From sequence record MN342150: a stretch of DNA of 64,000 bases. One strand, given 5' to 3'. Origin of the DNA: Escherichia phage vB_EcoM_3HA11. Numbering within the stretch: position 1 is the first letter of the stretch; each line of letters opens with the position of its first letter. The notes beneath the pieces were generated by a model. The model was not told the DNA's origin. It searched no databases and was given only the letters and a program-made list of their open reading frames with translations. Positions 1 to 64,000 of the stretch are shown here, in pieces. The translations under genes and the position numbers were made by a program.

Positions 1-21
1 TCCCGCTTCGACGGGGTTCTT
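1..21 (+). terminator. Truncated rho-independent terminator hairpin at window edge (cccg..cggg followed by ttctt)
   Basis: Same sequence as the complete terminator at 2211..2235; window begins inside the stem. Confidence 0.35.
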
Positions 22-56
22 ATTATACCTTTGTTCATAAATTTTATTAGTTCAGG

Positions 57-64
57 CTAAATAC
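57..64 (+). promoter_or_regulatory. Late-promoter-like box CTAAATAC
   Basis: CTAAATA(C/T) motif recurs 20-40 nt upstream of the start codons of structural genes in this window; resembles the T4 late promoter TATAAATA. Confidence 0.45.
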
Positions 65-92
65 CCCATATTGGTCATCCTTTATGGGGTAT
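61..92 (+). promoter_or_regulatory. 5' leader stem-loop (ATACCCCAT / ATGGGGTAT, 9-bp perfect stem) overlapping the G-run just upstream of the ATG
   Basis: Perfect inverted repeat 61..69 / 84..92 with 14-nt loop, directly downstream of the CTAAATA box and 5 nt before the start codon at 97. Confidence 0.45.
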
Positions 93-96
93 TATC

Positions 97-2193
97 ATGA
101 TTTCTCAATTCAATCAACCACGCGGCTCCACTTCCATAGAAGTTAACAAACAATCTATCGCTCGAAATTTCGGTGTCAAAGAAGACGAAGTCGTTTATTT
201 CACTGTCGGTATTGATCTCAGTGGATTTAAAGTAATTTATGATGAGTCTACCCAACGGGCTTATTCTCTCCCTTCCGGTATTGTTTCAGGGACAACTGCA
301 ATTAGTCTGGATGAAAGAGCTATCCTCACTCATTCCGCTGGCTCTGTTGACCTTGGGGAATTAGCAGTAAGCCGCGAAGAATATGTGACTTTACCTGGTT
401 CTTTTAATTTCGGCCATACCATTAATGTGAAAAATGAACTTCTTGTTCACGATGATGAAAAATATCGATGGGATGGTTCTTTGCCAAAGATAGTTGCCGC
501 TGGTTCTACACCTGAAACATCTGGTGGCGTTGGTATTGGTACATGGCTGAGTGTTGGTGACGCAGCATTTAGACAGGAAGCCAACAAAAAATTCAAATAT
601 TCAGTAAAGTTATCTGATTATTCTACATTACAGGATGCAGCGACAGCAGCCGTAGATGGATTGCTTATTGATGTTGACTACACTTTTACTGCAGATGAGA
701 GTGTAGATTTTAGCGGTAAAGTTTTAATCATTGAATGCAAGGGAAAATTCATTGGCGATGGTATGTTGGTTTGGAATGGTTTGGGTGCGGGTTCAGTAAT
801 TAAGAAACCGCACATGCATACTAAAACTACGCCGTATACTGTTTACCGATTCGATGCAAACGGTAATTGGGTTACAGACCCAACACAAGTTCTGGCATCT
901 GTTCAGCAGCGTTTGGATGTTGGATATAAGCCAAATATTAACGATTTAGATATTTGGGACGACCTTCCTGATAATGTAAAAAATCAGGTTGCTGGTGCTA
1001 CTTTGCGAATAATGAGCGGCGATAATATCATCGTAGAGAACCCAGAAGCTACATTTGGTGGTTATCTATTTACTTTATGTAATAGGATTCTTGTTAAGAA
1101 TCCACGCAATTTTATTGCTTTGGAATCGGGCATTACATTTGAGAACCATCATACAACTGCATGGGGTACTGGCAACTGGGTTGTTGGGGGTGAGATTAAA
1201 TATGGCTCTGGTTCCGCTGTACTGTTCATTCGCAATGATGGTGGTACAGACCATGATGGTGGAGTAAGGGATTTAATATCCTATCGCGTTGGAGAATCTG
1301 GTGTTAAAACCTATCAAAATGAAATAGGTGGTCGTTCAGCCAGGAACTACCGTTTAGTGTTCGACAATATAACTACAATCCAGTGTTACTATGATGGTAT
1401 TGATGTTAATGCTGACACAGGGTCGCCAACTGAACGTGTGGATGACTACTCACTCGCAGAGTATCCATGGTTCCACCTACCTACTCAACATATCATCCGT
1501 AATATTATTACTCGTGATTGTATGGGGATTGGTGCTTGGTGGGATGGTCAGAAAAATATTATTGATAATGTTGTTACTTATGAGGCCCATAAGGAAGGCG
1601 TCTTCGATAGGGGTACTAACAATGATATTACTAACATTACTGTAGTAGGTGCGAATAAGGATTTAACTAACCTAAATCAGATTACCTGTGAGGGAGGTAG
1701 TAGACTTCGTGGTATTAACATCCATGCATATACTACACAAGGTTACGCTATATACGCTCCGTCTTCAGAAGTAAGTAATGTTTCCTGTGCTGGTTCCGGT
1801 ACTAAGAAATTACTATGTACCTATATAAGCGATATTCAGGGAGGTAATATCAATGTTCAGCATAGTGCCAACCAAATGACACTTGCAATGCAACCTGCTA
1901 TGGGTGGTACTACAAACCCATCTTTGCTTATGACGGCAGATTGCCAGGTTGCTACACCAGGGGGTGAGGCAAGTATTGTCAAGCTTTCGGCAATTCAGGA
2001 GGGTGTACGTGTAGGTGAGTTTCAGCTTAACCGCTTAGGCTTTAAGCATATGAGTATACCTGCTGCCCCTTTACAATTACCAGAGAGCGCTCTGGAACAT
2101 AATTCATCTATAGGATTCTTCTTCGGAAGTGACGGAGCATTGAGGTTGCTTGCTAAAAAACCAGATGGAAGTTATGTAACATACACACTTTAA
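97..2193 (+). CDS. Tailspike / receptor-binding protein 1 (shared N-terminal anchor domain, distinct C-terminal domain)
   Basis: 698-aa ORF; first ~130 aa nearly collinear with the N-terminus of the ORF at 5129 (GSTS..SIAR.FG..EVVY..LSG.KVIYD..TQRAYSLP..GSVDLGELA..YRW.GSLPK) while the C-terminal parts differ: modular tailspike architecture. Confidence 0.6.
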   Translation: MISQFNQPRGSTSIEVNKQSIARNFGVKEDEVVYFTVGIDLSGFKVIYDESTQRAYSLPSGIVSGTTAISLDERAILTHSAGSVDLGELAVSREEYVTLPGSFNFGHTINVKNELLVHDDEKYRWDGSLPKIVAAGSTPETSGGVGIGTWLSVGDAAFRQEANKKFKYSVKLSDYSTLQDAATAAVDGLLIDVDYTFTADESVDFSGKVLIIECKGKFIGDGMLVWNGLGAGSVIKKPHMHTKTTPYTVYRFDANGNWVTDPTQVLASVQQRLDVGYKPNINDLDIWDDLPDNVKNQVAGATLRIMSGDNIIVENPEATFGGYLFTLCNRILVKNPRNFIALESGITFENHHTTAWGTGNWVVGGEIKYGSGSAVLFIRNDGGTDHDGGVRDLISYRVGESGVKTYQNEIGGRSARNYRLVFDNITTIQCYYDGIDVNADTGSPTERVDDYSLAEYPWFHLPTQHIIRNIITRDCMGIGAWWDGQKNIIDNVVTYEAHKEGVFDRGTNNDITNITVVGANKDLTNLNQITCEGGSRLRGINIHAYTTQGYAIYAPSSEVSNVSCAGSGTKKLLCTYISDIQGGNINVQHSANQMTLAMQPAMGGTTNPSLLMTADCQVATPGGEASIVKLSAIQEGVRVGEFQLNRLGFKHMSIPAAPLQLPESALEHNSSIGFFFGSDGALRLLAKKPDGSYVTYTL

Positions 2194-2210
2194 TTTATCT
2201 TGAGCAAAAA

Positions 2211-2235
2211 CCCCGCTTTGGCGGGGTTCTTATTA
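2211..2235 (+). terminator. Rho-independent terminator (ccccgc-tttg-gcgggg + T-rich tail)
   Basis: 6-bp GC stem, 4-nt loop, followed by ttcttatta; 18 nt after stop of ORF 97..2193. Confidence 0.6.
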
Positions 2236-2266
2236 TACCTTTGTTCATAAATTTTATTAGTTCAGA

Positions 2267-2274
2267 CTAAATAC
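2267..2274 (+). promoter_or_regulatory. Late-promoter-like box CTAAATAC
   Basis: Part of a ~95-bp intergenic cassette nearly identical to 1..96. Confidence 0.45.
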
Positions 2275-2302
2275 CCCATATTGGCAAATCCTTATGGGGT
2301 AT
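2271..2302 (+). promoter_or_regulatory. 5' leader stem-loop (ATACCCCAT / ATGGGGTAT), second copy
   Basis: Same inverted repeat as 61..92, upstream of the ATG at 2309. Confidence 0.4.
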
Positions 2303-2308
2303 TTTCAA

Positions 2309-5074
2309 ATGACCAGAAATGTAGAAGAATTATTCGGCGGCGTAATCACAGCTCCCCACCAGATTCCTTTCACGTATAAATCAAATGTCGGTGGAGAAAC
2401 TTTCCTTTCCTTGCCGTTCTATCCTGTCACTGGCGTAGTCACAATTAACGGCGGCATGCAAGTTCCGTTAGACAACTTCGAGATAGACGGGAATACGTTG
2501 AATCTCGGGCGCGCATTGTCCAAAGGCGATGTTGTGTATTGCTTATTCGATAAAATTCTTTCACCAGAAGACACTGCCAAAGGCATCCGCATATACAAAT
2601 TTCAAGCCGTGGGTGGAGAAACTGAATTCACGCCTGACTTTACTTCTTATGGTGTACAGTCTCTTTATATCGGTGGCGAGTACAAAACTCCTGATATAGA
2701 ATATTCGTACAACAGTACGACTGGGAAAGTGTCTTTGCAAACTGCATTGACTGCAGGCGTTTGGGTAGTCGCTGAAATCTCTGTTAAACAACCGAATATC
2801 AGTCCGGCGTTTGACCGCAGTATTCAAGAAATTGCCCGTTCTGCTAATGTGAAAGACTCTGAAGTCATCGTTAGTACGGACACCATATCTTTGTTGGATG
2901 GGAAGAAAGTTGTTTATGACATAGCGGCACAAACCAGTTATGGTTTACCAACCATTCCTGATGGTTCTGTCATTTCTACGATCTCAGACGGGAAATTGAA
3001 TTACAACCCAGGTGATGTGCAGGTTGATTTGTTGCCTTTAGAAGATTCATTTATTAATGTGATAAACACTCTGGGGCGCAATGATGGTGCCAAGTATATC
3101 GGAGAATGCCATTCTGTTGCTGATCTCAGGAATACTGAACCCACTATGGATGGACAACGCATTATTCTTAAGCAACACACTGCGGGTACTCTTCTTGGTG
3201 GAGGGGTATTCCGTGCGTTAATTGATGGTACAGGAAAGACTGATGATAACGGTACTGTGATCAAAACTGTTGGCGGCGCAGCCTGGTTACGTGTTAATGC
3301 TGATAGAGTTAACCCATTCATGTTTGGTGCTTTGGGTGGTTCTAATGATGATACTATTCCAGTACAATCTTGTGTGGACAGTGGTAAGGCCACACAATTA
3401 ACTGGTATACATTACGTTAGCAATATCCAGTTAAAATATAATACGTCGTCTATTTATGGGTCTGGATTACATTACTCCAGGTTGCATCAGTTGCCTTCTG
3501 CTACTGGGAATTGTATTACCATAAAAGATACATGCTCCCTTATTGTATTAGACTCCTTTGGGGTATATGGCACAGGTGCACAACAAGGCACATCATTTAC
3601 TGCGGGTACAACAGGTATCTATATAGAAACTCCTTCAGGTCTCTCAGCCGATTATCCGTTCCACACTACCGCAGACCCAAGACGCGACTTGTGTATTTCT
3701 AAGGTCCATATAGCAGGTTTTGATGAATATGGGTTAAATATTGATAGTGGTAACTTTAGTGTTACTACAGATTCTCTTTTAGTCAACCACATCAATCAGG
3801 TGGGCGTCCGTTGTGCTACTACTGATTGGACTTGGACAAATATCCAGGTTAATACCTGCGGTAAACAATGTCTGGTTCTTGATGGTTGTGGTAATGGTCG
3901 TATTATTGGTGGTAAATTCATTTGGGCTAACTGGCAACCTTATGGTACAGTAGGACAGTTCCCAGGCATTACTATTAATAATAGCCAGAATATGGTTATT
4001 AATGGTATTGAGGTACAAGATTGTGGCGGGAATGGCATTGAGATTAGCGATTCATATTCAATTTCCATGAACGGATTGAACACCAATCGTAACGGCATCA
4101 ACGCTAACAACACTTTCTACAACATCGTATTTAACAAAAGTGATGCAGTTATCAACGGATTCGTAGGACTCAATTATGCCGCGAATAGTGGTTCAGGTGC
4201 TAACTCTAGTGCGGGCAATTTTCAGTTCCTGTCTAATGATTGCAGCGTCACCATTAATGGTGTGGTTGAGACTGGTTATATGGGCATTAACTTTATTGGT
4301 GATAACAATATTATCAACCCCACAAATTCCGACCTGAGCATTAACGGATTGGTTAATTATTCCAAGACTGGTTTGCAAACCATGAACGAGACCCCTACAT
4401 TTGATGGTGTTAGCACTACACCTGTTTATGTAAGTGTCCCATCTTCTGTAGGGCAAGTAAATGGTCTGAGACTATCACAAGCCAACAAAGATAAATTACT
4501 GTACTCAAGAACAGCAGGTCCAGAAGGTATTACCATGGCTGCTGTTGTAGTACCTACCATATCTGGAGCTGAAGTATTTAACTTCATGGCCATTGGTTCA
4601 GGGTTTAGTGATACATCCAACAGTCTTCATCTTCAATTAGTTATAGACGCTTCCGGAAAACAAACAATTGCTTTGCTATTGGGGGGCGATGGTACAACCC
4701 AAATTTTATCTGGGGATTTACCTAACGACCTTAAACTACAAAGTGGTGTGCCATATCATATAGCTATTGGTGCTAAACCTGGATATTTCTGGTGGAGTAT
4801 TCTTAATATTCAGACGGGTAAGAGAATCAGACGGTCATTCCGAGGCGCTTATTTAGCTGTACCATTTAATTCTATATTCGGATTAACTTCTTCATTAACA
4901 TTCTTCTCGGATAGCAATGCTGGTGGGGATGCCTGTTCTGGTGTAGGTGCTAAAGTGTATGTTGGTATGTTCTCTTCTGAGAATGATTATGTAGCTTCAC
5001 GGTACTACAACCTGATTAATCCTGTAGACCCTAATAAGTTAATTAGTTACCGTATATTGGATTCTTCTATTTAA
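2309..5074 (+). CDS. Tailspike / tail fibre protein 2 with parallel beta-helix-like repeats
   Basis: 921 aa counted from the ATG at 2309 (ORF track opens at 2294; start chosen by analogy with the first cassette copy where the ATG inside the hairpin is not the start); Gly/Asn-rich repetitive segments (..VINGIEVQDCGGNGIEISD..NGLNTNRNGINANN..) typical of pectate-lyase-like beta-helices. Confidence 0.55.
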   Translation: MTRNVEELFGGVITAPHQIPFTYKSNVGGETFLSLPFYPVTGVVTINGGMQVPLDNFEIDGNTLNLGRALSKGDVVYCLFDKILSPEDTAKGIRIYKFQAVGGETEFTPDFTSYGVQSLYIGGEYKTPDIEYSYNSTTGKVSLQTALTAGVWVVAEISVKQPNISPAFDRSIQEIARSANVKDSEVIVSTDTISLLDGKKVVYDIAAQTSYGLPTIPDGSVISTISDGKLNYNPGDVQVDLLPLEDSFINVINTLGRNDGAKYIGECHSVADLRNTEPTMDGQRIILKQHTAGTLLGGGVFRALIDGTGKTDDNGTVIKTVGGAAWLRVNADRVNPFMFGALGGSNDDTIPVQSCVDSGKATQLTGIHYVSNIQLKYNTSSIYGSGLHYSRLHQLPSATGNCITIKDTCSLIVLDSFGVYGTGAQQGTSFTAGTTGIYIETPSGLSADYPFHTTADPRRDLCISKVHIAGFDEYGLNIDSGNFSVTTDSLLVNHINQVGVRCATTDWTWTNIQVNTCGKQCLVLDGCGNGRIIGGKFIWANWQPYGTVGQFPGITINNSQNMVINGIEVQDCGGNGIEISDSYSISMNGLNTNRNGINANNTFYNIVFNKSDAVINGFVGLNYAANSGSGANSSAGNFQFLSNDCSVTINGVVETGYMGINFIGDNNIINPTNSDLSINGLVNYSKTGLQTMNETPTFDGVSTTPVYVSVPSSVGQVNGLRLSQANKDKLLYSRTAGPEGITMAAVVVPTISGAEVFNFMAIGSGFSDTSNSLHLQLVIDASGKQTIALLLGGDGTTQILSGDLPNDLKLQSGVPYHIAIGAKPGYFWWSILNIQTGKRIRRSFRGAYLAVPFNSIFGLTSSLTFFSDSNAGGDACSGVGAKVYVGMFSSENDYVASRYYNLINPVDPNKLISYRILDSSI

Positions 5075-5082
5075 AAATATAC

Positions 5083-5100
5083 CCCTCTTCGGAGGGTATT
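5083..5100 (+). terminator. Terminator-like hairpin (ccctc-ttcg-gaggg) after tailspike 2
   Basis: 5-bp stem with ttcg tetraloop followed by tatttac; weak T-tract. Confidence 0.3.
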
Positions 5101-5128
5101 TACTAGAGAAAAACAGGAGATTCTTATT

Positions 5129-7363
5129 ATGAATCCGCAATTTGCTCAACCAAAAGGTTCTACTTCAAAAGAATCGAACAAAGACAGTATTGCTCGTAAA
5201 TTTGGGTGTAAAAAGTCGGAAGTCGTTTATGCGAAATCAGGACAGTCCTTGTCTGGATATAAGGTTATTTATGACAAGGAAACACAGAGAGCGTATTCCT
5301 TGCCTGTAGATATTCCAGCAGGAACCACGGCTATTAGCCTTAGCGCCAGTGCTCTGCTTGTACACTCTGGGGGTTCTGTAGACCTGGGCGAACTAGCTTC
5401 CCAACGCAATGAATATAATGTATTACCTGGTTCTTTTACTACTGGTGCAATAGTATCCACAAAGAATGATGTACTTACCCACAATGGTATCCAGTATCGT
5501 TGGAATGGTTCATTACCTAAAGTTGTACCTCAGAACTCTTTACCATCCAGTGATGATAATTGGATTGGCTTGGGTGCTTCTTATCTGAAGGAACAGCTTA
5601 ACAGTACCAGTGGTGCATCCATGGTAGTACTGGCTAATGGCAAAACCATTGAAGAAGAATTTGCCGAAGAAGCTGCATGGCAGAACCAAGAGAATATGGT
5701 GAGAACCGTTATTCCTAATGTTTATCACCATATCCGTGGCGTTCAGCGTCACTCTGGTAAAAACTTAGCATGGTCTGCTCCAGACGTTGCTATTGATAAA
5801 CTTAACCCTACGGATACCGTCTTCTACCGTATGCCCCAGATTGTTAAAACTGGTGATGGTACTCTGATGATTTTCTGTAATGAGTTGCATGGTAACAATA
5901 CAGATATTGGTGCTACTCCAGATCAGCAATGTAATATCGTTATGAAATACTCCATTGATAATGGGTGGTCTTGGTCGGCTAAGGTAGTGGTAGCTAACTT
6001 TGGGGCTACGTATCAGAACGGTGAGATTGCTGCTGTGTATAACCCAGTAGATGGTCGGGTATACTGTTACTTTACTTCCTGCAAAGGCCAGTTGGGTTGG
6101 GGATACTCACAGCCAGGCAATGACCCTAATACATCATCCCAGATATATGTTACCTACTGTGATGCGGAAGCTCCTACTATATGGCGTACACCAGCTAACA
6201 TTACTGCTACCCTTAAGCCAGCAACGGCAGATTTTATCTGGACTTCACCAACTAAACCAGTTGTTTTACCGGATGGTAAGATGGCAATGATTGTGTCTAC
6301 CGTCACTGGTTCACGGGTTGATTCTTTCCTTACCATCATGAAGTATGACATTAAGTACAGCATGGACTACGTACTTAGTTCCGAAGAATCTGGTGGGGAA
6401 GTCGGACTGAACCTTTTGCCGGATGGTCGTATGGTGATGAACTCTCGTGCTTACCACACCACAGACCTTAAAGGGCTTCAGAAATTCTATATCAGTGATC
6501 ATCAGTTTAAGAACTGGCAGCACTTATCTGATTTAGTTACATCGGATAGTAAGGGTGACCTGGTTCCTATTTTTGATGGGGTTAATGGTGTTCTTACTTG
6601 GGCGTTTACTTGTGCTAATGGTGTAGGTGATAATTCTATTGGTCGTACTAACTACCGAGTATGGATTAGTCGTGACCTAGTTACTTGGGGGTTAGCTCCT
6701 ACTGGGGATATCAACACAAGTGATTCTGTTGGGTACATCGCATCAATGCCTGGTGGTGATGATGGTTATGTAATCTCTACATCTGAATCAGGTGGTTTTG
6801 GTGGTATTTGGTTTACTCAATGGAATGCTAAGTATATCCAGAACAGAAACTACAACCGCTATCACAAAGAGTTGCGAGAATTAGAGTCAGTAGATGAAAC
6901 AGCAATGCTCGCATCCGGCGCTATTCCTAACTACTCTTTTTACGTAAACAAAGACTCCAACCTAATTAACTTCAACCGCAACGGTACTCCAGTTAAGATT
7001 CAGCAATTGGGGGTTAGTCAGAATGCTGTTGATAAGTACACTACAACTCAGACCCTAGCATCTATTCCTGTAGATGGTGTTGATATTGTATTAGTCACTG
7101 GTTCCGGTATTACTCTTACCCTTAGTGGGTTTAGCGGTGGATATATGGGCCAGCGTGTGACAGTTATCTCTGATTCATCTGGTGGTGGGGTAGTGCTTAA
7201 ACGTGCTGATACAACATTGCCTACTGTAACGGACAGATTCCACTTTAATGTGGCAGGAGCCTTTACTGCTTTGAGGGTAGACTATGCAACTAAGATGATG
7301 GTTACTTTAGTTAAGACTCCATCTGGTTGGTTCACGGAAAGTATTGCTAACGTAACAATCTAA
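5129..7363 (+). CDS. Tailspike protein 3 with sialidase-like (Asp-box) domain
   Basis: 744 aa; N-terminus homologous to ORF 97..2193; Asp-box-like motifs SIDNGWSW and SRDLVTW as in BNR/sialidase beta-propellers. Confidence 0.55.
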   Translation: MNPQFAQPKGSTSKESNKDSIARKFGCKKSEVVYAKSGQSLSGYKVIYDKETQRAYSLPVDIPAGTTAISLSASALLVHSGGSVDLGELASQRNEYNVLPGSFTTGAIVSTKNDVLTHNGIQYRWNGSLPKVVPQNSLPSSDDNWIGLGASYLKEQLNSTSGASMVVLANGKTIEEEFAEEAAWQNQENMVRTVIPNVYHHIRGVQRHSGKNLAWSAPDVAIDKLNPTDTVFYRMPQIVKTGDGTLMIFCNELHGNNTDIGATPDQQCNIVMKYSIDNGWSWSAKVVVANFGATYQNGEIAAVYNPVDGRVYCYFTSCKGQLGWGYSQPGNDPNTSSQIYVTYCDAEAPTIWRTPANITATLKPATADFIWTSPTKPVVLPDGKMAMIVSTVTGSRVDSFLTIMKYDIKYSMDYVLSSEESGGEVGLNLLPDGRMVMNSRAYHTTDLKGLQKFYISDHQFKNWQHLSDLVTSDSKGDLVPIFDGVNGVLTWAFTCANGVGDNSIGRTNYRVWISRDLVTWGLAPTGDINTSDSVGYIASMPGGDDGYVISTSESGGFGGIWFTQWNAKYIQNRNYNRYHKELRELESVDETAMLASGAIPNYSFYVNKDSNLINFNRNGTPVKIQQLGVSQNAVDKYTTTQTLASIPVDGVDIVLVTGSGITLTLSGFSGGYMGQRVTVISDSSGGGVVLKRADTTLPTVTDRFHFNVAGAFTALRVDYATKMMVTLVKTPSGWFTESIANVTI

Positions 7364-7370
7364 AATACAA

Positions 7371-7396
7371 GCCCCCAATAAGGGGGCTTTCTTTTG
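7371..7396 (+). terminator. Rho-independent terminator (gccccc-aataa-gggggc + tttcttttg)
   Basis: Perfect 6-bp GC stem followed by T-tract, 8 nt after stop of tailspike 3. Confidence 0.7.
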
Positions 7397-7487
7397 CTAT
7401 GTCTCGTTAACCTGACAGGAACTGGAAGTTCAAAACTATCAGGTGGAGGAACTGGGTTTTTATTTCTATCTGTTTGTTGGCTGTATA

Positions 7488-7495
7488 CTAAATAT
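7488..7495 (+). promoter_or_regulatory. Late-promoter-like box CTAAATAT
   Basis: 33 nt upstream of the ATG at 7528. Confidence 0.4.
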
Positions 7496-7527
7496 CTCTA
7501 TAAAATGGCACTAGATGGAGCATCAAA

Positions 7528-10500
7528 ATGCAATCTACAAATTTAAACCGTCGCCCGTATTGGGATGACTGGAATCCTGGGAAACGTTTTTCACGGATTC
7601 TTTTTCGTCCGATGCCTATCAAGGTTCAGACTCGCGAACTGAACCAGATGCAGACTATTCTTCAGGATCAAATTGAAAAACTGGGCAACCATCTGTTCAA
7701 AGATGGTTCTATGGTTATCCCTGGCGGTCTGACGATCACCAATGCCGCAGTCTCTTTGAAATTCACTTTGGCGGGTGGTACTGAATTCACCGATCTGGAA
7801 GGTATTTCTGAACTCTACGTTTTGGGGAAAGACAATAACGCCAAAGCGCGTGTGTTGTCTCTTGAACGTGATCTGTCTGCTCCTGATACGATGTTGGCCA
7901 TCCTTGAGATGACTGAAGCGGGTAATGCTGACGGATTCCATGTTAACGATAATCTGTATTTCCAGACTTACGACGTGAATGATAATTTCATTCGTATTGG
8001 TTATGGGATCGCGGCTGCTGTAACTGGTTCTATCGTTGCTCGTATGACGAAAGGCGTTTACTTCATTCGTGGAATGTTTCTAGACGTTGATGACGCGACT
8101 CTCATCGTCGATAAAACTTCAAACACTTCTTCCCACCGTGTCGGATTTAAAGTCACTGAAACCATCGTGACTGAATCTGAAGACGAATCCCTTTATTCAA
8201 ATGCTCAGGGAACGATTAACTCCAAAGCCCCAGGCGCTCATCGTCTTCGAATAGATCTGGTTTTGTCTCGATTTGATTATGATGCTGTGGTTGAAGACTT
8301 TGTTGAACTGGCCAAAGTTCGTGATGGTAAAATCCAGTCTATGGTGACTCAGTCCACCTATAATATTCTGGAAGACACGTTGGCTCAACGGACGTATGAA
8401 ACCAACGGCGATTACAACGTTTCAACGCATCAGATCGACATCCGCGAACACCTGAAAGTCAATAACAATGGTGGTGTATTCAATGCTGCTGATGGCGGCG
8501 ACGAAAGTAAATTCGTGTCTGTAATGAAACCAGGTATTTCCTATGTTCGCGGTCGTCGTATCGAAAACGTCGGGGAAGAGTTGGTGATCGTTGACAAGGC
8601 ACGGGATACCGATGTCCTGAATAACACGCCTGTTGCAGTCGCTACAGGGAATTATCTGGTCACCAAGAACTCCAAAGGTGTTCCAGTAATATCTCGCACT
8701 GTGCGATACAAGTTATTGAACGCGTCCGGCGCTGCTCAAGCCACGGCGTTGTGTATATCCGCTGAACGCAATTCAACTGAATTCCGTCTGTACATGCGTG
8801 ATTTGGTTGTGACTGGGGACGCGTCCACTATCACCAAAGTATCTTATGAAGAAAGTGGTATCACCATGTTCTCTGCTGAACTGGAATCCAACCAGTTTAA
8901 CCAGAGTTCTATGGTAGACCTGATCTTCTCTCTTCCGGTCTTCGGTGTTAAAACATTAGCGCCAACAGGTTCCGTGGATATCAACTACACCGTTCTCCGA
9001 ACTTACAAAGTCACTCTGGACAATAGCGGTTCTGGTTCTATTTCAGCCCCACTGGGATATAGTTTCTCTCCTGAATTTTCGTTGTATTCTTCTGCGAAAT
9101 CCGATGGTTCAGAAGCGCAATTTGATATCTCTGGCTCTTTGTCACTGACTGGTTCTCCGGTGGGATCGGCTTTGCAGATTTCCCTGGGTAGCGGTAATGC
9201 TAACCAGTCAATCAATTTGCTGGCACTGATGATCCGCACTACGGCCACGATCAAAACGAAGACGATAACTGAAACCACAGAGTCTGTGACTTTTACTTCC
9301 CAAACCAGTAGACCTCTGGCAAATCACGATGGCTGGAAATTGGTATCTGTCAAAAATGATACCGGCGCGGACGTGACTTCGAGCTTCACCCTCGACGGTG
9401 GTCAACGCGATGCGGGATATTACAAGGCTAATCTGTTATCCACCGCTGGAGCCATTTCAGGGACGTATACGGTGGTGTATCAATACTTCGCGCATAGTTC
9501 GGGAGATTTCTTCTCAGCGGATTCGTATACTTCGATGGATTATAAAGATATCCCGAATTATACATCTTCTACATCAGGCGCGGTGTACGGCCTGGCAGAT
9601 AGTTTAGATTTCCGTCCGAAAATCACCAACGGAACTTCTGACACAGATATGGTTCGTCCAAACACTGCAGTTATTCTGGACACAGAATATTATCTGCCGC
9701 GTATCGACGCGATTTATCTGGCAGACAACGGTGTGTTTGGTGTGGCTCGAGGCATCAGTTCTAATAATCTGGCTTCTCCAGCAATCCCAGCGAACGCCAT
9801 GCGTTTGTATGAATTGTTGATCCCGCCGTATACACCGAATATTGATGATATCCAAATTCGAACTATTGATAATCGTCGTTATACAATGCGCGATATCGGT
9901 AAACTGGAAACCCGTATTTCCAATGTTGAATACTATACCTCTCTGTCACAGCTGGAATCTTCAGCGATGACACAGCAAGTGTTTGACCCCATCACGGGTA
10001 ATCCTCGTTTCAAAAATGGTATTGCAGCTGATCCGTTCAAAGACTTCCGGTTGATTGATGACTTGTCTGAAGATTGGATGGGTTCTATCGATACCGAAAA
10101 CGGACGTCTACGCCCGTTTGTACAACAGAACGTTGTTGACATGACTCCGGTTGGCTGGAACAAAGTGATGGATGGGATGGTGGTTTGTAATTACACACCT
10201 GAAATCTCAGTGAACCAAGAATATGCGACGACGACGATCAACGTTAACCCGTATGCAGTATTCAATTGGGAAGGTTTCTTGAAGATTAACCCGACCACAG
10301 ACTACTGGTTCGAAAACTATTATGTTGCCCCGCGTATTATTAATGAAACGATCAACACCCGTGGTACTGTACAAGAAGGTTCAGTGTACGGAACATGGCG
10401 GACTGTTTCTGTTTCTGATCGTGTTTGGGAGCCGCATGGTGCTGGTGGTGTGTGGTGGGGATATCGTTACCGCACGACTGTTTCTGCCCGTGATGTCACC

Positions 10501-12366
10501 ACATATACATACACGGACAAAACAACCACGACCATGACTGGTGAACAGATTGTGGAGACGCAAGTTATCCCATACATGCGCGAGATCGATATTTCTTTCG
10601 ACGCATCTGGACTGCGACCTTTCACTCGTATGTATGCGTTCTTCTCTGGTCGTGACGTCAATCTGTATTGCAAACCGAATGGTGGTAATTTCGGTGACCC
10701 AATCACCACTGATGCCAATGGTGCTGTTAAAGGTGTATTCCGCGTTCCACAGAACGATACAATCAAGTTCAACACAGGCGACAACGTGTTCCGCTTAACG
10801 GATAGCCCTGTTGACAGTAAATCTGCGGATGATACACTGACCAATGCAGAAATTGTTCATAAATCTTTCGGTAAGAAACAAGGTATTCAAAAGACCTTTG
10901 TCAACACTCGTGTCCTGGGTTACACTGCCAGTACTCGCACCGAAACCAGCACTTCTGAAGTTGTGGTCGACCAATGGCGTGATCCGATTGCCCAATCGTT
11001 TATGGTAGCGACTAAGAATGGCGGCGAGTATATCGAAGGCGTGGAAGTATTCTTCTCTACCAAGTCACGTGATGTTCCGATCACTCTGGAAATTCGCGAG
11101 ATGGAGAATGGCTTACCTTCTCATACAGTCATTACTCGTAAAACTTTGAACCCGTCTGAAGTGACGATCTCTACAGACTCTTCCGGCGGTACGAAGTTCA
11201 CCTTTGATTATCCGGTGTATCTGCAAGCATCGACTGAGTTTGCTATCGTTTTGTTGGCGAATACCCAGGATTACAACGCGTATATCGCGGAAATGGGCAA
11301 GAAAAACCTTCTGTCCAACGAATATATCGCCAAACAACCGTATACAGGGGTGTTCTTCACTTCTTCAAACGGTTCTACATGGTCTCCAAACCAAATGGCT
11401 GATATGAAATTCCGCATATATCGTTGTAACTTCGCTGCGGGACAGAACGTTGTAACATTTGATTCGAAGCTCGGGCCAAAACAACGTCCGTTGGGATTGA
11501 ATACTCTGAACTGCGTGAGTGGGTCTTCTGTTGTGACTGTGTTTGCACCTGGTCATGGTTTGGTTGCTGGGAACAATGTTACTCTTTCTGAATTGACAGG
11601 TGGTTGTGGCTTTACTCCTGAACAACTTAACAAAACGTTTACTGTGACAGATGCGAGCTATACTTCATTCAAGATTGATGTTGGCGCAGCAGCAGACAGC
11701 AACGGTCAGATTGGTGGCGACAACGCATCTTTCTTGGGAAATTATCTGGTTGATATGTTCTATGCCAGCGTTACCAATTCGGCTCTGGAAGGTTCAATAT
11801 TGAAACTGGAATATCGTTACCGCGATGCCACTTCAAACTCCATGTCGGATTGGGCTGAATTTGAAACTGATACTGATGTTGCTCTGCCGACTGAAGGTAT
11901 CTATCGCCAGGTTGGTGACTTCCAGATTCGTGCTACTATGACTCGTAGTGAAAACAACGTGTACACAGCACCGATGATTGATGGTGATGACCTAAGTGTA
12001 ATCTTCAACTCTTATGGCGTAGATCCTTTTGAAGACGTTTTCAAATATGTCACAAAGGACATTGGTTTCGATAACCCATGTTCGACTGTGAAACTGTTCT
12101 TCGGGGCGATGCTGCCTTCTCAATCCTCCATGAAGGTGCAGGTAAAACTGCTCCGAGCAGGGCAAGAGATGGATAGCGTGGATTGGGAAGACGTTACTCC
12201 AACTTCGCCTCTGGTTAACGACGGTTCTACATTCTTTGAATATGAGTATGATAAGACTGTGGCAAGCAACAATCCGTTCGTTGGACTGAAAGTCAGAGCA
12301 CTTGTAAGGGGGAACCGAGTTGCTCCTCCTTCATTCAAAGACTTCCGTCTTATTGCTCTGGCATAA
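7528..12366 (+). CDS. Large virion structural protein (1612 aa), probably tail fibre or baseplate associated
   Basis: Long uninterrupted ORF between the tailspike genes and the neck genes; Ser/Thr/Gly-rich; internal repeat of motif FKDFRLI (mid-protein and C-terminus); no enzymatic motif recognised. Confidence 0.4.
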   Translation: MQSTNLNRRPYWDDWNPGKRFSRILFRPMPIKVQTRELNQMQTILQDQIEKLGNHLFKDGSMVIPGGLTITNAAVSLKFTLAGGTEFTDLEGISELYVLGKDNNAKARVLSLERDLSAPDTMLAILEMTEAGNADGFHVNDNLYFQTYDVNDNFIRIGYGIAAAVTGSIVARMTKGVYFIRGMFLDVDDATLIVDKTSNTSSHRVGFKVTETIVTESEDESLYSNAQGTINSKAPGAHRLRIDLVLSRFDYDAVVEDFVELAKVRDGKIQSMVTQSTYNILEDTLAQRTYETNGDYNVSTHQIDIREHLKVNNNGGVFNAADGGDESKFVSVMKPGISYVRGRRIENVGEELVIVDKARDTDVLNNTPVAVATGNYLVTKNSKGVPVISRTVRYKLLNASGAAQATALCISAERNSTEFRLYMRDLVVTGDASTITKVSYEESGITMFSAELESNQFNQSSMVDLIFSLPVFGVKTLAPTGSVDINYTVLRTYKVTLDNSGSGSISAPLGYSFSPEFSLYSSAKSDGSEAQFDISGSLSLTGSPVGSALQISLGSGNANQSINLLALMIRTTATIKTKTITETTESVTFTSQTSRPLANHDGWKLVSVKNDTGADVTSSFTLDGGQRDAGYYKANLLSTAGAISGTYTVVYQYFAHSSGDFFSADSYTSMDYKDIPNYTSSTSGAVYGLADSLDFRPKITNGTSDTDMVRPNTAVILDTEYYLPRIDAIYLADNGVFGVARGISSNNLASPAIPANAMRLYELLIPPYTPNIDDIQIRTIDNRRYTMRDIGKLETRISNVEYYTSLSQLESSAMTQQVFDPITGNPRFKNGIAADPFKDFRLIDDLSEDWMGSIDTENGRLRPFVQQNVVDMTPVGWNKVMDGMVVCNYTPEISVNQEYATTTINVNPYAVFNWEGFLKINPTTDYWFENYYVAPRIINETINTRGTVQEGSVYGTWRTVSVSDRVWEPHGAGGVWWGYRYRTTVSARDVTTYTYTDKTTTTMTGEQIVETQVIPYMREIDISFDASGLRPFTRMYAFFSGRDVNLYCKPNGGNFGDPITTDANGAVKGVFRVPQNDTIKFNTGDNVFRLTDSPVDSKSADDTLTNAEIVHKSFGKKQGIQKTFVNTRVLGYTASTRTETSTSEVVVDQWRDPIAQSFMVATKNGGEYIEGVEVFFSTKSRDVPITLEIREMENGLPSHTVITRKTLNPSEVTISTDSSGGTKFTFDYPVYLQASTEFAIVLLANTQDYNAYIAEMGKKNLLSNEYIAKQPYTGVFFTSSNGSTWSPNQMADMKFRIYRCNFAAGQNVVTFDSKLGPKQRPLGLNTLNCVSGSSVVTVFAPGHGLVAGNNVTLSELTGGCGFTPEQLNKTFTVTDASYTSFKIDVGAAADSNGQIGGDNASFLGNYLVDMFYASVTNSALEGSILKLEYRYRDATSNSMSDWAEFETDTDVALPTEGIYRQVGDFQIRATMTRSENNVYTAPMIDGDDLSVIFNSYGVDPFEDVFKYVTKDIGFDNPCSTVKLFFGAMLPSQSSMKVQVKLLRAGQEMDSVDWEDVTPTSPLVNDGSTFFEYEYDKTVASNNPFVGLKVRALVRGNRVAPPSFKDFRLIALA

Positions 12367-12418
12367 ATAATGTTGAAAGGTGGGCGTAAAGCCCACCAAA
12401 CCAATAGAGGATAAAAAT

Positions 12419-12667
12419 ATGCGTGGAATGAAAGTACAGGGGCACGCATCCATGTTGAGAAGCAGTTCTTGCCCTGGCGCGATTATTTGCACCGATCACG
12501 CCGCTGGTATGGCTGCATTGCAAGCCCGTCAACGCAATGAAACCCGTGAAGCCACCATTGTTGAACAATCAAACCAGATATCTAATCTGGAGGCAACAAT
12601 CAAAATGATGGCCGAAAAGTTGGGGATTGAAATCCCCGAAGGAGGTCAGAATGGCGACGCAAGCTGA
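12419..12667 (+). CDS. Hypothetical protein
   Basis: Small ORF, start placed at internal ATG after an AGAGGA ribosome-binding site. Confidence 0.3.
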   Translation: MRGMKVQGHASMLRSSSCPGAIICTDHAAGMAALQARQRNETREATIVEQSNQISNLEATIKMMAEKLGIEIPEGGQNGDAS

Positions 12668-12992
12668 AAGAACGGGGCTTGACATCCGTGGTATCTTAAC
12701 CGCTGTCGTGGCTTCTGCATTGGTCTCTGCGGCATCATTCCTTTGGTTCATGGGCGGGATGGAAACGCGCGTGAATGTATTGGAACGAGATTCCAACAAG
12801 ATGGATCAAGTTCTTCAGAAAGTGAATGACATGAGTGAACGTATGGCGATCATGAATACTGACCTCGCATATGTCAAACAAAACATGGCTGAGTTAAAAC
12901 TCAATAGTAGCAGTCTTTCAGATGATGTTCGCACACTGCGGATTACTGTATCTGATTTGCAGCAAAAGGGGAATAACAATGGCCGTCAATAA
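12651..12992 (+). CDS. Hypothetical membrane-anchored coiled-coil protein
   Basis: Start after GGAGG; hydrophobic segment ILTAVVASALVSAASFLWF followed by heptad-like region. Confidence 0.35.
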   Translation: MATQAERTGLDIRGILTAVVASALVSAASFLWFMGGMETRVNVLERDSNKMDQVLQKVNDMSERMAIMNTDLAYVKQNMAELKLNSSSLSDDVRTLRITVSDLQQKGNNNGRQ

Positions 12993-13731
12993 GATTCGAG
13001 ACAAAAAATCTTTTATGAATTATGTCTTGCGTAAATTGGGCGCTCCTGTGATCCAAATTAACCTTGACAGTTCACAAGTCGAAGATGCAGTCGATGATGC
13101 TCTGCAGAAATTTTGGGAATATCATCGTGATGGTAGCCAAGATGCGTTCTTCCTGTACCAAGTTAAACAAGAAGATATCGACAAAGGATATATAGAATTT
13201 CCCGATGATATTGACGATGTGATTGAAGTTATCCCTGGACCTCCTATTGAGTCAATCGGAAACTGGGCAACTCCTCAATGGCAAATGGCTCAAGCAATGC
13301 TTGTCCCCAAAGCAGCGCTGGTTTCTATTCGTCTCATTGATTATGTTTCCATGCAACAACGCCTGTCGGATATCACAAGCGTCTTAAATGTTCGCCGTAA
13401 TTTTGTGTACAAGAAGTTCCAGCGACGCCTTTACCCGCAGTTTGCTGCCATTGTTGATGAAACCCTGGCTTTTCGTTGTTATCAAAATATCGATCCTGAA
13501 TCAGAAGAAAACGCTGAAGCATGGAATGATATGTGGCTGAAAGCATATGCAACCGCTCTCGTCAAACGGCGTTGGGCAGAAGTGCTTAAGAAGGCAAGAG
13601 GCATCCGTCTCCCAGGTGGTATCGAATTGGATGGTGATAGTATGTTCAGTGAGGCCGAGACCGAGATAGAGCGGTTGGAGGAAGAATTGCGTACTGGTCA
13701 GCAATACCCCATTGATTTCATGATGGGATAA
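12979..13731 (+). CDS. Neck protein, T4 gp13-like
   Basis: N-terminus (..VLRKLGAPVIQINLD..Q.EDAVDDALQKFWEYHRDG) resembles recalled T4 gp13 N-terminus (..[35 protein letters not shown]); position upstream of gp14/gp15/terminase as in T4. Confidence 0.65.
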   Translation: MAVNKIRDKKSFMNYVLRKLGAPVIQINLDSSQVEDAVDDALQKFWEYHRDGSQDAFFLYQVKQEDIDKGYIEFPDDIDDVIEVIPGPPIESIGNWATPQWQMAQAMLVPKAALVSIRLIDYVSMQQRLSDITSVLNVRRNFVYKKFQRRLYPQFAAIVDETLAFRCYQNIDPESEENAEAWNDMWLKAYATALVKRRWAEVLKKARGIRLPGGIELDGDSMFSEAETEIERLEEELRTGQQYPIDFMMG

Positions 13732-13734
13732 GAG

Positions 13735-13762
13735 AAGGCGGGATAACCCGCCTTTCTTTTTA
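13735..13762. terminator. Bidirectional-looking terminator hairpin (aaggcggg-ataa-cccgcctt + tcttttt)
   Basis: 8-bp stem, 4-nt loop, T-tract; lies between the + gene ending 13731 and the - ORF ending 13760. Confidence 0.6.
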
Positions 13763-13972
13763 TAACTTGATGTCGCGTCCGGAAGGATCTGAATTTGCTA
13801 GAATATAACCATCAACCACGTTCTTTTCGTCCCACCATTCAATAAAATCATTTCCCTTTTCGCCTTTGATAAGACCCACAATGTTATATGAATCATCGGC
13901 GATTTTAGCGTCTACACAGATAATTCTCACACGCCTTCCGTCACGAGTTTCTTTAATATCTTCAACCTTCAT
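13760..13972 (-). CDS. Hypothetical small protein on the opposite strand
   Basis: 70-aa ORF filling a 300-bp gap between gp13 and gp14; no recognisable motif. Confidence 0.3.
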   Translation of the reverse strand: MKVEDIKETRDGRRVRIICVDAKIADDSYNIVGLIKGEKGNDFIEWWDEKNVVDGYILANSDPSGRDIKL

Positions 13973-14003
13973 TTATCAATTCCTCAAAAGAATTAATGAT
14001 TGA

Positions 14004-14011
14004 CTAAATAC
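14004..14011 (+). promoter_or_regulatory. Late-promoter-like box CTAAATAC
   Basis: 23 nt upstream of the ATG at 14034; followed by imperfect inverted repeat taccttc..gagggta. Confidence 0.4.
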
Positions 14012-14033
14012 CTTCAAAATTGAGGGTAAAGTC

Positions 14034-14675
14034 ATGGCTACTTCAAAATATTTCAACTATACAGCACACCAAGGTACTCAGAAATTAATTGACGACTTGG
14101 TGGTCGAGATGATACAACTACGTGGGATTGACGTCAAGTATATTCCACGTTCCATCGTTGAAAAATACCCAATTTTAAACGAGGCTGAACATAAATTCGA
14201 CCAGGCGTTCGATATCGAAGTATACATGCAAGATTACCAAGGCTTTAACACCCAAATGTGGGAGAAGTTTGGCGGTATTCAATTACAAGATGAAGTGACG
14301 TTCACCATTGCTCGTCGCCGTTTTTCGGAAGTGATTGGTAATGGGCCAGGACTTGAGCAGATGCCTCAAGAAGGTGATTTGATATACCTCCCAATGGCGA
14401 ACAAGATATTCAAAGTGAATAACCCGAATAACGACGAAGAATTTATGCAATTCGGTAAATGGTACACATATTCCTTACCGTGCACGTTGTTTCAATATGG
14501 TAATGAAGATTTTGATACTGGTGTATCTGAAATTGACGACATCGATAAACGTTTACAAGATCTAGACGGCGATGGTGTCTATAAAGATGCCAGTCTACAG
14601 ACAGATAACCAATTTGCGGACGAAATAGAGAAAGATCTTTCGCCCAATAAAATGAAGATAGACTTCGGGGAATAA
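14034..14675 (+). CDS. Neck protein, T4 gp14-like
   Basis: 213 aa; segment ..DDLVVEMIQLRGIDVKYIPR.. resembles recalled T4 gp14 (..[21 protein letters not shown]..); gene order. Confidence 0.6.
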   Translation: MATSKYFNYTAHQGTQKLIDDLVVEMIQLRGIDVKYIPRSIVEKYPILNEAEHKFDQAFDIEVYMQDYQGFNTQMWEKFGGIQLQDEVTFTIARRRFSEVIGNGPGLEQMPQEGDLIYLPMANKIFKVNNPNNDEEFMQFGKWYTYSLPCTLFQYGNEDFDTGVSEIDDIDKRLQDLDGDGVYKDASLQTDNQFADEIEKDLSPNKMKIDFGE

Positions 14676-14677
14676 TC

Positions 14678-15376
14678 ATGGCCAGACCATTTGAAAAATA
14701 TTTCTACCATGAATCGTTGTTGAAATACATTCATGTCTTCAACGCTATCATGTCAGATTTAAAAGTCAAAACCGAACGTGGCTTGATGGAAATCCCGCTG
14801 CATATGGCTATTGGCCGTCGCAATGACCTCAACAGGAACGTACCAGCTAATATGCTGCCATTTGCAACAATGTCCTTCGGTCAATTCGAAATTAATAAAC
14901 AAGTGACCAAGTCGTATCATAATCAGATATCGACTGCAACTGCGCGGTCCAAACAACGAATTCCGATCATTATAGATTTTGAATATAACATCAGAACGAA
15001 GAAACTGGTCGAAATGCTACAGGTGTTGGAACAAATTTATTCTGTGTTCACTCCTTCCATTGATTGTCAGATAAAAGACAACGATACGTTATCTCAAGAT
15101 CAAAACGTAAAGATCATGTTGACATCCCATACCATTTCCGATAACTGGGAAGGGGATGCCGCTGAATCACCCCATATAGATTGCACCTTTAATTTTCAAT
15201 TACATGGACACATTTATGGCGAAGATTATTGGGTCGATGATGGCTCTGGCGGTGGTGATCCGAACGTTATCAAAGAGATAATTATTGAAATGTCTAATGA
15301 TTTGAACATGCCATGGTCGGAACTTCCTGAGTGGTTCCGAGTTGATAAAGACGGCATACATCATCCGGAGGATTGA
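14678..15376 (+). CDS. Tail sheath stabiliser / tail completion protein, gp15-like
   Basis: 232 aa; position between gp14 and terminase small subunit as in T4; assignment mainly by synteny. Confidence 0.5.
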   Translation: MARPFEKYFYHESLLKYIHVFNAIMSDLKVKTERGLMEIPLHMAIGRRNDLNRNVPANMLPFATMSFGQFEINKQVTKSYHNQISTATARSKQRIPIIIDFEYNIRTKKLVEMLQVLEQIYSVFTPSIDCQIKDNDTLSQDQNVKIMLTSHTISDNWEGDAAESPHIDCTFNFQLHGHIYGEDYWVDDGSGGGDPNVIKEIIIEMSNDLNMPWSELPEWFRVDKDGIHHPED

Positions 15377-15378
15377 TC

Positions 15379-16059
15379 ATGAGCAATATGTCAGAAAGGT
15401 TACTCGCTACGCTTGATGCGGTGACCGCCCGAGACGAAGTTGGGAAGGAGGCGATGGAGGCTGTCGCCCCTCGTCCAGGTATTGACTTCGATGAAAATAC
15501 AGGTGAATGGTTTGGTGAACGTCCGGAAGGGTATCAGCCGATTCCTGAACCGCCTTCATTGGAGGATATTGCTTCCAAGGAATCCAAAGTACCTGAGTTT
15601 GCGGATACTGATGCTACAACGGATTACAAACGGATACGCGACACAACATATGCCATGCAAGAAGCCACAATGTTCATGATGGGACAAGCCGCTAAATTGG
15701 CTGCATCCACAGAAGCTCCGCGAGCATTTTCCGTGTTTCGTGAATTGGGCGAACTCATGCGCGGCCTGAACAAAGACCTGATGGAAAACCAAAAAACCAT
15801 CAAAGCTGTGACAGGGGATAAAGAACCGCCGACTGATGACACGACAGTGGATGTTACCACTTCACCCGACGGGACCACAACAGTATCTGTTGGGAAAAAG
15901 GCGAGATCTTCGCGCGATTTATTGAAGACGATCGAAGATGCACGCCGCCGCGCTGAAGAAAGAGCACAAGCAAAGGCCGCACAACAACCAGAAGATGAAA
16001 TCATTGATGGTGAAACAGTTGACGTGAAGGAAGAAGACGATGGCGTATCAGAAGCGTGA
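15379..16059 (+). CDS. Terminase small subunit (gp16-like)
   Basis: ATG after GGAGGA; immediately upstream of and overlapping the large terminase gene; assignment by synteny. Confidence 0.5.
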   Translation: MSNMSERLLATLDAVTARDEVGKEAMEAVAPRPGIDFDENTGEWFGERPEGYQPIPEPPSLEDIASKESKVPEFADTDATTDYKRIRDTTYAMQEATMFMMGQAAKLAASTEAPRAFSVFRELGELMRGLNKDLMENQKTIKAVTGDKEPPTDDTTVDVTTSPDGTTTVSVGKKARSSRDLLKTIEDARRRAEERAQAKAAQQPEDEIIDGETVDVKEEDDGVSEA

Positions 16060-18250
16060 TATAGAATATGCCCCAATTAAAACGGGGTTCAAAATAGACG
16101 ATGTGAAATTGCGTATGGACCAAACGTTCATGCGCAAACCTTCTGTGCGTGCTCCTCGAGTCGAGTTAATGCTGACAGATGAACAAGAAGACGAATTCGT
16201 TGAATGTTCTATGGATGCACACTACTTCGCCGCCAACTATTACAAGATAACCACGATCGATAAAGGCTTTATCCTTTTCGATATGCATGATTATCAGAAA
16301 CAATTGTTCCATGACTTTCAGGACTATCGATTCAATGCGGTCGTCCAGGCTCGTCAGTCCGGTAAATGCGTCCGTGGTGATACTCTTGTTTATGTCTATG
16401 ATACAATCAGTCAACAAGAGTTGCATCTCACCATAGAAGAGCTTCACAAGCGCTTCGAAGGACCGAACCATGCTGTGCCACTGAATACCATTGGCAACCA
16501 CAATAAGTTTGTAGACAGCCGTTTCGGGAAACGATATTTTGTTGAGTCCGACACTGGCTGGGTTCCGGTTATTGCCGCTCATAAAACGAAAGAATACGCT
16601 GAATACGTGGTCAGGACTGAAACCGGACGCACAATTCATGTCGCAGATGAGCACATGTTCTTCAATGAATATGGGCGCGAAGTATTTGCTAAAGACATGG
16701 AGGCTGGAGATGCCATAATGACCCAGGAGGGAATAGAATTCATCTCTGAGATCTGGGAGACTGGTGAGTACCACCACATGTATGACTTGCAAGTCAAGTC
16801 CAGCGATCAACGTTATTACACGAATGGGTTCCTCAGCCATAATACCACGGTCGTGGCTGCGTTTCTTCTTTGGTATGCGATGTTCCACTCAGACAAAGAA
16901 ATCGCGGTACTGGCAAACAAAGAGAAACAAGCGATTGAAATTCTTGACCGTATCAGGAAGGCGTATCAGGACCTCCCATTCTTCCTTCAGCAGGGTTGTG
17001 AGAAGTTTGGTTCTACACTGATAGAGTTTGAGAACGGCTCTAAGATATATGCTTATGCAACGTCTTCGGACTCTATTCGTGGTCGTTCTGTATCTCTCTT
17101 GTACGTGGACGAAGTCGCATTCATCGAAAATGACTTTGAATTTTGGGAATCAACATTCCCAGCGATCGCATCTGCTGATACTTCACGTTGTATTCTGACC
17201 AGTACTCCGAAAGGCCAGCGAGGGTTGTTCTATGATATCGTCACCAAAGCAGACCCGCGCCATCCACAATACAACGATTTCCATCTTACCGAAGTCCCTT
17301 GGTACAAGGTTCCGGCGTACACCAAAGACCCTGATTGGGAAACCAAACAACGCGCTCGTCTGGGGGATGCCCGTTTTGACCAGGAATTTGGAATCAAGTT
17401 CCGTGGTTCTGTAGGTTCATTGATACCAGCCAAATGCTTGGATAAAATGACATCCAAGTTATATCGAGAGCCTAATGAGTTCACCAAAATTTACAAGGAA
17501 TATGACCCGCAACGCATCTACTTCGGGATCGCAGATACGGGGAAAGGTGTTGAAGGAGATTATTCGGTTCTGACAATTCTGGATATAACGGAATACCCGC
17601 ATGTCATAGCGGCCAAGTACAGGAACAATACAATACCTCCGATGATGTATGCATACACGATAGCTGATATGTGTACTGAATACGGGGAGTGTCCAGTCCT
17701 TGTAGAAACCAACAACGACGTTGGTGGACAGGTTATTACAATCTTGTATCAAGAAATTGAGTATCCAGAGATTATATTCACGTCGACGGATAACAAAGGG
17801 ACAGGGAAACGGATTGGTGGTCGTAAACCAGAGCCAGGCATTAACACCAACAGGAAAGTGCGATCTATTGGTTGTGCTAACCTGAAAGCGCTTATTGAGA
17901 AAGAAATGTTGGTGATTGAAGATCAAGACACGATAGATGAACTCAGCACATTCGTGTTCCGTGGTGCGCGTTATGAAGCAGATGATGGTTGTCACGACGA
18001 CTGCGTTATGCCGTTGGTATTATATTCTTGGGCAGTTAAACAAGAATGGTTCAGTGATCTGACTTCTACCAGTATTTCTCAAGACATGAGAAATAGAATG
18101 TCTTCGACTGAGTCACAACAAGTATTCCCATTTGGTGGTTTAGTCGTGGGAGACACTCCATCTGGAACTGAGCATCTCCCTGGGTTCGGTGGTGTTCAAG
18201 TCTTCGACGAACGTTCAGGGATGACAATGGACGAGTGGTTTAAGAATTGA
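16040..18250 (+). CDS. Terminase large subunit (gp17-like), intein-containing
   Basis: Walker A split as ..ARQSGK | intein | TTVVAAFLLWY..; joined extein gives QSGKTT P-loop like T4 gp17; ~577 aa after excision. Confidence 0.9.
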   Translation: MAYQKRDIEYAPIKTGFKIDDVKLRMDQTFMRKPSVRAPRVELMLTDEQEDEFVECSMDAHYFAANYYKITTIDKGFILFDMHDYQKQLFHDFQDYRFNAVVQARQSGKCVRGDTLVYVYDTISQQELHLTIEELHKRFEGPNHAVPLNTIGNHNKFVDSRFGKRYFVESDTGWVPVIAAHKTKEYAEYVVRTETGRTIHVADEHMFFNEYGREVFAKDMEAGDAIMTQEGIEFISEIWETGEYHHMYDLQVKSSDQRYYTNGFLSHNTTVVAAFLLWYAMFHSDKEIAVLANKEKQAIEILDRIRKAYQDLPFFLQQGCEKFGSTLIEFENGSKIYAYATSSDSIRGRSVSLLYVDEVAFIENDFEFWESTFPAIASADTSRCILTSTPKGQRGLFYDIVTKADPRHPQYNDFHLTEVPWYKVPAYTKDPDWETKQRARLGDARFDQEFGIKFRGSVGSLIPAKCLDKMTSKLYREPNEFTKIYKEYDPQRIYFGIADTGKGVEGDYSVLTILDITEYPHVIAAKYRNNTIPPMMYAYTIADMCTEYGECPVLVETNNDVGGQVITILYQEIEYPEIIFTSTDNKGTGKRIGGRKPEPGINTNRKVRSIGCANLKALIEKEMLVIEDQDTIDELSTFVFRGARYEADDGCHDDCVMPLVLYSWAVKQEWFSDLTSTSISQDMRNRMSSTESQQVFPFGGLVVGDTPSGTEHLPGFGGVQVFDERSGMTMDEWFKN
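16367..16843 (+). mobile_element. Mini-intein (159 aa) inserted in the terminase P-loop
   Basis: Begins with Cys (CVRGDTLV), contains block-B-like TIHV, ends ..YDLQV....NGFLSHN followed by +1 Thr; no homing endonuclease domain. Confidence 0.8.
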
Positions 18251-18253
18251 TCA

Positions 18254-18261
18254 CTAAATAT
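18254..18261 (+). promoter_or_regulatory. Late-promoter-like box CTAAATAT
   Basis: 42 nt upstream of the tail sheath ATG at 18303. Confidence 0.4.
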
Positions 18262-18302
18262 CTTTCAAATTGAGCGAAACTCTACCGAGAAGGAATAACA
18301 TT

Positions 18303-20198
18303 ATGGCAACTCAAAGCTTCAGCGTTGCGCCGTCCGTACAGTGGACTGAGCGTGATGCCACGCTTCAGACTTCTCCGTCCGTGGTTGTTCAGGGCGCGAC
18401 AGTCGGCAAATTTCAATGGGGTGAAGTCGAACTCCCAGTGCTGGTGACTGGTGGTGAGACGGGTTTGGTGAAGAAATTCTTCAAACCTAATGACAGCACT
18501 GCGACAGATTTCCTTGTGATTGCAGACTTTTTGTCTTACAGCTCTATGGCATGGGTCACTCGTGTTGTTGGTCCTCTGGCCAAGAACTCTGTCACCAAAG
18601 GCCAGACAGCCATCACGATCAAAAACAAGCTGGATTTTGAAACAGCAAGTCCGTCAGCGTCTATCACTTGGGCTGGTCGTTATCCAGGATCTCTGGGGAA
18701 TGACATCGCCATCAATGTTTGTGACTCCGCTGGATTCCCGACATGGGAATTCCGTAACAACTTTGCGTACGCACCTCAGTCTGGTGAATTCCATGTTGTG
18801 GTTGTAGACAAAGTTGGGCGCATTACTGACTCTGCTGGTGCGGTTGGTCAGGTTGACCGTATCTCTGTTTCTGGCACGGCAACCGCAGCTGGCACCATCA
18901 GTGTGGCGGGTGAAGATATCGCATATCTGGATACTGATACTCCGGCCACTTTGGCGACCAAAATTGGCGCGGCGCTGACGGCGCTGACAGATGTTTATTC
19001 TTCTGTCGTTGTTAAGTCTAACACTGTCATCGTGACCCATAAAGCCATTGGTCCCCAGACAGTTACTGCTATTGTTCCAGATGATAAGGGGCTGACTGCA
19101 ACCGCCGTGATTACCACTGTTGGCGCATCTGGTTCTATTATCGAAAAATACGAACTCATGCAGAACACACAGGGTTCCAAAAAGTCCGATGGCGCGAATG
19201 CGTACTTCAAAGATGTCATCAATGATACATCAAATTGGGTGTACACCTTCGCCACCGCTCTGGCCGCAGGTGTTGTTGAATTAGAAGGCGGCGTAGACGA
19301 CTACAATATCAACCGTGTCGCGGCTATCCAAGTTCTGAACAACGCCGAAGCATATGATGCGAAGCCAGTATTTGCATACTGTGAAGAGTTGATTGAACAA
19401 CAGGCATTAATCGACTTGTCTACCGAGCGAAAAGACACCGTTTCCTTCGTGTCGCCTTTGCGTGATACTGTGGTCGGCAACCGTGGCCGTGAGATGGACG
19501 ATGTGGTCGCTTGGCGTGAAAGTCTGGTGCGCGACTCCTCCTATTTCTTCATGGACGACAACTGGGCATACGTGTACGATAAATACAACGATAAGATGCG
19601 CTGGATCCCTGCTTGCGGCGGTACAGCGGGTGTTTGGGCACGTAGTATTGAAATCGCGGGTATCTACAAATCTCCTGCGTTCCACAACCGTGGCAAATAC
19701 AACAACTACAATCGAATGGCGTGGTCTGCGTCTTCCGATGAACGTGCCGTGTTGTACCGCAACCAGATTAACAGCATCGTGACCTTCTCCAATGAAGGTA
19801 TCGTGTTGTATGGTGACAAAACTGGCCTGACTCGTCCGTCTGCTTTCGATCGTATCAATGTTCGCGGTCTGTTTATTATGGCAGAACAGAACATCGCTGC
19901 AATCGCCAAATATTACCTTGGTGAGAACAATGATGCGTTCACTCGCAGCCTGTTCAGCAACGCTGTTCGTCCTTATATTCGCCAACTGGCAAATATGGGT
20001 GCGATCTACGATGGTAAAGTCAAGTGTGACGAAGATAACAACACTGCTGATGTTATCGCAGCCAACACCATGGTTGCAGGCATTTGGTTGAAGCCTGAGT
20101 ACAGCATTAATTGGGTATATTTGGATTTTGCTGCAGTTCGACCAGATATGGAATTCTCCGAGATCGAATCAGGCGGCGGCATCGTTGCTGCATCCTAA
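18303..20198 (+). CDS. Tail sheath protein (gp18-like)
   Basis: 631 aa from ATG after GAGAAGGA; position between terminase and tail tube; size close to T4 gp18. Confidence 0.75.
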   Translation: MATQSFSVAPSVQWTERDATLQTSPSVVVQGATVGKFQWGEVELPVLVTGGETGLVKKFFKPNDSTATDFLVIADFLSYSSMAWVTRVVGPLAKNSVTKGQTAITIKNKLDFETASPSASITWAGRYPGSLGNDIAINVCDSAGFPTWEFRNNFAYAPQSGEFHVVVVDKVGRITDSAGAVGQVDRISVSGTATAAGTISVAGEDIAYLDTDTPATLATKIGAALTALTDVYSSVVVKSNTVIVTHKAIGPQTVTAIVPDDKGLTATAVITTVGASGSIIEKYELMQNTQGSKKSDGANAYFKDVINDTSNWVYTFATALAAGVVELEGGVDDYNINRVAAIQVLNNAEAYDAKPVFAYCEELIEQQALIDLSTERKDTVSFVSPLRDTVVGNRGREMDDVVAWRESLVRDSSYFFMDDNWAYVYDKYNDKMRWIPACGGTAGVWARSIEIAGIYKSPAFHNRGKYNNYNRMAWSASSDERAVLYRNQINSIVTFSNEGIVLYGDKTGLTRPSAFDRINVRGLFIMAEQNIAAIAKYYLGENNDAFTRSLFSNAVRPYIRQLANMGAIYDGKVKCDEDNNTADVIAANTMVAGIWLKPEYSINWVYLDFAAVRPDMEFSEIESGGGIVAAS

Positions 20199-20206
20199 GA
20201 CAACAA

Positions 20207-20230
20207 CCCCGCTTCGGCGGGGTTTTTATT
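20207..20230. terminator. Rho-independent terminator (ccccgc-ttcg-gcgggg + tttttatttcc)
   Basis: Perfect 6-bp GC stem with T-tract; between convergent sheath gene and - strand endonuclease gene. Confidence 0.7.
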
Positions 20231-21014
20231 TCCTACTGATATGCCATCCTGTGGTATTTGTTCTCTTCAATGAAGATTTCCTGTAAGGTTTAGGGATGGG
20301 ATTCTGCATCCTTCCAGCTAATGCCATGTTGAAAGATTCTATACACAAACATTGTTCTTGACAAAATTTGTTTAGATTCTTGATTTCATATTCTTCACCA
20401 GCTGGTGAAAGAAGTGTAAACCATCTCCCGAGAGATCGATTTATTTTCTCTTGAAATTCAGGATTCATACGCACTTTGTTCATAGCGATACGAAGATTTT
20501 CTTTACATTTTGGATTCTCGTATGCCTTTGTAATTCGCCGGGATTGCAATTCTTTCTTTTCTTCTGTCCACACGACCGCTTGGGATTGGGACATTTTTGT
20601 TTTACTTTCTTCTTTATGTACTAAACCGTATTGTTTTGCCACAAACAAAACATTCCAACCAGCATCATTAACTGGTTTCATTCCGATGAATTCCCTGCTT
20701 TCTATATCATATGCTGCGGCCATACCAGATATGTCTATCTGACCGCCACGGCTGATATTCAGCCCACCTTCAGAGATATGAGTCTTATGCAATTTTATGA
20801 GTTCAATTTCGTTAGAGTTTAGGTCATCGACATGGCATTCCAGCAATATTTCTTGGCTGGTAATTCCATACTTTCGGATATAGTTGTAGAGGATAGTTTT
20901 ATTCCCTCTTCTTGCTTCACCCAAATGTTCATTTACTCGATACTCAACGCCGTTTCTAGTTTGTCCGATATACTTCTTTTTACCGACGGTTAACATGTAG
21001 ATATGACCGATCAT
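20226..21014 (-). CDS. GIY-YIG homing endonuclease
   Basis: N-terminus MIGHIYMLTVGKKKYIGQT..RVNEH matches GIY-YIG motif; start at ATG preceded by GGAGGTG on the - strand. Confidence 0.75.
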   Translation of the reverse strand: MIGHIYMLTVGKKKYIGQTRNGVEYRVNEHLGEARRGNKTILYNYIRKYGITSQEILLECHVDDLNSNEIELIKLHKTHISEGGLNISRGGQIDISGMAAAYDIESREFIGMKPVNDAGWNVLFVAKQYGLVHKEESKTKMSQSQAVVWTEEKKELQSRRITKAYENPKCKENLRIAMNKVRMNPEFQEKINRSLGRWFTLLSPAGEEYEIKNLNKFCQEQCLCIESFNMALAGRMQNPIPKPYRKSSLKRTNTTGWHISRK

Positions 21015-21055
21015 ATAACACCTCCAAGAGCATAATACCCCGAAATTGTTCAACA

Positions 21056-21063
21056 CTAAATAA
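21056..21063 (+). promoter_or_regulatory. Late-promoter-like box CTAAATAA
   Basis: 18 nt upstream of the + strand endonuclease gene. Confidence 0.3.
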
Positions 21064-21081
21064 AATAGAGGTGAATTTGAA

Positions 21082-21540
21082 ATGATATACGCATACAAAA
21101 TTGAAATGGTTTGTAATGGAAAGGTCTACATCGGTGTGACCAATGACCCACAACGAAGATATGATCAGCATTTTGCGAATGCCTTTCATTATGGAGTCCA
21201 AAGTGAATTGTATGACGCCATGCGTAAGTATGGAACATCTGGATTTACTTTCGTTGTAATTGCTCAGACCGATGAAGTCCATAAATGGGAATTAGAGAAG
21301 CAACTCATCGCTCAATATAATTCTTATGAGATGGGTTACAACATGAATAAAGGCGGTAATGATGGAAGTCATATGCTGGGTAAAACTGCAGCAAAATTGA
21401 CATCCACAGGTGAACACATTGGTCTTGTTTCTCTCATAGATCCCCGTTGGGAATTGTGTGAAATCGAACCTGTTTCAAGTAATGTTCACCATGGTTTCGA
21501 TCTTTCTTCTATGAAGATTAAAAGATTGACGACTAATTAG
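21082..21540 (+). CDS. GIY-YIG homing endonuclease (short, Seg-like)
   Basis: MIYAYKIE..GKVYIGVT..RRYDQH GIY-YIG motif; RBS GAGGTG. Confidence 0.75.
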   Translation: MIYAYKIEMVCNGKVYIGVTNDPQRRYDQHFANAFHYGVQSELYDAMRKYGTSGFTFVVIAQTDEVHKWELEKQLIAQYNSYEMGYNMNKGGNDGSHMLGKTAAKLTSTGEHIGLVSLIDPRWELCEIEPVSSNVHHGFDLSSMKIKRLTTN

Positions 21541-21570
21541 AATTGTGTACTCTTATTTGGAGATATAAAA

Positions 21571-22104
21571 ATGGCGACAGTCAATGAGTTTCGCGCAGCC
21601 ATGTCACGAGGGGGCGGCGTACAACGCCAACACCGCTGGCGTGTGACTGTAAACTTTCCTTCTTTTGTTGCTGGTTCCGACACAATTCGCGACGTGTCAT
21701 TGCTGGCTGTAACTACCAACACCCCGACAGGTCAGCTGGGTGAAATTCTGGTGCCCTGGGGTGGTCGTGAACTTCCATTCCCAGGCGACCGTCGTTTCGA
21801 AGCACTGCCTGTAACATTCATTAACGTTGTGAACAACGCGCCGTACAACGCATTTGAAGTGTGGCAGCAATTCATCAATGGTAGTGAAAACAACCGCGCC
21901 AGCGCGAATCCAGATGATTATTTCCGTGATATCATCATGGAGCTTCTGGATGCGAATGACAATGTCACCAAGACATGGACTTTGCAGGGTGGCTGGCCTC
22001 AAAACCTCGGCCAATTGGAACTCGATATGTCTGCGATGGACTCTTATACACAGTTCACCGTCGATCTGCGTTATTTCCAAGCCGTGTCAGACAAATCTTT
22101 ATAA
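21571..22104 (+). CDS. Tail tube protein (gp19-like)
   Basis: 177 aa; C-terminal segment GGWPQNLGQLELDMSAMDSYTQFTVDLRYFQ resembles recalled T4 gp19 GLWPTNVGELQLDWDSNNEIQTFEVTLALDYW. Confidence 0.8.
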   Translation: MATVNEFRAAMSRGGGVQRQHRWRVTVNFPSFVAGSDTIRDVSLLAVTTNTPTGQLGEILVPWGGRELPFPGDRRFEALPVTFINVVNNAPYNAFEVWQQFINGSENNRASANPDDYFRDIIMELLDANDNVTKTWTLQGGWPQNLGQLELDMSAMDSYTQFTVDLRYFQAVSDKSL

Positions 22105-22171
22105 TGTCCTCGGTGCTGGGGGAATCATATTCCCCCTCACTAATTACAAGAAAATGTTGAGGACTTAGATC

Positions 22172-23854
22172 ATGGCTGGATACGGCAGAGGGTTCTTCGG
22201 TTTGTTTGGCGGCGGCGGTTTGGTGAACGCTAAAGTCGACACCGATAAGTTAGCCCAAAAACAAGATGAACGGTTGCTAACCAAAGCGACAGTTGTTGCT
22301 CTGGACGACGCTCAAGACGGTTCTATAATCCTTCAGGGTGGTGCGAACACCTACAACTATGTTGGCGTTGAAAGTGAACTTCTCAGCGTTAAAACAGTTG
22401 TGGAAGAATATCAGTCCATGGCTCAACAGCCTGAAATTCGCAAAGCGGTGGACATTATTGTCAATGATGTTGTCACCTGTGAGGAAGATGAAACTCCAGT
22501 GACAGTAAACCTTGACAAAGTTGAAGGGATATCTGATACTGTTAAAGAATCTATCACTGAATGCTTCAAAGAAGTTATGCACTTGATGGACTTTGACAAT
22601 ACGGCATATCAGAAGATCCGGAAATGGTATGTTGACGGTCGACAAGCATATCATGTCATCGTTGATCCCACGAATAAAAAAGGCGGGATCAAGAAATTAG
22701 TTATGCTTGATTCTCGTTGCATTCGTCCTGTCTATATCGTTGAGAAGGCGATGCGTGAAGGCGGTATTGAAGCAATAGAATCCGTAACATTGAAGTATTA
22801 TTACAACCCGAATTATAATCGAAACCAATTCACTGGCCAATCTGGTACTTCCCAGAACTTCCAGCCTTCACAGCAAGAACTCGTATTCGATGACGAAAGC
22901 ATTGTTTACATCGATAGTGGTGAAGAGCCATTGGCCAATGGTATTGTCCCAGGCCTTTTAAATCCTGCTATCCGTCCGTTGAACAACCTGGTTACGACTG
23001 AAGATGCGACTGTAATTTATGCCATCACTCGCGCCCCTGAGAAACGCGCATTCTATCTTGACGTCGGTACTCTCGGTAAGAAATCTGCTGAAGAATACAT
23101 GACCATGATGATGGGTAAATTCAAAAACCGCAACGCATATGACCGCACCACTGGTAAGATAACAGGTAATGCCCATCTTATGGGTATTGCAGAGGATTAT
23201 TGGTTGCCGCGCCGCGAAGGTCAGAATGCTACAGAGATCGCGACTGTTGGGGGTGGGAATCAATTGGGTGAAATGGATCACGTGAACTATTTCCGTGAAA
23301 AACTCTATGATGCTCTAATGATCCCTAAGAGCCGCCTCCAAGAGGAAGGATCTATTAACATTGGGGGTTCTAACCTTGCGGAGATTACACAGGAAGAGCT
23401 GCGTTTCAGCAAGTTCTGTGCTGGGTTACGTCGTCGTTACTCCCATTTCTTTATGGAGTTTTTACGTCGCCAATTAATTTTGAAAGGCGTGACTGACGAA
23501 AAAGATTGGAATGAAAAAATCAAGCCGTTTATTAAGTTTGAATTCACTTCTGATAGCTATATTCGTGAGCAACAAGAAAACGCCATATTAAATGATCGCC
23601 TGGCTTCTCTGAACACTGTTGAGCCTTTTGTTGGTTCTATATTCTCCATCGATTATGTCATGCGGAATGTTCTGCGTATGTCAGACGAAGAAGTTAAAGA
23701 ACAACAGGCTAAGATCGCGGAAGAGAAGAAGAAAGGTCTCTATCCGAAGGTTCAAGCAGATGAAACTGGCAATTATAGTGGTTCAGATGTTAGTCCGTTG
23801 AAGTTTAAACCTGAGACTCTCCCATTCTCCGGTTCAACAGACGATAGTATTTAA
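22172..23854 (+). CDS. Portal vertex protein (gp20-like)
   Basis: 560 aa; segments IYAITRAPEKRAFYLDVG, EDYWLPRREGQNATE and C-terminal MSDEEVKEQQAKIAEE resemble recalled T4 gp20. Confidence 0.85.
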   Translation: MAGYGRGFFGLFGGGGLVNAKVDTDKLAQKQDERLLTKATVVALDDAQDGSIILQGGANTYNYVGVESELLSVKTVVEEYQSMAQQPEIRKAVDIIVNDVVTCEEDETPVTVNLDKVEGISDTVKESITECFKEVMHLMDFDNTAYQKIRKWYVDGRQAYHVIVDPTNKKGGIKKLVMLDSRCIRPVYIVEKAMREGGIEAIESVTLKYYYNPNYNRNQFTGQSGTSQNFQPSQQELVFDDESIVYIDSGEEPLANGIVPGLLNPAIRPLNNLVTTEDATVIYAITRAPEKRAFYLDVGTLGKKSAEEYMTMMMGKFKNRNAYDRTTGKITGNAHLMGIAEDYWLPRREGQNATEIATVGGGNQLGEMDHVNYFREKLYDALMIPKSRLQEEGSINIGGSNLAEITQEELRFSKFCAGLRRRYSHFFMEFLRRQLILKGVTDEKDWNEKIKPFIKFEFTSDSYIREQQENAILNDRLASLNTVEPFVGSIFSIDYVMRNVLRMSDEEVKEQQAKIAEEKKKGLYPKVQADETGNYSGSDVSPLKFKPETLPFSGSTDDSI

Positions 23855-23861
23855 AGTTCAA

Positions 23862-23869
23862 CTAAATAT
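23862..23869 (+). promoter_or_regulatory. Late-promoter-like box CTAAATAT
   Basis: 27 nt upstream of the ATG at 23896. Confidence 0.4.
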
Positions 23870-23895
23870 AGAAAATTAATTCGGAGATCAAAATC

Positions 23896-24066
23896 ATGAG
23901 CGCAATTGATATCGTTCGTGCAGTAATTGACGGTGACACTGAAACTGCTGTTGCAGAATGCAACATGGAACTTGATGCACGTAGTCAAGAACTATTGAAC
24001 CAAGGCACAGCATATGTTCTGGATTCTATCGCAGCCGATATGAATTCAAACAACAACGGCCAGTAA
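23896..24066 (+). CDS. Small prohead core protein candidate (position of T4 gene 67)
   Basis: 56-aa ORF (below the ORF-track cutoff) between portal and protease genes; acidic; assignment by position only. Confidence 0.3.
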   Translation: MSAIDIVRAVIDGDTETAVAECNMELDARSQELLNQGTAYVLDSIAADMNSNNNGQ

Positions 24067-24074
24067 GGAGATGC

Positions 24075-24392
24075 ATGATGGAAATCACAGAGATCGCCAC
24101 GTTCGCTGATTTCCTGGCCTCTCGTATGGACGAGCAGCGAGTCATCGATAAAGTGAACGCTCGTGGTAAACGCCGCCGCCGCTTGAAATGTGCCCCTGGG
24201 TTCAAATTGTCGGCTGATGGTTCACGTTGTGAAGTTATGGACGCCAGCGAACGTCGTGTTCGCAAGATCGGCAACCGCAAAGCCCTCCGCTCTAAAAAGC
24301 GTATGGGAATGGGCTATCAACGTAAAATCGAGCGCCGCAAGAAAAAGGCTATGAAGTTCCGCAAAATGATGGGACTGAGTAAGAACAAGTAA
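24075..24392 (+). CDS. Basic prohead core / internal head protein candidate (position of T4 gene 68)
   Basis: 105 aa, Arg/Lys-rich C-terminal half (KRRRRLK, RKKKAMKFRK); between portal and prohead protease. Confidence 0.4.
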   Translation: MMEITEIATFADFLASRMDEQRVIDKVNARGKRRRRLKCAPGFKLSADGSRCEVMDASERRVRKIGNRKALRSKKRMGMGYQRKIERRKKKAMKFRKMMGLSKNK

Positions 24393-24399
24393 GGAGTTT

Positions 24400-25068
24400 A
24401 TGATGAAACTGTTGCGTGAGATCACAGCGATAGGGAAGGATCTTCAAATCGGTGAGGCCACAACCTCAACTGGTGGGAAGGCCATGTTCATCGAAGGTCC
24501 GTTTGTGATGTGTAACCAAGTCAACCGTAACGGGCGTAACTATGATCTGCAGAAAGTGGGTATTCCTGCTGTCGAAGCATACGACAAAGAGTATATCCAA
24601 GATCGTCGCGCAATCGGTGAAGTCACACATCCTGACTATCCTTTCCCTAATTTAGTGGAAGCTGCGCTCAAAACCGAATCCCTTCGCTGGGAAGGCACTA
24701 ATGCCATCGGTCGGGCGCGAATTTTAAACACACCAAAAGGCCAAATCATCCGTGCATTGGCCGAAGCAGACTTCAATCTGGCCGTATCTACTCGTGGCCT
24801 GGGTGAGACTAAGTCGGTAAGCGGTTATGATGATGTTCAGCCTGGCTTTATGCTTACCGCCGTTGACGCAGTTGACCGTCCTTCTGGACAAGTTTGTTAT
24901 GTTAAGGCTGTGAGTGAATCTGTTGAATGGCAGCTGGACGAGGCTTCGGGTATTTGGATGCCTCGTGATGTTAAAGGGAAAGTTGTAGACCAGTTGGTGA
25001 AAGCCAATATCCAGGTTGAAGACGATTTCCTGCGCCGCCTTGATGCAGCATTGAATCATCTGGGCTGA
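24400..25068 (+). CDS. Prohead core protease (gp21-like)
   Basis: 222 aa, size and position as T4 gp21 directly upstream of scaffold and major capsid genes. Confidence 0.6.
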   Translation: MMKLLREITAIGKDLQIGEATTSTGGKAMFIEGPFVMCNQVNRNGRNYDLQKVGIPAVEAYDKEYIQDRRAIGEVTHPDYPFPNLVEAALKTESLRWEGTNAIGRARILNTPKGQIIRALAEADFNLAVSTRGLGETKSVSGYDDVQPGFMLTAVDAVDRPSGQVCYVKAVSESVEWQLDEASGIWMPRDVKGKVVDQLVKANIQVEDDFLRRLDAALNHLG

Positions 25069-25079
25069 ATTTCAGCTCA

Positions 25080-25087
25080 CTAAATAC
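25080..25087 (+). promoter_or_regulatory. Late-promoter-like box CTAAATAC
   Basis: 28 nt upstream of the scaffold gene ATG at 25115. Confidence 0.4.
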
Positions 25088-25114
25088 TGAAAAATCGTTC
25101 AGAAGGAAACTATC

Positions 25115-25954
25115 ATGAAACCTGAATTGCAAAATCTGTTTGAAGGCGTTAACGGCATCAGCCCAGATTTCCTGGATAAAGTATCCAATTTGCTGGAATC
25201 GAAAGTTGAAGCGGCTCGTCTGAAAGCTATCCAAGAAACCGAAGCAGCTGGCAACGTCGAGCGCCTGAATCTGGTAGAATCTCACCAGAAAGAAATCGCC
25301 GACCTGAAAGAAAATTTCATTCTGCAATTGGCTGGGAAAGTTGACTCATTCCTCAACGCGGTGGTTGAAGAATGGGCTAACAAAAATGCCCCAGCTATTG
25401 ACGCTCAGATCAAAACTGAAGCTGCTGAACGCTTCCTTACTGGTTTCTCCAACGTGCTGAAAGAAGCAGGTGTGAGTTTCGCTACTGACCCAGACGGTCA
25501 GATTGCCGCCCTCACCAGTCGCCTTGCTGAAGCAGAACAACGCGCCAACATGGCTAATACAGAGTTGAGCCAACTCAAAGAAAGCGAGACTAAACGCCAG
25601 CGCACCGACGTAATTGATCGCATTTGTGAAGGCATGGTTGACACCAAGAAAGACACTGTTGTCAACCTGCTGGAAGGTATTGAATTCCAGACCGAGTCTG
25701 AATTCGAATCGCGTGTTCGCACCTTCCGTAATCTGGTAGAAGGTAAAGATGACTTCTCTGACAAAGTCGGTAAAGACAATGAAAAGGGTAAGCCGGATGG
25801 CGACAAGGCTGAAAAAGACATCAAAGAAGGTAAGAAACAGAAAAAAGAAGGTGATGATGTTGACGACGACAAAGACGACGACGACAAAGACGAAGTTGGC
25901 AAAGAAGTCAACGAAGCCGTCCGTCGCCAGATCAGCGCCATTCTGAACGGCTAA
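25115..25954 (+). CDS. Prohead scaffolding protein (gp22-like)
   Basis: 279 aa, helical, strongly acidic C-terminus (DDVDDDKDDDDKDE); position before major capsid gene. Confidence 0.6.
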   Translation: MKPELQNLFEGVNGISPDFLDKVSNLLESKVEAARLKAIQETEAAGNVERLNLVESHQKEIADLKENFILQLAGKVDSFLNAVVEEWANKNAPAIDAQIKTEAAERFLTGFSNVLKEAGVSFATDPDGQIAALTSRLAEAEQRANMANTELSQLKESETKRQRTDVIDRICEGMVDTKKDTVVNLLEGIEFQTESEFESRVRTFRNLVEGKDDFSDKVGKDNEKGKPDGDKAEKDIKEGKKQKKEGDDVDDDKDDDDKDEVGKEVNEAVRRQISAILNG

Positions 25955-26045
25955 TTTTAGCAGCCACAGCCCTCGAAAGGGGGCTTGATTTTGAACTACT
26001 AAGTAATTTCAACTTAACTGAATATCAATGTAAGGAACGAGCATC

Positions 26046-27368
26046 ATGACTAAGAAACTTGTAACCGAAGAAATGCGCAAACAGTGGCTGCCAGTTCTCC
26101 AAAAAGAATCTGAAGCCATCCAACCTCTGTCTGCCGAAAACGTAACCATCCGTCTGATGCAAAACCAGGCCGAGTGGAACGCTAAAAACCTGGGCGAATC
26201 CGACGCTCCTGGTTCTGTAAACAGCACTGTCGGTAAATGGCAGCCAGTCCTGATCGACATGGCAAAACGTCTGGCGCCGATCAACATCGCAATGGACTTC
26301 TTCGGCGTTCAGCCGCTGTCTGGTCCTGATGGTCAGATCTTCGCACTGCGTGCTCGCCAAGGCGTTGGTGACGGTTCTACTACCGCTCAGGCGCGTAAAG
26401 AACTGTTCATGAACGAAGCCGATTCCGGCTACTCTGGTGATGGCACTGTACAGGCTGGTGACCCGTCAGGCTTCAGTCAGGCTGAGATCGAAGGTTCCGG
26501 CTCTGTCGTGACCACTATCGGTAAAGGTATGCCGTCAACCGACGCGGAACTGCTGGGTACTACCACCAATCCGTGGGCGCGTGTTGGTATTACCGTTCAG
26601 AAAGCGACCGTTACTGCCAAGTCTCGCGGCCTGTATGCTGATTACAGCCATGAACTGCGTCAGGATATGATGGCAATTCACGGCGAAGACGTGGACAATA
26701 TCCTGTCTGACGTGATGGTAACTGAAATTCAGGCGGAAATGAACCGTGAATTCATCCGCACCATGAACTTCAGTGCTGTTCGTTTCAAAAAATTCGGCAC
26801 CAACGGTGTTGTTGATATCGCGCAGGACATCTCCGGTCGTTGGGCGCTGGAAAAATGGAAATTCCTGACTTTCATGCTGGAAGTCGAAGCGAATGGTATC
26901 GGCGTTGACACCCGTCGTGGTAAAGGCAACCGTGTTCTGTGTTCTCCGAACGTGGCGTCTGCTCTGGCGATGTCCGGCATGCTGGACTATGCTCCGGTTC
27001 TGCAGGAAAACACCAAACTGGCTGTTGACCCGACTGGTCAGACCTTCGCGGGTGTTCTGTCCAACGGTATGCGCGTCTATGTTGACCCGTATGCTGTAGC
27101 AGAATATATCACCCTGGCGTACAAAGGCGCGACTGCGCTGGATGCTGGTATCTTCTTCGCACCGTATGTGCCGCTGGAAATGTACCGCACCCAGGGTGAA
27201 ACCACCTTCGCTCCGCGTATGGCGTTCAAAACCCGTTACGGCATCTGTGCTAACCCGTTCGTTCAGATTCCGGCTAACCAAGACCCGCAGGTTTACGTGA
27301 CTGCTGACGGTATTGCTCAAGACAGCAACCCATACTTCCGTAAAGGTCTCATCAAATCTCTGTTCTAA
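26046..27368 (+). CDS. Major capsid protein (gp23-like)
   Basis: 440 aa; segment MDFFGVQPLSGPDGQIFALRA resembles recalled T4 gp23 FDICGVQPMNSPTGQVFALRA; followed by strong terminator. Confidence 0.85.
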   Translation: MTKKLVTEEMRKQWLPVLQKESEAIQPLSAENVTIRLMQNQAEWNAKNLGESDAPGSVNSTVGKWQPVLIDMAKRLAPINIAMDFFGVQPLSGPDGQIFALRARQGVGDGSTTAQARKELFMNEADSGYSGDGTVQAGDPSGFSQAEIEGSGSVVTTIGKGMPSTDAELLGTTTNPWARVGITVQKATVTAKSRGLYADYSHELRQDMMAIHGEDVDNILSDVMVTEIQAEMNREFIRTMNFSAVRFKKFGTNGVVDIAQDISGRWALEKWKFLTFMLEVEANGIGVDTRRGKGNRVLCSPNVASALAMSGMLDYAPVLQENTKLAVDPTGQTFAGVLSNGMRVYVDPYAVAEYITLAYKGATALDAGIFFAPYVPLEMYRTQGETTFAPRMAFKTRYGICANPFVQIPANQDPQVYVTADGIAQDSNPYFRKGLIKSLF

Positions 27369-27390
27369 TCAACAGATTTTGATAAACAAA

Positions 27391-27416
27391 CCCCGCCATG
27401 TGCGGGGTTTTTCTTT
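27391..27416 (+). terminator. Rho-independent terminator (ccccgc-catgt-gcgggg + tttttcttt)
   Basis: Perfect GC stem and T-tract 23 nt after capsid gene stop. Confidence 0.75.
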
Positions 27417-27462
27417 ATAGGGATTCACTATAAGACCGCTAATAGTTTTCAATAAGTGGGCA

Positions 27463-27699
27463 ATGAACGATCATTACCTAACTTTCACAACTGGAACGCT
27501 ACTCATGGCTAAAGAAACTCTGACTAAAGAAAACTCTAACTTCGCAGAATGGCATGCAGAATTAGAGCGTGTCGCTCGTTCTCAACATGGCTCTGCCGCC
27601 GATGCTATGGCGTGGCATGAAGATTATGAGTCTGGCAAAACCCCGCGTCAGGCTTGGGAAGATGAATGGGGGTGGAATGATGCAGACTCTAATTCGTAA
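27463..27699 (+). CDS. Hypothetical protein (Trp/acidic-rich)
   Basis: ORF only; start uncertain. Confidence 0.3.
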   Translation: MNDHYLTFTTGTLLMAKETLTKENSNFAEWHAELERVARSQHGSAADAMAWHEDYESGKTPRQAWEDEWGWNDADSNS

Positions 27700-27910
27700 G
27701 ATATATCTGGATAAGAACTATTTGGAATCCAAAATCGAAGTTTTCTCGGCTCAAAAAATAATTGAAGACGGTGAAACGAGATATTATCTGAAACCTGACC
27801 TTTATCTTCCAGGAAGTAGTTTGAATCGCGATATAATTCAGTCGGACGGTATTACTGTTCGTTGGGAAATGGCGTCACAGGAAGACAACTGTCATAGCAT
27901 AACACTTTGA
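27677..27910 (+). CDS. Hypothetical protein
   Basis: ATG after GGGGGTGGA; overlaps previous ORF by 23 nt. Confidence 0.3.
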   Translation: MMQTLIRKIYLDKNYLESKIEVFSAQKIIEDGETRYYLKPDLYLPGSSLNRDIIQSDGITVRWEMASQEDNCHSITL

Positions 27911-27925
27911 AGAGAGATCTATATT

Positions 27926-28366
27926 ATGTCAAAAGAAAAATACATATTCATCAGCCCCGCTACGAAGGAGTTCTTCATCTCCGACGTGAAAGATCGTGTT
28001 GAGAAGTTCCGCTACATGCGCAGCTATGGTCTGGCATCCGGTGATATTGATTATCAGTCACTGGACAATGATCGCCAAGATCTGATCGACGATGGTTGGC
28101 GTTTAGTTCCGTCCCCTCAGTACATTCATATCACGTTGTACTATATGAAGGACAGCGGGAAGTTCTATTCCGAAGGTGAACTCGTACTCAATCGAGGAGA
28201 AGCAGAAGCCGAACCTGCCAAAACCTGGATGTTGGCAATGGATCAGATCCGTGAATTGCTGGACTCCGGTAATCTGCCTGGCCTGATCAAGGGTTCAAAA
28301 TTCGACGTGTTCGTTACTGGCCAGGGTCATCCTGGTGGATACCCACATCTGTTCCGTATTAACTGA
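27926..28366 (+). CDS. Hypothetical protein
   Basis: 146-aa ORF; no motif recognised. Confidence 0.35.
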   Translation: MSKEKYIFISPATKEFFISDVKDRVEKFRYMRSYGLASGDIDYQSLDNDRQDLIDDGWRLVPSPQYIHITLYYMKDSGKFYSEGELVLNRGEAEAEPAKTWMLAMDQIRELLDSGNLPGLIKGSKFDVFVTGQGHPGGYPHLFRIN

Positions 28367-28374
28367 GGTCAATT

Positions 28375-28749
28375 ATGAGCAATTTACCACTGCTTCAAGT
28401 CGGTGACGTATTCATTCTCACGGCAGAAATGACCGTTGAAACTCAGGTGCCAAAGCATTTCTTGTATTCTAATTGCAAGGGTGATTGGCAAATGGACTCT
28501 GGTTATATCACCCCTGAGGGATTCTTCGGTTACATGCAAGGACATTACGTCGTTACCAAAACAGCCCTACAAGGCGGTAGCACTGGTCATGATCCATACC
28601 CTGACGGCCATCATGTTTGGGCGCAGCATACCGAAAATGAACGCATCAGAATCTGTTTCTATCAGACAGGTAGTTTCAGGAATATGCACCGGAATGTTCC
28701 AGTAGTCGGAAAGGCTAAGGCGCAAACATGGACTTGGGAGAAATTATGA
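28375..28749 (+). CDS. Hypothetical protein
   Basis: 124-aa ORF. Confidence 0.35.
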   Translation: MSNLPLLQVGDVFILTAEMTVETQVPKHFLYSNCKGDWQMDSGYITPEGFFGYMQGHYVVTKTALQGGSTGHDPYPDGHHVWAQHTENERIRICFYQTGSFRNMHRNVPVVGKAKAQTWTWEKL

Positions 28750-28982
28750 AAATCAAAAAGATAGGCGCAAGCCCATTGACGGGAACAATCTTCCAGGGTA
28801 CTTTGAACACCAAGACCAGTATGTGGGTCGGTGAGAAGACTGATGTGACTAACGACTGTGTAGCGGCTACGGCTGAACACATGCGTCACATCAAGAAAGA
28901 CTACTGCTTCCCTACTAAAGACGGCAAGTTCCTGGTGCTGAGCGCTGAGGTTCACGATACCCTTCCTGATCGCTTCAAATAA
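28746..28982 (+). CDS. Hypothetical protein
   Basis: ATGA start/stop overlap with the previous gene. Confidence 0.3.
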   Translation: MKIKKIGASPLTGTIFQGTLNTKTSMWVGEKTDVTNDCVAATAEHMRHIKKDYCFPTKDGKFLVLSAEVHDTLPDRFK

Positions 28983-29007
28983 ATTTAAAATTTATTCAAT
29001 AAACGGG

Positions 29008-29036
29008 GTTTACTTCTTCAATAAACCCCGTATACT
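29008..29036 (+). promoter_or_regulatory. Sigma70-type early-promoter candidate (-35 GTTTAC, 17-bp spacer, -10 TATACT)
   Basis: GTTTAC matches the -35 consensus recalled for T4 early promoters; 50 nt upstream of the ATG at 29086. Confidence 0.35.
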
Positions 29037-29085
29037 TCATTCCATAAGCAGCACAATACTGACTCTGAAATGAAGGAAATATATC

Positions 29086-29352
29086 ATGGCACGTTCAATC
29101 CACGATTTTAAAGACTCCGATATCCTGGCTTTCATTATGGATGGTCGCATGGTAGTTGTAAATGACGGTAACGACCGCCACAACACTACTCTGGTGATGA
29201 ACAACGAAGTTGTTTACAGCAACACCCGCGAAGGCATGATTAAGATGCTTCAGAATCCTCATCGCTTCGGCGACAAAATGCACAAAGATTACAAAAGCCG
29301 CTGCCCAATGCTGGCACAACGCCTGGCCTGGGCAATGCAAAACGCCGCCTGA
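29086..29352 (+). CDS. Hypothetical protein
   Basis: 88-aa ORF. Confidence 0.35.
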   Translation: MARSIHDFKDSDILAFIMDGRMVVVNDGNDRHNTTLVMNNEVVYSNTREGMIKMLQNPHRFGDKMHKDYKSRCPMLAQRLAWAMQNAA

Positions 29353-29399
29353 TCAACAAGCCCCTGCAGGGGCTTCCCCAAATTTGAAGGAACTATATC

Positions 29400-29729
29400 A
29401 TGACTTTTAAAGGCTTCGTGGCATTTGACGCCACCAAAACAAACGTACTCAGCAACCCACAGCTGGAAACCATCACTGAAATGCGCCAGTGGGTGATGAA
29501 AATCACTGGCCACCAAACTCGCAAAGACCTGGAGGCCGAGTTCTATATCGAACCTGCCGAGGTTTACTTCAACCGTCCTGTTGACGAACCGTTCATTCGT
29601 CAAGATCTTGACGATAACGATATCACGCTGTCTGTGTTCTCTGAAGCCAAGGCTGATATGATCGTAGACGGTCTGTGTGACGAGTCCTTCACATACGATG
29701 AATACTGTGATCAGTGCCAAGACCTGTGA
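29400..29729 (+). CDS. Hypothetical acidic protein
   Basis: 109-aa ORF. Confidence 0.35.
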   Translation: MTFKGFVAFDATKTNVLSNPQLETITEMRQWVMKITGHQTRKDLEAEFYIEPAEVYFNRPVDEPFIRQDLDDNDITLSVFSEAKADMIVDGLCDESFTYDEYCDQCQDL

Positions 29730-29798
29730 TTTGTTCTAAACCTTTGAACGAGGTATGTTAAGCGCATACCCTATCCCTTACAAATAGAGGACTTTATC

Positions 29799-30119
29799 AT
29801 GGCAGTAAGATCGGTTGAAATCTCGAAGGTGGTGCGTCGCGGAACCCGTAAACCCCGCGCGGGGCGTCATCTGAACACCAAACTGGATCTTCTGAAACAG
29901 AAGTTCGGCGGCCACAGTGTGTTTACCCGTATCCGCAACGCATTAAAGGAAGGGCGAACCGAGTTGGAGCTATATCGTCCGAACGGTTCGACTCGAGCGT
30001 ATCAGACCACCGACGGTTTGCTGGAACTGATCCGCCTATCAGGGATGAACATAGAACCCCGTTCATCAGGAACCCCGCTATGCAGCCTGTACGTCATCAG
30101 CAATCTTGGGGCGCTGTGA
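29799..30119 (+). CDS. Hypothetical basic protein
   Basis: 106-aa ORF. Confidence 0.3.
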   Translation: MAVRSVEISKVVRRGTRKPRAGRHLNTKLDLLKQKFGGHSVFTRIRNALKEGRTELELYRPNGSTRAYQTTDGLLELIRLSGMNIEPRSSGTPLCSLYVISNLGAL

Positions 30120-30124
30120 GTTCT

Positions 30125-30547
30125 ATGAAGAAGTATATCGTTCTTATAACGGGTTCCCGTTCTATAACTGAGCGGGACAAAATATTTGCCAAATTAGATG
30201 AACTCTTAATCCCTCACGAGATAGAGACGTTTATTGAAGGTGAAGCAGTGGGTGTGGATCTGATATCCCGTGATTGGTGTGAAATCAATTATGTGCATAT
30301 CACACCAATGCCGATTCCTCAAAATTACCATACGTTATATGGGAAAGGTGCGGGCAATCAACGTAACAAAGATATGCTGGACAAGGCTCTAACATTGGCG
30401 AAGCAAAAAGATCTTGAGGTCTTTGGAATTGCATTATGGGATGGTTCGTCTACTGGGACGCAAGACATGATCAAGCGCATGAAGAAAGCGGGAATAAATG
30501 TCAATATCACTCTCATGGGCAAACCCAAAACCAAACGATTGTTATAA
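30125..30547 (+). CDS. SLOG/DUF2493-like Rossmann-fold protein (tentative)
   Basis: N-terminal KKYIVLITGSRSI and later GEAVGVD resemble the GSR..GxD signature of LOG/DprA-like SLOG domains. Confidence 0.3.
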   Translation: MKKYIVLITGSRSITERDKIFAKLDELLIPHEIETFIEGEAVGVDLISRDWCEINYVHITPMPIPQNYHTLYGKGAGNQRNKDMLDKALTLAKQKDLEVFGIALWDGSSTGTQDMIKRMKKAGINVNITLMGKPKTKRLL

Positions 30548-30577
30548 ATAAATTTGCCACCCATGAGGAGTTATACC

Positions 30578-30748
30578 ATGTTACAAATACTGTTGGTGCT
30601 TTGTGTCGCATTTACCATGTACTTCATGGCACGCATCGGTTTTATTACTTTAGATGACATGAAGGGTATCCCACGTGAACCCAAATTCATCTTTCTGAAG
30701 AAGTTTGCCAAAAAGTTCTCAGAAAACTTTATTTATCATCTACCATGA
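30578..30748 (+). CDS. Small membrane protein
   Basis: Start after GAGGAG; hydrophobic helix LQILLVLCVAFTMYFMARIGFI. Confidence 0.3.
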   Translation: MLQILLVLCVAFTMYFMARIGFITLDDMKGIPREPKFIFLKKFAKKFSENFIYHLP

Positions 30749-30773
30749 TTAAATACCCCCAAAATTGGGGGTA
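30749..30773 (+). promoter_or_regulatory. Late-promoter-like box TTAAATAC with downstream hairpin taccccc-aaaatt-gggggta
   Basis: Same promoter-plus-leader-hairpin architecture as upstream of the tailspike genes; ATG at 30779. Confidence 0.35.
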
Positions 30774-30778
30774 TTTTT

Positions 30779-31507
30779 ATGAACGCACAAATCTATGATG
30801 TCCTTTCCTCGGGCAATGCATTTAGCAATCCGCTTCCATCCCTCTCCGGTCCTTCTCAGGATTTAATAACCAGTGGCATCACCAATATACCATTGATAAC
30901 TGCCAACGCTACTCCGGAGATGCAGGCGGCTATGGCAGCTGGTGGACTAACACCAGAAAAACTCACAGCAGCCAGCACCATGTATAGCACCGCCAACACA
31001 GGGATAACAACTCTGAACACATATGGCGACCAAAGTATCAATGACGCGTATTCTCGCATCGGTACTTCCGTGTCATACAAATCAGGTCTAAAGGGTATAT
31101 CACGAGAGCCAAACAATTGTGATTTGATCAACAAGGCTTTTGGCGTTGTTCAGGATTTAGGACGCCAATGGCTGAATGCTATGGAAGGCGCTCTACAGAC
31201 CGTAACAAACAAGATATCGGAATTGTATGAGATGATCATGGAAGGTGCCTCAGAAGGAATGGCAAAGCTGCAAGAATTGGCTGCAGAAGTAACGGGACAC
31301 ATCAATACTGCGATAACCGCAGTCAACGGGGTTATAAGTGATATTACAGATGGTATAGCCGCAGAACTTGCTCACATTGAAAGTATGATCAAAGAGTGCT
31401 TGAATTTCTCTTTTGCTAACGTGCTCGGGGAATGGGCTAAAGATCTGTGCGCCGGAGGTGTTATTGACAAAATAGGGACTCCAGCATTAAAAGAATCCCT
31501 GAAATAA
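30779..31507 (+). CDS. Hypothetical protein (Ala/Thr/Gly-rich)
   Basis: 242-aa ORF; no motif recognised. Confidence 0.4.
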   Translation: MNAQIYDVLSSGNAFSNPLPSLSGPSQDLITSGITNIPLITANATPEMQAAMAAGGLTPEKLTAASTMYSTANTGITTLNTYGDQSINDAYSRIGTSVSYKSGLKGISREPNNCDLINKAFGVVQDLGRQWLNAMEGALQTVTNKISELYEMIMEGASEGMAKLQELAAEVTGHINTAITAVNGVISDITDGIAAELAHIESMIKECLNFSFANVLGEWAKDLCAGGVIDKIGTPALKESLK

Positions 31508-31508
31508 A

Positions 31509-32129
31509 TCAATGACGAGCAGGGAGGACTCCCACTGGTTCGATGCCTTCGATCATCAGGGAGTCCACTCCAACATCGCTCAGGCGAATCCAAACCTTAC
31601 CCCCTGGCCTTATCTCATATATGTTCATCTCGTTTCCAACAGCAGACCCATTCACAAAAACGCCTTGAGTAGCAATCCGAATAGGCGTTTTGGTGTTGTT
31701 GATTATCTGAAAAGATATCGTGATATCCCTTGTCAATTCCACATTTCTTGCTGTTGTATATCTCCTCAATTTTTCAAAGAAAGATGGATTGAATGTGGCT
31801 ATGATGCTGTTGTTTTGTGAGTAGTAAATACTGGCAGACAGATAAGGGATTTTTCCCTCATCACCTTTCCTCAATAGAGGGATCGTGGTTTTCCAGTACG
31901 GTCTCAACGCCTGGTTGTTATCATCAAAACAACCGACGGCTTGTATGGTTTGGAAATTCTGGAAGTCTACCACAACTTGATCCAGTAACTTTTTATTACA
32001 TTTGTCGACATCAGCAGAAATATTGACTGGTATAGTTCTGATTTCAGGATCCCAAAGATCGGTGACAGAAATCACGGACGTGACAAAGATACGGCAGCTT
32101 GTAAGTACAAGCACCATTATCATCGTCAT
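31509..32129 (-). CDS. Putative lipoprotein on the opposite strand
   Basis: Minus-strand ORF spanning a region where the + strand has only three short abutting ORFs; start placed at MTMIMVLVLTSC, giving a signal peptide with lipobox-like LTSC. Confidence 0.45.
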   Translation of the reverse strand: MTMIMVLVLTSCRIFVTSVISVTDLWDPEIRTIPVNISADVDKCNKKLLDQVVVDFQNFQTIQAVGCFDDNNQALRPYWKTTIPLLRKGDEGKIPYLSASIYYSQNNSIIATFNPSFFEKLRRYTTARNVELTRDITISFQIINNTKTPIRIATQGVFVNGSAVGNEMNIYEIRPGGKVWIRLSDVGVDSLMIEGIEPVGVLPARH

Positions 32130-32192
32130 GATCCATTTTCTGAATCCGCGTATCAGGAACACTAAAACGTTCTCCACAGCAAAGGTGCTAAC

Positions 32193-32690
32193 ATGACAGG
32201 TGTACAATTCAAAAACGAAAATCCTAATTTCGCGGCTTCCGATAAATGGCGCTTAACCATCGGAGACCTGGTGCTGCTAACCCGTTCGATACATGACTTC
32301 AGTATCCCTGGCGTGTATTCCGAAGGTATCGAAGGCCCATCCCCTGGCGATGTCCTAAACTCTATACCTTCAGAACGTCTCACGTATGACCCCATCGTAT
32401 TTACGTTCGTTATCGATGAGAGTTGGTACAACTGGGAACAGATTTACAATTGGATCGCTTCGAACGCGGGTTCAGATTTAGCCGTCAGTAGAGATATTAC
32501 GATTGAACTTTTAGACAACATGAACCGTCCTGTTGGGCTTCAGTTGCTTCTAGAAGAAGGGCGACCAACAGCGCTAGACAACGTGTTGGTTGACGTGGAT
32601 GCATCGGTTCCTCAGTTGGTCACAACGGTGACATTCAAATATCTGAAACTGACTCCGACCCGCGTAACCCGCGAAATTGATAAACAATAA
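32193..32690 (+). CDS. Hypothetical protein
   Basis: 165-aa ORF. Confidence 0.4.
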   Translation: MTGVQFKNENPNFAASDKWRLTIGDLVLLTRSIHDFSIPGVYSEGIEGPSPGDVLNSIPSERLTYDPIVFTFVIDESWYNWEQIYNWIASNAGSDLAVSRDITIELLDNMNRPVGLQLLLEEGRPTALDNVLVDVDASVPQLVTTVTFKYLKLTPTRVTREIDKQ

Positions 32691-32728
32691 GTTATAATAC
32701 AGAGAGTTGAAACAGCAGGAAATAAATC

Positions 32729-33184
32729 ATGAGTGAAACAAAATTTGAAACAATGAAGACCGAAGATATAATCGCGGAATTAGATCCTCTTATTTCGGTG
32801 AATCCTGAAGACATGAATTTAGACCAAATATCATTGAAAATTGGTCGTTCATGGATGGCTGTCCAGCGCCATTACATTCGTGAAGGGCGTTATCTAGAAT
32901 TTTTGACAGGAAAATTCCGTCAAATCGATCTTTATTTACGTCGGTATTATGCAGGGGAATTACCACCCAATATTTATGTCGAACGTCCCCTGAAAGTTCG
33001 CCCCCTGAAATCTGATATAGACGTTTGGGTAAAGGCTGATGACGATTACATTGAGTTATCGAGCATGTTGCAAGAACAAAAAGCCAAAGTAAAATTAATC
33101 GAAAGTAGTTTAGAACGTTTGAATAAACTCGGCTATGAAGTGAAAAATGCGATTGATTGGCGAAAATATTTGGACGGTATGTGA
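32729..33184 (+). CDS. uvsY: Recombination mediator, UvsY-like (tentative)
   Basis: 151 aa; segments YLRRYYAGE and LGYEVKNAIDWRKY resemble recalled T4 UvsY (RLDYYSG ... SRGFAIKHIQDMRAF); lies next to uvsW as in T4. Confidence 0.4.
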   Translation: MSETKFETMKTEDIIAELDPLISVNPEDMNLDQISLKIGRSWMAVQRHYIREGRYLEFLTGKFRQIDLYLRRYYAGELPPNIYVERPLKVRPLKSDIDVWVKADDDYIELSSMLQEQKAKVKLIESSLERLNKLGYEVKNAIDWRKYLDGM

Positions 33185-33930
33185 TGGTTTCCCTGCAGGC
33201 TTTGCGTAAACTCAATGATTTTGAGAACCGCCATTACACATTTCAGCAGTATGCCTTGCCCTTTAAGGAACTGACTTGTGTAACAACGGAAAACGGTCGC
33301 CATTATGTGTCTCCAACAGGCGTCAAACTCACATCTGTAACAACGATGTTGGGGCGTACCGGAGATCATACATGGTTAGAAGCCTGGCGGGACAAGTTGG
33401 GACACGAAGCCGCCGATATCGAAACAGAGCGTTGCGCAGACCGTGGGGAAAAACTTCATTTGGCCTGTGAATTATATCTCAAAAACAGGCCGATGAAGGA
33501 AGTGTTAGAAGCCGCAGGGGAATACGTGTTTATGTTTAAACAGGTCTTCCCCTACCTGAACAAAATGAGCAAGATATACGCACAGGAGATTCCGTTATAT
33601 AGCGAAGTCCTTGGTCTTGCTGGTCGTGTTGATCTCATCGGCGTTTACGAGGGAATCCCTAGCATTATCGATTTCAAAACATCCAACACCCTGAAAACTC
33701 GGAGCATGATAGAAGATTACAGCATTCAACTATGCCTGTACTCAGTCATGTTTCAACAGATGTTTAATGTTAAGATCGAACGTTTGGTCAATATTATATC
33801 TAACGAAAATTCTCTTGTCCCGACTATAATCGAATTTAATCGAAAAGACGTTATTTCTAAAATGTTTGATCGTGTTCGCCTGTATCATAAAATGGATAAA
33901 GAACAGAACGGGATCTGGGCGGATCGCTAA
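33184..33930 (+). CDS. PD-(D/E)XK superfamily nuclease
   Basis: Motif RVDLIGVY..(8 aa)..IIDFKTS fits the D..(D/E)XK catalytic core (YqaJ/RecB-like); TGATG start/stop overlap with upstream gene. Confidence 0.5.
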   Translation: MVSLQALRKLNDFENRHYTFQQYALPFKELTCVTTENGRHYVSPTGVKLTSVTTMLGRTGDHTWLEAWRDKLGHEAADIETERCADRGEKLHLACELYLKNRPMKEVLEAAGEYVFMFKQVFPYLNKMSKIYAQEIPLYSEVLGLAGRVDLIGVYEGIPSIIDFKTSNTLKTRSMIEDYSIQLCLYSVMFQQMFNVKIERLVNIISNENSLVPTIIEFNRKDVISKMFDRVRLYHKMDKEQNGIWADR

Positions 33931-33958
33931 ATACTCCATAATATTGGGGGAATTAGTG

Positions 33959-35464
33959 ATGTCAGAAATTCAAATAATCAAAGTTAACGAAGTTAGAATG
34001 CGGATCCTTGCCGAGGACTATATCCGTGAAGAACTCAACGATTATTTCAAATTTGAAGATCCTAATTTCCAACCAAATCCATTCAGTAAATGGGACGGCG
34101 TGGTACGCTTGTTCACAAAGAGTTCTGGTCTTATAGACATCGGTCTGTTGTTTGAGGTGTTTAAGTTCTGTAAGATGAATGGTTACACCATCAAATTAGA
34201 TCCCGCCTTAAAATATATCCAAGATATACCAGACGAAGAGATACATACATTTATCAATTCCCTGAACGCTGTTTACCGTGATGAAAACAAGCAATACCAA
34301 ATCGCAACAGTGCGTGACTATCAATTCGACTCAGTGGCCACAGCAATACGCCAATCCAGATGCGTGCTAGAAGCGGCTACGAGCGCGGGTAAATCGTTTA
34401 TTTTGTACATCATGGCGCGTTACTACAGGCAACGCAGAGAGGCACTGGAAAGCAATCTCAAGACGTTGATCGTTGTACCTTCCATTCACTTGGTGACTCA
34501 GTTGTATGACAACTTTGAGGAATACAGCCACGGGACAGATTGGAATCCGATGATGAATGTCCAGATGATATGTGAAGGTGCAACAAAGGATATATTCAAG
34601 CCCATAGTGATTTCCACTTGGCAGGGAATTCAGGATCAGCCCAAAGAATGGTTCCATCAATTTGGGGATATTGTTGTCGACGAAGTACACACATCTAAAT
34701 CTGAAAAGCTATCTTATATCCTGAACAACTGCATTAATGCTGACCAAAGATTGGGTGTAACCGGAACCCTCGCGAATACAAAGGTTGCAGGGTTGCAGGT
34801 CGTTGCCCATTTTGGAGCATACCATAAAATTATTACAGCACGTGATTTAATAAATCTTGGTTATGCCGCAGATATCCATGTCAACATGATTGAAGTCATA
34901 CATCCCATGGCGGATTGTATAGAAATGCATGGTGCTGAGTACCAAAAGGAAATAGAATTCCTCATAGCGAATGAACGTCGAAACGAGTTAATAGCCAGAA
35001 TGGCATTGTCTTTGAAAGGTAACGTGGCCGTTATGTTCGAACGCATTGACGCCCATATGATGATTGTTTATGAAATGCTTTCAGCCGTTAAGAAAAACGT
35101 ATTTGTCATTAACGGCGAAGTTAAGACAGAAGTTCGTAAACAAATTCAGGCAGCGATGGAAGAGGGTGAAGATATAACACTGCTGGCATCTTATGGGACC
35201 ATGCAACAGGGAGTGTCGATCAAAAAACTTCATCATTTGATATTGGCACACCCGAGTAAATCCTATATCCGTGTCATACAGACTTTAGGGCGTCTCATGC
35301 GCCAGCACTCTTCAAAGGATGTCGCCAAGATCTGGGATTTAGTAGACAACTTGCGTTACAATGGATTCTCGTACAACCATGCTCTCAGACATTCGCATGA
35401 GAGATATAAATTTTATCTTATGGAGCGACACCCTGTACAAATGAAGAAAGTGTCGCTCCAGTAA
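33959..35464 (+). CDS. uvsW: UvsW-like SF2 DNA helicase
   Basis: Walker A ATSAGKS, DEVH-like VVDEVH, and segment WQGIQDQPKEWFHQFG matching recalled T4 UvsW WQTVVKQPKEWFSQFG. Confidence 0.85.
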   Translation: MSEIQIIKVNEVRMRILAEDYIREELNDYFKFEDPNFQPNPFSKWDGVVRLFTKSSGLIDIGLLFEVFKFCKMNGYTIKLDPALKYIQDIPDEEIHTFINSLNAVYRDENKQYQIATVRDYQFDSVATAIRQSRCVLEAATSAGKSFILYIMARYYRQRREALESNLKTLIVVPSIHLVTQLYDNFEEYSHGTDWNPMMNVQMICEGATKDIFKPIVISTWQGIQDQPKEWFHQFGDIVVDEVHTSKSEKLSYILNNCINADQRLGVTGTLANTKVAGLQVVAHFGAYHKIITARDLINLGYAADIHVNMIEVIHPMADCIEMHGAEYQKEIEFLIANERRNELIARMALSLKGNVAVMFERIDAHMMIVYEMLSAVKKNVFVINGEVKTEVRKQIQAAMEEGEDITLLASYGTMQQGVSIKKLHHLILAHPSKSYIRVIQTLGRLMRQHSSKDVAKIWDLVDNLRYNGFSYNHALRHSHERYKFYLMERHPVQMKKVSLQ

Positions 35465-35465
35465 T

Positions 35466-35810
35466 TCATTTGTCTTGGTTCACATAGGCGGGGGTCGCCT
35501 CGCCTTCTTTGTCAGAACCGAATAAACAACCCATCGTGCTGATGCATTGTTGTAGAACTTCTGGATCCAGAATCTGGCACAACAGTTGTTCATTACATTC
35601 CAGCAATGGGACAACTTTCACTTCCCGCGCCTGTCCTTGTTGAATAATGCCGACATATAGACCTTTGGTGTCTGGCAGTAACGGGATCACCATCATTGGT
35701 GTCACAACAAACTTAGAAGTGCAATAGAGGCTGTGTAAGTAAACACCTTTCAATGCCGGACATGCTTCTTGTTCTTCCCCTACTGCATATAAACCCACGA
35801 ATTGTTTCAT
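35466..35810 (-). CDS. Hypothetical Cys-rich protein
   Basis: 114-aa ORF convergent with uvsW with no terminator between; may be spurious. Confidence 0.3.
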   Translation of the reverse strand: MKQFVGLYAVGEEQEACPALKGVYLHSLYCTSKFVVTPMMVIPLLPDTKGLYVGIIQQGQAREVKVVPLLECNEQLLCQILDPEVLQQCISTMGCLFGSDKEGEATPAYVNQDK

Positions 35811-36145
35811 ATATTACTCTCTTGTTAGTAAACATGACTACATAATAATTTCATGCTGTGTTTAGACCAAATAAATTATTTTGCTAGTTGAATAAAAATC
35901 GCTTTCTTGTTGAACAAACCGTGCGTAATATACGAGTTGTGAGCTTTGCGAGCAACGAGTATTATCACGAGCGAAGCGAGTAGACTAATAAAGAAAGGTT
36001 TATTAAAACAGAATACTATAAATGCCGTCAGGCATTTATTTATCGCGCGTAGGGCATTTTAACACTTGTTCTATAACTGCAAACACGCGATACTAATTTG
36101 CGTCAAACATGACTTGAACCCCACTATATTTTGAGGATATAAACA
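35811..36145. promoter_or_regulatory. 335-bp AT-rich non-coding control region upstream of the sliding clamp gene
   Basis: Contains TATAAAT box near 36016, hairpin aaatgcc-gtca-ggcattt (36021..36037) and several CGAG-containing repeats (tacgag, gcgag, aacgag, cacgag, gcgaagcgag). Confidence 0.4.
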
Positions 36146-36814
36146 ATGCAAGAGATCACTCTCTCCGAACGCACTTTACAACTGCTGGCTAACTTTGAAA
36201 CCATCTGCCCCTCTATCGTTCTGGCACCTGGTAAAAAGCTGCGCACCGTTAACGATTCCAGTACAGTTATCGCTATCGCTGATATCGACGAAGACTTCCC
36301 GTTCGAATTCCCGATTCTGGATCTCACCAAACTGCTGGCAATCCAGCGTCTTCCGAGTTTCAAAGGCGGTAAAATTGAAATGTCAGAAGACCACATTTTG
36401 CTGAAAGGTGAAAACTCCCAACTGCAATTCTGGCGTTCCGCTAAAGAATTGACGGTCGTTCCAGCAGACAGCATTGATCTCCCGTCCGTTGAATTCGAAG
36501 CGACGGTCACTCCTGAAAAAATGAAAGAGCTAACCCGCGCCTGTTCTACTCTGGGACACAAAACTGTTCGTCTGGTTGCCAGCGGCGGTAAAACCCGTCT
36601 GGTCGGTACGACTACGACTATCGATAATTCCAACGATTACACCGTTGAATTGGGTGAAACTGCTCTGGCTGATTTCGCTATGCCTGTCGACGTTGTTAAC
36701 CTGAAAATGATCGAAGGCAACTATGTGATCCGCGCCTGTGCTGAAATGCAGCTTGTTAACTTCCAGTCGGCTGACGGCACCATCAACTACTACGTTGGCA
36801 TGCAGCTGGATTAA
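36146..36814 (+). CDS. Sliding clamp (gp45-like)
   Basis: 222 aa; size and position directly upstream of AAA+ clamp loader; acidic. Confidence 0.7.
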   Translation: MQEITLSERTLQLLANFETICPSIVLAPGKKLRTVNDSSTVIAIADIDEDFPFEFPILDLTKLLAIQRLPSFKGGKIEMSEDHILLKGENSQLQFWRSAKELTVVPADSIDLPSVEFEATVTPEKMKELTRACSTLGHKTVRLVASGGKTRLVGTTTTIDNSNDYTVELGETALADFAMPVDVVNLKMIEGNYVIRACAEMQLVNFQSADGTINYYVGMQLD

Positions 36815-36844
36815 TCAATATCGCTTCGGCGCTTTATTATCGGT

Positions 36845-36870
36845 GGCGGGGTTATTATCCCGCCCTTTGA
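36845..36870 (+). terminator. Terminator-like hairpin (ggcggg-gttattat-cccgcc + ctttg)
   Basis: 6-bp GC stem after clamp gene; weak T-tract, possibly an attenuator. Confidence 0.4.
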
Positions 36871-36894
36871 AATGTTTTATCTAAAGAGGCTGCA

Positions 36895-37884
36895 ATGTCC
36901 AACATTACTATCGTTACAGACCAATACGCGTGGGAAAACAAATATCGTCCTGATAATTTAGATGAGATCGTTCTCCCCTCAGACGTCCGTGCCAAGATCC
37001 ATGGTTATGTTACCTCTGGCAACGGAAACATCCCCTCTATGCTGTTCTACTCCCCTCAGCCTGGTACGGGTAAAACTACTTCTGCTCTGGCCGTGTGCAA
37101 TGAAATCGGTTGTGTGAAACCTCTGATGATCAACGCATCGCTTGACAACAGCATTGATGTGATTCGCGATCGTGTCATTCAATATGCTACTGGCGTCAGC
37201 GTTTTCGGCGGTCGGAAAGTCGTCATCCTCGACGAAGTTGAGCGTCTTTCTATGGCGGCTCAGGAATCATTGAAAGGTATCGTGGAAAAGGTTTCCAAGA
37301 ACTGCTCGTTTATCCTGACCACCAACGCCAAACAGCGTGTCAATGAGCCTCTGCGTTCTCGTTGCCGTGAAATTGATTTCATCTGGTCCGAAAAAGAAGC
37401 CGACGAAGTTAAACTTCAATTTATGCGTCGTTGTGCCACTATCCTGACAGAAGAAGGCATTCCATACGAAGCTGGTGTTATTGCGTCGATTGTCAAGTCG
37501 TATTTCCCCGACAACCGTAAGATTATGGGCACCCTTCAGGATAATGCCACCACGTTTGGTAAAATCGATGAACGTGCTTTAGCTCAGGTGAAAGCGGGTG
37601 AATTCCAGGCGTTGGTCGATTTCTTAAAGGCCAATGATTGGGCTGGTATGAAGCAATGGGTGACCGACAACCAAAACTACATCACAGAGGACTTCTACTC
37701 TCGTTTCTTCCATTTCTGTGTTCCACAGAACAAAGAGAAGAATCCTTTGATCCAGAACGAATCTATCCCAGATTTGGTCTGTGTTTGTGGTCAGTCACAG
37801 ATTGAACATCGTTCAGTTGGAGACGTCTGGTTACACGGCGTTTACTTCCTGACCAACGTCATGCTCAACATCAAGTGGAAGTGA
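36895..37884 (+). CDS. Clamp loader large subunit (gp44-like AAA+ ATPase)
   Basis: Walker A PQPGTGKTT; Walker B VVILDEV; 329 aa. Confidence 0.85.
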   Translation: MSNITIVTDQYAWENKYRPDNLDEIVLPSDVRAKIHGYVTSGNGNIPSMLFYSPQPGTGKTTSALAVCNEIGCVKPLMINASLDNSIDVIRDRVIQYATGVSVFGGRKVVILDEVERLSMAAQESLKGIVEKVSKNCSFILTTNAKQRVNEPLRSRCREIDFIWSEKEADEVKLQFMRRCATILTEEGIPYEAGVIASIVKSYFPDNRKIMGTLQDNATTFGKIDERALAQVKAGEFQALVDFLKANDWAGMKQWVTDNQNYITEDFYSRFFHFCVPQNKEKNPLIQNESIPDLVCVCGQSQIEHRSVGDVWLHGVYFLTNVMLNIKWK

Positions 37885-37888
37885 TATT

Positions 37889-38311
37889 ATGGCCGCTCCG
37901 TCACTGTTCGATTACCTGGGTGCTCTGAACAGCACCAAAGAGAATCTGTTGTTGACCGAAGACCCCGAAATCAGAAAGGCTTTTGATCCTTTCATGACTC
38001 GGCGCGGCCTTGCTCAGAGTAAAGACACGTTGGTGGTTGCAGAACGAATGAACCGCTTCCATGCCATTACTCCTTGGATGCAATGGAACCTTGCGTTTCA
38101 TAGTATTCCAGCAAAACGCCGTTATGACAAATGGTCTAAGAAAGGAGCCATGGACCCTGATGTAAAATTGATTTCTGAGTATTACTACATCAGTCCTGAA
38201 AAGGCTTCTGAGTATGTTCGATTCCTGCCGAAAGAAGTCCTGGCTGAAATCAAGGCGAAGGTCGAACGTTCCAACAGCAACGAAAAAGCTAAACCGCGCA
38301 AGGCTAAGTAA
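37889..38311 (+). CDS. Clamp loader small subunit (gp62-like), by position
   Basis: 140-aa ORF between gp44-like and regA-like genes as in T4. Confidence 0.45.
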   Translation: MAAPSLFDYLGALNSTKENLLLTEDPEIRKAFDPFMTRRGLAQSKDTLVVAERMNRFHAITPWMQWNLAFHSIPAKRRYDKWSKKGAMDPDVKLISEYYYISPEKASEYVRFLPKEVLAEIKAKVERSNSNEKAKPRKAK

Positions 38312-38340
38312 TTCAAATTATTGTTAAAGGGGTACGAGTC

Positions 38341-38805
38341 ATGGCGCGTAATACGCTGGACATCTTGAAACTTTCAGCTGTTAACGATGAGGCCAGCATC
38401 GTTGATTGTATGGTTGAAGTTCAATTGAACCAAGATAAACCAGGAATTTTCCTGGGTATCAAGGAAACGCTGAGCCGCATCGGGGTGAACACTCGTCAAG
38501 AGCCGAATACCCTGTACCAAACATGTCATATTCTGCATAAATTTGGCAGATATCACATCGTGCACTTCAAGCATCTTTTCATGCTGGATGGGCATTACAA
38601 CGGCTTTACGCGTGAAGATGTCCTGCGTATGAATCGGATTATTCGGCTTTTGGAGCAGTGGAATATGGTTAAAATACTGCATCCGGAACAGATTACCGAA
38701 GTTGCTGATATGTCTCGAATCAAAGTTGTAAAACATGACCAAGTTTCTGATTGGAAACTGGTTCCAAAATATACCATCCGCCCGAGTCGGGCGAAAAGCG
38801 AATAA
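38341..38805 (+). CDS. regA: Translational repressor RegA-like
   Basis: Segments LYQTCHILHKFGRYHIVHFKHLFMLDGH and C-terminal WKLVPKYTI match recalled T4 RegA; N-terminal extension may reflect an upstream start. Confidence 0.7.
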   Translation: MARNTLDILKLSAVNDEASIVDCMVEVQLNQDKPGIFLGIKETLSRIGVNTRQEPNTLYQTCHILHKFGRYHIVHFKHLFMLDGHYNGFTREDVLRMNRIIRLLEQWNMVKILHPEQITEVADMSRIKVVKHDQVSDWKLVPKYTIRPSRAKSE

Positions 38806-38821
38806 CTGGAGTCGCTATATT

Positions 38822-39685
38822 ATGACAACTACATTTAATAAAAACGTGAGACTGAATCTGGCTTTTGGTAATGCTGCAGGGGACGTGACCGACCCCGACT
38901 TTAGCAAAATTCGCAATCAGGCAAAACTCGTGCTGGAAGAGACCCGCGAACTTCTGGAAGCGGCTTATTACGATCATCAAGTGGTTCTAACATTAGAATT
39001 GAATCCTCGAGAAAGCGAGACGCCGACCACTACCGAAGATCTGATGAAAGCCATCATGGACGCGCAGGGTGATATCACTACTGTTAACGACGGTGTGGCC
39101 CATATCGCGGGTTTCAATGGCGATGAGTGTTTACAGCGCGTGTTTGCTTCCAACATGAGCAAGTTTATCCGCTCTGAAGATGAAGTCGGTCCGGCTCTGG
39201 ACTATTACTATTCTCGCGGTTTCCCTGATGGGCAATTGCGTGTGGAAGGCGAATTCCCTCAGGCATGTATTAAAGTTAATGAAACTGTCGTTTGGAATGG
39301 TAAAGAATATCCTAAAGGGAAATTCCTTAAAAACATGGCCGTTTTCCAAGAGCCTGATTTTTCTGACATGCTGACCAAAACTCCTTCCCGCCAGATCAAC
39401 GATATCGTTGCCAGCATGGCGATTGAAGAAGGTCAGGTGTTTATCGATGATCTCAATGGCGTGGCGTTGGTATCCCCGAACACATTGGGTGTAATCCTTT
39501 CCATGGCTGTTGAAAAAACTTCTCAACCTGTAGAGATCGACGGGCAAATCGAAAGTTATGTGCCAGCGTTCATCGTGGATGACACCAATATGCCTAAGCT
39601 GTGTGGGGTGTGGGGTTCTAATGTTCGTGTTTATGCGAGCACTCCAGTGCAGAACACGGTAACACACCTCTCCCGTATCGATTAA
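38822..39685 (+). CDS. Hypothetical protein, possibly MazG-like N-terminal region
   Basis: 289 aa from internal ATG; N-terminal LVLEETRELLEAA resembles the ExxEL.EA motif of all-alpha NTP pyrophosphatases; weak. Confidence 0.3.
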   Translation: MTTTFNKNVRLNLAFGNAAGDVTDPDFSKIRNQAKLVLEETRELLEAAYYDHQVVLTLELNPRESETPTTTEDLMKAIMDAQGDITTVNDGVAHIAGFNGDECLQRVFASNMSKFIRSEDEVGPALDYYYSRGFPDGQLRVEGEFPQACIKVNETVVWNGKEYPKGKFLKNMAVFQEPDFSDMLTKTPSRQINDIVASMAIEEGQVFIDDLNGVALVSPNTLGVILSMAVEKTSQPVEIDGQIESYVPAFIVDDTNMPKLCGVWGSNVRVYASTPVQNTVTHLSRID

Positions 39686-39751
39686 TATAAACCGTTATTC
39701 ATTAAACAACAGAGGCTATAATGGCCTCTGTTTTTGTATTGAGAGGATACC

Positions 39752-40975
39752 ATGAAAGATAAACCGTGTGACATTCCTTATTGCGGTGTTCGGGAAGCTA
39801 AAATTAAATCTGCACATCCCATGTTAAGCCCATTCCATAAACAACTCGCATACGAATGGATGAGCGAGCGCTATAAGATCCACGTGAGAAAGGACGTCCA
39901 GCGTCTTCCTGCTCCTTGGACGGATAATCCCATACTACGGCAGGTCAAGTTCTGTAACGTCCGGAGAGAGCACGACAGGCAGTCTCTTAACCTGATCAAT
40001 AATATTGTCAAGAACGATGCTCTGGGCATGGCAGACAAGATGTTCAACTGCGTGTTGTTCCGCATGTTCAACCTCTGGGATCCTATCAAGGCTATCGGCG
40101 GTGCTCGCACGATCAAAGAGTTCGCAAACATCGATCTTGATGTAACCCGCAATCAACTTCAGGAATTTGAGGCCAATGGTGGTAAAGTGTTCACCAATGC
40201 ATTCAACACAGGCGGTCTAAAACAATGTCTGGCGTTCCCTGAACTTGTTGTCAACCACAAGGAGCAGCGCTTCGGTGGGATGATGGTTAAGGTACACCGT
40301 GTTGGCCAGGGTGTCGTGGATGAATTGGATTACAAGGTCGCCAAGAAGCTGGTTGAAGAGAATCCTGGGGAGTACACGATTGAGGGTTGGGAGCCGTACA
40401 TGCCAATGCGTGTCATCCGCTCTTTGAAGGCATTCGTCAACAAGTACCCCGATTACTTCAATGATCTTTTACGTCTTGACTCTCCGCTGAAAGTTTACCA
40501 GCGCATGTATGACGACATTGAAGGGCTTGGGCCATTCCTGGCATATCAGATCTGGGTGGACTTCACATACATCCCTGAGTATCCATTCAGTGAGAATCAT
40601 TTCACTATTGCTGGTCCAGGTTGCCGTGCGGGTATTGACCTGATGTTCCTGGATAAGGACGGCATGACTCATGAAGAATGCATCTTCTGGATTCGAGATC
40701 ACCAGTATCAAATGTTTGCTCAGTATGGTTATGTCCGAGAGCAGTTCTGGTCAGCCGAAGCGCCGGAAGATCAGTGCATGAACGTCATGCAGCTGGAGAA
40801 CATGTTCTGTGAATTGAGCAAGTACACCCGCTGTGTTGAGGCCATCGAGAGAGGAGAAAAGCCACGCGGCAAGGTCGGTTATGATGGAGGCGGGGAATAC
40901 AAAAAGCGATGCGATGAAGTTGTCCTCAATCGCGGATCGGTCAATTTGTTAGATCGTTTGAAGAAACCTGAATAA
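39752..40975 (+). CDS. HhH-GPD (DNA glycosylase-like) superfamily protein with Cys cluster
   Basis: Helix-hairpin-helix IEGLGPFLAYQI followed ~25 aa later by Gly/Pro loop and Asp (TIAGPGCRAGID); four C-terminal Cys (C-x10-C-x7-C-x25-C) possibly a metal/Fe-S site. Confidence 0.4.
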   Translation: MKDKPCDIPYCGVREAKIKSAHPMLSPFHKQLAYEWMSERYKIHVRKDVQRLPAPWTDNPILRQVKFCNVRREHDRQSLNLINNIVKNDALGMADKMFNCVLFRMFNLWDPIKAIGGARTIKEFANIDLDVTRNQLQEFEANGGKVFTNAFNTGGLKQCLAFPELVVNHKEQRFGGMMVKVHRVGQGVVDELDYKVAKKLVEENPGEYTIEGWEPYMPMRVIRSLKAFVNKYPDYFNDLLRLDSPLKVYQRMYDDIEGLGPFLAYQIWVDFTYIPEYPFSENHFTIAGPGCRAGIDLMFLDKDGMTHEECIFWIRDHQYQMFAQYGYVREQFWSAEAPEDQCMNVMQLENMFCELSKYTRCVEAIERGEKPRGKVGYDGGGEYKKRCDEVVLNRGSVNLLDRLKKPE

Positions 40976-41039
40976 AGAATCGCTTTACTTCGTTCTTCAA
41001 TAACCCCCTTTCAGCGTATATTGACCTCACTTTAACGAC

Positions 41040-41057
41040 GCGCCCCGATAAGGGCGC
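41040..41057 (+). promoter_or_regulatory. GC hairpin gcgccc-cgataa-gggcgc in intergenic region
   Basis: Perfect 6-bp stem; possible terminator or RNA processing site between the glycosylase-like and 673-aa genes. Confidence 0.3.
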
Positions 41058-41088
41058 TCACTTTGAACTGAAACAGGAAGACTATACC

Positions 41089-43110
41089 ATGGCAGAATTC
41101 AAACCCTTCGCAACAGCAGTTAATAACAACGTTCTGGCGATGTCCGCAACTGGTCTGTTCATGACCAATATCGATAAAGATGCTCTTTGGGATCTGTATC
41201 TGGCATCTTTCCCTGCTGGTACTAACCCGCTGTACCGCGAACGTACTGAACACGATTGCACCTGCTGTAAACAATTCATCCGTAACATCGGCGGTGTTGT
41301 CACCATCGATTCAGAACTGAACGTAATTTCTATCTGGGACAACATTGATCTGGGTAATGAATATGACGTGGTGGCTGCGGCTCTTTCCGCGTATGTTAAA
41401 CAACACGCAATCGTCGATGTTTATTTTAACGATTCTGCCAAAGTCGGCCTGTCTCACAATCACGAATCTGGTGAAGATGGCAAAATCCGTACTTACAATC
41501 ATTTCCATACCCAATTACTTGGTAGCTATGTTCTGCGTCCGGACGCAATCGCTTCGAAAAAAGGTGAAATCCGCCAGGCTATTGAATTGTTTGAACGCGG
41601 TCTGCGTGAAATTACTCTGGAATCAGCTGAAATCGTTCTGGAACTGATTGACCAGAATTCTCTGTATCGCGGCGCAGAACACAAAGCAGCAGTGAAGGGA
41701 TTCGTTGAAACCAAAAAGGCATATGAACAAATCCCCGAATCAGCCCGTTCTCTGTGGACATGGCATACTGGATACCGTTCAAACAATCATGTTCCACACG
41801 GCATCCGTAACACAGTTATCGGCACTCTGCTGACAGATATCAGCGAAGGCGTGGAACTGGAAAAGGCTGTTAAGTCGTTTGAATCCAAAGTTGCTCCGGC
41901 GAACTACAAACGTCCGACAGCGCTGGTTTCAAAATCCATGATCGAAAACGCTCAGAAAGAAGTTATTGCTCTGGGTTTGGAAGACTCACTGGCGCGTCGT
42001 TATGCGGTTTATGATGACCTGACGATCAACAACGTTTTGTTCGCAGATCTGGCCGCTCAGAAAGCGATGGATCCGTTTGCACAGCTGGCCGCAGAAGTGA
42101 AAACTCCGACTAAGTCCTTAGAAAAAGTTGAAGAGATCAGCGTTGATGATTTCCTGAGCAATGTTCTACCAAAAGCGCATTCAATGGAAGTGCTGGTAGA
42201 GAATTCTCATACCAGCAACCTGATGTCCCTGGTTGCTCCGGCGAACCCAGATGCACCTAACCTGTTCAAGTGGAACAACGGTTTCTCCTGGTCTTACAAC
42301 GGTGAAGTGACCGATTCCATTAAAGAACGTGTAAAAGCTGCTGGTGGTAAAGTTGACGGGTATCTGCGCGTTTCCTTGGCGTGGCACAATAACGACGACC
42401 TCGATCTGCATATGTTCTTTAACAATATGGAGCACGTTTACTTCCGTGATCGTCGCTCTATGACAGGTGCCCATCTGGATATCGATATGAACGGTATGGA
42501 TGGTATCGATCCAAACCGCGCTCCGGTGGAAAATATCATCTTTACAGATGAAAGCAAGCTGCGCGATGGTGAATACCGTTTCGAAATCCACAACTACAAT
42601 CAACGTGAAAAGATCGACGAAGGGTTTGAAGTCGAAGTAGAATACAAAGGCGCAACGCATCGTTTCAGCCATCCCGGCCTGAAAGATCAGGGGCGTATCA
42701 CTGCAGTCATCCTGACTGTTAAAGACAAACAAGTTGTTGGCATTAAGTCCGAACTGGCTAATGTTGATAAGTCTAAAGAAGTTTGGGGTATCAAGACTGC
42801 GACCTTCCAGAAAGTACAGCTGGTCCTGAATTCACCAAACCATTGGGATGGGGAGCAAACTGGTAACAAGCATGTGTTCTTCATTCTTGAAGGTTGTGCT
42901 AATCCTGAAGGTACTCGTGGTTTCTACAACGAATATCTGAAGCCAGAACTGGATAAACATCGTAAGGTTTTTGAAATGTTGGGTAGTAAAATGAAAGTCC
43001 AGCCGAATGAAAACCAACTGTCCGGTCTGGGATTCTCGACGACGCAACGCAACCACGTGTTCGTCAAAGTGTCCGGCGCGTTTAACCGTACTGTAAAAGT
43101 CATTTTCTAA
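41089..43110 (+). CDS. Hypothetical large protein (673 aa)
   Basis: Long ORF with RBS-like GGAAG; no confident motif (N-terminal HDCTCCKQF Cys cluster). Confidence 0.5.
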   Translation: MAEFKPFATAVNNNVLAMSATGLFMTNIDKDALWDLYLASFPAGTNPLYRERTEHDCTCCKQFIRNIGGVVTIDSELNVISIWDNIDLGNEYDVVAAALSAYVKQHAIVDVYFNDSAKVGLSHNHESGEDGKIRTYNHFHTQLLGSYVLRPDAIASKKGEIRQAIELFERGLREITLESAEIVLELIDQNSLYRGAEHKAAVKGFVETKKAYEQIPESARSLWTWHTGYRSNNHVPHGIRNTVIGTLLTDISEGVELEKAVKSFESKVAPANYKRPTALVSKSMIENAQKEVIALGLEDSLARRYAVYDDLTINNVLFADLAAQKAMDPFAQLAAEVKTPTKSLEKVEEISVDDFLSNVLPKAHSMEVLVENSHTSNLMSLVAPANPDAPNLFKWNNGFSWSYNGEVTDSIKERVKAAGGKVDGYLRVSLAWHNNDDLDLHMFFNNMEHVYFRDRRSMTGAHLDIDMNGMDGIDPNRAPVENIIFTDESKLRDGEYRFEIHNYNQREKIDEGFEVEVEYKGATHRFSHPGLKDQGRITAVILTVKDKQVVGIKSELANVDKSKEVWGIKTATFQKVQLVLNSPNHWDGEQTGNKHVFFILEGCANPEGTRGFYNEYLKPELDKHRKVFEMLGSKMKVQPNENQLSGLGFSTTQRNHVFVKVSGAFNRTVKVIF

Positions 43111-43147
43111 TTGATTTTACCACAAATTCGTAATAAGGAACAATGAA

Positions 43148-43519
43148 ATGTTTGATCAAGCAACCCGTTTAAAACTGCGTTTCAACTCTAACAAAGGTCT
43201 GCTGTCTGTTGAGCAGGTTTGGGATCTGAACCTGAATGCCCTAAACGAACTGGCGAAAGACCTCAGCCGTCAGGTGAAGGAAGCCGCCAGCGATGAAGAA
43301 GATTTCATCGGCGTGAAAAGCGCAGTCGACTCTCAGTTACAACTGCGTTTCGATATCGTGAAAGCGATCATCGGTGTTAAACTGAAAGAACGTGACGAAA
43401 GCGCAACCGCCGCCGAACGTAAAGCGAATAACCAGGCGATCATGGAACTGATCCAGCGTAAGAAACAGCAGGAACTGGAAGGCCTCTCTGTTGAAGAACT
43501 GGAAAAACTCCTGAAATAA
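43148..43519 (+). CDS. Hypothetical coiled-coil protein
   Basis: 123 aa, charged helical repeats. Confidence 0.35.
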   Translation: MFDQATRLKLRFNSNKGLLSVEQVWDLNLNALNELAKDLSRQVKEAASDEEDFIGVKSAVDSQLQLRFDIVKAIIGVKLKERDESATAAERKANNQAIMELIQRKKQQELEGLSVEELEKLLK

Positions 43520-43578
43520 TCTGTCGGCTCCGGCCTGAGCAACCCCGCTATGTGCGGGGTTTCTTTTGGAGAAATATT

Positions 43579-43815
43579 ATGAAACAAATTACTAAGACAG
43601 TACAAATCACCCAATATCAAACGGATGACGGCAGAGTGTTCGATACTCTTGGTCAGGCCGAACATTATGAGAAGATGAAGTCCGGTATTCGCAAGGTATG
43701 CTCTTCTTGTGATGGCAAAGGTCGCGACTCTCCGTCGGGCGACGGGCGTGATATGACGACTTGTCATTATTGTGGTGGTAAAGGCTGGGTAGAAAAGAAA
43801 GAGATATGGGGTTAA
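43579..43815 (+). CDS. Small zinc-finger protein (CxxC..CxxC)
   Basis: CSSCDGKG ... CHYCGGKGW motifs. Confidence 0.4.
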   Translation: MKQITKTVQITQYQTDDGRVFDTLGQAEHYEKMKSGIRKVCSSCDGKGRDSPSGDGRDMTTCHYCGGKGWVEKKEIWG

Positions 43816-44225
43816 TGAAACCTGTCATCTGTGATTACTGCGGTCAACCTGCCCAATACGTCGGGGGCGATGCTGTATACCCCCACCGCCCCGACCTCCG
43901 CAATCTGAAGTTCTGGGTATGCTCGCCATGCGACGCTCGTGTGGGTTGCCATACCCATGGGGATGGTAGACAACCTCTGGGAAGGATGGCGAATGCCGCT
44001 CTCCGTGCTGCTAAGCAGGAAGCTCATAGGTCGTTTGACCCTATCTGGAAAAGTGGGCAGAGGAGCAGGAGTGATGCTTACAGCTGGCTGGCTCATAATC
44101 TGGGGATCAAGAAGCGCGATTGCCATATCGGCTTGTTCGATATCGATATGTGCCGTAAAGTAGTCGCTGTGTGTAATCAACTAAAGGCACAAGATAATGT
44201 CAAAGGAAATACAAGAAGCATTTGA
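43806..44225 (+). CDS. Zinc-ribbon protein
   Basis: CDYCG ... CSPCDARVGCH. Confidence 0.4.
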   Translation: MGLMKPVICDYCGQPAQYVGGDAVYPHRPDLRNLKFWVCSPCDARVGCHTHGDGRQPLGRMANAALRAAKQEAHRSFDPIWKSGQRSRSDAYSWLAHNLGIKKRDCHIGLFDIDMCRKVVAVCNQLKAQDNVKGNTRSI

Positions 44226-44448
44226 AAAATTATCTCAGGTAATGACCGACTGCAACCGCCGGAATTATTGTGATGAAGCGTATACCAAATTGAAAACTGC
44301 TGTTGAAACCGAGCTGGCAGGTCTTTCCGTTTTCAAAGATATTCAGACCGAAGTGCTATATCTGTCGGATGAAGATTTAAGGCGTTGCCCCCGCAAGATT
44401 TACCAATTACTGGATCGTTTGGTGAAAGTGGGGGTGAATAATGGGTAA
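44197..44448 (+). CDS. Hypothetical protein
   Basis: 83-aa ORF. Confidence 0.3.
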   Translation: MSKEIQEAFEKLSQVMTDCNRRNYCDEAYTKLKTAVETELAGLSVFKDIQTEVLYLSDEDLRRCPRKIYQLLDRLVKVGVNNG

Positions 44449-45166
44449 TCGTGAAGGGATTAAACTCACACCAGAACTTCTGAAGTCACATATTGCTGAA
44501 GTGATTTATGAAGACCGTGAAGTTGGTGGTCACCGCGTCATTACATGCCATTTCAAGATGGACAATGGGTTCGTTGTGTGGGGTAAGAATAGTTCCACAT
44601 CGGTAGACCCTGCCAACTTCGATGAAGAAATAGGCAAGCAGCTGGCCTATGAAAAGACCCTTTCTCAACTGTGGGAACTGGAAGCATATCGCGCGATGGT
44701 AGAAAAGCAGATCATCGATGTGTCTGCCGAAGATGCTAAGATCAACATTGATGAATATGTGTCAGAAAGGGAAGCGATACATGAGATGGGTGGTTCTGAA
44801 TTTCTTAAGGGTAAAGGACAATCCATCGTGTTTCGTCATCCCAAAGATCCAAGTCGGGGATTTCGCGTTGAATTTGTTCGCACCGATAATGAACGTTATA
44901 ACGAACGACGCAATGGTGAGGCACGATCTTTGGTGGAAGCGTATCTTCGCTCGTTCATGACTTCTGAAGAACTAAATTCTGAACTTGTCTTGCGTTTGGC
45001 GAAAACGTGTAATGCTGCTTCAGGGGATTATCCGTGGTGTGACCTGTCAGAAGACAAACGCCAAGCAGCCTGTGATCGTGTTAAGAAATTCTTGTTAGAT
45101 CCGAAAGCCCAACCTGGTGATTCCGTAGGGGCACTGTATAGAGCCATTGTGGTGTCCTACTTGTAA
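44441..45166 (+). CDS. Hypothetical protein
   Basis: 241-aa ORF. Confidence 0.4.
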   Translation: MGNREGIKLTPELLKSHIAEVIYEDREVGGHRVITCHFKMDNGFVVWGKNSSTSVDPANFDEEIGKQLAYEKTLSQLWELEAYRAMVEKQIIDVSAEDAKINIDEYVSEREAIHEMGGSEFLKGKGQSIVFRHPKDPSRGFRVEFVRTDNERYNERRNGEARSLVEAYLRSFMTSEELNSELVLRLAKTCNAASGDYPWCDLSEDKRQAACDRVKKFLLDPKAQPGDSVGALYRAIVVSYL

Positions 45167-45235
45167 TTCTTCAAAAGTCTTTCAAAATCAATAACGTCCG
45201 GCAAAATGCTGGGCGTTTCAATTAATAAGCCAAGG

Positions 45236-45241
45236 TATAAT
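45236..45241 (+). promoter_or_regulatory. Possible sigma70 -10 element TATAAT
   Basis: Exact TATAAT in a 267-bp intergenic region; no good -35. Confidence 0.25.
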
Positions 45242-45433
45242 GGCCCAACTGAAAACGCGGGGGAATTTCTTTGTCCAAGCCATTCATTCGTTCCGGAGTT
45301 GATTCTCTAGACTCCCAATTTAAGCCGAGCGAAGTTTTAATCCAACAAATTGAAACCAATCGTGAATTCATAGAACACATGTTGGCAAAGCCGGAAGGTG
45401 AAGCCGCTCAAACCACCAAAGAAGGTAATAACG

Positions 45434-47650
45434 ATGATTGAATCATTAACATTTAAAAATGCGGTAGCAACCGTCGCGCCGTCTAACCATGTAATCGTTG
45501 TGGATATCTCCGGTTCCATGTACCGTTCACTTCCTGAAGTTCGCAAGCATCTGAAGGAAAATCTCCCGTCTCTGGTTAAACCAGAAGATACCGTCAGCAT
45601 TCTTTACTTTTCATCCCGTGGTGATTTCGGTACGGTATTCGCTGGCCGTCAGATCAATAGCGCGACCGATCTCAGTGAAATCAATAAACTGATTGACCGC
45701 TTCCTGCAACCGTCCGGTTGTACGGGATTTGTAGAACCTCTGAAGTTGGCTGCTGAAACCGCGTTGAGCCTGAACAAACCTGGTTATGTCAATAACCTGG
45801 CGTTCATGACCGACGGCTATGACAACTGCTGGCGCTCTAATGAAATTCTGGCAGCAGCTGAAGTACTGCCCAAGGCGTTCGATAATATTACATTCATCGA
45901 ATATGGCTGGTACTGTAACCGCGAACTTCTGGCCCTGATGTCCGAGCGTTCTGGCGCGACTCACGTGTTTGCCGAAGGTCAGACTGAATATCAGACCGAA
46001 CTGGAAAACGTACTGAAATCATCTACGCCGAAAGTGGTTGTTGATGTTCCCCTGGTTTACACTCATGCCATCTACGTTGAAAACGGCGTGGCAACTGTGC
46101 TAGCCGTACAACCAGATGAAGAACACCCGATTGGCCACGTCAGCATCCCTGAAAGCGTTTCTCAGCTGTGGGTTGTAAACCCCGACATGATCGACCAGCT
46201 GGATAATCTGGCAGACACCCAGGCGGCATACGTGCTGGCATTCTATGGCGTGTACACCATGGACGCCGATCTGGTCTGGGCCGCGCTGAAGAAGACGGGT
46301 GACGTCCGCTTCATCAAACAATACAGCAACTGTTTCACCAAGCAGGACTATTCCAACATCAAAGTCGATCTGACCCAGGCTATCGTGGATGAAACTCTGC
46401 GCGGCGTAGATGGCATCGATTACAATATGGTTCCAGCTGAAGATGCAACAACCATTGTTGATGTCTTGACCTACCTGGCCGAAGCCGATGTCTCTGTTGT
46501 CACTAAGCATCCACTGTTCTCTTACAACAGTATTGGGCGCGGTACTGTACAGAAAGTTGACGACACCGAAGACAAATTGGCCGAAGAGATTGCGAATGCG
46601 ACTTCTAAAGAAGAGCGTAAAGCCCTGGCGCTCAAACTGGCCGAGCACGAAGATTGGACGCCGGAATTTACTCCGGTTGATGACAAAGGGATTGTCCCAA
46701 TTAGCAATCTGGTCTATAATTCAGAACGTCCTAACATCAGTGTACAAACAGTTCAACACGGAACGGTTGTTGTACCCGAGTTCGTACAGAAGAAATATGA
46801 ACTTCCTGAAGAGTTGGGAACCTGGCGTTATCGCAATTACACCATTGTCAAGGATGGTATCATCAACCTGAAAACAATGCCTATTACTGCGGATTCTCCG
46901 ATTGTTCGGGCTAAGGTGGCACAGGATTTGACTGCCATGGGTGTTCATGTGTTTGGTGGACCGGAAGTCTTCATTGTAAATCTGGAAAGTGTCCCAATGG
47001 TTAACCGCGCTATGACAAAGAATATCAGTGCTGCTGAATTCTTTGCAGACAATGTGCGCCGTGAAGCATTGAAGGCGAAACAAAAAGTTCTGAAATTCTA
47101 TCGTGATGAGCTGGTTGGTAAAGGCAATGCTGCTGGTTTGGCTTCAAAATATGGCAAAGAAGCGGCTGATTTCCTGTCAGCAAACGGCATTCGCGACTAT
47201 GGATTTTCACCGAAGACTTCTTCTGTAGAATCAACTGATGTCTATATGAGTCGTGAATTGAATGTGAAAATCAAAGGCGCATCTTCACTGCCGAGCATCG
47301 CGTCTGTTATCAAAAAACAGACGGACGGTAAAAAACTGAATGTCGCTGATCAGCTGATCGCTAATGCCCTGGCTGAATACAATGCATTCGTTAAATCACC
47401 GATGATCACCAGCGTACCGGAAGAGACTCAGAAAAAGCTGATCGAAAGTTGGATTGGTGATGCAGCAAAAGCAGCTATCAACGAAGTTCGCGCTCTGAAC
47501 AAAACGCTGTCCAAGGTAGTTTATGGGATTGTTGCAGGCCATGGTTGGTTTACCGACCTGGATTTGGAAGAATCCACTATGGATGTGGAAGTTGATGGGG
47601 TGAAATACACCGTCACTGCCGAACTGGCCGAAAAAGAAGTCAAAATCTAA
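45434..47650 (+). CDS. von Willebrand factor A (vWA) domain protein with MIDAS motif
   Basis: N-terminal VIVVDISGSMY (DxSxS) followed by hydrophobic strands typical of vWA; 738 aa from ATG after AAGAAGG. Confidence 0.6.
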   Translation: MIESLTFKNAVATVAPSNHVIVVDISGSMYRSLPEVRKHLKENLPSLVKPEDTVSILYFSSRGDFGTVFAGRQINSATDLSEINKLIDRFLQPSGCTGFVEPLKLAAETALSLNKPGYVNNLAFMTDGYDNCWRSNEILAAAEVLPKAFDNITFIEYGWYCNRELLALMSERSGATHVFAEGQTEYQTELENVLKSSTPKVVVDVPLVYTHAIYVENGVATVLAVQPDEEHPIGHVSIPESVSQLWVVNPDMIDQLDNLADTQAAYVLAFYGVYTMDADLVWAALKKTGDVRFIKQYSNCFTKQDYSNIKVDLTQAIVDETLRGVDGIDYNMVPAEDATTIVDVLTYLAEADVSVVTKHPLFSYNSIGRGTVQKVDDTEDKLAEEIANATSKEERKALALKLAEHEDWTPEFTPVDDKGIVPISNLVYNSERPNISVQTVQHGTVVVPEFVQKKYELPEELGTWRYRNYTIVKDGIINLKTMPITADSPIVRAKVAQDLTAMGVHVFGGPEVFIVNLESVPMVNRAMTKNISAAEFFADNVRREALKAKQKVLKFYRDELVGKGNAAGLASKYGKEAADFLSANGIRDYGFSPKTSSVESTDVYMSRELNVKIKGASSLPSIASVIKKQTDGKKLNVADQLIANALAEYNAFVKSPMITSVPEETQKKLIESWIGDAAKAAINEVRALNKTLSKVVYGIVAGHGWFTDLDLEESTMDVEVDGVKYTVTAELAEKEVKI

Positions 47651-47693
47651 ATTCATCTGGCGGGGAAACCCGCCTTCATTTTGAGATATGCTT

Positions 47694-48005
47694 ATGTCAA
47701 ACAAACCAACTTATGTTGAAGTAATGCGTGTTCTGGCTCAGTACGCTTGTGACAACCTGAACATGGAAACTTGGCGCGACGGTGACCATAAAGAAAAGTT
47801 CGATAATATCGACGACAACATCGATGCGTTGGCTCCTCTTCGGGCCAAGAGCGATCTCGGCGGTGATGATCTTGACATGATTGAACTCATCATGGAAGTT
47901 GAAGAACAATATGATGTTGAAATCAGTGATGAATGGGTAGGCAAACATGGTGATGATCCCACGCTCGGCGAATTAGCTGAATTGGTAGTTGCCCTCCGCA
48001 AATAG
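47694..48005 (+). CDS. Acyl-carrier-protein-like protein lacking the phosphopantetheinyl Ser
   Basis: DLGGDDLDMIELIMEVEEQYDVEISDE aligns with E. coli ACP [27 protein letters not shown], but the conserved Ser of DSL is Asp. Confidence 0.5.
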   Translation: MSNKPTYVEVMRVLAQYACDNLNMETWRDGDHKEKFDNIDDNIDALAPLRAKSDLGGDDLDMIELIMEVEEQYDVEISDEWVGKHGDDPTLGELAELVVALRK

Positions 48006-48012
48006 CAGAAGT

Positions 48013-48045
48013 CCCCAACGGTTTGTTGGGGATTTTTACTTTTAG
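48013..48045 (+). terminator. Rho-independent terminator (ccccaac-ggttt-gttgggg + atttttactttt)
   Basis: Perfect 7-bp stem with T-tract, 8 nt after ACP-like gene stop. Confidence 0.65.
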
Positions 48046-48048
48046 GGG

Positions 48049-48078
48049 GTTTACTTGAATAAACATTTGCCGTATTAT
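48049..48078 (+). promoter_or_regulatory. Sigma70-type early-promoter candidate (-35 GTTTAC, 18-bp spacer, -10 TATTAT)
   Basis: Same GTTTAC -35-like element as at 29008; 54 nt upstream of the ATG at 48132. Confidence 0.35.
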
Positions 48079-48131
48079 TCAATAACTGGCTAACGTGGGG
48101 TTGGTCAGACATTGAATAGGTTGGTTATAAC

Positions 48132-48371
48132 ATGTCAAATAAAAAAGTAGAAACGACAGTAGAAATTGATCGTAATTGGGGATTACTCCGCGCTAAAGGT
48201 TTTCGTCGTGTTTATATGACCAAGGAAGTTTATGTTCAGCGTCGCGACGTTATTATCAGCAAGAAAGGTAAAGAGTGGGTTGCTGAAGAAGTTGACATTG
48301 AAACGGGTGTCGTGGGCAAAGTAAAAGCGAAGGCGGCTATTTTGTTTGCTCTTCTGAAGCATATCAATTAA
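48132..48371 (+). CDS. Hypothetical protein
   Basis: 79-aa ORF. Confidence 0.35.
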   Translation: MSNKKVETTVEIDRNWGLLRAKGFRRVYMTKEVYVQRRDVIISKKGKEWVAEEVDIETGVVGKVKAKAAILFALLKHIN

Positions 48372-48431
48372 TTCTATAATTTACGGCGGGGTAATCATAC
48401 CCCGCCTATTTGAAATTGCAGGAACTATATC

Positions 48432-48710
48432 ATGACAGATCAAAGAAGTATTGCTCGTTCGGAAATCAAAGATATTATACAGAGCAAGACCAACGAAACT
48501 CATGCTCAATCCAGAATGTTATCTCGATTTGTTGAAATTAAGTTTGACATTGAAGAGAATAACAATCAGAGAGCGCTGGAGGGGATGTTGGCAATTATCT
48601 TGCGCCATTTCACCGATTCAGCATATGACATGGATGATTTAACTCGTTTGTTGAACGCCCAGAATATCGTTGGGACTTCTGTTCGTGAATTGCTGTTTAA
48701 GTCTGAATGA
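48432..48710 (+). CDS. Hypothetical protein
   Basis: 92-aa ORF. Confidence 0.35.
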   Translation: MTDQRSIARSEIKDIIQSKTNETHAQSRMLSRFVEIKFDIEENNNQRALEGMLAIILRHFTDSAYDMDDLTRLLNAQNIVGTSVRELLFKSE

Positions 48711-48747
48711 ACTAACTAAGGGATAACCCTATATCCCGAGGTGTGTC

Positions 48748-49197
48748 ATGTTTCTTACATCCTTTATTGACTGGATGAATATCATAAATGGCCTGAGGAT
48801 TCCTGTTGGGAATCTCGGGCTTTCTCGTTCTTCTATGCCGCAAATCGATGCCGACAAACAAGAAGATTTTCACAAATATCTTGAAGACAACGGCGTGTCC
48901 ATAGATGCTGCGCAAGTGCCCATCAAAATGCTTCGTCTTACCCAGAACGAAATCAATAAAATGAAGGTCTGGAAGATCATGAAGCAAATCAGAAATAAGA
49001 AACCTATGGGTCGAGTTTGGGTGTCTTCTGACAATTACGTTGTTGACGGTTCTCACCGATTTGTCGCTGCGTTGAACATGGATGGTAAACAGCGCATGAA
49101 GGTCTACAAAGTTGATTTGCCTGCGATGGAATTCGTAAAACTCGCCAAACAATTTCAGGGTGTGCGGTACAGAACGGTCAGCGATACCCGTTTCTGA
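48748..49197 (+). CDS. ParB/Srx-like nuclease domain protein (tentative)
   Basis: Motif YVVDGSHRFVAA resembles the DG.HR..A signature of ParB N-terminal-like domains. Confidence 0.35.
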   Translation: MFLTSFIDWMNIINGLRIPVGNLGLSRSSMPQIDADKQEDFHKYLEDNGVSIDAAQVPIKMLRLTQNEINKMKVWKIMKQIRNKKPMGRVWVSSDNYVVDGSHRFVAALNMDGKQRMKVYKVDLPAMEFVKLAKQFQGVRYRTVSDTRF

Positions 49198-49276
49198 ATA
49201 CGATAGTTTATTGAAACCCTTTACTCAACATGGTGAGCCGACTATCATTTTATCCAATGAAATAAGGAGAATCACC

Positions 49277-49966
49277 ATGAAACGTTTAATCCTCGGGGTT
49301 GTGCTGGCAGGTCTGGCATTACCCGCCACCGCCAAGCTGAACTCCACAGGTGACAAACTGTGGTCTGATCTTTCCTACTGTGCTGGGTTCTCCCAGGCGG
49401 TCGCTATCGACAAGTCCGGTTCCATAGAGAATTTCGCTGAACTTTGGAACACGGGTAACGTCTCCACTGCTGTTGTTAATGCTGGGATTGAGTTCAACCG
49501 TTACAAACAGGGAGCCTACAACTTGAAAGGCTACCTGAATGACGATGAATTTAACCGAGGAGGCATGGAGGCTGGCGATCTCATCATGACTGGCCGTATG
49601 GGCACACAAGGCCGTATGACTGTAAGGCAATGCCGTTCTCTCCCCTCTCCGGCATTACAGAAGGGTGTGCAAATCGGGCGTCGACATTTGGATCTGATCA
49701 ATGATGGCAACCAATGCATCAAGGTGTTTGAATATAGTGCCGACCAAGAATCAGATCGACGTTTGAAAAAGGAATGGCGGACACGTGCCCTTGGATTGAG
49801 AGCATGGCTCGTAGAAAATGATTATTACTATGAGGATCGTGTTCAGAACGGATTGAAAGATCTTTCCACTAATTTGTCTGTCAATCTAGACGACCCAAGG
49901 CTTTCGCGTGAACTCAAGCAAACACGGATTGACTGCGACAATATGATGAAGGAGAACGAAAGATGA
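49277..49966 (+). CDS. Secreted protein with N-terminal signal peptide
   Basis: MKRLILGVVLAGLALPATA signal-like N-terminus after GGAGAA. Confidence 0.45.
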   Translation: MKRLILGVVLAGLALPATAKLNSTGDKLWSDLSYCAGFSQAVAIDKSGSIENFAELWNTGNVSTAVVNAGIEFNRYKQGAYNLKGYLNDDEFNRGGMEAGDLIMTGRMGTQGRMTVRQCRSLPSPALQKGVQIGRRHLDLINDGNQCIKVFEYSADQESDRRLKKEWRTRALGLRAWLVENDYYYEDRVQNGLKDLSTNLSVNLDDPRLSRELKQTRIDCDNMMKENER

Positions 49967-50283
49967 GAAACATAATATTCTTGTTATTCTTTTCTATGTT
50001 GGCATCATTCCAAGTTATGGCAACTCCGGCTAGCAAATTGAATATCTGTGCGGCCTGGTTGTCTACTTATCAACAATTTCACCCTGATGATAAAGATACA
50101 TCCATCCTTTTATCAGATTATGAAGGTGAGTTGAAACGCCTTGATCTCTACAGCGTGGATCAAATAGAGAATGCTTTGGATTTGCCAATGATGGAGTCCG
50201 CTGCCGACAATAGCAAACAGACGATCAAAGATCTGACTATGTGTCGGGAAATAGCGACTAATTTCGTTGGAAATCAAAGATAA
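49963..50283 (+). CDS. Small secreted protein
   Basis: MRNIIFLLFFSMLASFQVMA signal-like N-terminus; start/stop overlap. Confidence 0.4.
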   Translation: MRNIIFLLFFSMLASFQVMATPASKLNICAAWLSTYQQFHPDDKDTSILLSDYEGELKRLDLYSVDQIENALDLPMMESAADNSKQTIKDLTMCREIATNFVGNQR

Positions 50284-50330
50284 TTTTCAGGTTAAAATTT
50301 AACTTCCATTGAACTGAAAGGAAATACTTC

Positions 50331-51296
50331 GTGATGATTATTACTAAAAAGATCGCCGAGTCGATCGTTGAAAAGAATAAGATGTTCGCGCCCAACAAAG
50401 CAAAGGTCATTCTGATTCACGAAGACGGGCGCGTCATCTTCGCTGAGAAGTTTGAGCAGGGTTGTGCTTTCTGGTTCGCAGACACTATGCGCGAAAGCAA
50501 GCTGCAGGGCATCATCTATAAATTGACTCTGGTTGCCAAGCGCAATGATCAGGGTGATTGGGTTACGGTCTGCGATTTCAGCTCTAAGGTTGAAACTAAA
50601 CCCAAAACCCGCCAAGAAAGGATTTTAGAGGCTCAAGAAAAACTTCGAGTCGCTCGCACATCATCCACAGAGAAGCCGGAAATCAAACCAGCCGTTATGC
50701 CTGTCACCAAACTGCCTCCAGTGAGTGAAAAATCTGTTGAGCAGTACGCCGAGAAGCGCAAGGGTGACGGCATGTCTGTTTCAAAGATGTGTAAGATTGT
50801 TGAGCCTTTTAAGGGCGATTCTCCACATGAGCCGAATCCAGTATCTGAATCCCAGCGTTTGGTGAAACTGGAAGACGGCTATGTTGTGGAGAAGTCTGTT
50901 TCGACAGTAGAACCGTTCTGTCCAGATACAGCAAAAGTCAAATCGCTGGCTGAAAAAGTTCACGGTTCAGAATTCATCTCCCTGCGCGAACTCGAACCAC
51001 CTACCCGCCGCCGGATCGCAAATGAGTTATTTGTGTCCTTCAGACCTGACGGGAAGATCATCCTGTGTAAAGCCCTGCGGGATTCTCTACCTTGGACAAC
51101 CTTGAACATGGTAGTGACACGCGACTTCAATAGATTCGGTATCATGCAAGGCAAGGATTACAACGTTAACCAGAGCGGCACTTACGTCAATCGTGCCATG
51201 TGTTCCAAATTGGTCTTCCCTGAAGATACCGGAACCATACGTGTTCGTTTAGAATGGGATGAAACCCTGAACATGTATGTTGGTGATATAAAATAA
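50331..51296 (+). CDS. Hypothetical protein
   Basis: 321-aa ORF. Confidence 0.4.
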   Translation: MMIITKKIAESIVEKNKMFAPNKAKVILIHEDGRVIFAEKFEQGCAFWFADTMRESKLQGIIYKLTLVAKRNDQGDWVTVCDFSSKVETKPKTRQERILEAQEKLRVARTSSTEKPEIKPAVMPVTKLPPVSEKSVEQYAEKRKGDGMSVSKMCKIVEPFKGDSPHEPNPVSESQRLVKLEDGYVVEKSVSTVEPFCPDTAKVKSLAEKVHGSEFISLRELEPPTRRRIANELFVSFRPDGKIILCKALRDSLPWTTLNMVVTRDFNRFGIMQGKDYNVNQSGTYVNRAMCSKLVFPEDTGTIRVRLEWDETLNMYVGDIK

Positions 51297-51353
51297 TTCA
51301 ATAACATTAGGGCGGTTATTATTAAACCGCCTTTTATTTGAGAGATCTATATT

Positions 51354-52022
51354 ATGAATAAGAAGAGTCGTATCATCATCGGCGCGGATCAGGGAAATCT
51401 GTATTTTGATACAACTGGTGCTATTGCCCACGCCATCCTTCCAACAGGTATTTCTGTTTATTGCGTCGAACATCCAGATCCAGCGATCAAACGACTTTGT
51501 TACATCCATCGTGAAAAGGGATTGATCGTATTACCGGAAGGCGCAATTATGCGCGCTCGTTCTTGGCCGATCGATTTTAATTCCATGAGCAATAGGGAGA
51601 TCGACGCCCGTTTCTTCGCATATAATATGAACCGGACTCTAAAAAATGAAACTCAGAGAGTTGTTAGTTTCGACAATGAAACTCATGGAGTGACGTTAGA
51701 ATTCAGAATTCGTGGTGAAGCTATTCAGGTGAAGAAATCAAGCTGGAAAACTGAAGGGATGTTCACATATGATTATGCGTTAACCGACAAATTGTGCAAT
51801 CAGTTTCGCATTAGTCTGACTGCCAACGACGATTTAGGTCAGTATGTTGTATGGACAGCCCGTTCACCACATATGAACGGTATCATGATGGAGAGTGAAA
51901 CTCGTAATCGCGCTGTGCTCCAACTGCTGCTGTTAGACGCGTATTCTCGCAATCCTCTGGAATATTTGTCTCGAGAGCAAATCGACAACGCTCTTTCCCA
52001 TTGCAATCGTCTGGAGGTGTAA
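51354..52022 (+). CDS. Hypothetical protein
   Basis: 222-aa ORF. Confidence 0.4.
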   Translation: MNKKSRIIIGADQGNLYFDTTGAIAHAILPTGISVYCVEHPDPAIKRLCYIHREKGLIVLPEGAIMRARSWPIDFNSMSNREIDARFFAYNMNRTLKNETQRVVSFDNETHGVTLEFRIRGEAIQVKKSSWKTEGMFTYDYALTDKLCNQFRISLTANDDLGQYVVWTARSPHMNGIMMESETRNRAVLQLLLLDAYSRNPLEYLSREQIDNALSHCNRLEV

Positions 52023-52023
52023 T

Positions 52024-52311
52024 ATGTCCGGCGTATGGTGTGATGTATTATTAGTGAGATTTTCAAACGGGATGGATAATCAGATCATTTCATTCTTTTA
52101 TCCTGTCCCTTTTTCTTCGATGGGCCTGACCGTCAAGCGCGTTCTTGACATAGAAGAAAAACTCAACGCCATGCCGTATATGGCGCGACCACACGTGCTG
52201 GGTTGTGAACTGTTAAACGAAATGATGATCGATGAGAATCTTGTTGAAACAATTATCACGCGTGAACAGATGAAAACCATACTGGCTCAGGGAGAACCCC
52301 ATGTCGAATAA
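52024..52311 (+). CDS. Hypothetical protein
   Basis: 95-aa ORF. Confidence 0.3.
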   Translation: MSGVWCDVLLVRFSNGMDNQIISFFYPVPFSSMGLTVKRVLDIEEKLNAMPYMARPHVLGCELLNEMMIDENLVETIITREQMKTILAQGEPHVE

Positions 52312-52621
52312 ACCGTTTGAACTTAAATTTCGCGTTTGGCATATTCCCCAGGTTCCTGGGATCGCTTTTCATGTTGAGGTTCCAACATTTGAAGAAGCGC
52401 AGCGCCTGAAGAATGCTCTGGGCGATTATGATTTGTTCCAGTTCAACAACAATATCAAGCCGGATTATTGCAATGCTTCGGGCATTCAGATTTATCAACA
52501 TGATCTGACCGATGATGATCTTAATGATATGGGTCTGGATGATCGTTGGGTTGATATGGAAGATGTTGACGAACTTAACGATTATTTCGAGCATCTGCGC
52601 AGTACAGGGTGGGAAATATGA
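52301..52621 (+). CDS. Hypothetical highly acidic protein
   Basis: C-terminal DDDLNDMGLDDRWVDMEDVDELNDYFE. Confidence 0.35.
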   Translation: MSNKPFELKFRVWHIPQVPGIAFHVEVPTFEEAQRLKNALGDYDLFQFNNNIKPDYCNASGIQIYQHDLTDDDLNDMGLDDRWVDMEDVDELNDYFEHLRSTGWEI

Positions 52622-52926
52622 TTTCAAAATATATTGTAAAGCCTGGGGATACTCTGTCCAGCATCGCTCTAAAATTATATGGGGATGCCCAACAGTATAT
52701 CAAATTAGCCAGATTCAACAATATCCAAAACCCAGGCCATATCACGGTTGGTCAGGTTATTTGTTTACCCACACCTGTCGAAGACAAAGAACACATTATG
52801 ATTCCGGTTCAACCGACACAGAAGTGTTTGGATGCGATAGCTGGTTTATTTCGACCAGGTTTTTGTGATGGAACTATTGAACGTCACATTTATCAAGCGA
52901 TTGTGGAAAACGCAGGTGTAAAATGA
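52618..52926 (+). CDS. LysM domain protein
   Basis: YIVKPGDTLSSIALKLYGDAQQYIKLARFNNIQNPGHITVGQVICLP fits the LysM peptidoglycan-binding motif. Confidence 0.6.
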   Translation: MISKYIVKPGDTLSSIALKLYGDAQQYIKLARFNNIQNPGHITVGQVICLPTPVEDKEHIMIPVQPTQKCLDAIAGLFRPGFCDGTIERHIYQAIVENAGVK

Positions 52927-53132
52927 ACGGATTAATTCGTTACCTGTTCATATTCGTAATTTCAACATTCATTTTATTTTTCTTTTTCAAATACTTGAAA
53001 GAGACTAAAATCTACCGAAGTAAACGTTGGCGCAAACGGGTGAGGGTAACTTTCCTGCTGCTGATTTCTTCGGTTACAATAACCGCACTCACATTGGGTG
53101 CATATATCTACATTTTTGAAGGGGTACATTGA
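52923..53132 (+). CDS. Small two-helix membrane protein (holin-like topology)
   Basis: Two hydrophobic segments (LFIFVISTFILFFFF, LLLISSVTITALTLGAYIYIF) separated by basic loop. Confidence 0.4.
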   Translation: MNGLIRYLFIFVISTFILFFFFKYLKETKIYRSKRWRKRVRVTFLLLISSVTITALTLGAYIYIFEGVH

Positions 53133-53923
53133 TGTTCAAGAAATTGGTGTTCGGTGCAATTATGGTTCTGGCTGCAAGTCTACTTTCTGGTTGTGGTGGC
53201 GTTATCGATGAAGGTAATGTCGGCGTTCGCACCCAATGGGGTGAAGTAGACATGAACCCTGTAACAGCGGGGATCTACACCAGCTTTGTTTCAAGCGTGG
53301 ATGTTTACACGACCAAAGAAGCCGTTGTGAGTCTGACTAAAATGACGCCAAAGGCCAAAGACAACCTGACTCTGGAAGACTTGGATGTGGATGTTTATTA
53401 CACACCCAATGTCGCAAAGGTTCCGTGGTTCCATACCAAATTTGCTGGCCAGAGCGCTGAACTCGATGATGGCACGATAGCGGTGGGTTTCAATCTAGTT
53501 AAAACTGCTGCAGCATCTTCTTCGATGGACGCCGTTTCTTCTCTTGATTCTATGACAATTCACACCCAACGTGCTGAATTAGAGAAGATGATTAAAGACC
53601 GCACTCAGCAACAATTAGAGACTGCTGCGCCTGGCATGTTCACAATCACACGCGTGTTGGTCAAAAAGGCGCTGACGGATCCTTCTATTGAGCAGTCTAT
53701 CCGTGATAATGTTATGGCGGACAAACGATTGGATACGGCAAGAAAGAACGTTGAAATTCGCGAGCAAGAAGCCCAAGCGAACCAGAAACTGACCACTTCG
53801 CTGACGCCTGAATATCTTCAACATGAATATAACATGGTATTACAATCATGTGCCAATAGTGGAAAATGTACTCTGATCGTTGACGGATCCGGCTCAGGTA
53901 AAATGCTGAACGTCGGCAAATAA
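53129..53923 (+). CDS. SPFH (band-7/prohibitin-like) domain lipoprotein
   Basis: Signal peptide with lipobox LLSGC; central region resembles HflK/C-stomatin band-7 domains. Confidence 0.45.
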   Translation: MMFKKLVFGAIMVLAASLLSGCGGVIDEGNVGVRTQWGEVDMNPVTAGIYTSFVSSVDVYTTKEAVVSLTKMTPKAKDNLTLEDLDVDVYYTPNVAKVPWFHTKFAGQSAELDDGTIAVGFNLVKTAAASSSMDAVSSLDSMTIHTQRAELEKMIKDRTQQQLETAAPGMFTITRVLVKKALTDPSIEQSIRDNVMADKRLDTARKNVEIREQEAQANQKLTTSLTPEYLQHEYNMVLQSCANSGKCTLIVDGSGSGKMLNVGK

Positions 53924-54006
53924 ACGCTTTATTCAATAATATTTGTTAGGTAAGCTGTAGTCCTCTTGTAGTGAAACATTGTAAACAACTAACTGGAGTA
54001 ATCCGA

Positions 54007-54285
54007 ATGAACCGTACTGATTTTATCGCTCACATCGCCCAGACTCAGGGTATGACCAAAGGCGAAGCAGAGAAGATCGTGGCATCTTTTATCAACGGCG
54101 TAAAAACTGCAGTCGCAGCTGGCCAATCTGTCCAATTCGTCGGCTTCGGCGCGTTTGAAGTTAAACATCAGGAAGCGCGCACTGGCCGCAACCCGCTGAA
54201 CGGGCAAGCGATTCAGATCGAAGCGAAAAATGTTGTTAAATTCAAAGTCGGCGAAGGTCTGAAAGCTGCCGCCAACGGCCAGTAA
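54007..54285 (+). CDS. HU/IHF-family DNA-binding protein
   Basis: VGFGAFEVKHQEARTGRNPLNGQAIQI matches bacterial HU signature GFG.F.V..R.ARTGRNP.TG. Confidence 0.85.
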   Translation: MNRTDFIAHIAQTQGMTKGEAEKIVASFINGVKTAVAAGQSVQFVGFGAFEVKHQEARTGRNPLNGQAIQIEAKNVVKFKVGEGLKAAANGQ

Positions 54286-54336
54286 TCACATTCAGAGCGG
54301 TCGTGCCTAGCACAGCGTGTTAGGCTAAAAGAGAAA

Positions 54337-54362
54337 GCCGAGGTTAATGCCTCGGCTTTTTC
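54337..54362 (+). terminator. Rho-independent terminator (gccgagg-ttaatg-cctcggc + tttttcg)
   Basis: Perfect 7-bp stem plus T-tract; preceded by a second imperfect hairpin at 54305..54325. Confidence 0.7.
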
Positions 54363-54410
54363 GTTGTTGGAATTCGGGTAAACTATAACAGAACCCAAAG
54401 GAGGAACAAC

Positions 54411-56132
54411 GTGACAGCATTTAATCAATACCGAAAGGCAATTGACGCCATAGGCCGTAAGGTTCCTATAGAAGAAATACAAAGCCTTGCCAAAAACGAA
54501 TTTCCATATGACAAGGCGAACCAAGGCCAGATGGAATGTATCGTCGAAGCCGTTGATGCCTTGGTCAACAAAAAGGTCAAACACGTGATCATTGAAGCCC
54601 CAACTGGCGTGGGGAAATCTTTGATCGGGACAACAATTCATAAAGTGATTCGCCATTTGGTTTTACAGGCCGATCCTTATGGGCAATTCCGCACGTCTAT
54701 CAGTACGCCCACCAAAGGTCTACAAGATCAGTATGCTGCTGAAAAGGCGGTGGCGATAGACATCCTGAAAGGCAAGAAGAACTATCGTTGCCACGTACAC
54801 CCAGATGTGTATTACAACGCCGTGCAATGCCGTATAGCATGCCGTGACGGGCATTGTAGCAAACGCCGTTGTCCTTATGTACAGGCGCGCAATTTATGGA
54901 CTGATATTTCGTCATTGCGTTGCACTAATGCAGCTATGATGATTGAGATGTGCACCACCATCTGTATGAAGCCTGAAAACCGTTCCGATATGCTGATCTT
55001 AGACGAGTGTCATAAGATGCCCTCTACGCTCCTAGAGCACACGATAATGGAATACAATACAAAGGCTGTGGATGGGCTGCGAACTATCCCCGAAGGGAAG
55101 GAGATAGTCTCTATCATTGCCGATATCGTAGAACGCACCAAGGACTATGTCTTGGGCAAGTTGTATTCCTTGTCCGGTGAAATGCATTCGATGTTTGAAG
55201 ACCTCCATCTTAAAGTGGAGTCTTTGTTGGAAGTTCTTGAAGAATTGGTTGAAGATGACCGCCTGAGTGAAAGCCAGGTGATGAAACTCGCCGACATTAT
55301 CGATGTACTACACAATCTGAGTGATTATTGTGGTATTATGTCTCAGACAAAGGCCAGCACCTTTATCGTACAGGAAAAGGGAGATGACTTTATTCGGTTT
55401 AAACCCGTCATGCCTTCTGATGTAAGTGAATTTGGATTGTTCAGGAAAGCCGATTACCATGTTCATATGTCGGCAACAATCTGCGGAATCGATTCATATG
55501 CCCGTTCCTTGGGTATCCGCCAGGGGGATTATCATTCAATACAGATTGGAAATCCAATCCCAATTGAAAATCGGAAAGTCAACTATATGCCCATCGTTAA
55601 GATGACCAACAACATGGGCGATTATGAAATGAAAAGGCTGACGGAATACATTGATGAAATAATCGCATTCCATCCAGGGCAATCTGGCATCATACATACA
55701 GTGAGCTATGATCGCGCATTAGCAATACAAAAATTCAGCAAATACCAGAACTTTATCCATGTGCCACGCACTCGAAAGGCGTTGATGGATATTATGGAAA
55801 ATGCCTTCAGGACAAAAACACCTTGTGTTATTGCCAGTCCGGCCATGGAAGAAGGATATGACTTCAAAGGTGATTACAGCCGATTCCAAATACTGATCAA
55901 AGTTCCTTATGATTATTTGGGCGATCCATTGATCGCACATATCAATTCAGTGGATCCGTCTGCGTACTTCCGCAACGCAGTATTGCGCATTGTTCAGATG
56001 TGCGGACGTTCGGTCAGGGGTGTGGATGACTGGGCTGCAACATACATAATCGATTCTTCCTTTGAATCTCTTATGATGCGCAACCCAGAGTTCTTCCCAA
56101 CCTGGTTCACCGATGCAGTATTTGAAGTTTAA
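54411..56132 (+). CDS. DinG/Rad3-family (XPD-like) helicase
   Basis: Walker A EAPTGVGKS, DEAH-like LILDECHK, four-Cys insertion (C-x14-C-x3-C-x5-C) typical of the Fe-S domain of DinG/XPD helicases. Confidence 0.7.
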   Translation: MTAFNQYRKAIDAIGRKVPIEEIQSLAKNEFPYDKANQGQMECIVEAVDALVNKKVKHVIIEAPTGVGKSLIGTTIHKVIRHLVLQADPYGQFRTSISTPTKGLQDQYAAEKAVAIDILKGKKNYRCHVHPDVYYNAVQCRIACRDGHCSKRRCPYVQARNLWTDISSLRCTNAAMMIEMCTTICMKPENRSDMLILDECHKMPSTLLEHTIMEYNTKAVDGLRTIPEGKEIVSIIADIVERTKDYVLGKLYSLSGEMHSMFEDLHLKVESLLEVLEELVEDDRLSESQVMKLADIIDVLHNLSDYCGIMSQTKASTFIVQEKGDDFIRFKPVMPSDVSEFGLFRKADYHVHMSATICGIDSYARSLGIRQGDYHSIQIGNPIPIENRKVNYMPIVKMTNNMGDYEMKRLTEYIDEIIAFHPGQSGIIHTVSYDRALAIQKFSKYQNFIHVPRTRKALMDIMENAFRTKTPCVIASPAMEEGYDFKGDYSRFQILIKVPYDYLGDPLIAHINSVDPSAYFRNAVLRIVQMCGRSVRGVDDWAATYIIDSSFESLMMRNPEFFPTWFTDAVFEV

Positions 56133-56896
56133 TAACCTGCAATAAACGATAAATGGCACTTGATATTTGGTTCAAGTGTCGTTATCGTGATGATCATATT
56201 ATCCACATCTTGGCTGAAAGATATATTTGCGATCGGTTTGGTCTGAACGTGGTTGTACAGGCTGTATATCAAATCTTCACCACGGTATCCGACTTTACCA
56301 TCAGTATCCTGCCAATGGCCTAACGTGGATTCATGAGCATGTACTCGGAATTCTATCATATGGAACAATGCTTTTGGGATTGTTTTCAGTATGCTGGTTC
56401 CGACAACAGGGATATCAATAGAAGAGTCGTTGGAGTTTCCTTCATAAACTGACGCCCAACCAAATGTTGGATCTCCTCCCGCTACTGGAGTTCTCTTCCA
56501 ATATTGGAATTCCGGATTTCCAGCAGCATTCTTTTGTAGAAGGATAACTTCACCGCCTTCAAAATTAGAAGTGTCTATATCATCACGTGCTAATAAATCA
56601 GCTGGAGAACCAATAAATTTCCAGGTTTCGCGATCTAAAATAGACTTATAATAATCGGTGAATACGTTGCTGTCGTTAGCTGCATTGATTGCGTCTTTAA
56701 GACCTTCACCTGTGACCATCTCATTGAGTTTTAGCCACATGTTTTTGACAGCTGACGCAGCTGCGACCTGACCTTCAGTCCCACCCGCCGTGTAGTCATA
56801 TACGATGTCCAGCTTTTGGATGGAGTCGTTTATGGACAAGAGCAAACGCTCAATTTCTGGGGCGGTCAGACTGAAACGATATGCGCGTTCTGACAT
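56129..56896 (-). CDS. Hypothetical protein on the opposite strand
   Basis: 255-aa ORF, the only clear - strand gene in this block; divergent from the RNase H gene. Confidence 0.45.
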   Translation of the reverse strand: MSERAYRFSLTAPEIERLLLSINDSIQKLDIVYDYTAGGTEGQVAAASAVKNMWLKLNEMVTGEGLKDAINAANDSNVFTDYYKSILDRETWKFIGSPADLLARDDIDTSNFEGGEVILLQKNAAGNPEFQYWKRTPVAGGDPTFGWASVYEGNSNDSSIDIPVVGTSILKTIPKALFHMIEFRVHAHESTLGHWQDTDGKVGYRGEDLIYSLYNHVQTKPIANISFSQDVDNMIITITTLEPNIKCHLSFIAGY

Positions 56897-56938
56897 GATT
56901 CGTTCCTCATCGATAAAACCAGTTTGGGATACTTATAC

Positions 56939-57466
56939 ATGATTGAAATATACACTGACGGGGCATCTTCCCCGCAGAAGACACAAGCCGCAGGTTGGGC
57001 ATTTGCTATCAGTCCAATCACTGGAGAGCAATGGAAAGTGTTTTATGGGTATTTACCCCCACCGTCAACGAATAATATCGCTGAGTTGCTTGGGGTTATA
57101 AACGCCTTGAAGATTCTATGGAAATTCTCTAATTGCGGGGAACGCTGTATTCCCTCAGCCCGTATTATATCCGACAGCCAATATGTTATCAATAGTGTTT
57201 TGGAGTGGCGTAGAAAATGGGAATATGAAGGGATGCCGCCTAAGAACACAGAACTTCTGCTCGAGTTGTTCGATTATTATGACAAAGTTTGTTCAATTTG
57301 TGAACTTGAATTAAAATGGGTGAAAGGTCATGCGGGGAATATCGGCAACGAAATCGCAGATCAGTGGAGCGTCAGAGCCAAAGAAAATAGCTCGATGGTT
57401 CTTGAAAATAATCGTTTTCTGGTCAGAAAGGTTGTTGGTTCTTTCAATGAATTCATTGGTATTTGA
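56939..57466 (+). CDS. rnhA: Ribonuclease HI (bacterial type)
   Basis: IYTDGAS ... TNNIAEL ... ISDSQYV ... WVKGHAG..NE.AD motifs of RNase HI catalytic core. Confidence 0.8.
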   Translation: MIEIYTDGASSPQKTQAAGWAFAISPITGEQWKVFYGYLPPPSTNNIAELLGVINALKILWKFSNCGERCIPSARIISDSQYVINSVLEWRRKWEYEGMPPKNTELLLELFDYYDKVCSICELELKWVKGHAGNIGNEIADQWSVRAKENSSMVLENNRFLVRKVVGSFNEFIGI

Positions 57467-58248
57467 GGATTATCACAATGGGTATGAATTTTGTAGACAG
57501 AGGTGATAACGTCACCAAATATTTCACAGACGAAGATAACGATCGAGTTGTGGGGATATTGCGTGATTGGATCCCTGCTCGTAAAAAGGCATTAGCCGAA
57601 GGAACACCCCTACCAAGAATCCCCAATTATGTGGCCATGAATGTTCAGATGATTATTAAGAACATGAGTATGCGCTACAACTATCGTGATTATCCATACC
57701 GCGAAGACATGGTCAGTGAGGCCGTTGTCAACATCCTTCGTTACCTCCATACATTTGATGTCAGTCATATTGGCAAGAAAGGAAAAATCAATTTTTTCTC
57801 TTGGGTAACGATGTGCGCCGACCGTTCATTCGCCAAGAAACTCACCAGTGAAGAAGAACACAATTATATCAAGTTGCGTTCCTTTGAAGAAGCAGGTGGG
57901 TTCGCTGCATTATCGGATGACCCAGACTTCCAACAACAAACCTTCGTTGATAGCACTGGGATAACGATGGACTTTCGTGAGCGTATCGGAAATTTTGAAA
58001 CTAAGAAAGAAGCCCAGCGCGAAAAGGAACGCCAAAAGCAAATCGCCATCAAAGAAGAGGAAAAGAATAAGAAAATTCCTCGCGGTATACTTCAATGTCT
58101 CACAAAGAGTGAAAATACCATTACCGCCGACGCCGAAGATAATTCAGACCATGACTTCGGCTCTACTCAATTTAGTCTTGAAGATATAATGGACAGCCCC
58201 ACATTGTTAGCCGAATCAGTTGGAGAAAAGAATAATGGCGATTGCTAA
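57463..58248 (+). CDS. Late-transcription sigma factor gp55-like (tentative)
   Basis: 261 aa; adjacent to gp47/gp46-like genes (T4 gene 55 neighbours 47); acidic C-terminal tail; assignment mainly positional. Confidence 0.35.
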   Translation: MRIITMGMNFVDRGDNVTKYFTDEDNDRVVGILRDWIPARKKALAEGTPLPRIPNYVAMNVQMIIKNMSMRYNYRDYPYREDMVSEAVVNILRYLHTFDVSHIGKKGKINFFSWVTMCADRSFAKKLTSEEEHNYIKLRSFEEAGGFAALSDDPDFQQQTFVDSTGITMDFRERIGNFETKKEAQREKERQKQIAIKEEEKNKKIPRGILQCLTKSENTITADAEDNSDHDFGSTQFSLEDIMDSPTLLAESVGEKNNGDC

Positions 58249-58487
58249 AATTGGCGATTTACACATCGGGAGCCGCAATGGTTCCCGTTACGTTCGTGAA
58301 TTCATAAAGAATTATCTCATCAACTATTTTATTCCCGAATTGGTAGATGCAGACATTAAAGAAGTTTGGCAATTCGGCGACACATTTGATGTTCGTAAAT
58401 TTATGTACGGGCGCGACAAAGATTGGTTGAAAGATGAACTGACGCCAGCCCTGAGAAAGGCGGGTATCAAATGGAATGGCATCGTTG

Positions 58488-59001
58488 GAAACCATGATAT
58501 CACCTTAGAAGAATCTAACCGTATCAACTGGCCATCCTATCTGAATGAATTAGCGCCAGACGTCTATCATTATTACAGTGAACCCACTGAAGTTTCGATT
58601 GAAGGCGAAAAGGTATTGCTTCTCCCATGGATCAATAAAGAGAATTATGATGCATCTGTTAAAGCGATACAAGATACAGACGCCAAGTACTGTTTTGCGC
58701 ATCTGGAGTTGGCAGGGTTCAAAATGTACCAGTCCTCTGTATGTGATAAAGGTCAGATCGACGTGGCGCTCCTTTCCAAGTTCGAACGCGTGGATACCGG
58801 ACATTTCCATACCCGTTCGATGGAAGGTAACATTCAGTATATTGGGACTCCTTATCACCTTACCTGGGAAGACCATAAAGACGGGACGAACCGAGGATTC
58901 TATGTAGACGATATGAAAGGTGGGGAATTGTTTATTCCCAACAGCGAGCAACAAACGTTGTTCCGATTCATAGAATACGATTACACCCAAATGTCTTCCG
59001 A
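58488..59001 (+). repeat. Tandem direct repeat, copy 1 (514 bp)
   Basis: Identical to 59002..59515; ORF pairs 58550..59041 / 59064..59504 and 58578..58907 / 59092..59421 are offset by exactly 514 bp. Confidence 0.85.
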
Positions 59002-59515
59002 GAAACCATGATATCACCTTAGAAGAATCTAACCGTATCAACTGGCCATCCTATCTGAATGAATTAGCGCCAGACGTCTATCATTATTACAGTGAACCCA
59101 CTGAAGTTTCGATTGAAGGCGAAAAGGTATTGCTTCTCCCATGGATCAATAAAGAGAATTATGATGCATCTGTTAAAGCGATACAAGATACAGACGCCAA
59201 GTACTGTTTTGCGCATCTGGAGTTGGCAGGGTTCAAAATGTACCAGTCCTCTGTATGTGATAAAGGTCAGATCGACGTGGCGCTCCTTTCCAAGTTCGAA
59301 CGCGTGGATACCGGACATTTCCATACCCGTTCGATGGAAGGTAACATTCAGTATATTGGGACTCCTTATCACCTTACCTGGGAAGACCATAAAGACGGGA
59401 CGAACCGAGGATTCTATGTAGACGATATGAAAGGTGGGGAATTGTTTATTCCCAACAGCGAGCAACAAACGTTGTTCCGATTCATAGAATACGATTACAC
59501 CCAAATGTCTTCCGA
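59002..59515 (+). repeat. Tandem direct repeat, copy 2 (514 bp)
   Basis: See copy 1. Confidence 0.85.
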
Positions 59516-59866
59516 CACCGAAGGAAATTGGATAGACCCAGATTGGTTAAACAATGATTTGGGTATTGAAGGACAAATCGTTAAGGTGATTGTACAGAAC
59601 CGTGATAATGCTAAGCATTATGAAAAGTTCTGCGACGCGCTGAAGCGTTGTAAATGCATCGATTATAACTTTATAGACCGGACTATCACAGTTGCGTCTG
59701 AGAAGGTAGAAGTCACTGAAGAGATGGTGGCGACTGATGCTGTGGAAGTCCTGAAGAAAGATATCCGCGCCGCCAATAATATCCAGCGCCCTGAAAATGT
59801 TTGCAAATTAGCAGAACAATTCTATAATGCTGCCCAACAACGCCTGAACACATTGGATGCATAATA

Positions 59867-62200
59867 ATGAGCAATGTAGATCTATTATCAAAATTTGGTT
59901 CGCTGTTGAAAGAAGCGGACACCCCTGTTACTGTTGAAGCTCCATTTGAGATCCGTGGGGATATTACTCACAAACTGACTTTCCATCGTGGTCGCGCTAA
60001 GAACTTTCGTTCTATCGGTAATGAATTCATGGAAATTGATTACCAACGCAATTCGGCAACCTTGGTTACATCCGATGACAATGGCGCTGGTAAATCTACC
60101 ATGCTTGTCTGGCTGCTGTTCTTCGTGCTGTACAACGACACATACAGCAAGAAAGAAAAGAAAGCCGGATTGGTTAACTCTCAAAACAAAAAGGAATGCG
60201 TGGGTGAAGTTGAGTTCTCCACTCGCGGAAGTGAATGGAAAGTCCGTCGTGGTATCAAACCTGATTTCGTAGAAGTCTATCAGATGGTAGACGGTGAGTG
60301 GAAGCAGGTCGTGAATGATGCGGCCAAAGCCGACATGAACAAATATATTGTGAATCTCATCGGCGTGGACCAGAAGATGTTCGAGAACTCTTTGGTTCTG
60401 GGCAAGGAGAAGTTTATTCCTTTCACAGAGATGTATACTGCTGACCGCCGCGCCATGGTTGAAACAATTTGGGACTTGGGTTTCTTCAGCCTGATGAATG
60501 AGGATGTTAAAGCATCTATCAAGGCGGTAACGAACGAACTCACGACGGTCACCAATGATTACGCCTTTCATGATGTGAATCTAAAAGGCCAGCAAGCGCA
60601 GTTGGAACAGATCAATAATTCCAATGCGATGATCCAGCAACAATCTGCGGATATCCTTGTCCAAGAGAAGGACCGTCTGAATAGCCTGAATTCAGATATC
60701 GGCGCAGTGCAGGAACAACTGACAGAGTCCCGTGCTCAAGACTCTAAATTGGAATCAGAATTATCAGAAGTCCGTAATCGCCTGAACGCTGAAATGAAGG
60801 TGGATATCGATTCCATCAATGACGAGTATTTTGCCAAAATTCAAGCGGTTCAGGATGAGGCTGATACCAAGGCTGAAGACTATGAACGTATCGAGGTGTC
60901 TGATGGCGAACGTTCATTACAAGAAATTCGGGAGAGAATGGCGGTAGTCGCGGAACGTAAAAATGATCTGGTCAGCCAACGGAATGCTAACCTGGATGAA
61001 CTGAACAAAGCATTAGCGCGGCGTCAGCAGGGTGAGAACTTCCGTATCAAATTCGTAACAGAAATGGAAGGACATGAATCTGCCATCAAACGTTTCCACG
61101 ATATGGGCACTTGCCCTACGTGTACGCAATTAGTGTCGGACGATACCAAATCACGCATTGAAAGTCAATATTATCCACAAATCAGTGAACTGACTGACAA
61201 GATTCTTCAGGTTGATACAGCCCTAGAAGAAGTGAATTCCCTGATTGAGAATTACAATGTCAGAGATTCAGAATTATCTTCTCAGATTTCGGTTATTGAC
61301 AAAGAACTGGATGCTTTGCGCAATGAAATCCGAGAAGCGGAATCAGCGATCGCTGCATTAAAACGCGACATCCAAGGATTCTATGATGTCGCTGCTGTTG
61401 AGAAAACATCTTTACAGCGGGAACAACAGTCCAAAATTAACGACGTCCTCAAGGCCGTAGACACCCGTTACGAAGATATCACGACGTCAATCCGTCAAGC
61501 GCGTGAGCAGCTCTCTAAGAGCATCAACGACACGGCTGATAAACTCACCAGCCTGAAATCACGCCGTGCCCCTCTGGAGGCATCCATTGCCGATTTAGAG
61601 CGTAAATTGGCGGTTAAGCCGACACCAACTGACGCCCTGGAAGAAGAGATCGCTCGCATCACGGCATTAATGGAAGATCTGAATGCGCGGCGCGTAAAGT
61701 TGGATGAGAAATTGCAAGACCTGAACCATCTTCTGTTCTTCCTAAAAGATGATCAGACCAAGGCTCGAATTATCAGCCTGTATTTGCCTTTCCTCAATAG
61801 TAAAATAAACGAGTATCTTGAAGCACTCAATATGTTCTTGGATATTGCTGTTGATGATACATTTGAAATCACCATGAGCGCTGCAGGTCGTAAAGGGCAA
61901 AGCATCTTCTCGTTATCTACTGGTCAGCGTAGTCGCCTGAACCTGGCTGTGACATTAGCTTTACGAGATGTTGCAAACCTCAAGGCGTCGGTGCAATGTA
62001 ACCTGTTTGTGTTAGATGAAATCCTTGAGAACATGAGCGAGCGCGGCGTACAAGAATCGGTTGAGATGCTGAAGCATAAATTTGGCGGGAACAATCTGTT
62101 CGTTATCAGTCAACGCGAGCAGGAATTCCAAGAGTATTTCCAACACAACATCCGTTATGGTCTGCGTAATGGCATGACTGAAGTGATTAAGAAGGATTGA
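59867..62200 (+). CDS. Rad50/SbcC-like recombination ATPase (gp46-like)
   Basis: Walker A DDNGAGKST, long coiled coil with CPTC zinc hook, ABC signature LSTGQRS, Walker B LFVLDE. Confidence 0.85.
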   Translation: MSNVDLLSKFGSLLKEADTPVTVEAPFEIRGDITHKLTFHRGRAKNFRSIGNEFMEIDYQRNSATLVTSDDNGAGKSTMLVWLLFFVLYNDTYSKKEKKAGLVNSQNKKECVGEVEFSTRGSEWKVRRGIKPDFVEVYQMVDGEWKQVVNDAAKADMNKYIVNLIGVDQKMFENSLVLGKEKFIPFTEMYTADRRAMVETIWDLGFFSLMNEDVKASIKAVTNELTTVTNDYAFHDVNLKGQQAQLEQINNSNAMIQQQSADILVQEKDRLNSLNSDIGAVQEQLTESRAQDSKLESELSEVRNRLNAEMKVDIDSINDEYFAKIQAVQDEADTKAEDYERIEVSDGERSLQEIRERMAVVAERKNDLVSQRNANLDELNKALARRQQGENFRIKFVTEMEGHESAIKRFHDMGTCPTCTQLVSDDTKSRIESQYYPQISELTDKILQVDTALEEVNSLIENYNVRDSELSSQISVIDKELDALRNEIREAESAIAALKRDIQGFYDVAAVEKTSLQREQQSKINDVLKAVDTRYEDITTSIRQAREQLSKSINDTADKLTSLKSRRAPLEASIADLERKLAVKPTPTDALEEEIARITALMEDLNARRVKLDEKLQDLNHLLFFLKDDQTKARIISLYLPFLNSKINEYLEALNMFLDIAVDDTFEITMSAAGRKGQSIFSLSTGQRSRLNLAVTLALRDVANLKASVQCNLFVLDEILENMSERGVQESVEMLKHKFGGNNLFVISQREQEFQEYFQHNIRYGLRNGMTEVIKKD

Positions 62201-62511
62201 TCATGGGAAGTCTGATTCGTGTATCAAAGAAATCCAAGGGCGCTGAAAAGCGCCTGTACAAAGCCGTTCGCCTGATGATCCTCTACAAGTACAAAGCGGA
62301 GAATCAATGCTGGCGCAAGAAGACACGCGCCCGATATCAGTTGGCTCAGTACAATATGAGGCGTCATGTCGTCCGGCTAGCATTGAAGATCGCAGGGAAT
62401 TACAGTTATTGGACATGTGAGGCTGTGGGCAGTCGCAAGGCAATTGATCTTGTCGAAGACCGGAATCTGTCCTTCCTGATCAATCTATCTAATTATGAGG
62501 ATATGTCATGA
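62197..62511 (+). CDS. Hypothetical basic protein
   Basis: 104-aa ORF overlapping the stop of the upstream gene. Confidence 0.3.
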   Translation: MIMGSLIRVSKKSKGAEKRLYKAVRLMILYKYKAENQCWRKKTRARYQLAQYNMRRHVVRLALKIAGNYSYWTCEAVGSRKAIDLVEDRNLSFLINLSNYEDMS

Positions 62512-62668
62512 TACCTGAACCATACAAAACAGCAATTTTGATATTTGCCACCATATTGGATGTCGTATTGTTTAACCGCCATATATGTGAAAAGAATTGG
62601 GGTAATGCCTCAATATATTTGGGGTTGGCGTTATTTTTCTGTTATCTCCTGGCAGAAAAAATTATCGC

Positions 62669-62998
62669 ATGAAAGTCGTCCACTTCAAGAAGGAGCCATA
62701 CGACGTCTACATTGGGCGGCCTGGCAAATGGGGTAATGACTTCGAAGTCAAAGACCATGGGCGCGGCGTTTGTATCGAGTTGTTTGAAGACGACTTGTAT
62801 GTGCGTCTAATTGAAGGGGCAATCACCGAGGATGAACTCCTTGAACTGGACGGGAAGATTCTAGGGTGCTGGTGTAAACCACGCCCCTGCCACGGGGATG
62901 TTTACGTCAAAGTGATCGGTCGTATTAAACTATTCCGTAAGTTGGGTAAATCTTTTACTGAATATTTGAGACAAACATATGTCAGAAGAGAAAGATGA
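62669..62998 (+). CDS. Conserved phage protein, possibly DUF4326-like
   Basis: Motif YIGRPGKWGNDF resembles the GRP.KWGNP signature recalled for DUF4326; weak. Confidence 0.3.
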   Translation: MKVVHFKKEPYDVYIGRPGKWGNDFEVKDHGRGVCIELFEDDLYVRLIEGAITEDELLELDGKILGCWCKPRPCHGDVYVKVIGRIKLFRKLGKSFTEYLRQTYVRRER

Positions 62999-63263
62999 AA
63001 TACAGATTGCTTGTGATATCGCTGTGGAATTATGGAATCAGCGAAATAAACATCATCAGGTAGCATTGACACCAAAACGTTACCTAGAGCAAGGTGGGTT
63101 GATCGTTGTTGACGCCGTCTTGGGTTTCAACAAGTACACAGATATGCAAATCCTCCAAGGGGATTTCATAGTGGCATCAAAATCAGCATGGGACGATCCT
63201 ATGGAGTTTGTCTACGGCTGGTTAGAGTGCATTGAGGAATCATACCATCTGATCTACGAATAA
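62979..63263 (+). CDS. Hypothetical protein
   Basis: 94-aa ORF. Confidence 0.3.
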   Translation: MSEEKDEIQIACDIAVELWNQRNKHHQVALTPKRYLEQGGLIVVDAVLGFNKYTDMQILQGDFIVASKSAWDDPMEFVYGWLECIEESYHLIYE

Positions 63264-63269
63264 GGTGAA

Positions 63270-63300
63270 GGGCACTAAATATCAAGTGCCCTTTATCTTT
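63270..63300 (+). terminator. Rho-independent terminator (gggcact-aaatatca-agtgccc + tttatctttt)
   Basis: Perfect 7-bp stem and T-tract. Confidence 0.6.
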
Positions 63301-63359
63301 TAACCCTGTCAGGAGGCTCAATCGAGCTGCAAGTCGACAAACACATAAGGAACGCCATC

Positions 63360-63977
63360 ATGACGATGACAACGTTGAAGGCCATGGCCTTGTCCGTGAC
63401 CTTTACCATTGCCAGCGGGAGTGTGCACGCTTCCCAAAGTACCACCCAATGTGATTACGAATTTTCTGATCAGCAACTTTCAACTATGGCCACTGCCTAT
63501 CACATAGGCAAACAGCAAGACCTTGGTTTCACCCTCGCCGCAATATCATGGAGGGAAAGCCGCGCCGGAGAAGATGTTGTATCCATGCGGAATAACCTGA
63601 AATCGGCTAATATGGGGGCATTTCAAAATCGCGTCCAAACCGTCGGGAAACGGGAGGGATGCAAAACACAGAAGTGTTACGCCAATGTCGCGATCAAATT
63701 ACTGGTCAATCAAGAATATGCTGCCAATGCTGCCCTTGATGAAATGAATTTCTGGCTAGAATATCATAACCAAAACATCCGCAAATCGCTCTCCTCTTAC
63801 AATGCCGGTTTCAGTCGTAACCAAAAATCCAATTCATACGCTGCTGATGTCGTGAAGAAGGCTAAATATCTTCAACGATGTGTGTCTTTCAAAGGCATGG
63901 CAATAAACCCAAAGGTCGACCCAGGAGTGATCGCCATGAATAAGCGCACGATTGAGAAACTCAAGAGGACCCGATAA
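63360..63977 (+). CDS. Secreted lytic transglycosylase-like (SLT domain) protein
   Basis: Signal peptide (..ASGSVHA); AISWRESR ... ANMGAFQ resembles the SLT catalytic E-S and GxMQ motifs. Confidence 0.4.
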   Translation: MTMTTLKAMALSVTFTIASGSVHASQSTTQCDYEFSDQQLSTMATAYHIGKQQDLGFTLAAISWRESRAGEDVVSMRNNLKSANMGAFQNRVQTVGKREGCKTQKCYANVAIKLLVNQEYAANAALDEMNFWLEYHNQNIRKSLSSYNAGFSRNQKSNSYAADVVKKAKYLQRCVSFKGMAINPKVDPGVIAMNKRTIEKLKRTR

Positions 63978-64000
63978 TGAATATCACTCCATCTCAGACC

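Follow-up and report, generated by a model that had tools for sequence, protein, structure and literature searches.

The 69-aa membrane protein and the SPFH lipoprotein encoded next to each other in phage vB_EcoM_3HA11 constitute a conserved two-gene cassette, a genuine envelope-directed pair, and the LysM gene directly preceding them belongs to another block of genes. Our best explanation, held at about even confidence, is that two separable things have been chained in Kuttervirus, namely a LysM block and a hairpin/SPFH cassette that would act as an accessory SPFH scaffold facing the periplasm. All positions refer to the window, i.e. the entire stretch of 64,000 nt that was analysed.

Genomic context

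The source phage is a Kuttervirus (ViI-like, Ackermannviridae) with ~99% identity to Sajous1 and Vi01. The three ORFs predicted for the LysM protein, the 69-aa membrane protein and the SPFH lipoprotein are all present on the plus strand, and each junction is overlapping. Because the 3-kb region is kept across the phage records matched (90-99% identity in 171 of 176; at least 80% of the region covered in 156), these ORFs are to be regarded as conserved genes and not as chance reading frames. Existing GenBank labels are LysM protein, hypothetical protein and SPFH protein or lipoprotein, respectively.

The three genes are contained in a seven-gene unit with terminator-like hairpins on both sides. 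Its upstream boundary is probably a hairpin with a T-run at 51309-51333 (plus strand; 9-bp stem with 5 GC pairs, tail TTATTT), and a terminator is annotated at the homologous place of phage Mooltan. The downstream boundary is probably a GC-rich palindromic terminator-like hairpin at 54334-54359 (no strand assigned; 10-bp stem with 6 GC pairs), for which Mooltan likewise carries a terminator annotation. The first gene of the unit encodes a 222-aa protein without assigned function (51354-52022, plus strand; phrog_5426, E=2e-115) and occupies the same position in Klebsiella and Agtrevirus relatives. It is followed by the gene for a DUF7425 protein of 95 aa, predicted to be cytoplasmic (52024-52311, plus strand; PF24200, E=5e-52), and, with an 11-nt overlap, by the gene for a P22 gp17-like protein of 106 aa that is annotated as 'superinfection exclusion' (52301-52621, plus strand; PF17420, E=6e-52; phrog_1510). 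The last gene of the unit, located behind the SPFH gene, codes for an HU-type DNA-binding protein (54007-54285, plus strand; PF00216, E=2e-29; Vi01_107c coordinates).

Stop and start codons overlap in the form of ATGA between the gp17-like and LysM genes (52618-52621) as well as between the LysM and hairpin genes (52923-52926), and in the form of TGATG between the hairpin and SPFH genes (53130-53134). The latter overlap argues for ATG 53132, and not TTG 53129, as the SPFH start codon. A purine-rich Shine-Dalgarno-like stretch is found upstream of every one of these starts. Within the window, the cassette is positioned between gp45/44/62/RegA and helicase/RNase H/gp55/gp47/gp46, and it would be expressed alongside these replication and recombination genes, early or middle. 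Sigma-70-like promoter sites were seen at chance level (16 versus 15.5 expected), and the T4 late motif TATAAATA occurred once in 64 kb (2.1 expected). Six proteins of the unit gave no defence-system match in a PADLOC scan, and an NCBIfam scan returned no informative family apart from LysM. In the literature we found neither a CBA120 or Kuttervirus transcriptome nor reports on expression, localisation or phenotype of the LysM, hairpin or SPFH proteins.

The SPFH lipoprotein

The third ORF (53132-53923, plus strand) encodes an SPFH/Band-7 lipoprotein of 263 aa, which matches PF01145 (Band_7) with E=3.2e-13 and 50.5 bits (cut-off 23.6) over profile positions 2-176 of 176, and phrog_200 'lipoprotein' with E=4e-59. 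The SPFH assignment of the original prediction is supported by this profile match, with which the structure model and Foldseek agree. The N-terminus, MFKKLVFGAIMVLAASLLSGC-GG, contains a canonical lipobox: the signal peptide is followed by MFKKLVFGAIMVLAASLLSG-C, i.e. LLSG-C21 (Cys codon 53192-53194), in accordance with [LVI][ASTVI][GAS]C. From this lipobox, the protein is predicted to be exported and lipid-anchored. The SPFH domain extends over about nt 53201-53779, the first SPFH strand starting from model residue 21, and the membrane anchor adjoining the domain is a lipid instead of a TM helix. The remaining part comprises coiled-coil helices (residues 184-223 and 226-242), a Cys240-x5-Cys246 pair (nt 53849-53869) and a C-terminal strand, TLIVDG.

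A single-chain AF2 model was obtained with a pLDDT of 86 (<50 in the region of the C-terminal strand). Foldseek matched it to subunits of the prohibitin, erlin, stomatin, HflK/C, QmcA-YbbJ and flotillin cages, with E values of 5e-13 to 1e-8, spans of 230-290 columns and a probability of 1.00. As modelled, the protein has the full architecture of a cage former, consisting of SPFH domain, long coiled coil and C-terminal strand, with a role in oligomerisation suggested by likeness. At the sequence level, a PDB search with the single sequence yielded nothing, and one with the family profile yielded matches of E 0.09 or worse; in view of these weak matches, the family is too divergent for an assignment to HflK, HflC, QmcA or stomatin. 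The profile aligned CTLIVDG to stomatin NSTIVFP, which is a weak match (E=0.09) in a segment with pLDDT <50.

A lipobox was detected in 58 of the 72 distinct family members (64 of 79 scanned), with the reservation that this regex census placed the site wrongly in a few members. A C-x5-6-C pair before the C-terminal strand is found in most of the lipoprotein forms and in no TM-anchored form. Both features speak for a periplasmic location. A 2026 paper noted that why a phage should encode an SPFH lipoprotein 'remains unclear' (PMC13239085).

The hairpin protein and its recurrence upstream of SPFH genes

The 69-aa protein (52923-53132, plus strand; phrog_11680, E=6e-46) was originally proposed to be a two-TM membrane protein, and two hydrophobic segments are indeed seen, TM1 at about residues 4-22 (nt 52932-52988) and TM2 at about residues 42-64 (nt 53046-53114). 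The loop in between, KYLKETKIYRSKRWRKRVR, harbours 10 basic residues (K/R), none being present in either tail; the C-terminal tail (..FEGVH) is acidic, with one acidic and no basic residue. A positive-inside prediction gives an N-out/C-out topology with a cytoplasmic loop. Full-length homologs of 69 aa share 68-74% identity, and sequence searches retrieved close relatives alone (68-97% identity). Pfam gave a sub-threshold match to HisKA_7TM only and no NfeD at E up to 0.1, and in PHROGs two function-unassigned families were matched and no holin family.

We surveyed 17 distinct viral loci with SPFH proteins of 35-54% identity. Directly upstream of the SPFH-lipoprotein gene, a two-TM ORF was identified in 15 of them by an automated rule (45-140 aa, its end overlapping the SPFH start by one base or preceding it by up to 205 nt), and visual inspection identified one in all 17. 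The abutting ORFs typically measure 55-70 aa; in 14 loci they overlap the SPFH gene by at most one base or are separated from it by no more than 28 nt, and in one locus the distance is 205 nt. Elsewhere in the 140 kb of these loci, counting both strands, there are 18 such two-TM ORFs, a background corresponding to ~0.017 expected per slot. The hairpins share a common layout: TM1 is preceded by one basic residue close to the N-terminus and separated from TM2 by a basic loop (2-10 K/R), and TM2 is followed by a short tail of 2-11 residues, which includes an acidic residue in 15 of 17 cases. We infer their mutual homology from position and layout, as the sequences are too divergent to be linked (best phmmer match E=0.0097, to an Erwinia ORF, the only one retrieved with the 69-aa protein among all ORFs of the related loci).

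The pair occurs in Ackermannviridae, Schitoviridae, Straboviridae and unclassified contigs of up to ~115 kb, and its other neighbours are not common to the loci. The 123 neighbouring ORFs point to nucleic-acid metabolism and not to lysis: exonuclease, metallophosphatase, RNA ligase, RecA, RegA, clamp loader and dCMP deaminase are their commonest Pfam families, and the 25 most frequent of the 45 families include neither a lysozyme nor a holin family. The Acinetobacter phages XC38 (Schitoviridae) and PhT2 (Straboviridae) have a small polytopic membrane ORF with SPFH in the same arrangement. Their SPFH proteins are related to that of Acinetobacter phage Ab15, ~24% identical to the Kuttervirus one, and in Ab15 the hairpin is encoded two genes downstream of the SPFH gene and not upstream.

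One could argue that we are dealing with three unrelated accessory genes in a plastic region, the small upstream ORF encoding an incidental membrane peptide. The Ab15 arrangement would fit such a lack of coupling, as would the almost complete absence of detectable sequence similarity between hairpins and the independent segregation of the LysM gene and the pair (see below), but a hairpin in the same slot in 15-17 of 17 loci, against the very low background expectation, and a common layout with overlapping or nearly overlapping genes across loci that have no other neighbours in common make this extremely improbable in our opinion.

The bacterial chromosomal homologs among the matches listed (L036-L099) are anchored by an N-terminal TM helix and lack both a lipobox and an upstream hairpin, and the same applies to the SPFH homologs of the T4-like phages RB43 and 44RR. 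A Massilia locus (L035) encodes a phage-type lipoprotein plus hairpin amid phage-like genes. The one viral locus lacking a hairpin (L033) is also the one whose SPFH protein is TM-anchored; lipid anchor and hairpin partner tend to coincide. According to our proposal, the hairpin may serve as the transmembrane element in place of the N-terminal TM helix of the bacterial and T4-like homologs. This idea is weakened by cyanophage B3, which encodes a TM-anchored SPFH protein and yet has a small two-TM ORF upstream.

The LysM protein

The first of the three ORFs (52618-52926, plus strand) encodes a protein of 102 aa whose LysM identity, as initially predicted, is confirmed by PF01476 (E=1e-11; 45 bits, cut-off 20.9). 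The LysM domain comprises residues 5-51 (nt 52630-52770), and a nearly invariant C-terminal motif, PTQKCLDAIAGLF..GFCDG.IER.IY, is located at about residues 62-92 (nt 52801-52893). The AF2 model displays the beta-alpha-alpha-beta LysM fold with a pLDDT of 80-86 (<50 in the C-terminal half). The LysM domain starts from residue 5, and signal peptide, TM segment and hydrophobic N-terminus are all absent; judged from its sequence, the protein as encoded has no evident route to peptidoglycan. The protein is represented by no more than three 90%-identity clusters in a collection of 5.8 billion protein sequences. An exhaustive phmmer search with the C-terminal half gave two real matches, one ortholog and a 260-aa protein carrying the motif at its N-terminus; four more matches turned out to be repeat-protein artefacts.

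In RefSeq, the LysM protein is labelled 'endolysin'. We could rule out this function, as the protein has no catalytic domain: Pfam and NCBIfam detected LysM alone and no peptidoglycan-hydrolase catalytic domain. Its PHROG 'endolysin' matches are limited to the LysM-type segment, and PHROG tail and baseplate LysM families are matched as well. The best NCBIfam match is to the LysM part of PRK11198 (E=1e-7), far under the cut-off. E. coli Kbp/YgaU and P2 gpX, a small LysM tail protein, resemble the phage protein in being signal-less, with a single LysM and no catalytic domain. The phage protein differs from them by the lack of a BON domain, by its location outside the structural block and by its lineage-specific C-terminal motif, which is also found in DUF7425 fusions.

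The LysM gene and the hairpin/SPFH pair occur separately in sister phages. Three contigs resembling Klebsiella ViI-like phages (L100, L101 and L103) show the order DUF7425-gp17-LysM-HU-helicase, with nothing between LysM and HU. This region is matched by 44 Klebsiella phage records, with the same gene set among the matches listed, and a tblastn search with the SPFH protein included no Klebsiella record among 180 matches. In Erwinia phage phiEa2809, an unannotated two-TM ORF of 64 aa abuts the SPFH gene, and LysM is absent. Agtrevirus AV101 encodes a fusion of DUF7425 with the C-terminal motif of the LysM protein, and the slot is devoid of a gp17-like gene, a LysM domain, a hairpin gene and an SPFH gene. 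The cassette, which Kuttervirus and Nezavisimistyvirus possess and the Klebsiella and Agtrevirus relatives lack, is an accessory element of patchy distribution. Since the LysM gene and the pair are each found without the other, the original view of the trio as one envelope module fails. What stands is the hairpin/SPFH pair as its envelope-directed part, whereas the LysM protein, separable in both directions, belongs with the upstream cytoplasmic DUF7425/gp17-like/LysM block.

Relation to lysis

The trio had also been suggested to time lysis, and the 69-aa protein to be holin-like. A lysis-timing module finds no support: the LysM gene and the pair are separable, the LysM protein lacks catalysis and export, the hairpin has no holin features, and the annotated endolysin is encoded elsewhere. 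The annotated Kuttervirus endolysin lies outside the 64-kb window, and the Mooltan stretch matching the window has none annotated; an endolysin has been reported for Mooltan (PMC6486243). A holin-like nature of the 69-aa protein is contradicted by the predicted N-out/C-out topology and by the lack of a holin family match and of an adjoining endolysin gene. Class II holins and pinholins, such as S68 of phage 21, are likewise small with two TM segments. They are, however, N-in/C-in, have a charged cytoplasmic C-terminus and often dual starts, and are encoded beside the endolysin, none of which applies to the hairpin. The cassette is not a holin, endolysin or spanin set.

A broader involvement in lysis or lysis inhibition has nevertheless to be weighed, with the 69-aa protein as the missing holin, pinholin or antiholin, LysM for wall targeting, and SPFH organising holin rafts or delaying triggering. 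Kuttervirus holin and spanins have not been identified in the literature, those of ViI-like phages having been unidentifiable in 2011 as well as in 2019, and lysis inhibition occurs in CBA120 when the multiplicity of infection is high (PMC3184105, PMC6486243, PMC6509533). The size and two TM segments of the 69-aa protein would suit this reading, and so would the RefSeq label of the LysM protein. Furthermore, the TM-anchored SPFH gene of RB43 adjoins rI.-1 and rI, and that of 44RR is located in the tk-rI region, an adjacency that we judge to be weak and of little weight, as in T4-like phages the latter is a hyperplastic region of accessory genes. We consider an involvement of this kind quite improbable: the Klebsiella and Agtrevirus sister phages, which should share the lysis apparatus, do without the hairpin; its predicted topology is the opposite of class II holins, and it shows neither a charged cytoplasmic C-terminus nor a dual-start motif; it matches no holin family in Pfam or PHROGs; and in 17 loci it always accompanies SPFH, never a muralytic gene. 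The LysM protein, devoid of catalytic domain and export signal, argues in the same direction. As a side observation, the proteins encoded at 49277-50283, weighed as spanins, carry signal peptides; inspection by eye revealed neither a lipobox nor a TM anchor, and no Pfam match was obtained.

Membrane side and possible superinfection exclusion

In the lipoprotein, the residue at +2 after the lipid-modified Cys is Gly, not Asp; across the SPFH family, Gly (~65%) and Phe (~15%) are followed by Met, Tyr, Thr, Asp and Val. According to the classical enterobacterial +2 rule, Asp at this position results in inner-membrane retention, and with Gly the SPFH protein would be sorted to the outer membrane, away from the inner-membrane hairpin. 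Seydel et al. reportedly observed in 1999 that a reporter could be retained in the inner membrane by Gly, Phe, Tyr, Trp and Pro at +2 as well.

The lack of Asp at +2 would favour a function at the outer membrane, either superinfection exclusion or shielding of the envelope, in which the hairpin would provide an Imm-like block at the inner membrane. T4 Imm is a small two-TM protein of the inner membrane, and more generally T4 Imm and Sp as well as T5 Llp are small membrane proteins or lipoproteins from non-structural regions that alter the envelope. The patchy distribution of the accessory cassette, as well as its position among early-type genes and near a gene annotated as 'superinfection exclusion', would be in line with this function. 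On the other hand, no relation to Imm, Sp or Llp was found in Pfam or PHROGs, and Llp is a receptor-blocking lipoprotein of 61 aa and not an SPFH scaffold. The P22 gp17 family serves the phage in escaping exclusion, not in exerting it, and the gp17-like gene segregates with LysM and not with SPFH. Moreover, the TM-anchored SPFH homologs must be located in the inner membrane, and we know of no SPFH protein that acts as a receptor or channel blocker. Taken together, exclusion appears rather unlikely to us.

A proposed scaffold at the inner membrane

In our preferred explanation of an accessory periplasm-facing scaffold, the SPFH lipoprotein would stay on the periplasmic face of the inner membrane, by analogy with its TM-anchored homologs, and would oligomerise into a ring or cage like that of HflK/C. 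The basic loop of the hairpin would reach the cytoplasm, with the acidic C-terminus at the periplasmic surface, and the two proteins may be physical partners. In this way the cassette could fence off a patch of the inner membrane and sequester or stabilise a membrane client, which would represent an accessory remodelling of the host envelope.

Among known systems, E. coli HflK/HflC, the SPFH cage around the FtsH protease, resembles the phage SPFH protein in its N-terminal anchoring, coiled-coil wall and C-terminal cap segment. The HflK/C SPFH domain is periplasmic, as predicted for the phage protein, and the model gave full-length Foldseek matches to HflK/HflC (9cz2, 7wi3 and 7vhq; E 1e-11 to 3e-8). 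In contrast, HflK/C is larger, has N-terminal TM helices and is a hetero-oligomer of two paralogs, whereas the phage has a lipid-anchored single species with a 69-aa partner; sequence similarity between the two is negligible (profile E 0.36 or worse). A co-transcribed small membrane partner, reminiscent of the adjacent co-oriented phage genes, is known from SPFH-NfeD operons (QmcA-YbbJ, PDB 8z5g; YqiK-YqiJ; archaeal stomatin-STOPP), and the QmcA subunit is a structural match to the phage model (E=1.2e-8). NfeD partners have a soluble OB-fold domain, and a protease in the long forms, whereas the phage hairpin has no soluble domain; QmcA was reportedly found by Chiba et al. in 2006 to face the cytoplasm, in contrast to the predicted periplasmic location of the phage protein. 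In the B. subtilis YdjG/YdjH-YdjI (SamGHI) and PspA system, small integral membrane proteins of the same operon recruit a TM-less SPFH protein to the membrane (PMC8581546). Unlike the cytosolic YdjI, which links the ESCRT-III-like PspA, the phage SPFH protein is predicted to be exported and lipid-modified, with no PspA-like gene nearby.

By analogy, the client might be an FtsH-type quality-control protease of the host, or phage membrane proteins otherwise exposed to removal by a protease of this kind, a proposal that we regard as doubtful though worth considering. It seems unlikely that the pair represents a widespread unrecognised phage system in which an early SPFH cage on the periplasmic face decides what becomes of membrane proteins, FtsH or holin precursors being conceivable cargo, and thereby sets lysis timing or inhibition in phages such as the ViI-like group. 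[quoted passage not shown] If our explanation is correct, a viral lipid-anchored SPFH protein with an obligate mini-partner would offer a compact and tractable system for studying the effects of SPFH cages on membranes, and the cassette could reveal an inner-membrane step of host takeover that is new to phage biology.

Annotation

Three corrections of public annotations emerge: the LysM protein is not an endolysin, several records lack the hairpin gene, and in the engineering or assessment of therapeutic Kuttervirus phages, the LysM, hairpin and SPFH genes should not be taken for a lysis cassette. Finally, the SLT-like secreted protein predicted further downstream is present at 63360-63977, with a marginal match to Pfam SLT (E=2e-4; 21.4 bits, cut-off 21.3).

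Gene organisation and annotation status

The 3-kb region around the LysM gene (52618-52926), a 69-aa ORF with two transmembrane (TM) segments (52923-53132) and the SPFH lipoprotein gene (53132-53923), all on the plus strand, shares 99.3% identity with Salmonella phage Sajous1 and 99.4% with Vi01. Of the 176 phage records that match it, nearly all are Kuttervirus (Ackermannviridae) from Salmonella or E. coli O157. The three ORFs, originally predicted to lie back to back, are indeed present, and their domain assignments hold in profile searches: the LysM protein matches PF01476 (E=1e-11) and the SPFH protein PF01145 (Band_7/SPFH, E=3e-13), the latter over the whole profile length. At its N-terminus, the SPFH protein carries a signal peptide followed by a lipobox (LLSG-C21); the 69-aa protein falls into phrog_11680 (E=6e-46). 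Public records already label the trio as LysM protein, hypothetical protein and SPFH protein or lipoprotein; the observation is confirmed as real, but as annotation it was known.

The genes are tightly chained. Those for DUF7425 (52024-52311) and a P22 gp17-like protein (52301-52621) overlap by 11 nt, ATGA overlaps link the gp17-like stop to the LysM start at 52618 and the LysM stop to the 69-aa ORF at 52923, and a TGATG overlap of the latter with the SPFH gene places the SPFH start at ATG 53132. The whole seven-gene unit (51354 to 54285, ending with the HU gene at 54007-54285) is bracketed by terminator-like DNA hairpins at 51309-51333 and 54334-54359, both annotated as terminators in phage Mooltan. 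Further downstream, a stretch of about 0.7 kb (62669-63263), in which a DUF4326 gene (E=4e-22) is accompanied by a 94-aa ORF, is missing in Mooltan, an indel between genomes otherwise 99% identical.

Separate occurrence of the LysM gene and the SPFH gene pair

That the three genes form one module, as originally proposed, is contradicted by their distribution. In tblastn searches, the SPFH protein matched 180 phage records, with high similarity in Kuttervirus and four Erwinia phages and weak similarity in Synechococcus, Acinetobacter and Burkholderia phages; records of Klebsiella, Dickeya or Serratia Ackermannviridae gave no match. Erwinia phage phiEa2809 lacks a LysM gene, but its SPFH gene (54% identity) occupies the corresponding region ahead of the HU and helicase genes and is directly adjoined by a 64-aa two-TM ORF that is absent from the annotation. 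The reverse is seen for the LysM protein, which forms only three 90%-identity clusters in a collection of 5.8 billion protein sequences. Its two diverged clusters lie on 158-kb contigs in the order DUF7425-gp17-LysM-HU-helicase, no gene being present between LysM and HU on either. Both contigs share 84-85% identity with ViI-like phages of Klebsiella, e.g. Menlow and KpS110, and the region just described has matches in 44 Klebsiella phage records.

In the alignment, the LysM domain is less well conserved than the C-terminal half of the protein, whose motif PTQxxLDAIAGLFxxGFCD.. (52801-52893) is nearly invariant. An exhaustive search with this half also identified the motif in an unrelated protein of 260 aa (P0070), at its N-terminus, and tblastn found it fused to the end of DUF7425 in the Agtrevirus Escherichia phage AV101 (L106:3195-3635), whose corresponding slot contains no gp17-like gene, LysM domain, two-TM ORF or SPFH gene. 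This fusion, together with the separate occurrence of LysM, groups LysM with the DUF7425/gp17 block. We therefore regard the LysM protein as lineage-specific, predicted to be cytoplasmic and tied to this block, and the two-TM ORF and SPFH gene as an insertion independent of it. The motif (phrog_36147) behaves like a small mobile module.

A small two-TM protein accompanies phage SPFH lipoproteins

From a family alignment of the SPFH protein we retrieved 28 viral loci, 17 of them distinct and from outside Kuttervirus (SPFH identity 35-54%). An automated scan for same-strand ORFs of 45-140 aa with two hydrophobic segments ahead of the SPFH start was positive in 15 of the 17, the distance ranging from a one-base overlap to 28 nt in 14 loci and being 205 nt in one; in the other two (L018, L032) such an ORF was recognised by eye. 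Elsewhere in these loci, 140 kb contained 18 comparable ORFs on both strands, so that about 0.017 would be expected per slot. The small proteins, here called hairpin proteins, are barely alignable to one another (best phmmer E about 0.01), yet are laid out alike: a single Arg/Lys close to the N-terminus is followed by TM1, a loop containing 2-10 basic residues, TM2 and a tail of 2-11 residues (acidic residue in 15/17). According to the positive-inside rule, the loop is predicted to be cytoplasmic and both ends periplasmic. Several deposited genomes lack an annotation for the hairpin gene upstream of SPFH, such as phiEa2809 (L004:4804-4998) and vB_SentM_sal1 (L003, between 5927 and 6133).

Small polytopic membrane ORFs also overlap or abut the SPFH gene in a remote lipoprotein clade (Acinetobacter Schitoviridae XC38, Straboviridae PhT2). 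Among those listed of 65 bacterial chromosomal homologs, the proteins carry an N-terminal TM helix and neither a lipobox nor a two-TM partner, except for L035 (Massilia), where a phage-type lipoprotein and hairpin lie amid phage-like genes. The homologs of the T4-like phages RB43 and 44RR likewise have a TM helix and no hairpin, and the sole viral locus without hairpin (L033) is also the TM-anchored one; cyanophage B3 is a reverse exception, with a small two-TM ORF upstream of a TM-anchored SPFH gene.

Other neighbours were noticed as well. In Acinetobacter phage Ab15 the SPFH lipoprotein gene and a two-TM ORF of 55 aa are separated by the gene for a 163-aa Gly/Val/Ser-repeat protein (L005:4854-5345) that is bactofilin-like by eye. 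Small prepilin-like ORFs, bearing at the N-terminus the methylation motif of type IV pilins (GFTLIEL...), immediately follow the SPFH gene in three mutually unrelated phage contexts (L024:4857-5090, L032:4797-4937 and L105:4998-5216, the last being Aeromonas phage 44RR ORF097c) and may represent a second recurrent neighbour. In several chromosomes of Steroidobacteraceae and other Gammaproteobacteria (L083, L085, L087, L094), the TM-anchored homolog is directly downstream of a 1249-1250-aa ORF, for which size and N-terminal membrane anchor suggest TamB; if so, the setting of the bacterial family might be one of envelope biogenesis.

Architecture and proposed role of the SPFH pair

In the AlphaFold2 model built from the family alignment (pLDDT 86), the SPFH domain is followed by a helix of 40 residues (184-223), another helix (226-242) and a disordered tail. 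Foldseek matched it to PDB cage subunits of prohibitin, erlin, stomatin, HflK/C, QmcA-YbbJ and flotillin over 230-290 columns (E from 5e-13 to 1e-8), all of them far in sequence. In a profile alignment its end (...CAxxxKC-TLIVDG) falls opposite stomatin ...NSTIVFP (E=0.09). A C-x5-6-C pair just ahead of this C-terminal strand is found in most lipoprotein members and absent from TM-anchored ones, which fits an oxidising, periplasmic location. The residue following the lipidated Cys (+2) is Gly here, as in about 65% of the family (Phe about 15%, then Met, Tyr, Thr, Asp, Val); since the classical Asp+2 inner-membrane signal is absent, the lipoprotein may end up in either membrane.

The pair combines a full-length, lipobox-bearing SPFH protein, exported to judge from its sequence, with a small two-TM protein encoded right next to it. 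It is found repeatedly in different phage families, whole genera can do without it, and its genes reside among replication genes. We propose that the lipoprotein would oligomerise on the periplasmic face of the inner membrane, like TM-anchored homologs and HflK/C, that the hairpin would supply the membrane-spanning part, and that both would fence off a membrane patch for a client. We give this account of the architecture an even chance; an FtsH-type protease or its substrates as the client seems unlikely. The closest operational precedents are HflK/C with FtsH, QmcA-YbbJ (8z5g) and B. subtilis YdjG/H, which recruit the anchor-less SPFH protein YdjI (PMC8581546). The pair is a phage-specific variant of an SPFH scaffold with a small membrane partner; an envelope function is plausible and testable, and nothing indicates a categorically new mechanism. 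A literature search found no functional study of phage SPFH proteins, and in a 2026 paper on an N4-like phage the reason for a phage SPFH lipoprotein 'remains unclear' (PMC13239085).

Genomic neighbourhood and lysis

In the 17 loci, 123 ORFs lying no more than about 3 kb from the pair were compared with Pfam. RNase_T exonuclease, metallophosphatases, RNA ligase, RtcB, RegA, RecA, dCMP deaminase, clamp loader and DNA ligase were commonest, and no muralytic or holin family was among the 25 most frequent of 45 families. In the window, the unit is flanked by gp45/44/62/RegA on one side and helicase/RNase H/gp55/gp47/gp46 on the other, which are early or middle genes in T4. In the T4-like phages RB43 and 44RR, the TM-anchored SPFH gene is part of the tk-rI accessory region (L104:10590-12243 and L105:1383-6193, respectively). 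In RB43 it directly follows rI.-1 and rI (lysis-inhibition antiholin); this adjacency could be a coincidence in a hyperplastic region or hint at a link to lysis timing.

The 69-aa protein is a poor holin candidate: the topology predicted for it does not suit a class II holin, a charged C-terminal tail is missing, no holin profile matches it, its obligate coupling is to SPFH and not to an endolysin, and sister genera that must lyse too do not have it. Neither the trio as a module nor its suggested lysis role is supported, while the gene identities originally given stand. The 102-aa LysM protein (52618-52926) is labelled 'endolysin' in NC_015296 (Vi01_110c) and many RefSeq Ackermannviridae records, probably owing to PHROG endolysin families containing LysM segments; having neither catalytic domain nor export signal, it is ruled out as such.

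An endolysin is reported for this group of phages by Texas A&M annotators, according to whom the holin and the spanins 'could not be reliably identified' (PMC6486243, PMC6509533); no endolysin is annotated in the Mooltan stretch corresponding to the window. CBA120 shows lysis inhibition at high multiplicity, no holin being reported (PMC3184105). Two overlapping genes (49277-49966 and 49963-50283), with homologs in phiEa2809, are called 'I-spanin' in phage sal1; RefSeq and phrog_3843 use 'Rz-like spanin'. Their products have cleavable-looking signal peptides and no Pfam match; by eye, neither a lipobox nor a TM anchor was evident (in the 106-aa one, L-N-I-C follows the hydrophobic stretch), and the spanin assignment seems doubtful. 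Finally, the SLT-like secreted protein predicted at 63360 corresponds to an ORF at 63360-63977 (205 aa), its SLT transglycosylase match being marginal (E=2e-4, at the Pfam cut-off). Its Ala/Ser/Thr/Gly-rich N-terminal hydrophobic segment is a candidate signal peptide or SAR-like anchor, and the Mooltan homolog is oddly annotated as 'RegB'; the product is possibly a muralytic enzyme, secreted or of the SAR kind, with a bearing on how Kuttervirus phages lyse their hosts.

Follow-up and report, generated by a model that had tools for sequence, protein, structure and literature searches.

An exact 514-bp tandem duplication in the gp47 (Mre11/SbcD-like) gene of a phage genome record is probably a finishing artefact

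The described systems closest to the locus examined here are the gp47/gp46 pair of phage T4 (Mre11/Rad50) and bacterial SbcD/SbcC. In T4, gp46/47 carry out end resection for recombination-dependent replication (PMC3016280); the proteins are essential, and their inactivation gives the strongest DNA-arrest phenotype (PMC3016281). Mre11 proteins follow a common domain scheme of nuclease domain, capping domain, flexible linker, and C-terminal Rad50-binding region (PMC13402864). Deposited phage genomes also have a described class of artificial duplications—those left by untrimmed end overlaps or contig joins—which is set out in the Phage Annotation Guide (Turner et al. 2021, PMC8785237).

We analyzed a 64,000-nt stretch of DNA (hereafter the window) belonging to a Kuttervirus genome (Vi01-like, Ackermannviridae). 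An earlier note on this DNA had reported an exact 514-bp tandem duplication within the gp47 gene, and direct string comparison bears this out: The two copies lie head to tail with 0 mismatches (Table 1). Their identity extends 0 bases to either side, leaving 0 bp of microhomology at a junction located within the codons of a conserved gene. The junction can also be given as TCTTCCGA / GAAACCAT or, in another excerpt, as ...GTCTTCCGA / GAAACCATG... An exact-repeat search likewise recovered the 514-bp pair, at a spacing of 514, and the only other exact direct repeat of at least 25 bp in the 64-kb window is one 44-mer (12–55 / 2222–2265). Tandem Repeats Finder returned no rows for the 514-bp repeat because its longest period is 500, and the unit was verified by direct comparison instead. 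An exact repeat of this length in 64 kb cannot have arisen by chance.

Table 1. Coordinates of the duplicated unit, its junction, and the surrounding genes in the window
Feature	Coordinates	Strand	Remarks
gp55 late sigma factor gene	57478..58248	+	Overlaps gp47 start by 14 nt; unaffected by the duplication
Truncated gp47 (Mre11/SbcD-like) ORF	58235..59011	+	Residues 1–255 plus EKP, then stop
Copy 1 of the 514-bp unit	58488..59001	+	gp47 nt 254–767, codons 85–256, correct frame
Displaced 3' part of gp47	58974..59864	+	Open from 58974; codons 86–371 from 59004 onward
Novel junction, CCCAAATGTCTTCCGA / GAAACCATGATATC	58987..59016	+	Between 59001 and 59002; premature TAA at 59009–59011
Copy 2 of the 514-bp unit	59002..59515	+	Shifted +1 relative to the gp47 frame from copy 1
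gp46 (Rad50/SbcC-like ATPase), intact, 777 aa	59867..62200	+	PHROG 77 "SbcC-like subunit", E 2.4e-169

The gp47 reading frame is lost at the junction because 514 = 3 × 171 + 1, as had been noted before, and translation ends ...YDYTQMSSEKP at the premature stop. An Mre11/SbcD protein is expected to occupy one uninterrupted ORF of ~340–400 aa; the gene as written yields 255 native residues and ends at 59011. Removing one copy restores a gp47 ORF of 1116 nt, encoding 371 aa. The gene has the same length in Salmonella phages UTK0005 and AKM_ssTn, where it starts at an ATG corresponding to window 58235. The two fragments described by the earlier note, 58220–59011 and 59130–59864, are both present in the ORF list, and each needs a qualification. 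For the first, the conserved annotated start is the ATG at 58235 and not the TTG at 58220. For the second, the displaced 3' part contains no ATG or GTG; its first possible start is the TTG at 59130, where the purine-rich upstream sequence is poorly spaced and makes a poor ribosome-binding site. Nothing supporting re-initiation emerged from a promoter and terminator scan around the junction.

Apart from this interruption, gp47 is an ordinary member of the phage Mre11/SbcD family. The reconstructed single-copy protein matches PHROG 100 ("SbcD-like subunit", E 3.9e-108). Pfam searches with the reconstructed protein and with both fragments gave no match at E 0.01 or better; at a laxer cut-off, Metallophos scored below threshold on the reconstructed protein (15 bits versus a cut-off of 21.5). 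Solved Mre11/SbcD proteins are too distant in sequence to be matched by a single-sequence search, and a PDB search of that kind found none. With both of these searches failing, family membership had to be established through PHROGs, a profile, and a fold search. A profile built from 38 homologues finds PDB chains of SbcD and Mre11 (E 7e-13 to 1e-5). The motifs of calcineurin-like phosphoesterases (DxH; GDxxD; GNH[D/E]; H; GHxH) are all found in gp47, and two alignments, of 38 and 59 homologues, show no variation at D8, H10, G48, D49, D52, G85, N86, H87, H156, G189, H190, and H192.

The fold search used an AlphaFold model of a relative, P0001, which is 90% identical to the window protein and also 371 aa long (mean pLDDT 93.6). 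The model contains a nuclease core to about residue 250, a small capping domain at ~255–310, a low-confidence linker at ~311–323, and C-terminal helices at 324–341 and 348–370. Its top Foldseek matches are the Mre11-Rad50 structure 3av0_A (E 1e-13), SbcD 7dog_A, and other Mre11 structures. The predicted structure of this close relative therefore contains the full Mre11 arrangement of core, capping domain, linker, and Rad50-binding helices. In its single-copy form, the window protein resembles T4 gp47 and bacterial SbcD in its 371-aa length with phosphoesterase motifs and in its Mre11-like predicted fold.

Unlike T4 gp47 and bacterial SbcD, the gene as written is interrupted after codon 255. 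The truncated ORF retains every phosphoesterase motif (D8, H10, G48-D49, D52, G85-N86-H87, H156, G189-H190, and H192). It ends where the capping domain begins in the model, and its product is therefore predicted to keep the nuclease core and to lack the capping domain, the linker, and the C-terminal Rad50-binding helix pair.

The genes flanking gp47 preserve the T4-type order, with gp55 before it and the Rad50/SbcC-like ATPase gene expected of a gp47 neighbor directly after it. That partner had been described as intact, and it is: Its ORF aligns without gaps to relatives, and it shows weak SMC_N and SbcC Walker B matches. UTK0005 and AKM_ssTn annotate the three genes as gp55 late sigma factor, gp47 "recombination protein subunit", and gp46 "recombination endonuclease subunit". 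The gp47 stop TAA and the gp46 ATG lie 2 nt apart (59862–59869), and gp46 has no clear Shine–Dalgarno sequence; translational coupling of gp46 to gp47 is therefore probable. The premature gp47 stop, 850 nt upstream, would then be expected to impair gp46 translation. Together with this 2-nt gap, the gp55/gp47 overlap suggests translational coupling along gp55–gp47–gp46.

The duplication is confined to this record among the genomes compared. The duplication region is matched by 265 phage records, and the best 40 of the 265 were compared for copy number, a comparison with relatives that the earlier note had proposed. These 40 span 1787 or 1807 bp against the 2301-bp query and therefore hold a single copy; none carries the duplication. 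The closest among the matches listed, UTK0005 (OQ359884.1), is 100% identical from 57502 to 60330 except that it has one copy, and copy 1 of the window is 100% identical to that single copy. An 80-bp junction query found no spanning record among 50,697 phage records; in UTK0005 its two 40-mer halves match only separately, at opposite ends of the single unit. A 30-mer across the junction is absent from IMG/VR, GTDB (one genome per species), and JGI metagenomes. The recurrence in independent records that would speak for a genuine duplication is thus missing from the phage records and from all three of these collections. Exact look-ups in public assemblies, made with the truncated gp47 product and with gp46, gave no match either. 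At the protein level, 94 homologous clusters all measure 331–408 aa, and none is duplicated, truncated, or split.

Codon differences indicate that the whole gene was maintained until recently. The gp47 region is 97.7% identical to AKM_ssTn (OR122688.1), with 16 synonymous and 3 non-synonymous codon differences in gp47. Downstream of the premature stop the counts are 11 versus 2, so purifying selection acted on the now out-of-frame part practically up to the present. Coding regions elsewhere in the window contain no frame-breaking indels relative to the two closest relatives; the duplication is therefore an isolated structural anomaly and not a sign of general sequence decay.

Identity to AKM_ssTn and UTK0005 varies mosaically along the 64 kb, from about 77% to 100%. 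Patches at 27400–29600, 40000–43600, 45300–48100, and 55250–55575 fall to 78–93% identity to the two closest genomes within stretches of 98–100%, and in the helicase gene (~55250–55575) the differences are mostly separated by multiples of three bases. These low-identity patches are typical mosaic recombination among Kutterviruses. Between the genes for tail sheath and tail tube, the segment at 20199–21081 departs from both closest relatives and matches a GIY-YIG homing-endonuclease cassette of phages SJ2, Hercules_SET, and Det7 at 100% identity; it looks like a swap of homing-endonuclease alleles. A segment of ~158 bp at 62512–62669, with a small hydrophobic ORF (62508–62672, 54 aa), is missing from UTK0005 and AKM_ssTn and present in at least 11 other Kutterviruses (moki, heyday, and BPS3/5/6 among them); it is an ordinary presence/absence cassette. 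For a chimera assembled from two co-infecting Kutterviruses as the source of the duplication, no basis was found: The copies are identical to each other, and the mosaic profile is usual for the genus.

The opening point of the record bears on how the sequence was handled. Window bases 1–1500 are bases 1–1500 of OR122688.1 (Salmonella phage vB_SenM-AKM_ssTn), with the same first base, 6 nt past the stop codon of a tailspike gene; this base opens no other record in the phage collection. Identity to vB_SenM-AKM_ssTn is 100% over the first 2 kb of the window, and the shared first base implies a common opening convention or reference-guided ordering. Because the window shares its first base with a genome of different mosaic composition, its source appears to have been re-opened or ordered after assembly. 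Re-opening or ordering to match OR122688.1 is the simplest reading of the sequence, which does not by itself prove where the original contig ends lay. OR122688.1 was also checked for similar duplications and has none; its only exact repeat of at least 40 bp is the 44-mer flanking the tailspike gene. In the paper that describes OR122688.1, no further Kuttervirus is listed.

In the window, the 44-bp repeat flanks the first tailspike gene, as it also does in AKM_ssTn, and this tailspike segment is also covered by a stand-alone contig of phage FSL SP-063 (KC139525.1, 2226 bp). The repeat may mark where tailspike modules recombine or are exchanged as cassettes, and assemblies are likely to break there. 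As for the 514-bp repeat, a terminal repeat across the wrap-around of a circular or terminally repeated record was considered and rejected: The window starts at base 1 of OR122688.1, and the duplication therefore lies 58 kb inside the record.

The earlier note had left three readings side by side—a recent duplication inactivating a recombination nuclease, a heterogeneous population, and an assembly artefact. These can now be ranked. The second copy is most likely absent from the phage DNA and a product of finishing, and a recent duplication or a heterogeneous stock is less likely given the single-copy relatives. Two sequence ends overlapping by 514 bp would have been joined end to end with the overlap left untrimmed. 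Either a single contig of a circularly permuted genome or a pair of adjacent contigs could have supplied the overlapping ends, which would have been joined as the genome was being re-opened, or ordered, so as to begin at a chosen base. We infer a rotation or scaffolding step as the origin of the join. Such a join would leave perfect head-to-tail copies at an arbitrary position, here within gp47, without microhomology and without regard to reading frame. The real phage would then carry a single-copy gp47 of 1116 nt, encoding a 371-aa Mre11/SbcD nuclease that works with gp46.

The duplication has the form expected of such an artefact, with identical copies (0 of 514 mismatches), an arbitrary junction, and no microhomology (0-bp extension). 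The artefact reading is favored because gp46/47 are essential in T4, gp47 is under purifying selection, and the sequence was apparently re-opened after assembly. It is favored also because relatives are single-copy, the junction is unique, the stop removes the Rad50-binding region, and the anomaly is isolated. The zero microhomology adds weak evidence, since ~56% of random joins show none. A point on the other side is that essentiality is known for T4 and would extend to gp47 of Kuttervirus only by analogy.

The case resembles the artefacts of the Phage Annotation Guide in its identical head-to-tail copies, in an arbitrary site that cuts a conserved gene, and in the lack of microhomology; its nearest relatives are without the duplication, and the sequence was apparently opened at a conventional base after assembly. 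It differs from them in two respects. The overlap would be 514 bp, whereas de Bruijn assemblers typically leave one of k-mer length (55–127), and the duplication lies inside the record and not at its two ends.

A real and very recent duplication, carried by the whole sequenced phage stock or by a fraction of it, is a possible though distinctly less likely account. Illegitimate recombination or a template switch would have duplicated gp47 codons 85–256, giving a mutant whose nuclease core could not bind gp46 and which would probably make less gp46 through translational polarity. Such a mutant could persist if the host tolerated the defect. It could also persist as a sub-population, through wild-type complementation at high multiplicity, in which case the assembler would have carried junction reads into the consensus. 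Spontaneous mutation in large lytic phages normally includes tandem duplications; the known cases share with this one a head-to-tail unit of a few hundred bases, tolerance by headful packaging, and recombinational instability. A headful-packaging phage can carry 514 extra bases, and the clean head-to-tail structure with zero divergence is as expected of a new mutation.

The quality of the sequence also speaks for a real event. Base-level quality is good elsewhere in the window. Assemblers usually collapse tandem repeats, and short-read assemblers rarely invent them within a contig; if the record is an untouched contig, reads spanning the junction would have to exist. The signs of post-assembly manipulation at the opening point speak against a real duplication.

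Several observations tell against a duplication in the phage. It is seen in no relative or public contig searched. The gene pair is essential in T4, gp47 is conserved and under purifying selection here, and the truncation removes the Rad50-binding region. Spontaneous duplications that are retained usually restore or amplify a function, whereas here a conserved gene, essential in T4, is destroyed; the junction also differs from theirs in lacking microhomology, a point as weak here as it is in favor of an artefact. A perfect 514-bp repeat should vanish quickly from a recombination-proficient phage. Against this, loss of gp46/47 would, from the role of these proteins, be expected to slow the removal of repeats by homologous recombination.

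A stronger form of this account, a viable Kuttervirus whose DNA physically carries the duplication in fixed form, is improbable. In it, the capping and Rad50-binding parts of Mre11 would be naturally knocked out. Mre11/Rad50, essential in T4, would then be dispensable or bypassed in this phage–host pair; gp46 would probably be reduced, and the mutation might stabilize itself by crippling the recombination that removes repeats.

That the interrupted gp47 still functions—either as a split gene, with the C-terminal piece starting from TTG 59130, or as a frameshifted protein with an internal duplication of 171 residues—is hardly credible: Both pieces are open and the N-terminal one keeps every catalytic motif, but the C-terminal piece has only its badly spaced TTG start and would carry a redundant, incomplete part of the nuclease core (residues 129–256), the junction, found in no other genome, shows no evident slippery sequence or conserved signal, and no homologue is split or duplicated in the 94 protein clusters.

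If the duplication is an artefact of finishing, as we favor, deleting 514 bp corrects the record and restores a normal 371-aa gp47. Left uncorrected, the gene would come out of annotation pipelines as a pseudogene or as two spurious "recombination endonuclease" fragments. The case shows the need to check for internal exact repeats after a phage genome has been re-opened. A real duplication would instead be a rare case of a T4-like replication system that has naturally lost its Mre11-type nuclease, and it would bear on the need for recombination-dependent replication in Ackermannviridae.
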